Shown: positions 1 to 64,000 of the stretch, piece by piece
Numbering within the stretch: the first letter of the stretch is position 1
Layout: each line of letters opens with the position of its first letter
From: Lytechinus pictus
Lineage: Eukaryota
Direction of reading: 5' to 3'
Length of the DNA stretch: 64,000 bases
NCBI RefSeq assembly: GCF_037042905.1
Contig: NC_087252.1
Location: 4,960,001 to 5,024,000, forward strand
Notes under the pieces: model-generated
Database searches by the model: none
What the model saw: only the letters and a program-made list of their open reading frames with translations
Told to the model about the DNA's origin: nothing
Position numbers and translations under genes: made by a program

Positions 1-1029
1 GATAGAATATATCGCTATGTCGAAATAATAAGCGTATTAATTACTTAGGCGGTGGAAGCGGGGGGGGGGGGTCTTCCCCCACTAAATTTGAGGTGGGGGA
101 CGGTCCCCCCTAGATTTTAGTAGAGAACCTTTTTGTTTGCTTGTCAATTTGTTTTCTACGTCCCCCCCTCCCCCCTAAATTGAGGTGGGCCCCCCTAAAA
201 TCTTTTTGTCCACCCCCCTAATTTTGGTTGATAACCTTTTTTTTTCTTGTCAAGAAATTTTGGTGGTCCCTCCTATAAATTTTGGTTGATTTGCTTGTCA
301 AAATTTTTACCTGTGTCCATCCCAAAATTTCAGGTGGACCCCCTAAATTTTTTTGCCTTCCGCCACCAATGATTAATTAAGACATGGCAAGATAAAGTAC
401 CACGCCATGTCGTCACGTTAATGGCATTTTCAAGGCTCCATACTAGGGGTAATTATCCGGGGTAATTATCTGGAGGGTAAATTTCCGGGGGGGGGGGGTA
501 TCAGTCCCCGCCGGTAAAAATATGGGGATAATATTTTCCTTGAAGTAGTTGTCAGGGGTGATTGCCCTAATTGGGTTATTGTTATAGAACCCAGGCGCGG
601 ATCCAGGATTTCGTGGGGAGGGAGGGGGGGGGGCAAATTTGACCTGATTTTTGGTGCCCATATGTGTACTTTTCGAAAAATGGCGCCCACTCCCTCCCGG
701 CCAGGCTAACTAAAGTGCCTTAAATGGATTTTGAATTATCTTATAATCACATAAAAAAAAAACCAAAGACCACTTTTTCATGTGTTCTTGAAAAAAAAAA
801 TCCATGAATATATAATGTAATATCAATGGGAGCGCAAAGCATGAGCGATTTTTTTTTTTTGGGGGGGGGGGTTCAATTTGGTTTAACTTCTTACCAGAGT
901 AGGCCCTACTAGAATATTCTGTGAACGGGAGCTGTAGTTTCTGTACTGTTGTGTTAGAATACCCTTCAATAATATTAATGATAACCTCTTGGGAATAATG
1001 CAATCTCGAAGCAATCGACTAATTCTCCT

Positions 1030-3300
1030 CATCAGTGGCGTATTTATTCAGCATGGTGCACGGGGGGGGGGGGGGGGGGGTGGGTGGCGAGGGCACCAAG
1101 TTAAAAAAAAAAATGAAATGGGGGGGGGGTAGACGTCAAAGAAAATCTGATATTTCATTCTTAAAAACAAATTGAGGTATCTCACAAGGCCTAAATAAAT
1201 AATGAGAACGCGAAGCGCGATCTGATTTTTTTTTATAGATTTATCATGTATTATATCCTGAAAGCCTAAGTCAGGGGCGGACCCAGCTTCCGCCATTAGG
1301 GGGAGGGGCCATTTTTTCACCCATATTTTCCCCGATCGGCCGCTCAAAGTTGATTTTTTTTTTGTTTCTTTGAAGGGGTTGTCCCAGTGCCGTAATGAGC
1401 CAACAATTTCGAGGGGGCTCGATATGGTGTATCGCATAAAATTAATAAGAAGTTGCCAGTGAGCGAAGCGAGCAAGCAAATATGCTGACATTTTTATTAC
1501 AAAAATACAAGGTTGTGATAGATTTTGACATAATATTTGGAAAATAATATTATATTTCATCCTAATCCCTTTTCTTTTCTCTCTATTTTTTCTTAGTCTT
1601 GATTCTCTCTTTTTTTTTTTTTTTTTTTTTTTTTTTGGGGGGGGGGGGTGGGCAAAACGCCCATGTCCTAACAGTCATTTCCTAGCTTTACTTTATTAGC
1701 AACATAAATGTGTAATAATCTCTTAAGCCCTATGTAATCTAAAAATGAAATTTCATGTATTTTGTCCTGAAAATTGAACATTTTGGGCAATGTTTGTGAA
1801 CCTGAACAGCGTATATAACTAGATAATTACCACGAGCGCGAAGCCGAGCAGAAATGTTAAATATTCGTTCTGGCCTGGTCGAAAAGGGACATGTTAAGGA
1901 TGTTTTGCAGTTAGCCATTTAGACGATACATATTTCAACGATTAAATAATGCGAGCGCGAAGCGCGAGCTGAACATTTTTGATATTCTGATTCGAAACTG
2001 GATAATTTTAGCACATTTTGAATAAGATCAAGCTTTGTATCCTAAAAACATGCGTGCGCGTGTTTTAGAGTTAGACAGAATCCTGGCAATCTGAATACAT
2101 TTCATTTTTCATCATAAAAATCAATAATGCGAGCGCAGAGCCCGAGCTGAAAATAATATTTGAAATTCCGATATGAAAAGGGTCAATTTAAGCACTGTTT
2201 ACAGCACTGTTTACAGCACTGTGTATATAGGGAAATTTGATAGCACTATATAAATAATGCGAGCGCGAAGCGCGAGCTGATATTTTATTATTTATTTGAC
2301 CTAGGATCGAGACATTTTAGGCCTAAGGACATTTTGTCATCATATAAGAATGATGACTATCTTCTCTTTGTTTTCCTAAAAATTTATTTCTGAAAAAGGG
2401 ACAATTTAGTTATAATGAATTTATACAAATTTTATTTCATATTTATTAATCTGTTAAGCCTAATGAGTGTGTGAAATTTGTTGACAGTGCATGAGGCCTG
2501 AAAACTGGATATTTTAAGTATTTTTGTAATCATGAATAGGATTCATTGATTGATATATTTTTAGCAAATAATGCGAGCGCAAATCGCGATCCGGATTTTT
2601 CTTTTAATGGGGGGATTTAAGTAGTTTGTTATAAAATTAATATATAGGTATACATAACTCACCAATCAAAACGCGAGCGCACAGCGCTAGCTCATAGGCC
2701 TTTATTATTTTTTTTTATAATCGAGACACCTGAAAAGGTATATTTAGAGAATCTTATATGAAATATAAAAAGACAATACATAGGCCTACTTGGCATATAG
2801 TGCGAGCGCACAAAATGTTGCAAATGTTGATTCAAACCATAAAACGGACATTTTCCAGAGCACTTAAAACATAAATTGGTAAATAAAACAAAATAATGAA
2901 AGATCGATGTCCGAGCTGAATTATGTTTTGTATATTGATATCAAAACTTGATATTTTAAACTACATATCAGCTTATTGAGCTGTATTTATATACTGACTT
3001 AAGAAGGACTAAGGTATAATTCCTATTCTAATTGCTTGTCCTTTTCTCTTCCTTTTTTCTGTTTCTTACCCCTTTTTGCGCCACCATGGAGGGGGGCAAA
3101 ATCTTTGCCCCCTGGATCGACCTATGTATGTTGACTTGAAAAACACTAACACTTACATGTGGGATTGAAGCAGAGGATGCATACCTCATTAATCAAATAT
3201 TGCGAGCGCTTAGCGCGAGATGAATTTGACAATAACCCTTTTTTGTGACCCTGAACAGGTTATCTATCTCGCTAAACAGACTTAAAACTCGAAAACATTT
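1030..3300. repeat. Interspersed repeat with recurring GCGAGCGCGAAGCGCGAGC motif
   Basis: Motif recurs about every 100-150 bp; the reverse-complement form occurs at 6730-7780 and 48800-49720. Confidence 0.75.
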
Positions 3301-3675
3301 TTTTTTCTGTTATCGTAAAAACGGGATATTTTAATTCAGCCGCATTAATTGAAGTTTTTTTGGCAGGACGTATATTTTACTATAAACAGGCAATGTTGCG
3401 TCCCCGGTCGAAAATGAATTTGCATGAAGCCCTCTAAGTTCAAGGACAATTTGGCGCCCTCGGTTGAAAATAAACTTGGCGCCCCCATCATGTGAAATAT
3501 AACTTTGCCCTCCCTCCCCTCTCTGAAACATGTATTTGTCGCATTATGGTCAAAATTCAAATTAGCGCTCCCCTAGTTCGAACATCAATTTGGTGCCCCG
3601 CTAGATCGAACATCAATTCGGCGCCCCATAGTTCGAACGTCATTTTGGCGCCATCAAATCGACGTCCAGGTCAAC

Positions 3676-4400
3676 ATCTCCCTCTTCCGTTTCCCATCTC
3701 CTTTTCTTTCTTTTTTCTTTCTTTTATCCTCATTCCCCTCCCTTCCTTTCTCTTTCTTTCTCTCTTTCTTTCCCCCTCTTCTTTTCCCCCCTTTCTTCTC
3801 TTTCCCCCATCTTTTCTTACCCCCTTTTCTTCTCTTTTTGCTGTCTTTTCTTTCCCTCTTTTCTCGTTTTCCTCTCTTCCCACTTACTCTCTCTCTTTTT
3901 TCTTCTTCTTTTCCCCCTTTTCCTTACTCTGTTCTTTTCTTTTCCCTCTTCCACTTTTTTTCTCTTTTCCCCTTTACTTCTCCCTTTTTCTTTTTCTTTT
4001 TCTTTCCTTCTCCCTTTTTTCTCTTTTAATATTTTTTCTTCTCTCTCTCCCTTTCCTCCCTCTCTCTCTTTCTTCTCTTCTTCCCCTCTTCATCTCTCTC
4101 TCTCTTTTTTCTTATCTTTCTTCCCATCTTCCTCTCTATTTAAATATTCTTCTCTTCGTTCCTCATTTTTTTCTTCTTTTTCCTCCTTTTCCTTTCTCCT
4201 TTCTATTCTTCTCTTCCTTTTCCCTCCTCTTTTTTCCCTCTTCTTTCCCCTTTTCTTCTCCCTTTTTTCTTTGTCTTTCCTTTCCCCTTTTTCTTCTCTT
4301 CCTTTCTCCTTCTTACTCTCTTTTCTATTCTCTTCTTTTCCCATCTTCCTCTTTCTTTTTTTATTCTCTCCCTTTTCCCCTCTTCCCCCTCTTTTTTTTT
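3676..4400. repeat. CT-rich low-complexity tract
   Basis: Almost pure pyrimidine; gives spurious F/L/S/P and K/R/E ORFs. Confidence 0.95.
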
Positions 4401-4546
4401 TGAGCTGGGGGTGGGGGGGGGGGTGAGGCAGTTCCCCCTCGGCCCTCCATGGATCCACACCTGATAGAACCCCATGGCCTCGTATCATTTGACCTTTGGA
4501 CCTCTCGATGACATTTGATATATCTGATCATAATTTTACACACACT

Positions 4547-4654
4547 GCGGACTATCGGACCCGCGGTCTATCGGACCCGCGGTCTATCGGACCCGCGGTC
4601 TATCGGACCCGCGGTCTAACGGACCCGCGGTCTATCGGACCCGCGGTCTATCGG
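4547..4654. repeat. 16-bp minisatellite (CTATCGGACCCGCGGT)n
   Basis: About 6.5 near-perfect copies. Confidence 0.9.
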
Positions 4655-4822
4655 GATGTCCCCTAATAATTAAATTGTCCCTTTTGTTTCATCTCGCGCT
4701 TAGCAAGAGGAAAAGGAAGACAGTCATCATTTGCATAAATTATGAGGACATGTCCTATATAAGGATGTCCTGGTCCTATGTCAAAACTCAGTCTCAAAGC
4801 AATATGAATAATGAAAAATATC

Positions 4823-6634
4823 GGTGCCAGGTAAAAATGGCAGAGGTAATAATGGCAGAGGTAAAAATGGCAGAGGTGAAAATGACAGAGGTAAAAATGG
4901 CAGAGGTAAAAATGGCAGAGGTAAAAATGGCAGAGGTAAAACTGGCAGAGGTAATAATGGCAGAGGTAAAAATGGCAGAGGTAAAAATGGCAGAAGTAAA
5001 AATGGCAGAGGTAATAATGGCAGAGGTAAAAATGGCAGAGGTAAAAATGGCAGAGGTAAAAATGGGTAAAAACCGCAGAGGTAAAAAGAGCAGAGGCATA
5101 AATGACAAGAGGTAAAAATGGAAGATGTGATAATGACAGCTGTAAAAGTGGCCGAGGTACATGTGCACTATTAAAAAAACCATAGATTCTACAGAAAAAA
5201 AATTAAAAGACAGGTTTTACAGAAATAAAAAATAATTTTGTAAATTATAATAACAGGAGGATTTTCCACAATTTTTCTACAATTTTACAAAACAGATGTT
5301 TTAAAAAAAGGGGAAAACAGTTTTATTACAATAAATTTGTAAGGGTACACGCACAAAATACCAATATTCTGTAATTTTACACAATTAATGCATGTAAGAT
5401 TACACAGTGCAGTAAGATTACAGCTGTTCTCCAGACTCTGTTGCAGGAATTTTTGATTTTTAAGTATAAATTTTCTAACAGTGTAAAAAATGGCGGAGTT
5501 GAAAATGGCAAAGGTATAGATGGCATGCAGAGGCAAAAATGAAAGAGATATGGGGTGCTGGTTTGTTAAAAAGCCGAGAAAAAAAGTTTTCACTCCAAAA
5601 TGAAAGGGGATTTGGTTAAGGGGGAAAATGACACAAAAAATTATTTCAACTAAATGAAGTTCTTTTAGGTCAGAAAAAGAATTACAACAAAAATAATAAC
5701 AATTAGATAATAAACAATGTTTTTCTTCTGTTTGAAAAATAACAGAGATTTGTATCAAATCTCTACATTTTAGCATAATAATTTTATATATACCAAGCTA
5801 TTTACCAAAAGGGTGCTGCTTATGGTGTACAAAATCCCCAACAGCACTTCCGCTTCCAAGGGTTATGACCATCAAGGCATTTATATCATATTGGATGCAG
5901 TGGTAAAGGTTCAGGGTCTTCTTTTATGCAAAGAATCTGAACCAGACGACCCCCCTCGATCGACCCCGAATTGGTTTACCAGTCAAAACAAGATTATTAT
6001 TGATTTTCATAATCAGTTACATATTCACTGCCAAGCCTGGGAACGCATGCTTATAGTCATTCAAATATTTAAAAAGAATAGTACAGACGACATTACAAAT
6101 AAGGACATAATATTTAACCACAATCATTCGTGACTATTTCAACGTCTAAGCTTTCCCCGCTATGTTCTCTATGTTTTTCCACGCCCCCTAACCCTCTCTG
6201 TCTCTCCACCTCTCTTATGTCTACTCTTCCTCCTTTTTTGCATCGGTAAACCTGGCAAAACTTTAGATATACTAAAAAACCAGCCAGACAAAAAGGAATG
6301 TTATAAAATGATGAATGAGAATAGTGCAATTTCATTTTGCTCCTGATAAATTGAATGAAAAAATATCTGTCGTTTGATTTCTTTTTAAAAAGCGTTCACG
6401 GTACACCTGCAACGAATTCGTACAAAGCATTGTTAGGCCGATATAGACATAATGATGAAATGACTAACCGTGACATGCACTTCTTATTTAATGTATGTAC
6501 TTGCGGGGGCTTTTTGACAATTCATTGCATGGGGGTTTAAGACTGGCCATATTATTTTTACCTATAGAGCTGTCATTTTTACATCTGCCATTTTACCTCT
6601 GCCATTATTACCTCTGCCATTTTTACACCGAGCC
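4823..6634. mobile_element. Foldback-type element with minisatellite inverted arms, 8-bp TSD
   Basis: 15-bp unit GAGGTAAAAATGGCA about 20 times at the left end and a few reverse-complement units at 6570-6627. AAAATATC duplicated at 4815-4822 and 6635-6642. Confidence 0.8.
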
Positions 6635-6780
6635 AAAATATCAGCTCTTTATTAAGTGCGATCCATATCCACCTCACAATTTTCCTACAAAGTGCTTGAT
6701 ATATATAGAGCTGAAATATGAAATAGTTTAAGCTCACGCTTCGCGCTCGCTTTGATTTTCATGATAAAAGATGTATTTAG

Positions 6781-6934
6781 CAGGGGCCGCGGAACGGTTT
6801 TCAAAGTGGGGGGGGGGGGGGGGGCTGACCATGCAAAAAATCACAATCATATGGTCATTTTTACGTTTTTGTACACGCTTTTTGAAAAAAGTGGGGGAGG
6901 GGGGGCTGAAGCCCCCCCCAGCCCGCGGCCCCTG
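6781..6934. mobile_element. Short MITE with 5-bp TSD
   Basis: CAGGGGCCGCGG / CCGCGGCCCCTG termini, TTTAG on both sides. Confidence 0.75.
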
Positions 6935-8629
6935 TTTAGAATGCCTAGATTCTAGGTCTAAATCTGAAACACGCGCGCATGTTTATTCAGATACTCAACT
7001 TGTGCTCTATGTAAATCATTATCCAGTTTCAGATCACAATATCAAAAATGTTCTGCTCGCTCTTTGTGCTCGCATTATTAGTGTATAGGAAGATCCCCTA
7101 TTACTCATCCTTTTCATGATTTACAAAACATGAACAGAGTGTACCGTTTTTAGGTCTAAATCTCGTTTTTTTCGCTCGCGCTTCGCGCTCGCATCAATTG
7201 TTTAGTTATATAACTATCCTGTTCACGATTACAAACATTTTCAATGCTTTATGTATACAAATGTCAATTTATTTTTAGCTCGCGCTTTGCGCTCGCATTA
7301 TTAATTATTGAAATATTATGTAACGTCTTCATGGTTAAGTGCAAGCAGTCCTTACCAGGTGAATCAGTTCAAAACGTGTATATAAATTTTCTGCCTGCGC
7401 TTTGCGCTCGCATTATTAATGTAAGGAAGACCCCAATTACTCATCCTTTTCATGATTTACAAAACATGAATAGAGTGTCTCGTTTTTAGGTCTAAATCTC
7501 GAAATTTTCCGCTCGCGCTTCGCGAAAAAAATTGCTTACAATTTCCATTCTTTAGGTCAAAATGTCAAAAAAAAATTCAGCTCGCGCTCTCATTGTTTGA
7601 TTGTTGAAATATGCAACGTCTTCATGGCTAATAGCAAGCAGTCTCGCGCTTCGCGTTCGTAATAATTAGTTAATTGCACATACATCTTTCTCAGGATAAC
7701 AAACATTGCCCAGATTATTCAAATTTTACGAAAAATACATGAAATTTTCAAAAAAATTTAGCTCGCGCTTCGCGCTCGCATTATATAGATAAGGATTATG
7801 ATATGATATATTTATGTTGATTTATAAGCATAAAGCTAAGAAGTTACTATGAGGACTACCCTTCAAAGAAACATACATAAATCATCTTCGAGCGGCCGAT
7901 CAGGGAAAATATTGCTGAAAAAAAATTCAGGGCCCCCCATATCGGCGATGGCTGGATCCGCCCCTGAAACAGCGCCCATAAAACAGTTCCTTTCAAAATA
8001 TGTTTACCTTCAAATGTTATCTCTCTTTTCATTGTAAAAATCCCTTTCCACCACTTCTCAGCTCTGATGAAGACAGTGCCCCCATTTCATAGTCTGCAGG
8101 CACAATATTGTCAATATATATATCCTTAAAATTGTTTTTGATAAACTTTACATTACCGGCACTATTACTTCAGGCATGCAGAAACGGAAGATGACGGTGA
8201 GAATACCGGTTATTATGCACTCAATTCTTCTTTTGACATGGAGGTTCCCTACGTCGTACACACGTTCCGCAGCCCCTGGTCCTACAAAAAAATTGTATAC
8301 GCTTTCCTTTCCTTTTTCTCTTTTTTTTTGGCGCGAGCTAACTAACAGGGTTAGATTTTTTTTTTGTCTTGGTCGTTAAACTTTTTTATTTATCATTATT
8401 ATTATTTTTTGAGGGAGCTTCTTCTTTTTGACTGGCGATTAGTCATATTTGCATATTGTCGCCACTGACTTTATCTTAGAAATATCACTTCTCACATGCA
8501 CATGATAATAGGCCCTATTATCACCAATATGAAAATGGTATCTTGTGCATCTTTGAATTTAATAAAAAGTTGAGAATTTCTCAGCGCACCCGGTGCGTCC
8601 ATGCTATACCTGTAAGTACTTGGAAAATT

Positions 8630-8830
8630 GAAATTATTTTCGCCAATAGATGGCGGTCGTCATTCAGCTTCGATCTATCAAAACACATGACATGTGCAAA
8701 TTTGGCGCGCCAGTTTTAATGAGATCGCAAGTGGTGAGTGGTACGGTACGAGTACGACTGCAGCTGTGCGAGCTGGACTGAAGTGAGCGGGAACTGGAAA
8801 GCATTTGCGCCGTTGGCAGCCGCCCAGGTA
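8630..8830 (+). promoter_or_regulatory. Putative Chk1 promoter and non-coding first exon
   Basis: Locally CpG-rich. E2F-type TTTGGCGCG at 8701 (another near 8327), CCAAT at 8643, YY1-like AGATGGCGG at 8648, candidate donor CAG|GTAGTT at 8828. The ATG exon starts after an acceptor at 12520, so an upstream exon is required. Confidence 0.5.
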
Positions 8831-9696
8831 GTTATCAAGCTCTGACTGAGTCTCCGCTGCGGGTACGTCAATTTTTTTTTAAATATTCAATATTGTTACA
8901 CTTACATACACATCATTTCCATGACCGTTTCTATGAAATTTGATTACGGTCTTATGAATCATTAAAAAATGACAATTTGTGATGTCAGAGTAGAGTTCTA
9001 AGAAATTCTGAGATCTAACGTTGTTAAATTAAATATTCTAAAACTTTAACTTTTTAAATTTCTAAAACTTTAGTTTAGAAAATTAATTGTCACTAACGTA
9101 ATGAACGTTAGTCTACTTGACTTGCCACTGGTCTGCTGAGTGAGTTGACTTAACTTCCGACCATTTTTTTTTTCATGATGCATCATGTCCGTAATGTTAA
9201 GTTGATAAGTTGTTAATGTTATGGTAGATGATGGGTTTACACAATCACAATGTCTGACTCTGAGTCTGACTGAGTTGTGTAACTAAATAATTGGGTATTG
9301 CAATAAAATGTTTGCAATAAATTGCACATACTCACATAGTCTATTTTGTTTAGTTGCATTTTTTTACAAATTATTATGCCGAGTCATGGAATTTCTCACA
9401 CAAAGTTGGTCTTGTCTTGGCAACTCTGAATTAAAATCATTTTTAGCTGTATGTTTGCAAACGGATGACATTCCGTTTTGCAAGAATCGGATCTGCAATC
9501 ACAAATTTGCAATTTACGTAAGTTGCAAAACAATTGTTATGAATGAATTAGCGACCAAAAATTGATGTGCAATTGATCGCAAGTTTCTTGCAACAGTCAC
9601 ACTGGAAAATTCTTTCAGGCACGGTTGTGAAATAATTTGTTTTTTGTACTGTAGAGTGATAGAGTCTAGTGTTGATCAATATAGTCTACTCAAGGT

Positions 9697-11041
9697 CAGG
9701 GTGACCAGACGTCCCGTATTTCCTGGGATCGTCCCATATTTTACTCCTTTGTTCCGGCGTCCCGACAAACCCTTCCCGGGACGCCTATTTGTCCCGTATT
9801 TCATGATATTGAACAAAATGTAGTTAATACATTTTAAAAGTGACAAATTTTCATCAAATAACCAACAGATATGACGAAGCAGAGACAACAATAAAATCGA
9901 TAACTAAACTTTTGCAGGTTCTGTGGTTTTTTTTATTGCTAACCCAATACATTGCAAACGAACTGGCCTCCTGCCTGTGTGTGGCAGGCTATACTAGCTA
10001 GGCATGTAGGATCAGAGCAGATTCTCAATGGTGCAAGCAATCTCACATGATGAACAGTTTTTCCACCAAAATAATCACAAAATCAGCCGGAAATTTGTAT
10101 AATTATATTACATTATGGATTCTCAGATTACAGATTTGGAGATGTAATTGGAGGAACAAGTTATTGAGTTTTCATAACTAGATCTCATTGTTTCAGCTTT
10201 TGTTTTGAGTCTTGGGGATCTTGTTGTGTATGATGCTGCAGCGATGTTTCATCTAATTTTTAAGTTTGAAAATGTTTCACTTTGAAATTTTATTCATTTC
10301 TAAAAGTACATTTTGATTTTTTTTTTATTATAAAAGCATTTAAAAACACCATGATTTGTTAGATGATTTTTTTTGTTTGCTTGAAGTTTGAACTTTTTCC
10401 TCTTTCTTTCTTTTCTATCCTTCTTTCTCCATCCTTCCTGCTTGCCCTTTTTTGGCTATCTATCTTTATTTCCTTTTTTTTTCCTGAACCTTTCTCTCTG
10501 TTCATTTTTCTTTCTCTTACTTTCCTTCTTTCTTAAATTTCCTTTTTTTCCTTCATTCTTTCTTTCCTTAAACTTTTCTTTGCTTCCTTCTCCCTTTCAT
10601 TTTTCTTTTCCTTCTTTCTCTCCTTCCATTTTTTCTTTTTTTTCTTTTTTTTCATTCTCTCCTCCCTTCATTCTTTCCTCCCTCTCTTTCCTCCTTTCTT
10701 TCATTCTTTATTTCATTTTTTCCTTCTAATTCTTTTCCCTTCCTTCCAATCCTCCCTCTCTTTCCTCCTTTCTTTCATTCTTTATTTCATTTTTTTCCTT
10801 CTAATTCTTTTCCCTTATTCTTTCTTTCCCTTCCTTCCAATCCTCCCTTCCTGTTTTTCTTCTTTCTTTGTTTCTTTCTTTCAAAGAATGAAGGAAACAC
10901 ATTTTTTAATCCTTCATTCTTTCGTTCACCCTCCTTTCCAATTCTTTATATTTTTTCACAAGTCTAACACTGTGTAGCCTTCGTTTTTGATGTTTTTTGT
11001 CGATTGTCCCATATTTCATTTTGTGAAATCTGGTCACCCTG
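9697..11041. mobile_element. Non-autonomous hAT element (Blackjack-like termini)
   Basis: TIR CAGGGTGACCAGA / TCTGGTCACCCTG, perfect 8-bp TSD CTCAAGGT, internal polypyrimidine tract 10390-10880. Confidence 0.88.
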
Positions 11042-11449
11042 CTCAAGGTACAAAAAAAAGAATTCTCAATTTTTTTAAGAAAATGACATTTCAATGAGTT
11101 TTTTTAAATACACTGTATATGGGGAAGCTGCATGCTCGCATGACATCACAAATCAAAAAATGAAAATTCTAATAACAAGTTATTGATTGATTTTCATCAA
11201 AGTATATTAACAATAAAATATTTATCAGGGGGAACTTCCCTTTTAAGTTTAAGTTTAATTCCTCAAAATGTGTGCACCAAATTGTATGTGTTAGTGTGAT
11301 TGTGAGCACCATGACCTAAATCAAATCTAGTATGACTCACAGGTACGACTAGACCGATACTCTACAAAGAGGACTGAACAGAACTCAATGGAGGAAGAAT
11401 GCATGGCACCATAGTTTGAAACAGTCATGTCATTGTGTAATGGATAGTT

Positions 11450-12143
11450 ATACCTTTACCTTTACCCGAGATTCTGGAAGAATGCTGATGATCCCAGCAG
11501 TCGTGCTTCCAGTTCAAGTCCTTCATCTGTCTCGTTACTTAGGTATCTTCATAGCAGTCTAGCTTGGAAATCTGCTCCGTCCTCAATATTAGTGTGGTTT
11601 ATGCATCATAGGGTGAGCAGTACCGCTGGTCTGCCCACACCTTGTCTAGCCTTATTTTTAAACTGTTCACCGTCTGAGCAGTGACTACCTCTTCGGGCAG
11701 CGAATTCCAGTCGTTTATGATACGCTGGCTGAAAACATCTTGTCTGATCTTCGTCAAGTTCTTCAGTTCTTCAAGCTATACTGACTGCCTCCTTCAATCC
11801 TGAAGATTCTTGCAGTATTGTAGTACCGGGGACCGGCAGGTGCAATACATCGGGTTAACACCCTACTCTTTGACGAATAGTGTATTGGTTTTAACGTGCA
11901 TAGGTTGTGACTCTCCTATAGACGGGACCAACATTCGTCCTTTCCGACGGACGGAGTGTTTTCCAACTGCATTCACACCCGCACTGAACACAGCGTTGAG
12001 GCACGCTAACACACAACGCTAGCATCAGTTCTTTTTTTTTGTTAGACGTCTTCCGGCATGCTGCGGTACTCGAACCCACGCACGTTTAGATGTACGATCT
12101 TATCCGGAACAAGCACTCTAACCGACTGAGCTACGCTGCCTCC
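11450..12143 (-). mobile_element. tRNA-headed SINE-like element with CR1 LINE-derived 3' tail
   Basis: Minus strand: A box GTAGCTCAGTCGGTTAGAG and B box GGTTCGAGTACC. 11748-11599 translates to IRQDVFSQRIINDWNSLPEEVVTAQTVNSLKIRLDKVW, like the CR1 ORF2 C-terminus. Ends in short GGTAAA repeats. Confidence 0.7.
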
Positions 12144-12559
12144 CTCTTTAAAAAAGGAGTACAAATTTTAATTTGCTACACAGGCTCAGCTAAAATTGGT
12201 CCAACAATTGTAAAATTGAAATATAAATTTGCAATTGATTGCAAGTATTTTCTTGAGGGTCTGACTCTGAGGGTAAAATTGTGCTTTTTTGTTTTGGTAT
12301 TGGGTCCTGTTTCATAAAGACTTGTTATAAATAAATTGAAATGGAAATGATAATGCTAAACACATACTTTCTATAACACTATGAGCAAATCAAATGATTC
12401 CAGAAGCTTAAAGCTGTTATTGGAAATTCGTTATTATACTATAACAAGCTTTATAAAATGGCCCCCTGGACTCTATATATCTGACTTAATTTTTTTTATT
12501 TCTTTTTATTAACACTGCAGAATCTTTCTAAAAGTGAGTGGTGAAAATATGCAGTAACC

Positions 12560-30567
<18,008 letters not shown>

Positions 30568-32507
30568 TCGAACTTTGACCTCTTAGGCAATGCTGAACCT
30601 TGAACTTTGCCATGGTTGAGTTTGACCTTTAATGCAGCTATGAACTCTTACCTTTGATGCCGTCGGATGCCATGGTGAAGGTTGACCTTTGATGCCATGG
30701 TGAACTGAACTGTGACCTTTGTCATCTTGAACTTTGACCTTTGGTGCCACTTTGTCCTACAATGCCATGGTGAAGCTTGAACTTTGCCCATGTTCAGAAC
30801 AAATCGCATCTACACTCATAATAGCTGGAACTCTATTCCAATTATACAGATGAACAGGTGTAAGTTTGTATTCCTACTTGACGTTGTATCGGTACTAGAA
30901 TCCAGTTTCTGATGTAAGAGAACTACTGGATCAATAAACCCACCGTCAATTTCATTAGAGAAAAGGTCCATCAATTCATCTCACTTCTCAGGAAATTCTG
31001 TACATTAGTATATCACTGAACGCAAACTGATGTAATTTCAGCTTCTTCAACATTTGTAATGGAACTAGGACACAGCTTTCAATGTTAGAGAATTGCCAGA
31101 AATTGCAGTTATTTCCTCTGAGGAAAGTTCCAGCGTTTCATCTACCCTTTCTAGAAAATAATTGATCCTGCATTTCATTGTTATAATGGAAATAACCAAT
31201 GAAATGTCAGTTTCTTCCCCACCTTGTATGAGAGATAAAAGAAGTCAGTTTCTTAGAATTATATTTATGCTGCTGTTATTTTCAAGAGGATAGGTCATTG
31301 ATATATCCAACTTCTGAGGATAAAAAATCAATTTGTATTGGTATATTTGTGTACTTCTTTGTTTTTCTGGGTGACGATTGGTGCATATGGGGTTCCATAA
31401 ATGCATTTATTTTTGCCAAATATTTGTTTGTTTGTTTTTCTTTCGGAAAGGATAATTGTTTGTAAATTGTGTCTTGGTGTTGGTAAAAACTCTGACTTTT
31501 CTATGTTGAAAGGAAAGTAACAAATACATGAAAACAATGAGGAAAAAAACCTTTTGAAGGCTTCTGAAACTTTACATCAGCAAGGCCATGTGTTTGCTGT
31601 TAATATGCTTTAAAGTTACTTTATGTCCATTGTCTCATTTCCTGTGAGTATAGTTATTTTAGCTGTAAAATTTTGATAAGAGTTTTGTAAGTACCCTGAT
31701 GTACAGGGTCCTAATGTGCCAAATATACATAATAAATGTTCTTAATTGTTCATATGTATGTTTACATTTGAGATAACAATGTAATGCCCCGTCTTATGTG
31801 GCGAATGGCTGCTTATTTTGTGTGAGCAATGGAAGAATCAAGGAGATTGCTTTTACTGCTTGTTGGCTACTAAGATCATCACATTTGATATTTACATCCC
31901 AAAATCATTAAGTGCTTTATCAAACAAGAAACAGAAATTTGTATTAATGTCTATATTTGTTTGGAACTGTAAAATTCTATGATGTATTTGTCAACAAAGC
32001 ACAAAATCACTTGGACCCTGAACTGCAATAAAATTTTCATATGTAATGATGCTGCAAATAGATTGTCAAGATACTCTGAAGAATCAGGGTTCCCTTTGCA
32101 CCAAGCTTAGCAATCGTGGAACATTTTTTTACGATTGATTGCATAGACTACAATGTACAATCAATCATGAAAATCAAGCGTACAATTAATCGCTAACCTT
32201 TGTTTCACTGGACCCAGGTGTTGATGGGGAATTTTCCTCTATCAGGAAGATACCCACTAGGAACAGGGTGTTGTCAATCGCCCAGGGTAGATCAAAGTCT
32301 AATGACCAATAGATGTAGTGCCTCTCGTGAGAGTCGGATTTCATGGGGGATCTGACATATGAATATGAAAATACCCATGCATTCAAGTGGGTTTGGCCAA
32401 TCGCCCAGGGTAGATTCAAGTTTAATGACCAATAGATGTATTGCAGTGCCTCTCTGGAGAGTCAGATTTCATGGGGAATTGGTCACTTCCAGGAAGATAC
32501 AGATCGA

Positions 32508-32815
32508 GGCACATATTCTGATCTCAGGTTCAACTGACACTGTGGTTTAACTCTGCTAAAATTATGGGAAGCCAAATATATCAAAATTTGTTCACAGGGT
32601 ATGTTTCATAAGTTAACTGTGCTCTTTCCTAATTCTTTAATGGTGAAGACAATTATCTTATTCATCCTTCCCAGACAGTTAAGAATGATTTGAGAGTCAA
32701 TGAGCTGGTACATTCATCCTATACTGTTTGAGATTTATGTCTTAATTGGCTATCCATAGTTAAACCACAACTTTAGACCAGAGTTTGAATTAAGTCCGAC
32801 TTCAGAATACGGGCC
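32508..32815. mobile_element. ~300-bp MITE family, copy 4
   Basis: Ends TTCAGAATACGGGCC; body is an inverted homolog of 18713-19020. Confidence 0.8.
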
Positions 32816-34318
32816 CGAGTAAACATTTTGGCACTCTGAAAAAAAGGAATTTGCCAAGCAGAATTCTGAAAAATGCCTTATTCAGTATTATAATCTAGAC
32901 TTCGTTATAATATACTATAGTTAGAGACAGTAGTTCATTCCTGTATTCGTTTAACAGTAGTACTAATTCATTAGTAGTTACCAGGTACCTGAATGCTCTT
33001 TAATGTAGACTGGTTTACCAACATGATGTCTTTGATCTCTTTATGCAAGTAGAATAAACCCACATCTACATTTTGATATAGGCATTGAACTATATAAAAC
33101 TCTGTCTTTTGAAGCTGAACAACAGCATTGTCAAAATTCTGCAAGTTTCAGCGATTAGGTGGTTTCACATTGTCATGTTGATGTCTGTATGAAATGCACA
33201 TTTTCTGGTGTTGTATGGGAATAGAAGACATTTGTTGTAAGAAAAGCATAATTGGGGGGGTGTTTCTTAAAGAGTTAAGTGTGACCAAGAGTCGCACTTA
33301 AGTATCGACATATATATGATATGACCTCAAAGGGTTTTCATGGTGGAGAGAACAATGGAAGTTTTGCTGTAAAGACCATGTATGTAGTCCTGTATATGAT
33401 ATACAATGAGCAACAGTAGTGCGCATCCTCTTGACATGATATGACCAATGTGGTCATGCCTTTTGTAATGCACACAACTCTGCATTTTATTGCGATTGTA
33501 AGTCATACTTAAATCTTTGTGAAACACCCCCTGCTTTGTAAACATGTTGATAATTGCACAAATCACTTAGTCTTATAAGACTTGGCTGCAAATATAAATT
33601 TATTTTGTCACTTAAATCTTTGTCATCTCTCCAGTGGATCTTTTGTCCTTTGTAAGCGTTTTCTCTTAGTTATCCGTGAATACTACATATGCAGCAGAGG
33701 GTCCAGGATTTTATAAAAGAGAGGGCGCATATTAACATTTTCTTCAATTTTTCTGTATTTATTTGTATGTTGAATGGATGATTGTAAAATATAGAGGGAG
33801 CTTGCGGCCCCTGAGCCCCCTCCTGCATCTGCCACTGCAAATGCACCTCATTCAGCTGTTCGGAGGTGTTGGTCGTTCAAATTCTCCTTGTTTTCTCATA
33901 CTATCCCAAGAGGCTTTCAACAGAGAGAAACAAATTTGGGGTTAAATGCATTTTAAGTGTATGTTTAAAAGATGATTCTAAAAATATATTTGTTGACCTT
34001 TCGTAATTGAATCTTAGGCATTATTTACGATCAGAAAATGCAAAACGTGCCTAAATTGAGCAGATTTTTGTTGCCCTGAGAGATTCAAATTACATAGGAT
34101 TACCTGTTTCTACCACCATCTGCAAAAGTTTAACACCTGAAAGTTTGTGTGTATAGCACATAGTTGTAATATACTGTAATGGTTACATTGAAACTGACCT
34201 ATATATTATCTATTAGTGTTTATTCTGTGTTTGATTTGAATGTTTAAAAGTAAATTAGTTTATAGAAATTGTCCAATAGCTTGACTAATCCTTTTGTTTA
34301 AAAAAATGTGCTGTTGAA

Positions 34319-34590
34319 GTGGAGCGTTGTGGCCCAGTGGATTAGTCTCCTGACTTTGAAACAGAGGGTCGTGGGTTCGAATCCCAGCCATGGCGTAATT
34401 TCCTTCAGCAAGAAACTGATCCACAATGTGCTGCACTCAACCCAGGTGAGGTAAATGGGTACCGGTAGGAAGTAATTCCTCAAGAAGCTGTGTGCGCTGT
34501 GAACGCCTAGCTTAGCCGGGTAATATAGGAGCGCCTTGAGCACCTAACAAGGTGGATATGTGCGCAATATAAATACCTATATTATTAAGT
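34319..34590 (+). mobile_element. tRNA-derived SINE
   Basis: A box GTGGCCCAGTGG, B box GGTTCGAATCC, core CTGCACTCAACCCAGGTGAGGTAAATGGGTAC, TAT-rich tail. Confidence 0.85.
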
Positions 34591-35730
34591 AAAAATTCTT
34601 CTGAAAACAAAGTGATTAGTCAAACTACTTGACAATTTGAACTAATTTGAACTAACACCAACAAATTATATTAGACCCGTTTAAATGAAACTTACAATTT
34701 ATCACAATTACATACTATACACATCACTCGGGTGGTCTTAAACTTTTGCAAGTGGTGGTAATACTGTACCTTTCACACTTGATTAATTTTTTCTTTTTAA
34801 TCGCTTCATATCAAATTTACACGAGATTAGCATCAAAGTGGTAAGATAATGATTAATAGAAATAAGAAATTTCAGTTTAATATTGGTCACAGGTATGATG
34901 TACAAGATGTGGGTCAAATAATTACATTATATAATTTTTTTTATTTTTTTATGTCATGTATATAGAATTCATTCATAAAAACAAAATTCATATACAGAAA
35001 AATTGATCATGTGACCCATACAATACATATAATTGTTCCTTGATGAAATACAAGTGAATACAATGCCCCTAATCAATGTTAAATGAGCTGCATTCATCTT
35101 GCAATAGAAACATTAACAAAAATAACAAAGGTGTTCCAGGTAGTTCATGACTATAATCTCCACTTGAATTGTCAATCTGAATTTTTACTCGATTTTACAA
35201 AAAGAAATACATACATCCAGGAAACATTTTCAAAATGAAAGAATTGGTATCTGATAATCTGAATAGGTGCCTAAGGCCCGTATTCTGAACTCTAGTTAAT
35301 TGGTCGATCCAAAGCTCCTTAGCTGGTCCTTTTACAAAGTTCACATGATAGAGCAATACAATAGTCGGTAGATTCCTGTTCCTTTCTCAACTCTGATTCA
35401 TCACTATCTGTGTCACAATGGATAATCAAAACTTGTTGACTTGTTCTTTTATAAAGGATCTGGCCATAGCTCTTGATTCTAGCAAACAGGTCCTAAGAAG
35501 CATCCCTGTGGCACTCCATCTTTGGAAAGCACTTCCTAATTAAGTTGTTTCAAGCGCCCTCTAATAGCTCTCTGTAAAGTTTCAACAGAGATGTGTTTAA
35601 GAAATCCCAACTCTATTAAAATACAGGCATGTTTCTGGTGCACATGTCTTGTAAACACTTGATGAAGCTGAACGTATTGCCTCAACAGTCCTGAACTTGT
35701 ACATCATTACAAAGATGTGCAGGCTCTTTT

Positions 35731-36231
35731 TTAAGGAGAGGATGGCGGATGCAAAAATGGATGATGATCACACTTTATCTGATTGCTATTTTCTTTGATT
35801 TTGGCGGCAGCACGCTTCTTAACCTTACGTTTAGGGAGGAGTATAGCCGGCAGTTTTTGTGGGTATACACCTCCTTGGGCAATGGTCACCCCACGGAATG
35901 TTTCAGAAATCTCGTAATCATTGCCCACGGCCTGCCTCAGATGATACGGATTGATCCTCTTCTTCGGCTTTGGCGCCATGCCCCAATCCAGGAAACAATA
36001 CATACAGCTCATGTCGCGTTCGTTGTCGGCCAACGTGAGTAATTCTTCCACCAGATATTGCAGAACACCGGCGAGGAAGACCGGCGCCGCAGCGCTGATA
36101 CGGGAGGCGTAGCGTCCTTTTCGAAGATGACGATGAACGCGTCCAACTGGAAACGTCAATCCTGCTCGGGCCGAACGACTCTCGGCCTTTCGTCGAACTT
36201 TGCCGCCTTTATCTGGATCACGCCCAGACAT
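35731..36231 (-). CDS. Divergent histone H2A variant, copy B (166 aa)
   Basis: Open [45 protein letters not shown]-terminal half nearly identical to copy A. Could be a young pseudogene. Confidence 0.7.
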
Positions 36232-36279
36232 TTCACTTGAGATGAGCTTTTAAACCATAGATAGATAGACAATAGTCTC

Positions 36280-36723
36280 CTACTTTTGGCTGGTCTTTCC
36301 CGCTTTTTTTCCAGCAGCACTTCGCCTCCTCTTGCGTTTTGGGAGGAGTAGTGCGGGAATCTTCTGGGGATGATTAACCCCTCCCTGAGAAATGGTGACT
36401 CCCTGGAAGATCTTTGATATTTCGTCGTCGTCAAGGACAGCAAGCTGCAAGAGATGTGGTGTTATGCGCTTCCTTGGGTTATTACTTGATCGACCAATAC
36501 TGAGATATGTACTAAAACCGGATATTTGGAGGAGTTCTGTGACCAAGTACTCGAGCACGCCGGCGAGAAATACCGGCGCTGCAGCGCTGATACAGGAGGC
36601 GTAGCGTCCTTTACGAAGGTGACGATGAACACGTCCCACTGGAAACGTCAATCCTGCTCGGGCCGAACGACTCTCGGTCTTACGTCGAACTTTCCCGCCT
36701 TTTACCAGATCATGCTCAGACAT
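36280..36723 (-). CDS. Divergent histone H2A variant, copy A (147 aa), probably H2A.X-derived
   Basis: Open ATG-to-stop ORF with [46 protein letters not shown]. The tail SAAGKKAGKTSQK aligns to H2[22 protein letters not shown] on minus at 36823-36817. Expression unknown. Confidence 0.75.
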   Translation of the reverse strand: MSEHDLVKGGKVRRKTESRSARAGLTFPVGRVHRHLRKGRYASCISAAAPVFLAGVLEYLVTELLQISGFSTYLSIGRSSNNPRKRITPHLLQLAVLDDDEISKIFQGVTISQGGVNHPQKIPALLLPKRKRRRSAAGKKAGKTSQK

Positions 36724-38751
36724 TGCTCCTCAAGAATTAGCTCTCGAACTACCATTGTATCAAATCAAGGAGCTTCAAGCTCCTTGGTCAAATTGAGCCA
36801 TTGCGAATATTGTAAATTTTATATGCGTCCGCCAGCGGTATTAAAATAAAAACGTAAATTAATTATTATGCTGTGCAGATTATGCGAGCGAATCCATTAA
36901 CATGATTAAGGCACAGCCAGCACGGTGCACGTTATCAAATCTCCATTACTTTCAAATAAGGAAAGGTTTTATTTTGTGTGTGCATTATACCATACAAATA
37001 TTGACTGCATACTATCCGCAATGATTCTTCCATGGAGCTATATTACAGATGATTCTACATGTATGAATGCATCCATTGTAAAATAAAGTGCACTTTGATC
37101 ATAATACAGTAACAGGAAGCCTTGGATAGTTTATTGATCGCGGAGAGAGACTGATCGCTCGTAGTCATTTTGGCATTTTTTAGTATTGTATGCCACGAGG
37201 CTGGGACTAATAGCAGTCGTAAGAATGTCCTTTCGGGCCTCATGAAAACTCGGATACTAGTAATATTCAAATTTAATTTCAGACTGCGCATTATAATGTC
37301 GAGGTATATGGGTATAATCAAAATAGGCCTATACCTGTTCCCCGAATATTCAATTTTGATTTATGCAAGTGCAATTCAAAGAAAATATAGATATTCTCTC
37401 ACGACTCCAAACGTTTTCGACGATATTCAAAATCTTGAATGTGCGCACCAGAAATATTTTTTGTTGGATGATGACCAAAATGGAAAACGGGATTTGGGTG
37501 TTTGTGGGTCCTTCTTGACAATTAAGAAGTCAGAACTACATCATGTAAACACCGGCCCCCGGGGGAAACATACGGTAGCTCAGTGGTCCAAGTAATTTGG
37601 ATGTTGGTTACAGGTCTGGTAAATGGCTTTCAATATAGTTAACAAACCTGCATAGAAAGGTACTCCTACCAAAAGGAAAGTTAATTACCAAAAGGAAAAT
37701 AAATGATGGCCTGTATGATTTTTCAACAGACCTAGTTTAACAATTAACATTCTACCAACTCTTTTTTCATATTAGGAGCGGGTCGGTAGTTTAACAGACA
37801 TTCCCATTTAGGCCTATATGGGTGATTCCATACGTGTCGTACGGGACATTTAGAGAACATTAACAGTTTTTCGACAAGAAAAACAAAAAATATTCCAGTA
37901 ACTAAAGGTGATCATCAAGAACTGCCAAGGTGTTAGGAAAACCAAGACTTAACATGACTTGAATTCACATCCTGTATAATACAGATTTAAAATAGTAATG
38001 TGTCGTACGGGACGCAGAAAAAGTTGCTTTTTTGGAAACCTCAAGTGTGTCCTCTAAAGTCTGTGAGTTGGACAGATAATTTTCATAAAAACTGAACTCA
38101 AATTGATATTTAATTACTCAAGAACAAATACTTTTATGAATAAAAGCAGAATAAACATTCATGAATAAATAAAGCAAATTACAATTTTCGAGAACATTGT
38201 GGCGTATATACGGATCGACACTCAAAATGTGTCGTATATACGGACATCTCTAAATTGAAGCCAAACTTGTTCAATCACTTTATTTGGCTGATAATAATGA
38301 TAATCTTATCAAAGTAAAGACATTTATTACGTTAGAAACCGCTATTGGCTGAATAGTGCTGTAAATATATCATAAACAAAATATATGTGTTGTACAGGCA
38401 CTTGCGTGTTGTACTGGGCAGCCTTTATAAAACAATGAACCTTTTATCAATCAGATAGGGAGCATTACCCCTAAATTCTTCCTTTTTTAATGAAAAGCCT
38501 TAAGTTATCATTCGGGACAATATAATTAAGTAACCTCATTCTATCTGTTGTATATACAATTGGGAGCAATATATCATCATTTTTTTTCATGATGGAGAAA
38601 TGTACAATGGTTTTTTTTTAAGAGCTAAAAAACTTGAGGTTTTGTGTGAAGTAAAATGGTGAATTAAGTAATGATTTCCATTACACTATACAATGAATGA
38701 TACTGTGTTTGTGTAAATTATGGGGGGAAATGTTAGGATTTTTCATATACA

Positions 38752-41700
38752 CACTCACAGAAATATTGCCAATGTTAAGTAAAAAAATAGCATGTAAGAA
38801 TAAATTATACACAATCTATGTAAGATCTGGTAAAAAATGTCTACTTTGCCAGTTTGTAAGCATTTAAAATACATATGTGAATTGTAAAAAGGGTATTTAA
38901 CCTCGTTTGGGTAAATATTACATAGTAATGGAGTCCAAAATGCATGATGATTGGGAAAAGTTTTTCCACATCCGTGTTATGCGAAATGGCGATTGTGATT
39001 TATTATTTTTTTTTACACAATGGTGTTTTGTATATGAGCGAAATACACGGCGATTGTGAACTTAGATTTTTTACATATCGTGTTTTGTTTTATTGATATG
39101 CGAAATACACGGCGATTGTGTATTTAGTTTTTCTACATAATTGTGTTGTGTTTTATTGACACGTGCGCGCAGTGTAAAATTCAGAAGTTCTTAATTTTGA
39201 AGTACAAAATACCGTACTCTGGCAACATGGCGTACGTCGAAACGGTGCTGCGAGGATGGGGGCTTGGGGATTATGTGGACAAATTTGAAGGTAAGAATAG
39301 AAACTTCTTTTTTATTTCATGAACAAATGATTGATGCTAGTTATAGCTCTTGCAGAGGTAAATTATATGCATGTACGTGAATGTGGTGACTTAAAATTTA
39401 ATGACTTTAGCCACAGATCAGTGTAGTGTTCTGTCGTGTTCGGTCGTTGCGTCGCGTTGATGACCAACCGCGAACCTTCGCCCCGCTTGCTTTATTTGCA
39501 GCGCGGTTGTAAATTAGTGGTCGCTCTTAATTTGCATCACCCGAACACTAAAGTTTTATATGAGTCCAGGCATTGCAATAAAGATAAATCTGCAGATCTG
39601 AGGACAAGATTCATTTTCTTTAGATAATCAATGATGAACAGATAAATTTCACATATCAAAGAAAGTGAATAGGACGCGGACGTAGGCCTATACAGCGTCA
39701 CTCGCATTGCTCCCCGGGCTATTACTAAACACTCGGGTCGCGTCCCCGCGCCGCGGCCCGTCGCGTCTCGCTGAGCCAATTTTTTTGCAATGGTGTCTTC
39801 AAATCGGCAAACACCATGGGGAAAATAAATTTTTAAGTTATCGGCTGTTTTTAACCAGTTTCAGTGGTGTTCTCAAAGGGGGTGCGAGAGAAAATTTACT
39901 TTAAAATTTAATTTACTTAAAAGAAAAATATTAAATGAAAGGAAAATAAGTCAAGAATTGTAAATATTTTTTGTAAAGACTGACAAAATTATTAGAATGA
40001 AGTGAATAACACTCAATAGAATAAGTCTCTGAACTCTTCAAGCTAATGCTGTAAAAATGAGAAAGAAAGGGTGAGTGTGATGAAACCAGATTTTTTGCTT
40101 AAGGTCTTAAGGGGGGGGGGGGGAGTGTCAAATTGACACACCCACCCCCCCCCCCCCCCCAGTAATCTCAAGCACTGAAAATGCCCAGTTAGAATAGGGT
40201 TAAATAGAAGTGTCTTTGAAATAAATCTGGGGAAAGAGACTGATTTTTTGATATGTTAACAATTAATGAGATGTTTTTTAACGATTTTGTTACTGTTTTT
40301 TTTATTTCTTTATATTCAGAGCAAAATAACAATCTAGCCTTTGGCTTGTTACCAGTACTATTTCCAGGTAGAAGAAAGGGGAAAGGGGGCAGATATTCAA
40401 CCCGGGAAGCACAACTAGGATTCATAGATGTCCAAAATGTAAGTTGGGTCAGCTTGCTTTTTTTTAAATTGTAATGCTGTTTGGTCCTGTTAGTTAGCAT
40501 GTTATAAAGTGTGTATCTTATAGTGGAGATTCTAGATACAACAGAGGCTCAATTCTGTTGCAGCTTAGGAGAAATCTCTAATTTTGCGAGAGACATTTGT
40601 ATTGTATGTATGATTCTGATCTGGTTACCCACACTGTTTAATGCAAATTCCATGAAAATAAATTTTGATTTTCATAACCACTCTCACAAGAATTGATTTT
40701 GTGATTCTCGTAAATTGAACATTTCTTTATGTGCAATTACCCGGTAAAAACACTTAGACAGTGTGCAGCTTTCCCCCTCCCCCCCAAACTTAGACAGAAT
40801 CAGGAACATGAATCACGAACCCATAAAAATGGCTTGTGTTCAATCAAAAAAGTCCCAACTTCCTGATTTGTTCTAGACATGAATAATACATTTATAAATC
40901 GACATAGTTTATTCTTCACATCGAGCAAATGTCATTTCTTTCAGCGAAGAGGACTACGTGTAGTGCAAGTTCCTGATCAAGAATGGATAAAATATGCTTG
41001 AACTTGAACATGTTTTGTTTCGGGAAAATAGCCACCTCATGTCATGTGACCAGCCAATGGTCAGGGTCAGTAACTCTTGGTCAACGGTGTGTTCCATGAA
41101 TTTTTATTCGGATTTTTATTTTTTTTCATTTGAAGATCTGTACTTAAGGTAATCCTGGCTTGAATTATCTATCAAAATTATATTTCCTGCCAATCCAGTT
41201 CTGAACCTCTTTTGCATGAATATTTTTCTCTTTTTCTCTCATTCTTCTGTTCAGGAAAACCTTGCACTAGACAAGTTCCTGGAAGATATTGTACCTGAAA
41301 GTCGACCTCAACCGTTCATACTAGTCATTGGGTCTCTCCTTAAACCAGTGCAAATTTTCATCATTGTGGAAAGGCGGGCATTGGAACAAAGTAGCTTAAT
41401 GAAAGCCGTAGATACATGCTATAAAGCAGTGTATGTCCTGGATCTAGAATACCAGCCTCAGTGTTGTGGTGCGTGGGAGTTCCTACAAACATACATTTAT
41501 GAGATGAAAGGAGCTGTAAAATGCAGTGCGATCAGGGAGTTCAGAATCTTCGAGACAGCCTATGAGTCAATAATGAATACCAACATCTAACTGTCCTCAT
41601 GTGAGCTAGCAAGTTTATTGCCTTTCCAGATACTTTTGCTTAAGAGAAGTTCCTGTGTTGATAAATGTTTTGTTAAACTTTCTCTTTTTTTTGGAGGGGG

Positions 41701-44395
41701 GGGGGGGCGGTTAATTGACAAAGTGAATGTCAAACTGTAGACTGTTTAGTCGACTCGTTATCTGATATCTGAAGCCAGTTTGCAGCCCGCATTCAATAAC
41801 TATACTTTGTTTCGCTTCAACTTCAGTAGTGATGACACTGTTTTGTAGTGTACGCAATGCTTTACGCACCTGCAAAGTTTCACAGTGATCCTGGGCCGAG
41901 ATCTCGGGGGGGGGGGGGGCACTTGATGCCCCCCAAAAAAATAACGTAGTCTTTTTAGGGTTAAGTCAGAAAGTTGTTTGTTGTATGAAGTAAGGTCTTA
42001 ATTATTATATTTTGTTAAGTTGTTTTCTTCAACTGCTTTTGTTTTTTAATTGACAAAGTAAATGTCAAACTGTAGACTGTTCAAACCTGACTTAGTAAAT
42101 GTCAACTTGTAGACTGTTTAACCCTTTTCCTTTGGGGGCAGCGGGGGGTCAATTTGGCCCCCCTCCCTCAACAATCTGCGTGATAACTCCACAATGCGCA
42201 TGGGGAGGGGTGGCACTTGATGCCCCCCCCAAAAAAAAAAAGTTTTCACAGGGCCCAAAATAACCTAGTCTTTTTAGGGTTAAGTCAGAAAGTTTTTAGT
42301 TGTATGAAGTATGGTCTTAATTATAAGTAATTTTATATTTTGTTAAGTTGTTTTCTTCCAATGAACTTTTGCTCTAAAGAAGTTCCTATGTTGAGTGATG
42401 TCAACATTTTTTTTAAACTGCTTTTGTTTTTTAATTGACAAAGTAAATGTCAAACTGTAGACTGTTCAAACCTGACTTAGTAAATGTCAACTTGTAGACT
42501 GTTTAACCCTATTCCAATGGGGGCGGGTCAATTTGGCCCCCTCCCTCAACGATTCACGTGATAACTCCACAATGCGCAGTGATCTCTGCAAGCATAATTG
42601 AATTGAAGTATGATTATGCTAAAATTAAGTCATTTCAGCCATTTGAATTTTAAAAGTGAATTTTTATATTGATTTATTGAAACATAGAAATATTGCATTG
42701 CATTTGTACCCAAAATCATGTTTTTTAGTCATTTTTTGACTTGATGAAAAGTTTTCAAAGGATCGTGGCCTTAAATCTGTATGTGCAGTCACGATAAATT
42801 TGGTGTTGACACTGTTGAAAGTTGTGCGATACTTGTTAAAAAAAAATTCATGAAAGCTTGTGCCAAGACCACTATGCATTATGGAGATATTGTGTGAATC
42901 GTTGAGGGGGAGGGGGTAATCAAATAGACCCCCACCCCCCCCCCCCCCCAGTTGGTTAAGGCCTGATCTGGGTGGTGAACTTATAAAGGCAGTTAAATTG
43001 TATGTAAACTAGAGTAGAAATGCACCTGTATGTGATATAATTATTCTGTGTATATTTCAAAACACTTCTCTCATTTCCATCATCTATAATGATTGTTTGT
43101 TTGCCCTAATTATCGTTAATAATTAAATGACCTGATATTTTCAATAGGTGTTTTATACTTGACTCATTAGCTTGTCACCAAAAAGAGAATTCCAAAGTGT
43201 AGGGTGCCTGCATTTTTCCAATAGTTCGGATGTAGAAGCAATAACATGCCATATAGCCAGGGGAGGCGCCAGGGTGTTTTGGTAGGAGGGGCGAACTTTC
43301 CAGGGGGGGGGGGTGACATCATAATATTTTTTGAAAATTGAACAACAGGGGTAAAATCAGGGTAAAATGGCTTATACATGATTAAAAACGCTATTTTTAC
43401 AATTATCTACCCTTCACCCTTTCTTTTTCTTCCTCTTTTTCTTCTTTTCTCTTAATTTTTTTTCTTTTTTTTTCCTACTCAAAATATTGCAACCGCATCT
43501 TTCAGCAATTTACATGGGAGGCCTACTAGTTTTTCAAAACATGACTTAAAGTACATATATAATTTTTTTCCACCATTTTATATTCCTTGTTGTTGTTTTT
43601 ATAGAATCATCCTAATTATTTGTAAATATTGTAATTAATAGTTATTTTTTCTAATCCCTTATAATTATTTGTATAAATAATTCATGTAATTTTGTTTCTA
43701 AATAAACATATAAATATAAAAAAAGTTGTTACATGTATATAATGATCGATGTGTTCTTGTCTGTGTCATTATAATATTACAATATATGTTCTTTTTTTAC
43801 ATGATTTTCTGTATAATTGTTTTATTTTGTAAAATATACCAAACTATTATTTAAGAATTTACATTTCAGCAAGGTAAAAACTTTACATAACTGCTGTGTA
43901 TTTTTTTAAATGAATCATTTTGGTGTAAATTTTACTTCTGTATTCTGTACCCTTTACTCTGCTAGTACATGGAGAACCTATTGGGTGAACACAATAACAG
44001 AGTAAAGGGTACAGAATACTGAAGAAAAATTACAACAAAATCGGATGCATTAAAAAAAATTAGTCAGCAAGTATGTAAAATTTTTACCTAGCTTAAATCT
44101 AATTCTTACATAATAGTTTGGTATATTTTACAAAATAGGGGTTAGGTAAAACTTTACACAATTGTTGTGGAGTTCTATACGTACATCGCAGATGTGTATT
44201 TTTTACAAAATGAAAAAATTACACAGCAATTATGTAAAAAATTTACTTTGCAGAAATGTACATTCTTACATAATAGTTTTGTATATTTTACAAAATAGGG
44301 GTTAGGTAAAATTTCACACAATTGTTGTGGAGTTCTATACGTACATCACAGTTGTGTAAAATTTAACACAACTTGTGTAAAATTTTCTGTGTGTG
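38752..44395 (+). mobile_element. EnSpm/CACTA (CMC)-like element, 5.6 kb, no transposase seen
   Basis: Termini CACTCACAGAAA / TTTCTGTGTGTG, 2-bp CA on both sides. Subterminal inverted repeat 43826-44135 and tandem repeats 44105-44350. Confidence 0.65.
39227..41590 (+). CDS. Transposon-borne spliced ORF (172 aa): SAM-like N-terminal fragment plus SAMD3-like C-terminal region
   Basis: Exons 39227-39290, 40320-40438, 41255-41590 with GT-AG sites and matching phases. Translation MAYVETVLRGWGLGDYVDKFE..QPFILVIG..AVDTCYKAVYVLDLEYQPQCCGAWEFLQTYIY. Confidence 0.6.
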
Positions 44396-46380
44396 CATGA
44401 TATATGTCACAACCGTCACTTGTAATTCCACAAAATATTTTTTTTCTAAAGAAATGCGATTTTACTTTTTTAAACTTTTCTGCATTTCATGAAACCAAAA
44501 CTGTATATAAAAAATTAGTGATCATTAAGGGAGGTCCAAATAGATGATTGATATTATGTAAATCTTTTGTTTTTAATCTTATAATAATTTCGTAATAGCT
44601 TGCAAGAGGAAATCATCTTCCATGCTAGGGTGAATTAGTTATAAGGTTTTCTTTTCATGCTGAATGACAAAGAAATCAACCAGCTCTGACCAGTGAAAAT
44701 CACCAGTTTAGCTGAAGGGATTCACAAAAGAATAGGCCTACATGAAGTCAATTAAAATGGTTAGAATCACCTATTTCATGTTCTATGGAGATAAAAAATA
44801 CCTATTCAGTTCACTTAATGTCAAATCAATTACTTAAATAAAACTAGGCCTATTGTCTATAGTTTCTGAATCCAAATCCTGCAATGAAATGCAGTATATA
44901 TTATGTGTCGTACGGGACAACTTTTAATAGGACAATTATTGAAAATTGAAGGGCAGTAATAATTATTAGATCCTTATAGGATAAGTCGATTCCCCATGGG
45001 TCAAAGATAGAGAAACTGATATTGTAAGATTGCATCATCAAAAGTAAAAGTGTAGGAAAAACTTTTGCATTTTCTTGTGTCGTACGGGACATTGCCTAAA
45101 AAAGGTTCGGAAAAATCAGGGATCCCCCAAATATGGATCATGAAAATTTTGTAGATATTGTTTTGAACCATCAATAATAAATTATTCCATTGACCTATAA
45201 CATTTTCAATTCTTGTGCTTTGCCAATAATGGTTTCAGGCAGTGTTTGTACTTGACTATTTAATCAGCAAAATTATTGAAAATTGAATATTCCATTGTTT
45301 CCCGCTAAAAAAAATATATCTAACTTCACTTTTGGTTAAAACTCATAATTTTCATAAAATTGAAGTATCATAGTAAAATATTACACTACTTATGACTTAT
45401 TGAAAGCATGTTGAAATTTATGAAAAAAAGACGGGAAAGCCAGTACAAGGAATATAAACAAAGGAGAAATAGTACAGCCTGTTTACCTTTAAAAAGAAAG
45501 TTCTAGCTATATAGGTCATTTAACTTTATGTATGCCTCAAGGCGCTTTGGCAACTCTTTATTTAAAATTGTTGTGAAAGAAATGGGGATAAAGAGTATTT
45601 ATCGTGAAAAATATCAATGAAATGTCCCTTCTCAATGCTTTCTACATAATACGTTCAGCATATCAATAGATCTGTATACCAACTTCTAAAAGAAACATAA
45701 ATTTCAGTCATGAATAATTAAAACTTGAAATCAATTTTAATGGGGCAGCTACTCGTATCCGTCAGGAATGAAAAACTCGAAATTCTAATCACTATTTGTT
45801 TATTATTATTTATTTATTTATTTATTCATTTTTTTTTTTTTGGGGGGGGGGGGTATTTTCACATTTTTTTCGTCAGAGCGTATATCTACATAAAAATCAT
45901 TTCCAACCCGCTCCTAAAAGAATCAAAATTTTAGTCATAGACCATTAAAAAATTATAATTCATTCTGTTTGTATTACATAACATAATGGGGCAGCTGAGT
46001 CAGCTCGTATATTATAGGACGTCAGAAATCAAAGAAATCAAAATTGTAATAACTTCCTTAATCTTTGATGGATTATCCTCAATTTTTTATCTGGTATTTT
46101 TACAACTTATTTTTCGTCAGAGGGAAATTTTCCTATAATAAGAACTACTAAAACTTTGGATGCAAAATTTCCGAAATAGTAATTTTGGCCAACATATATT
46201 TTATATTTGTAAAATGGGTACCGGTAATCATTTCATTCTTCAATGAACAATGTCAGCCGTGCTTGCGAGGTGGCGCTATTCCAGAATGGAATGGTTTATG
46301 CAGAGAGTGGCCCACTCGCTGGATTATCCCTGGATAGATCTTTATTTTGCTCAATCATTATATTCCACTGGCGGATCCAA

Positions 46381-46412
<32 letters not shown>

Positions 46413-46821
46413 CCGGTCCATGCACTTCCCCCTCTTTTGAGAGGCACAATTAAAATTTGTATTGTAAAAATGCCGTCAAAACACAAGTGGGCCCCCCCCC
46501 CTTTGAAAGTGAGGACCTTTTTTTTGCTTGCTTGCTTGTCAAATTTTTCCTCGGGAAAATGTGCCCCCCTTTTCTCATAAATAAATAGAATAAATGACGA
46601 ACACGTATAGCGCATTAAAGGTAAGAGATAGTGAGGCAACTGAAGTGAGGGCGGTTATGATAGCACCATCATTGACACTGATGAATGACGTAATGATTGG
46701 CAAGCCTTTTTTTTTAATTAAAAATAAAATTTATATAGGCTTTATATAAAATGGTGATATATTAATATATAGACGCAATGCCTGCAACGAAATTTCAACA
46801 TGTTTGAGTCTATGAACTGGA

Positions 46822-47759
46822 ATGACAGTTCCACAGTTATGTTTGTGCGCATTATGATCTGCGCATAGTTTACACTCTGCGCGCTGACGTCACAATGGAT
46901 GAGCAGGTGATTAATTAGCTGCGGGTATGAGCTGATTTTTCTCATCTTCTGCACTTTAACTGCAGATCCGATGCGTTATTTCACAGAAGCTAAAAAATTG
47001 AATTATTCCATGGACCATTAAAAAAAAAAATCTGTACAATTTCAAAATACTTTACTCTGCAGTGCTGCCAAGAATAACGAATATTACCCCGAGTTTGTAT
47101 AAATGGTAGAGTGGTTTTGATTTTTTCTTCATATAGATACAAAGCATTCGGCGCATTTTTGGTGTTTTAGAAAGCACATTTGCTCTAATAAAAATGCTGA
47201 TAGTTTAAAAACAAGCACATGAACCCCTATTTTTTAATGTTTGTACCTCTAAGGTATACCTTCCTCTACAACTCTGCAAATTTTGGTGAAAATGACATGG
47301 ATTTTGAATAAAGTGCAGCATTTATTGTACGTTTGTAGTTTTTAACTGAAATTTTACATTTTTTAGATTGGGATTTTGTTATCTTTTACGCCATTTGTAA
47401 GAACTGACAGTGCTGTTAAACTTAAAATTGCAAACAATAGCACTATAAATAGATTCTCCATTTTAACGATACAATTATTAACTCTCTTGCGAAATTTGAT
47501 GATTTTTTCATGTATTTTTACTGAGTAATAGAGGTTTAAACTCATTGTAGTAATCTTGGGCGGTCTAAAAATGCCAGATTCTTTTGAATGCGCAATTCTT
47601 AAGAACATCAATTTGGGTGAATTTTGAAGCTCTATAGCAAAAAATCAAGCACATGGACCTATGTTAATTTTTGCATATTTCGAATATTAAGGTTCTAAAG
47701 TATCTATGTGCAAAGTTTAGTGAAAATGACATGGATTTCACTTTAACTGTGGAACGTCC
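46822..47759. mobile_element. Degenerate TIR element
   Basis: GTTCCACAGTTA near 46828 and TAACTGTGGAAC near 47744, followed by TTAA at the right end. Confidence 0.5.
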
Positions 47760-48241
47760 TTAAAGGCTTTAAACATATCCCCTCTTTTTTTTTTTTTTTT
47801 TTTTTTTTTTGGGGGGGGACCCCTGCTAACCAAGTTCATTGACAATGTTGATGTTTCCCCTCTTCTCTTTTAACTTTTATGGGCATTGGAAGTCCTTCCA
47901 ATTAATGCCCCCCCCCCCGGGGGGGGGGACGAATCGATGACCTCATTTTTTCTCAATTTGCCTCCTGCTCTGTTTCGTTAGATTTTTAAAATAATTTTCT
48001 AGGCCTAGTCAAGTCATTATTTTTTATAAACGCATACCAAGGTATCCATTTTCATTTCGTTTCTTGGCAGTTGATTTTGTAACCATGCCCATGGCATAGT
48101 TTATTGTCTATATAATTACGATTTTCCGGACCATCTTGATTGTCAAAATAGCTGTGATGTACTAGCACCAGAAATATATATATATAGGGCCTAGGCCTAT
48201 ATATATATATATATATAGGCCTATACCTATATATATATATA

Positions 48242-48296
48242 CAGTGGCGTAACTACGGGGGGGCATGGGGGGGCACGTGCCCCCCAATCGGCTGGC

Positions 48297-48327
<31 letters not shown>

Positions 48328-49774
48328 AGAAAAGGGAGAAAAAGAGGGAGAAGAAAGAAACGTAGTGGGAAAGAAGAATTTATTGTACATTATAATGTTA
48401 TATTATATTATATGTTGTGTTATATTACATAAGAATTATTTTTTTTCTTCATAACTTTATGAAACATAATGTGCTCAGGTCCTATTTGTTCATTATTCCT
48501 GGTACTAGCATTGTCTGTTTAACGAGATATACATGTACAATCATGTTGTACCAAAACGTCCTGTTTTCAAGTCAATATGCACCAAATATATATCATCGCA
48601 CTTCGAGTTATTATTGTTTTATGTAGTGACATATGCTTCTTTTCATGACTACTTAAAGTGATAGCCCAATTTTAAGGTCTGTATATAAAAAAAATCCTTT
48701 TTCGTGTTCGTGCTTACGTTCGAATTAGTGAATTGATGAGATTTGTCTGCTCTTCATGAATTCCTGAAATCGGTCCTTAAAATGTTTCTTTTTCTAATGT
48801 AAATATCAAAAATTTTCAGCTCGCGCTTCGCGCTCGCATCATTTGTTTAGTGAAATACGTATGGTCATAGTAGATTCCTACAAACAAGCCTTAGAATGCC
48901 CCTCTTCAGATCTGAATTTCCTATATTTTCAGCTCGCACTTTGCGCTACTGAGATGCGTATGATAATCATGATTACTATGACTACAAAAAGCTCTTCGTG
49001 TGTTTGAATGTGATTCTAACAAAATCAGCAATCGCTTGGCACTCGCATTGGATGACTATGGTGAGATATGTATACTCTTAATGGATTAAAAAAAAGAAAT
49101 AGTCCTTAAAATGTCCCTGTTTGGGGTCAATATATACAAAATTTTCAGCTTGCGCTTCGCGCTCGCATCATTTTGTACGTGAAGTACGTATGGTCTTCGT
49201 AAATTCCTACAAACAAGCCTTAGAATGCTTCTCTTCGGGTCTGAATTTCCTAAATTTTTAGCTCGCGCTCGCAATATCTGATTAGTGAGATGCGTATTTT
49301 AATCATGATTACAATGACTACAAAAGGTGTTTCATGTTTTCTAACAAAATCAGCAAGCGCTTGGCACTCAAATTAGATGAGTATGGTGAGATATGTATTC
49401 TCTTATTTGATTTCTAAAAAAATAGTCCTTAAACTGTCTCTGTTTGGGGTCAATAAAAACAAAAATTTCAGCTCGCGCTTCGCGCTCGCATTGTTTGTTT
49501 AGCGAGACAGATACGTATTTTTTTTTTTTATTTAATAGCTTATTTTTACCCTTTTTAGATATGAATTTCAAAAATTTTCAGCTCGCGCTTCGCGCTCGCA
49601 TCATTTGATCAGTGAGATACATTACATATCCGTTTAATGGCACAGTCCTTAAAATGTCTCTATATAAGGTCAATAGGCCTATACCTGGTAATTGAGCGCG
49701 CTTTGCGCGCTCACTGAGCGACTCAAAATTTTTGCTGGTGCCCCCCCAATGACGTGACCCACGGTACGCCACTG
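48242..49774. mobile_element. hAT-like non-autonomous element inserted in a TA run
   Basis: CAGTGGCGTA / TACGCCACTG termini, internal GCTCGCGCTTCGCGCTCGC repeats. Confidence 0.75.
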
Positions 49775-50580
49775 TATATAGGCCTATATATATAGTCCTA
49801 CTCCTAGACCTAGGTCTATATCTTCGGGGAATACTTTTTACAGCGAAATTTGATAAGCTTTATCATTGCAATGAATCATTTCTAACTGTTAGCTCTTTTT
49901 AAAATTAGTTTCCAGTTCTCATCACTCACAGGCACGTGCAATTGTTTTTACTGCTCGGAATGCTCTTAATAGGGGCGCCTGATTTTTTCCCCAAAATCAA
50001 GGAGAAAAGCCGACCCTCAAAAAGGTAGAATCCGGGGCCAACACTCTCCGTGGATGCTCAGAGGTTGATCCATAAATGGGGGCAGTGGCGTAATAACTAT
50101 GGCAACAAATTTGAGGGGCCAGACATAGTAATATCTTGGGGCAGAATTTTTGAAAAGCTGCGCTCACGCGGATAAATCAAAATAAAATTTGGGGGAGTGG
50201 AACATCACTGCCATCAGACTGGAGCCCTCTCCCACCAGTCCAAGTTGAAATCATGAAGCCAAAATGACCCAAAGGCAAAGTCAGATTCAGAAAAAGGGTG
50301 TCCGATAATCTGACTTTAAGTTTAAGTTTGGGTTTATTTTAGCTTTTTCTAGGACCCACATAATCATGATAATCGTCATCAATTAATAGGGCCTAGGCCT
50401 AATATAAATAATATCGAAACTCAAGACTAAAGCCCATCCCCGAGGCCTGACCCCACCAAGAGAGGAATCCATTAGGGCCTAATTATTTTGACAAAGCAAA
50501 AAACACACCCAACCCTGTCTCCGGTACCGTACTATTAGTATTTCCCCATTAAAAATAAATAAAGAGACTCGTCAATTCGT

Positions 50581-50615
50581 TCTTTCTTGGAAATGTGATG
50601 GCCCTGAAAAGGGCC
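50581..50615 (-). terminator. Histone 3' stem-loop plus histone downstream element (U7 site)
   Basis: Minus strand GGCCCTTTTCAGGGCC (50615-50600) followed 10 nt later by CAAGAAAGA (50589-50581), the sea-urchin-type HDE. Confidence 0.95.
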
Positions 50616-50643
50616 GATTTGATGGTGCTTGGGCACAGGAAAT

Positions 50644-51054
50644 TTAATATTCCTGGCTCTGGCTGCTCTTTCCACCCTTCTTGGCAGCAGCAGACTTCTT
50701 GGGGAGAAGCACAGCCTGGATGTTGGGCAGAACACCTCCCTGTGCGATGGTGACTCCGCTAAGCAGCTTGTTCAACTCCTCGTCGTTACGGACGGCCAGC
50801 TGCAAGTGACGGGGGATGATACGGGACTTCTTGTTGTCGCGTGCGGCGTTGCCAGCCAACTCGAGGATCTCAGCTGCGAGATATTCGAGAACAGCAGCCA
50901 TGTAAACAGGGGCTCCGGCTCCAACACGGGAAGCATAGTTTCCCTTGCGAAGGAAGCGATGGACACGGCCAACTGGGAACTGAAGTCCTGCTCGGGCTGA
51001 GCGGCTCTTTGCCTTGTTGCGTGCTTTTCCGCCTTTTCCTCCACGTCCAGACAT
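50644..51054 (-). CDS. H2AX: Histone H2A.X, 136 aa, intronless
   Basis: Canonical H2A core ([43 protein letters not shown]) with an extended tail ending SQSQEY, the SQ(E/D)-hydrophobic motif that defines H2A.X. Confidence 0.95.
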
Positions 51055-51119
51055 CTTGAATTATTGAGTAGTTAGTGCAACGTGAGTAAAACGAATGAAT
51101 GATAATTGAATGCCGTGTC

Positions 51120-51165
51120 AAGCTATTTATACCATTCGTAAAGGATCGCGCAGTAACCAATCAAA
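51120..51165 (-). promoter_or_regulatory. H2A.X core promoter
   Basis: Minus-strand TATAAATA about 70 nt upstream of the ATG, preceded by GATCC (about 51142-51146) and an inverted CCAAT box (51157-51161). Confidence 0.75.
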
Positions 51166-52113
51166 TGGCTCGAAAATTAATTTATTCATACTCAACCCGC
51201 CGGCCGGCCGATCCCTCACATTGATTTCGAAAAGGCGGGCATGATTCCTCCGACGTCCGCATTTCATTGTGTGTTAGAGTTGACTTTATCGCGACAAGAG
51301 ATGGCGATCTATTTTTTGCTGATGTTCAACAAGTCGGTTGTGTCGTCTGCTAGCGTTAAATTTATAGGATGGATACCGGGGATGGACATCGTTTTCTGCA
51401 AAAAGAATACCAATATGAATAAATAAAAAGGACAGTTCTCACTCAGAGAAACATGGTAAACTTCGTTATTGCCAATCGTACTGCCCCAAAACCAGGAGCC
51501 CTTTTGAACGGGAAGTTCACCCTGACAAAACGTTTGAAAATTAAGAAATAGCAAAAAAAAAGAAGAAAGATAAAAAGTGGTGAAGGTTTGTGGAAAATCC
51601 ATGAATTTTAATCATTTGATTTGTCATATGCGAACAGCATTTCGAGTTCCTACGTAATGTATGGTAAAAAAAACAATGAAATTTCATTTTCACGGAAAAT
51701 TAAAAATGGTTTGGTATCACGATCGAAGCACCCGCTCCTAAAAATAAAATAAAAAGATAAGTCATCACGAACCATTAAAAATGAAATGTATGCATTTTAT
51801 ATTAAGGCCTACATAACATCTGAAGCAGCTGCTGGTTTATGACATCGCAAATCAAGAACTTGAAATTCTAAGAACGAAGTTAATCTTGAATAGATTTTCC
51901 TTAAGCTCACCAATATGCCTATATATGTTTTTTGCTATTCTTACAACAAAGTTTTTGCCCCTTTAAAGAAGCCATCGGTATTGGCATTATGGATTTAAGG
52001 AGTTCTATTTAATTTAATCCACCTCTATATTATATGACATAAAAGTCACCGTGAGCCCCGCGGGCCTACTGCATGATGGCAGACCCGTTCCGCTGTAAGT
52101 TAACCAAAATTAA

Positions 52114-52725
52114 AGGACAAGTCCACCCCAACAAAAAGTTTATTTGAATAAAAAGAGAAAAAGCCAACAAACGTAACACTGAAAATTTTATCGAAATCGG
52201 ATGTAAAATAGGAAAGTTATGACATTTTAAAGTTTCGCTTAATTTCACAAAACAATTATGCACATCCTGGTCGGTATATGCAAATGAGGAGACTGCATGA
52301 TGACATTATCCACTCACTATTTCTTTTGTATTTTATTATATGAAATATGAAACATTCTAATTTTCTCCTCATAGTCAAGTGAAAGTGAAACAACAATATT
52401 TCCTCCCTGAACATATGGAATTAGCATTGGTTAATACTATATGGTTCAGTCAAGTTGGGCCATATTGTCATATTTGTAAAAAATGAAATATTGTATAATT
52501 CAAACAATAAAAAACAAAAGAAATGGTGAGTGAGGGACATCATCGACTGTCTCATTTGCATGTCACTGAGTTGTGCATATCAGTGTTTTTTGAAAAATAA
52601 GCGAAACTTTAAAATGTCATAACTTTTTTATTTTATATCCGATTTTGATGAAATGTTTAGCATTATGCCAATTTGATTTTTCTCTATTTATTCAAATCAA
52701 CATTTTCCTGTGGTGGACTTGACCT
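52114..52725. mobile_element. TTAA-flanked long-TIR MITE (Kolobok-like)
   Basis: TTAA|AGGACAAGTCCACC..GGTGGACTTGACCT|TTAA with long inverted arms. Confidence 0.85.
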
Positions 52726-54005
52726 TTAATGTTGTGATCCAATTTTATCTGAGGAGCGCTCATTTTTAGGGGTAAACTCCTAATTGGAGTGAGGTGGCAT
52801 AAGGTTATGTTCCCCCAGTTTGAACCGTTGCCCCAAAAATATTTCGAAAAAGAAGGAACAAATTCAGAGAAATTTGTTAAAGGGGGTAAAGGTTCTTTGA
52901 GAAGCCCAGAAGCTCATGGTGTCGCAACCCATTTCACATGTATCATATTCAAGCTGTAAATGCTCTAAATCTTTCACTCTTCAAAACAACAACAAAAAAA
53001 TGTGGTACACCTATACTTTCCATCCTTGTCTCTCCCAACGTTTTATTTTGCCCTTTACTTGCCCCCACCCCTTTTGAAAATTCGGGACTCTTTCTCGGAG
53101 GATGCTTTGTGAAATAAATATATTTGGAATTGAAGTGCAATATTCAAACAAGTAGTCGAGCGCCATCTCTTGTTCAAAGAGATAGTAGAAAATCAGAGAA
53201 AAGGGATGAAAGAACAAGGAGAGGAATAATTAGGAAAGTAGGAGGAAGAGGAGGAGCACGAAGAAGAAGAAAAAAACTTAATAAATGAAAAAACGAAAGG
53301 AAGAGGAAAAGGAAGGGGAAGAAGAAAAGAAAAAGAAGCATAAAATAAAAGGAATGTGATTATCGGGAAGAAAATTATATTTTTTAAAATTTTATCCATT
53401 TCACTTTCATTATTTCAATAACTGATGCTGAAAACAAAATAACCAAAGACAAATGCAGACATAATTTATTTGAATGGTTTACTTCAATACAATTTATTCA
53501 TGTAAATCTCTAACGTATCATATATTCATAATGAATATTATTATGCCATAAAAGAGTAAAAAAGGTACAAAAATCAAGGCTGCGTTCTTTGGCAAGTTTG
53601 TTCAACTTTGAATGAAAAAGTGACAAATATGAATACCATTATCACTTTAGGAAGTAAGTATACAAAGAACTATAATGTAATAAAATCATGCGCTTTTGTC
53701 ATATAAGGAGGGTTGACAGGGGTTACAGAATCAGGGAATGGGTTTTTACAATAAGTGAGTACAAAAACCTGATGATTATTTTATTGTGATTTAGTGCACA
53801 TTCGCCCCCCTACTTTCAAAATCATTGAAAGACACGCTCCCACTTTTTCAATTACTACTTAATGTGTACAAACTCCTGACAATAACCATCTTATTGTGAC
53901 TTTATACTTTGGCCAACCCCTCCCCACTTTCCAAAACATTCCGCACCCCCTGGTTGAAACTAACTACAAATTATAAAGCCTCTCGTAAGTTGTTACAACA
54001 TGCAG

Positions 54006-54210
54006 CAGAGCTGCCAACCTCTGTTGACCAAAAAACACAATGATCCATAATTAAAATCATATTTTGAAGGAAAAAAAACACATTTTGGTAACAAAATTGA
54101 TAAATTACACATATGAAGCATGCCAATAAAAAAAAAAAAAAAATTTGCAATAAAATAATCATTTTTTGTCACTTTTGATTATCGTTAAAACATCTTAGTT
54201 TGCAGCTTTG
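54006..54210. mobile_element. Degenerate MITE of the CAGAGCTGCCAAC type
   Basis: CAGAGCTGCCAAC / GTTTGCAGCTTTG termini, flanks ATGCAG / ATACAG. Confidence 0.55.
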
Positions 54211-54751
54211 ATACAGTCCTAAAAACTACACCAAAGGAAAAAAAAATACAGTTTTTCATTCAAGCATGAGGCAGAGGCAGAGCAAGAAAATAAGAAAGTA
54301 TTTTCTTTACATTTTGTTTTTGGCAAAAATGTGGCATAAGAATGTAAAAGGATACCAAATGGATACTTAAAAAAAACTGTCGCATTTCTTTTTTCACTCA
54401 GAAGGATACATTGGAAAGTATTAAAAAAACATATTTGGCAAATAACATAAATTTGAAGTACAAGTCTAATGATAATGAGTCTATAAATGCTAGCTACTAA
54501 AATGCAAATACATGATAAAGTGTACTTTATATGCACAGTTTAGTCTAAGATTATTTACACGTTTAAAAAAAAAACATGAACATACTAATCTTGGCGTGTA
54601 TGGAATCATGAGTACTGGTAAAAAAAAACAGAGGAAATAAATGACCAATTTTTTCAGTACTTTTCAATTTCATTGAATATATGCATATAATATGTAAATA
54701 TACCTGTTTTCACAAAGTCGAATACAATACATAATCTCACAAACTTTCATA

Positions 54752-55063
54752 GGCCCATATTCTGAACTCGGGTTTAAATTAAACCCTGGTTTAAAGTTGT
54801 GGTTAAAGTATGGAGAGCCAATTGGAGCACAAATACTTTACAGTACACGTTCAATATATTAACTCATATGACACCCAAATTGTTGATAATTGTCTGGGAA
54901 TGATAACTGAAGTATTTTTCTTCATAATGAAAGCAGAAGGAAACAAAATAGTAAACATAAGAAATATACAATATGAACAGAATTTTTGAACTTTTGGCTC
55001 CCCATAAATTTAGCACAGAGTTAGACCGTGGTCTAAGTTAAACCTGACTTCAGAATATGGGCC
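54752..55063. mobile_element. ~300-bp MITE family, copy 5
   Basis: GGCCCATATTCTGAA / TTCAGAATATGGGCC termini. Confidence 0.85.
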
Positions 55064-55475
55064 ATAGGTTTGAATGGGCTCACTTGATTGCTTAGATATT
55101 AGAGAATACCATCAAATTCAATAACATACTTTTACTCGCATAGAAGGGCCTGTTACTTCCAAATTTGTTTCTGTTCACTAAAATCTTGTCACTGTAAATG
55201 CTGAAAAGGCAAAAATGCGGTACTAAAAGTAACCGTGCAATTGTCTTGACCCAGGCTCGGCCTGAACATTTTCCACTGTGCGCAGTCCTAAATGCATTTT
55301 CTTTGATGACAGAAAACCATACAAATACGATAATTCACATATATATTAAAGAAACAATGTTTAACACACCTATATAGCATTATTACAAACATCAACATAT
55401 TCAAACACTCAAATACAATATTTTTCTTCTGTAAACCCTTTGAATCTAATCATATTTCACAAGTGATGCCAAAGT

Positions 55476-56220
55476 AAACTCGAACTATCACTGAAGGTGA
55501 TTAATACCCCCGCTGTACGCCATTACCATAGCAAAAGTTTCCAACACACAGAAAAAATATGTCTTGCCTAGTATTACCCCAAGACCAATGTGTGAGATAA
55601 AGATCATGAGAATTGGTTAAAAACAGATGAAGTAGTTCAAACTGCAAGATTTGTGCCTAATTTTTGTTACATATATGTTGTTACCATGGCGACATGATTT
55701 TCAACACATGGAAAAGTATGCCCTGCACATCTTTACCTCAAGACCAATGCGTGAGCCAAATTACATGTGAATTGGTTGAAAATTTAAGAAGTAATTCAAA
55801 CCGATAGATTTTCACCTAATTTTTTACCATACAATATGTCGGTACCATGGCAACATGATTTCTGAAACACATTATATATGTCTTGCATATCTTTACCTCA
55901 AGACCAATGTGTGTGCTAAATTTCATGAGAATTGGTTGAAAACTGAGGAAGTAGTTCGAAAAGCAAGATTTTTACCTTATTTTTGCCATAATATACCCTT
56001 ACCATGGCAACACAATGTCCGATACATACGAAAAATGTGTCTTGCACATCTTTACCCCATCAGCAATGTGTGTGCCAAGTTTTATGAGAATTGGTTAAAA
56101 ACTGAGGAAGTACTTTGATGCGCAATATTTGGAACGCAATGGCCAACCAACCGCCCGCCTGGACACTGATTCCTCTATATCGGTACCCCCTTTAAACTTC
56201 ATTTGGCGGGGGGTACAAAA
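55476..56220 (+). mobile_element. Helentron/HINE-like element with ~180-bp tandem array
   Basis: Sub-terminal inverted pair TACCCCCGC (about 55506) / GCGGGGGGTA (about 56207), A-rich ends, about 3.5 units containing TACCATGGCAAC and GAGAATTGGTTGAAAAC. Confidence 0.55.
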
Positions 56221-56380
56221 ATTGTTGGTAAGATACATATAGCCTTTTATATTTATGAAATAGTGGGATAGGTAAGGCTTTATTCATTACTTTAAAGATT
56301 ACAGAATCCAAATGGCTGTAAGTTATATAACTACTAGGACCCCCTTCCAAATCTACATAAAAGACAATAACACTGAAATC

Positions 56381-59300
56381 TCATACATTGGTTGCAAGTC
56401 TATCTTTAGAATCGTACGAGATTTCTGAATCCTTATCGGACTCGCGATCGTAATCGTAAGGATCATCACGATCACGGTACTCTTTTCCCTCCGGTTTATA
56501 GCGTGTGTATGGCGGGTCACAGAAGTCCTGCGGGTCCACGTAATCCTCATGGTCGCTATGACGACTGCGCTGGCTTCGGATACTACGATCATGGTAGATG
56601 GGCTCTGGTTCGGCATCCTCAAATTTTGAATAGTGACTGTCGTGCCGGGCGTACGGGTCGTCATCGTTGTAAGGATCGCGGCGGTTGTCATCGTCTTCCC
56701 ATGGTGGCGGAGGGCGCTGTTCGAAATGATTAAAAAATATATAATTTTTTACCGATGGTGATTAATTAATGTCCCACCTAATGCAGTTACCATGGCAAAC
56801 ACAATTTTTCAAAACATTTGGAAAATATGTCTTGCATTGGTTGCACTTCCAGTGAACTGTAATAGCTGTATAAGAGTAAAATATCCATTCCTAAATACAA
56901 GTGGGTTTAATTATACGTCAATGTATATATTCAGTCAGTCATATAACTCTTTTAACAATACCCAAGCTTAATGAAAACACCATCTATAAGTCACATACAA
57001 TAGAATCCCTCAGAGTAATCTTTTCCTACTCAAGAGTTCATCTAGTTCCTTGTTTACTACTCTTTGTTAATATATGTTTCAGACCAGTCCTTTGTAATAT
57101 TTCATTTAGTTGTCTGTTCATGCAGACTCGCTATAAGTCCCAACAGTTGAGCATTTCCCCTTATTATAAAAGTAAGAAAGATATAATATTCTCTAGGTTT
57201 GTTCCTAGTCTTCAGACTACACCCTGCTTAAAGGGATGGTCCGAGATGAAAATATTTATATCAATATATAGCAATATTTTGTGAAAACAGTCGTCATGAA
57301 TATTCCTTAGGTGGGCTGATTATGTCACATCCCCACTTTCCGTTTTCTTACGTTATTACATAAAATCACAATTTTTTCATTATTTCATACTTGTGTGAAT
57401 AATATGTCTCCCTTATAATGAAATTAGTTGCAGCAATAAATATCTAATGCACTAAATCAGTTGTCAATCCAATTTTTCTAGTTCTTGGAGGAACAAATTT
57501 GAATAAACCTAATTTCTTATAATAAAATACAAAAGAACAAGTGGGGATGTGACATCATCAGCCCACCTAATGAATATTCATGACGACTGTTTTCACAAAA
57601 TATTGCTAAACTTTAAAATTCAATAACTTTGTTATTTGTTATCCGATTTTGATGAAATTTTCGGCATTTTGCTCAGTGATTTCTACTCTATTTATTAAGC
57701 TATAAATACTTTCAGCCCGGACCATCCCTTTAAGCTTCTACTCCCGCTCTTTGAGGCCTTGATAGAGGAGTGCCCGAGTCTACTATCTAGTTTCTTAGAA
57801 CAAATACCATTGGGTTGGAAATGTTATTCAAGGTAAAACTCACCTACCATGCTACCTTGAGTGAACATATATAAATGTCATATTTAAAGGAGAAGTTCAG
57901 CCTGACAAAAAGTTAACTGTAAAAATAGCAGAAAAAAAATCATAAAAATTATTGATGAAGGTTTGAGGTAGAGGTTAAAAAAGTTAATAGAATAGAATTC
58001 TATTTTTTTGACTTGTGAGATCGTATGTGAGCTGCTTCCCCATATATCGTGTAGTAAAAAGTGCAATTTTCTCAAAAACTTGAATTTTTTTTTTATTGTA
58101 CCTTCAGTTTATATCAAGAAATATTTCACATCCACTCCTGAAAGAAATCAACCCCATCCTGAAAAACAATTCTAATTTATGCATTTTTCATTACAGAACA
58201 TATAGGGCAGCTGCTCATACATGGCATCACAAATGAAATTTTTAATGGCTTTCTAAATCTGTGATGGAATTTTCTCAAACCTTCACCAATATTCTATATT
58301 ATTATTTTTTTCAAATTTTTACAACAAATGATTCCTCAGGATGAACCTTCCCTTAAAGAGTGTTTCAGTTGTACAGCATCATTACCCTATCAAAGTGATG
58401 GGGTTCCATGTATTCATTGGACTGCCTCCGTCTATACTGGGGATCATCCCACGAATCACGCCTACGATTGACAAACTCATGCGGCATGGCATAGCGAGGG
58501 CGTGACCCGGAGCTATGGGGGGACCCGTCGGGTTCGTCGCCTGTCTTCTTCCCCTTGTTGAGGGCGTCCTTCAGAGACATGACTTGGGGGATGATCTCGA
58601 CGGGGATGGCTTCTTTGCTGGTGGTTTCTGATTGGACTTTCTCTGTAAGTTTGAAAGCAGGGCAAAAGAAGATTGGTGTTGTAATAAGGAATTTTAAACT
58701 TAAGTATTTCCTTCTTTTTATTTGGACACAGTTTTCAAGCTTAAAGAGCTTATGATGATCATTTCATGTACTTTGAAGGAGCAATAACCTGTAATCTTGA
58801 CAATAATATATAGATATATTAATGAAATCAAAGTAAAAATCAAATCATTAAAACAAATAACCTCCCTGGGGGGTGTTTCACAAGTATTTAAAGACGAACG
58901 TGCACATGTTATTTAACGCGTAATGTGACCGATTTCTTTAGATTATCAAGCGTCCCTTGCGCATGATCTTACCAATACGGTGATGCGTTAAATACTGTAC
59001 GCAACTGAAATTTAGGTGCGACTCTAAGTCATACTAAAACCTTTGTGAAACATCCCCTGATTTGTAAAGATTTATTTATTTAAGGTTCATGGATGACAGG
59101 ATGATAATGTACACATAAAACATTAACAGTGATGTATTATCTTCATTTTTAAATCATTTATCAATGTCAACAAAACTCAACAGCACATGAATGAAATGTT
59201 AATGACCGATAAGACAATTATGAATGCTGCCATCTACAGTTGGATATTGTACATGCTGTTAGAATAAATTGAATGAAATACTCACTCTTCCTATATCTTC

Positions 59301-62300
59301 TTCTGCAGTAAGCCATGAAGATTATTGTCATTATGAAGATGAATCCAGATGCAGAAACAACTCCAATGATGATGTAGATGATAAGATCCATACCTGATAT
59401 TTCAATAAAGGATACAGGTAGAAAAGAATTGATTCATCAAATTATATGGATAATTGTTTAATTTTCAATTTCACTATAATGACATGAATACGCCTGTCTA
59501 GTGTGATGATCTTCAATGAGTTGCACTTCAACACTTCAATTGTATAATTAAAATCAATTATCATCATGACCATGCTCCAGTCTGACCCATCCTCCTCACA
59601 ATTATCATCTTCAATGTNNNNNNNNNNNNNNNNNNNNNNNNNNNNNNNNNNNNNNNNNNNNNNNNNNNNNNNNNNNNNNNNNNNNNNNNNNNNNNNNNNN
59701 NNNNNNNNNNNNNNNNNNNNNNNNNNNNNNNNNNNNNNNNNNNNNNNNNNNNNNNNNNNNNNNNNNNNNNNNNNNNNNNNNNNNNNNNNNNNNNNNNNNN
59801 NNNNNNNNNNNNNNCCATCACTAAATCTTCAATATGATTGATCATCATCACAATAATTTTCACCACAATCATCATCAGCATCACCGCCTAAGATCAGCAG
59901 TCTAATCATCGAGGTGATCTCTTAAATCTCATATTGATATTACTATGACATCTGATTATGAAACCTACCTTGCTGTTCAAGAGTAATAATCTTAGACTGG
60001 ATCCCAATTTCATTCCAAACCGTGCAGTTATAATCACCATAATCCTCCTTCTGTACTTTCGTGATATGGAGTAGACTAGCGATCCCTCCGCTAGATGCCT
60101 CTACCTGCTCTGCCTCAAAACGACCAACACTCCCTGAAAGTAAATATTGAAATTATTTTTGATACTACCAACTATAACAAAACCCACTTTTTTCATAATT
60201 GTTTCAAAGGAAAATATTGAAACCATACTAATGCATTGTTGCAATAAACTTGCAACTGATCGCAAGTCAATATCATGCCACAAAATAAATTGAAAGTCGT
60301 GCATTTGCAATTGATTGCAAATGTTTTCTTGCAATATCCCCTAAAACAGGTACTTTTTTTCTTGCCTGCAAGAACAGGGAAGCATTTGAAAGAAATTTGT
60401 CGGACGTTTCATCCGACCAGTCCTGTTTTATCAGACAATTACCATAGTAACAGTGCCTCTCAGCCAATCAAAATCAATGAAAGTTTTCAGATCTTACAAC
60501 TTGTCGGACAAAAAATGTTGATGAAATACTCCCCAGGAAGTCTTAATATTTCCTTGAAGTGTTGCAACTGAAAACACTGAAATGGAGTCTTTTAGTCCCC
60601 AAATTAATTGAAAGTCATGCGACGGATGGTCTGCTTCTTGCATCAACACATAAAAATAATAATAGCTGGATTTATAAAGCGCTTTTTGCCAGAGGATACA
60701 AAGCGCTGCTATTATTACCCTGGCTTTAGCTTGAGCTACCATCACCGGCGCTCAGTGCATTCAAGGAATTAATCCTGCCAGGTACCCATTCACCTCACCT
60801 GGGTCGAGTGCAGCAGTGTGGAAAACACACCGTGGCTAGGATTCAAACCCACGACCCTCTGTTTGAAAGACGAGAGTCACAAACACTAGACCACGACGCA
60901 CCCACAATCAATTCGCTTTAGTTAAGATTGATCTATCACTTGTAATTGTGCAATTGATTGCAAATATTTTTTTGCATCACCCCCTAAAACAGGTACTTTC
61001 ATTCTTGCCTTCAACATCTCACCTGTTTCTAACTCGATGTCATCCCAGCTCCACATGATAAGGTACGGGTCAGGTTTGGTATCTGTGCTGCATTCTAACG
61101 TTGCTGTACTACCAATCTTGGCTTTCTGGATTGATAGACTGTCAATGAGGGGTACAGCTGGCAAAAAAGAAGAAGAAGAAGAAAATTACTAAGTTTTAAA
61201 TAAAAAAATCAACCAAGAAAGTAAATTATCAAGATATTTAAGTAACAACTTGGCATCAATATTGATAAACATGACAATTAATGATTTGAATCATACCATT
61301 TTCAAATGTTTTGTTATGTCAATAGTACATTTATCAATAACTTAAAAATCTTTTATTTATATATTTTACTCTTGGCCAGGTCATAACAAAAATCTTAAAA
61401 ATATGACCTTCTGCCTTTTCATTAGGCGTTTGCCATATTGGAATGGAGAACTTAAATTGCAGGGCCTGTTGGACGATCTCTATAAGATAGTGCTCCTTCT
61501 GAGGGAATAATAGTTGTTATTATTTGTTTTAATACAATTGTTAAAGAGCCCCCATGACTTGCTATTGGACTCAATAAAAAGTGTTCTTTCCTTTGCATTA
61601 ACAGAGGAAAGAATATTTGCTCCATTCAGAAAGTATCGTCTTTTTCCAAGGACAATTATTTAATCCTTTTGATCCTGGACATTTTCCAGTTTAATCCCTT
61701 ACAATTTATATCCAATCTGCCTATAGTTGTGATGGGGTCGAAGCCTGGTACGGTTACGGAGCAAACATACACTCCCACGTCAGACTCCCGAACCGTGTCA
61801 AACTGCAGGCTTTGCATGGTGCTGAGCGTAGCTCGGGACCCAAGGCGAGTCCATTTGGTTGTAGGGGTGGGGTTGCCATCGCCGATGCACAACATCTGAG
61901 CAGGGCTGCCTTCATCTACTGACACACTGGCTGGTACCTCAACGAGTCTTGGACCATCTGAAAGATAGGTTTGAGTAGGTTTTGATTAGATGTGATACAG
62001 AGAATCATCATCATCATTATCATCATCGTTATCTATAATTCTTATTATCTCATCACTACCACCATTGTCATCACGGTGATTACGATGATTATTTTCTTCG
62101 TTATTATAATCATCAAAACTACCGTAGTAATTTATCATCATCTTTACCATAACCTTGGGGATAAGAGTCAAATATGACTAATCGCCACTCAAACCAACAT
62201 ATGAAAATTATTATCACCATCATCATTATCAACATCATCATCATAATTATGATAGGCATTTATATAGTGCCAACTATCTAGAAATATATATATATATCAT

Positions 62301-63855
62301 CATCATCATCATCATCATCATCACCACCACCACCACTGCTACCATTACCACCAGTGGTTACTTACACAGCACATTGAGTTCCATAGTCCCTTCTGTAGTA
62401 CCTATTGTGTTTGTGGCTGTGCATTTGATTGTAGCTTTGTGATCTTCCTTTGTGACAAGTAGTTCCATCTGGTTACCGTCAACCCCTTTAAACAGAAAAT
62501 ATCAAAGATAAATTATCACAGAAACAGAGAAGATTTAAACTAAACTGCAATAGGTCTCTTGTTCCTTACTAATATCTTGACCATCTAGTCTCAGGAACCT
62601 TGTCTAAATCTGAGCCGCATCTTTGAGCATGAATCCCACTATAAAGGCACTCTGCGCCTTTTCATATCAGCTTTCCTGCAGTCCCCATCGTTTTGCCTAT
62701 GATGAAGTGTTGTGAGAATTGGTAATGAGAGGCCGCTTGCCGGATTCCTGCACGAAAGACAGTTCTGGAGAGGTACCTTATTTTAGATTCCCAGTAGAAT
62801 AATGATTATTTATTTTTTTCAACTCTTGGTGACATTAATACAGTAATTTTCCCAAGAAAAGAAAGGATTGCACTATGCTTACAAACATTTTTACTTCTCA
62901 ATAATAATAAAATGACCAGTAAGAATACTAAAATATTCAAATTCACAATGGGTTATTCATTCTTACATTGAAAAATTATGCATAAAAACTTAGCCCATAA
63001 GTATGAGTTGCACCGGTGACTGGAAGCATCAGTCAGTAAATCCAAACGGCGAACCTACTGTACAGGGTGGGGGGGGGGGGGGGTGAACTATTGTTTTATC
63101 CCCCGACTAGAATAGTATGACGTCACATATTTACACCCATGGTCAATCATCAGAGGACTGCTCATTTTGACTCAGCCCTAGTCATGATAAATCTTGAATT
63201 CCTAAAGTGAAAAAGTATGCAGCAAAACTTAGTCATATGGAATGTTCCTGAAACATATACAGTGCGTCCCAGAAAAAAGGAAATCGGGATTCCCATATCT
63301 CTTTTTCTTCAAAGGCAAATGAATTATGATACGTAATTTAAATAATCACATAATTCTATTATTCATCTTTATTTTGATACCTTATATGTGGCGTAAACTT
63401 CACGCATTAATGAGCAAAACGAGTTTGAATTTTTAATGTCAAAACCAGGTTGCGCTGAAAAATTGGACAAGATTGGTTCGTGATATGACGAACATGCTTA
63501 TTCGATGATTGGCTCATTAGCATTTCTTTTGTATTCTTTTTTAAGATTCTCTCACTGATCCCTGAAATGAAAATTCAGATTCACACGTGAGTTTCTGCGC
63601 AAATCGTTTCTGATATGCCTCAGTATGTATTGTTTGTAATCTGCCATGCATGAACGATTTGGTTTAAAATTAGAGTTTCTTTTTTGTGGGATACACTGTA
63701 TATCCCCTTTTATTACAAACCTGTCATTGTTTCCCCATTCTTAGTCCATACGTAGGAAACACTCCTTGGATTGGCATTCACCACACAGCGACATATCGTG
63801 GTGGTTTCTTCTCGCACATTGGCTGGTTCTGTTTCCACGGCAACAACCGGAGCAT
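56381..63855 (-). CDS. KIRREL: Kin of IRRE-like (Kirrel/NEPH family) Ig-domain adhesion receptor, 3' part; 5' exons lie beyond the window
   Basis: Exons 63855-63721, 62485-62366, 61957-61703, 61157-61023, 60133-59969, 59393-59286, 58642-58386, 56716-56381, all GT-AG and in phase. They encode three Ig domains (last: ATLEC..MWSWDDIELETGSVGRF..DYGDYNCTVWNEIG), a TM segment (LIIYIIIGVVSASGFIFIMTIIFMAYC-RRRYRK) and a Tyr-rich tail ending ATNV*, a PDZ-binding motif like Kirrel THV. Confidence 0.85.
57232..57729. mobile_element. TTAA-flanked long-TIR MITE, second copy
   Basis: TTAA|AGGGATGGTCCG..CGGACCATCCCT|TTAA. Confidence 0.85.
57888..58352. mobile_element. Older TTAA-flanked MITE
   Basis: TTAA|AGGAGAAGTTCAGCCTGA..TCAGGATGAACCTTCCC|TTAA. 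Confidence 0.65.
59618..59815. other. Assembly gap (N run) in a Kirrel intron
   Basis: Run of N flanked by (CAT)n-like sequence. Confidence 1.
60655..60905 (-). mobile_element. tRNA-derived SINE related to 34319-34590
   Basis: Reverse complement of the same head (AAACAGAGGGTCGTGGGTTTGAATCC) and core, with a TTA tail. Confidence 0.8.
63260..63698. mobile_element. Tc1/mariner-type MITE
   Basis: TA|CAGTGCGTCCCAGAAAAAA..TTTTTTGTGGGATACACTG|TA; a related left end lies at 13403. Confidence 0.75.
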
Positions 63856-64000
63856 CTATCAAAAATTTAACAATATCAATTAATTGTAAGTTATCTGATA
63901 AAGGAGCATAATCGTCGGGGCATTCAGGCAAAAAATAAAGAAAAAAAATATGAAGGCAAGATACATGCCTGATGTGTTTAGTGCACCCAAAAGGCCCAAT

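Follow-up and report, generated by a model that had tools for sequence, protein, structure and literature searches.

The H2A.X-A-B locus

The window analysed here is a stretch of 64,000 nucleotides of the Lytechinus pictus genome (assembly GCF_037042905.1, contig NC_087252.1, positions 4,960,001 to 5,024,000 of the forward strand), and all coordinates are positions within it. On its minus strand lie an H2A.X gene and two further open reading frames for H2A-like proteins, here called A and B, with the following features.

50644-51054, minus strand: H2A.X gene, 136 aa, C-terminal end SQSQEY; likely parent type
50575-50620, minus strand: histone 3' stem-loop of H2A.X, GGCCCTTTTCAGGGCC, then CAAGAAAGA (Rfam RF00032, 33.1 bits, E = 3.9e-8)
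36724-37012, minus strand: 5'UTR and conserved promoter of the A-B unit, with the TATA box CATATAAAA at 36818-36824 and an inferred start near 36790
36280-36723, minus strand: ORF of variant A, 147 aa, intronless; 7-aa alpha2/L2 insert, KRKRRR C-tail, ending in TSQK and a stop codon
36232-36279, minus strand: spacer from the A stop to the B ATG, 48 bp, the last ~30 nt homologous to the A 5'UTR
35731-36231, minus strand: ORF of variant B, 166 aa, intronless; 13-aa alpha2/L2 insert, KRKVKKR tail, 11-aa C-terminal extension
35052-35730, minus strand: apparent 3'UTR, transcribed, downstream of B, without a histone stem-loop and evolving at the background rate

Both A and B start with ATG, are uninterrupted and stand head to tail. 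The first-pass annotation of this DNA had reported two intact frames on the same strand as H2A.X, and their coordinates and ATG-initiated reading frames were verified; its estimate of 14 kb of mostly transposon DNA between them and H2A.X is about right, since the gap is 13.9 kb in L. pictus and includes a nested repeat of 7.6 kb (37820-45424). This block is missing from Lytechinus variegatus, where the gap between H2A.X and A is 5.4 kb. Within the nested repeat is an element of 5.65 kb (38745-44400), of which the genome has at least five other full-length copies, 98-99% identical. These copies are on other chromosomes, and the element has no long ORFs. The repeat family into which it was inserted is older, its many copies having 78-90% identity; the element itself has the appearance of a mobile element with recent activity. 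Further along the window, at 22968-24748, Tc1/mariner-type transposase ORFs occur in two inverted copies (372 and 247 aa) forming an inverted repeat of about 1 kb.

A search of the whole genome (812 Mb) gave strong matches to A only for A itself, B and then H2A.X, while the remaining H2A genes have 53-57% identity to A, below H2A.X. In both Lytechinus species the cluster adjoins a gene for a Chk1-like protein kinase (17694-18047; L031:18063-20441), so that two genes of the DNA-damage response, H2A.X and Chk1, are linked within about 30 kb.

Protein sequences of A and B

Judged by sequence, A and B are members of the core histone H2A family, both by fold and by the C-terminal/docking segment. 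The scores against the Pfam Histone model PF00125 are 30.2 bits for A and 30.4 for B (curated cut-off 26.4), and against the H2A C-terminus model PF16211 they are 22.1 and 27.2 bits (cut-off 20). The signature AGLxFPVGR is found in the alignment, and the best matches among PDB sequences are canonical H2A and H2AX (E ~1e-33). The DNA-contacting arginines, the L2 arginine (KRITP in A, KRINP in B) and the docking domain (GVTIxQGGV...LLPK) are retained, except for R44C in L. pictus A, at a conserved DNA-contacting position where L. variegatus A and both B proteins keep arginine. The acidic patch of H2A is kept at five of its six residues in A (E64 replaced by Q) and at three or four in B (Q56, T64 and Y91 in L. 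pictus).

The differences from H2A.X are concentrated in a few places. Where helix alpha2 ends and loop L2 begins, behind ELAGNA, A carries 7 and B 13 additional residues; after QGGV there are two more in A and one in B; and the C-tail holds an extra basic insert of 4-5 residues, giving KRKRRR in A and KRKVKKR in B. The SQ(E/D)Y end is absent from both, A ending in TSQK (TS in L. variegatus) and B in NQIKCDHH... followed by PSSP at the end. The first-pass annotation had drawn attention to all of these, and the protein alignments verify both sets of insertions, the basic tails and the missing terminal motif. The net charge of the N-tail, counted from the alignment, is about +2 in A and +3 in B, compared with +6 in H2A.X, and the SGRGK start is gone from A. 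The C-tail is shifted in the opposite direction, with +10 in A (KRKRRRSAAGKKAGKTSQK) and +7 in B, neither tail having SPKK, compared with +4 in H2A.X.

The possibility that the alpha2/L2 inserts are mini-introns was rejected: RNA-like contigs are colinear with the genome and have no joints there, the inserts measure 21 and 39 nt with no GT...AG frame, and the flanking residues differ too. At 36333-36342, within the basic-tail codons of A, the contig from run X3 (see below) leaves the reference for 9 letters, and the basic tail of A also differs by one codon between L. pictus and L. variegatus; the KRKRRR run may hold a length polymorphism.

Orthologs and distribution

The L. variegatus ortholog of A is XP_041470059.1 (146 aa, 95% identical) and that of B is XP_041470060.1 (166 aa, 88% identical). 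The gene order H2A.X, A, B, Chk1-like kinase is the same in that species, with a spacer of 50 bp; the H2A.X protein is identical between the two species, and the stop codon of A is shifted. Two more B-type proteins of L. pictus, XP_054761089.1 and XP_054761092.1 (P0384 and P0385), are both intact and differ from B of the window at 2 and 4 residues (S2Y, C79F, F80Y, Y123C, K152E); they are either alleles or haplotigs, or additional copies of another assembly, and the present assembly has one A-B pair.

Word-indexed searches of 5.8 billion proteins, the more telling of the searches made, found no A/B-like protein outside Lytechinus. A profile search of 1.84 billion representatives likewise gave no A/B-like relatives, its top matches being fused or canonical H2As; the underlying 50%-identity clustering hides A and B themselves, and this search therefore says little on other taxa. 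Searching the ESM Atlas returned generic H2A clusters only. A match in Branchiostoma (P0004) was rejected as a relative, being an internally repeated H2A.X model. As far as protein databases show, A and B are so far known from the genus Lytechinus only, in line with the earlier suggestion that they are lineage-specific. That these searches gave no orthologs from other echinoids sits uneasily with the old age of the duplication. RefSeq already has automatic models of both, under the names 'H2A-like' and 'H2A-beta, sperm-like'; the latter name is no evidence of sperm expression. The literature search found no description of these genes, nor of an echinoid H2A with such inserts in the literature searched, and the identity with an already described variant that had been considered at first pass was accordingly not found.

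Selection on the coding sequences

Substitution rates between L. pictus and L. variegatus were estimated by the Nei-Gojobori method, with Fisher tests for omega below 1, and gave the following values.

H2A.X: dS 0.117, dN 0, omega 0
A: dS 0.108, dN 0.022, omega 0.20 (7 non-synonymous and 11 synonymous changes, p = 0.0011)
B: dS 0.170, dN 0.063, omega 0.37 (23 non-synonymous and 18 synonymous changes, p = 0.0026)

For A and B pooled, omega is below 1 with p = 2e-5. Insertions and deletions give a similar picture, as the 945 bp of coding sequence contain a single in-frame 3-bp indel while 13.3 would be expected from the flanks (27 indel events in 1912 bp; P = 2.3e-5), and the 501 bp of B alone contain none, with 7.1 expected (P = 8e-4). 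The flanking and UTR DNA of the two species is 86-90% identical. Substitutions at codon positions 1/2/3 number 4/4/10 in A and 11/10/20 in B, so that 30 of the 59 pooled changes (15/14/30) are at third positions (chi-square ~8.2, p ~0.02). The replacements between species cluster in the tails and inserts, and the fold and docking segments are nearly invariant. These results bear out the selection that the first-pass annotation had suspected, with omega significantly below 1 in both genes, together with the indel deficit and the third-position excess; its description of the proteins as fast-evolving also holds, given dN values of 0.022 and 0.063 where H2A.X has 0 over the same interval.

In L. 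pictus as in L. variegatus, A and B have open frames, and that of B is intact in three L. pictus sequences (alleles or copies). In simulations of neutral evolution at the A-B divergence (142/435 sites) a frame stays open in about 0.5% of cases, and chance is therefore no explanation for two open H2A frames. Taken with omega and the indel deficit, this excludes simple pseudogenes. We conclude that A and B are real, selectively maintained, lineage-restricted and as yet uncharacterised H2A variants.

Origin and age

H2A.X is the closest paralog of A and B in the genome, with 61% identity. The C-tail core SAAGKKAGKTSQ of A and the matching segment of B align with a 12-residue segment of the H2A.X tail, and such a C-tail is absent from the other sampled H2As of the L. 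pictus genome. Among the sampled paralogs, YASR is common to A, B and H2A.X only. In both species the TAG stop of A falls on the CAG (glutamine) codon of SQEY in the alignment, where B has AAG, and the stop is followed by GAG where H2A.X has GAA. On sequence grounds the C-tail, YASR, the alignment of the stop with SQEY and the adjacency in both species point to an H2A.X-type ancestor.

In a maximum-likelihood protein tree, which contained no H2A.Z sequence, the A proteins of the two species pair with each other (100/97), as do the B proteins (99/95), in a joint clade supported at 100/99. All other H2As, which evolve slowly, collapse to a polytomy that gives this clade no place relative to H2A.X. 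The earlier proposal that the pair derives from the neighbouring H2A.X therefore stands as far as the tail, YASR, the stop codon and the conserved adjacency are concerned, with no placement from the tree; the phylogeny recovers A and B as a clade, but not the grouping with H2A.X that had been expected.

The pairing of A with A and B with B places their duplication before the species split. A and B separated long before L. pictus and L. variegatus did, and dS between them is saturated over much of the gene: it is about 1.4 overall, 0.28 in codons 1-35 (36619-36723 compared with 36127-36231), about 1.0 in codons 36-70 and saturated beyond. Such a profile suggests that the first ~35 codons are a gene-conversion tract between A and B, older than the species split. 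Overall, a tandem duplication of an H2A.X-type gene would have produced the ancestor of A and B, a second duplication, long before the two species parted, would have given the A-B pair, and later gene conversion would have homogenised the first ~35 codons.

Promoter, transcription and possible translation of B

Over the 300 bp upstream of A, identity to L. variegatus is 91-97%, compared with 68-92% in other non-coding windows, and the TATA box is retained there. The 3' region (35052-35730) is 87.4% identical between the species, with 6 indels. Runs X1-X4, the only RNA-like runs in which the pair was met, were taken to be RNA, a guess backed by transcript-shaped coverage and by a transcriptome-like contig total of ~90 Mb; RNA-like contigs of X1 and X3, both from one 2023 study, cover 35052-36772 with zero coverage on both flanks, at a k-mer depth over A-B of 27-35 in X1 and of ~6-7, patchy, in X3. 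One such contig (36146-36667) bridges the 48-bp spacer, and no spliced joints were seen. Two ribo-depleted RNA runs of another study (~1.3 Gb sampled from each) had zero A/B reads, which indicates that expression is conditional. For a second organism, transcriptome-sized runs hold 0.08-0.09 of the sampled words and genome-sized runs 0.12-0.15, which fits transcription of the L. variegatus orthologs. Upstream of A, each of the four runs strongly represents a short high-copy sequence at 37819-37900, at a contig depth of 800-950, and X19 and X20 have reads of it; its loose ends, on either side, identify it as belonging to an expressed repeat.

No Histone3 stem-loop was found at E<=5 in 34800-37000 around A and B, in a scan for which H2A.X served as positive control at 33.1 bits. 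A scan of the whole window at the gathering threshold of 34 missed the H2A.X stem-loop (33.1), which the local scan found; the match to the H2A.X stem-loop pattern is unique in the window. The contig end at 35052 has no canonical AATAAA closely upstream of it; the nearest lies ~100 nt further on.

The spacer contains a TATA-like element (TTTAAAAG; TATAAAAG in L. variegatus) that is only 15-22 nt from the ATG of B and is thus too close to serve B, and the homology of B to the A 5'UTR extends over only ~30 nt upstream. B therefore appears, from its sequence context, to be without a promoter of its own, and would be translated either from an RNA with two ORFs or from a transcript starting within A. 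In animals the second cistron of an RNA is, as a rule, translated poorly; the coding constraint on B nevertheless argues that it is translated. The single conserved TATA promoter upstream of A would drive an RNA spanning both ORFs and ~680 nt 3' of them, probably polyadenylated since it has no histone stem-loop, with expression confined to some samples.

Predicted structure

The AlphaFold2 monomers of A and B have mean pLDDT values of 64.6 and 60.1, with helices alpha1, alpha2, alpha3 and alphaC kept and the inserts below 50 (residues 75-84 in A, 71-91 in B), which suggests that the predicted inserts form a flexible enlarged loop. Residues 12-132 of A, modelled by ESMFold2 together with a late H2B of the genome, gave a canonical dimer with an ipSAE of 0.79 (best control 0.01), a mark that 51 of 78 solved complexes and 2 of 108 mismatched pairs attained, although the prediction may reflect memory of solved H2A-H2B structures. 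Contact agreement between runs was at least 91%, partner pLDDT was at least 66, and residues 73-83 of the A insert are outside the predicted H2B interface. As a model, the predicted dimer lends support to a possible pairing of A with H2B.

Discussion

From our data, we consider that A and B are functional, replication-independent H2A variant genes, so far known only from Lytechinus, with a probability of roughly two in three. Since the histone fold and the full docking domain are both kept, as are the arginines in contact with DNA, pairing with H2B and entry into nucleosomes are to be expected. In nucleosomes, the DNA site bound by L2 of H2A together with L1 of H2B is some five and a half turns away from the dyad, and the C-tail of H2A is near the DNA entry/exit. 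An enlarged alpha2/L2 loop beside this DNA-binding site would alter nucleosome behaviour, and so would a hyper-basic C-tail near the entry/exit and the linker; the less basic N-tail and the lost SQEY phosphorylation site would contribute, as would the eroded acidic patch in B. Together these changes may alter DNA and linker binding and the recruitment of partners, giving a specialised chromatin that does not signal DNA damage.

It could be argued that both genes are non-functional, decaying H2A.X pseudogenes, open by luck and transcribed incidentally. Their strong divergence, the loss of SQEY and of the histone 3' stem-loop, R44C in L. pictus A, the drifting A stop, the two deep RNA runs without A/B reads and the transposon-rich neighbourhood would all suit such a history. 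However, pooled omega below 1 (p = 2e-5), the indel deficit (P = 2.3e-5), the third-position excess (p ~0.02), a neutral ORF survival of ~0.005, the conserved promoter and the same gene order in two species are difficult to reconcile with it, and we regard it as strongly disfavoured and very improbable. Decay might instead be restricted to B, as a former duplicate in the 3'UTR of A that is little translated, if at all, and is slowly degenerating while only A works. This would be in line with a B that has no promoter of its own and a spacer TATA-like element too near its ATG, with the unbroken RNA-like coverage across the spacer, with the higher omega of B (0.37, and ~0.9 in the first 35 codons), with its eroded acidic patch (Q56, T64, Y91) and with several amino-acid polymorphisms within L. 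pictus. On the other hand, omega of B is still significantly below 1 (p = 0.0026), its 501 bp are free of indels against an expectation of 7.1 (P = 8e-4), L. variegatus and three L. pictus sequences all keep its frame open, the frame has survived despite a saturated dS from A, and the fold and docking segments of B barely vary between the species, which makes a purely residual B unlikely.

A different question is where the proteins act. An alpha2/L2 junction with 7-13 added residues, hydrophobic or aromatic for the most part, is unusual for a nucleosomal core histone, and the insert adjoins a DNA-binding loop and is predicted with low confidence. The proteins might then be made but act outside nucleosomes, as soluble binders of H2B or chaperones or with the hydrophobic insert as an interaction module. 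We think this quite improbable, since the DNA-contacting arginines, the L2 arginine and the whole docking domain, which matter mainly in the octamer and nucleosome, are kept under selection, and since the predicted A-H2B interface is canonical and the insert faces away from it. Returning to A and B as functional variant genes, it is tempting to speculate further that they form a true bicistronic histone gene of an animal, with one promoter and one RNA from which two nucleosomal H2A variants are translated, and whose enlarged alpha2/L2 loops would be a new nucleosome surface on the DNA face, specialised for the gamete or early-embryo chromatin of Lytechinus. This is a doubtful extension at present, rather unlikely in its full form.

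A and B fit no named class of H2A. The earlier statement that they match none of H2A.Z, macroH2A and canonical H2A agrees with the search rankings and with the macro and stem-loop tests. They are not H2A.Z, as judged by search rankings only, where the best matches are canonical H2A and H2AX, nor macroH2A, as 147- and 166-aa proteins with no Pfam macro match; and having no RF00032 stem-loop match they are not replication-dependent histone genes. With H2A.X they have in common the C-tail core SAA.KK.GK.SQ, YASR, the adjacency in both Lytechinus species and the intronless structure. They differ from H2A.X in the alpha2/L2 and tail insertions, in an interspecies dN of 0.02-0.06 compared with 0, and in being without the SQ(E/D)(Y/F) end, where A has its stop on the Q codon, and without the 3' stem-loop. 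They would derive from the H2A.X family but are not members of it, as the motif SQ(E/D)(Y/F/I/L) is absent from their sequences.

The mammalian short H2As (H2A.B, H2A.L, H2A.P, H2A.Q) are lineage-restricted, fast-evolving and born by duplication, with the docking domain and C-terminus truncated. Their acidic patch is weakened, as in B. In contrast, the docking domain of A and B is full and the tail longer and more basic, there is no common origin, and on these sequence features A and B do not belong to the short variants. In plant H2A.W, extra basic residues in the C-terminal tail bind linker DNA and favour compaction. Extra basic C-tail residues are found in A and B too; however, SPKK/KSPKK is missing from them, H2A.W has no L2 insertion and the origin is independent, and by their tails A and B are not H2A.W. 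Within echinoids, the cleavage-stage set and the sperm H1/H2B are a precedent for developmentally specialised histone genes, some of them replication-independent: for cleavage-stage histones, PMC3380720 cites Marzluff 2006, and sperm H2B is described in PMC9903204.

Two features of A and B are unusual: the histone fold region carries an insertion, and a single promoter stands ahead of two ORFs. To our knowledge, insertions inside the fold are very rarely tolerated in core histones, and we know of few lineage-specific H2A variants outside mammals and plants that were shown to be under selection. The pair would be a dated example of H2A.X giving rise to variants in which the DNA-damage motif has been lost, and it may also be a case in which one transcript carries two histone ORFs. 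It is found in a sea urchin genus of developmental genetics, and as L. pictus can be bred and edited, the role of A and B is directly testable.

Elsewhere in the genome, one early-type H2A copy (L036, G000:C286:10945-11904) has an altered C-terminus that extends it to 137 aa (...TAKSASLLLQNQTKQRPF), compared with 124 aa in the other sampled early-type copies (L032, L035), and is probably a damaged array member.
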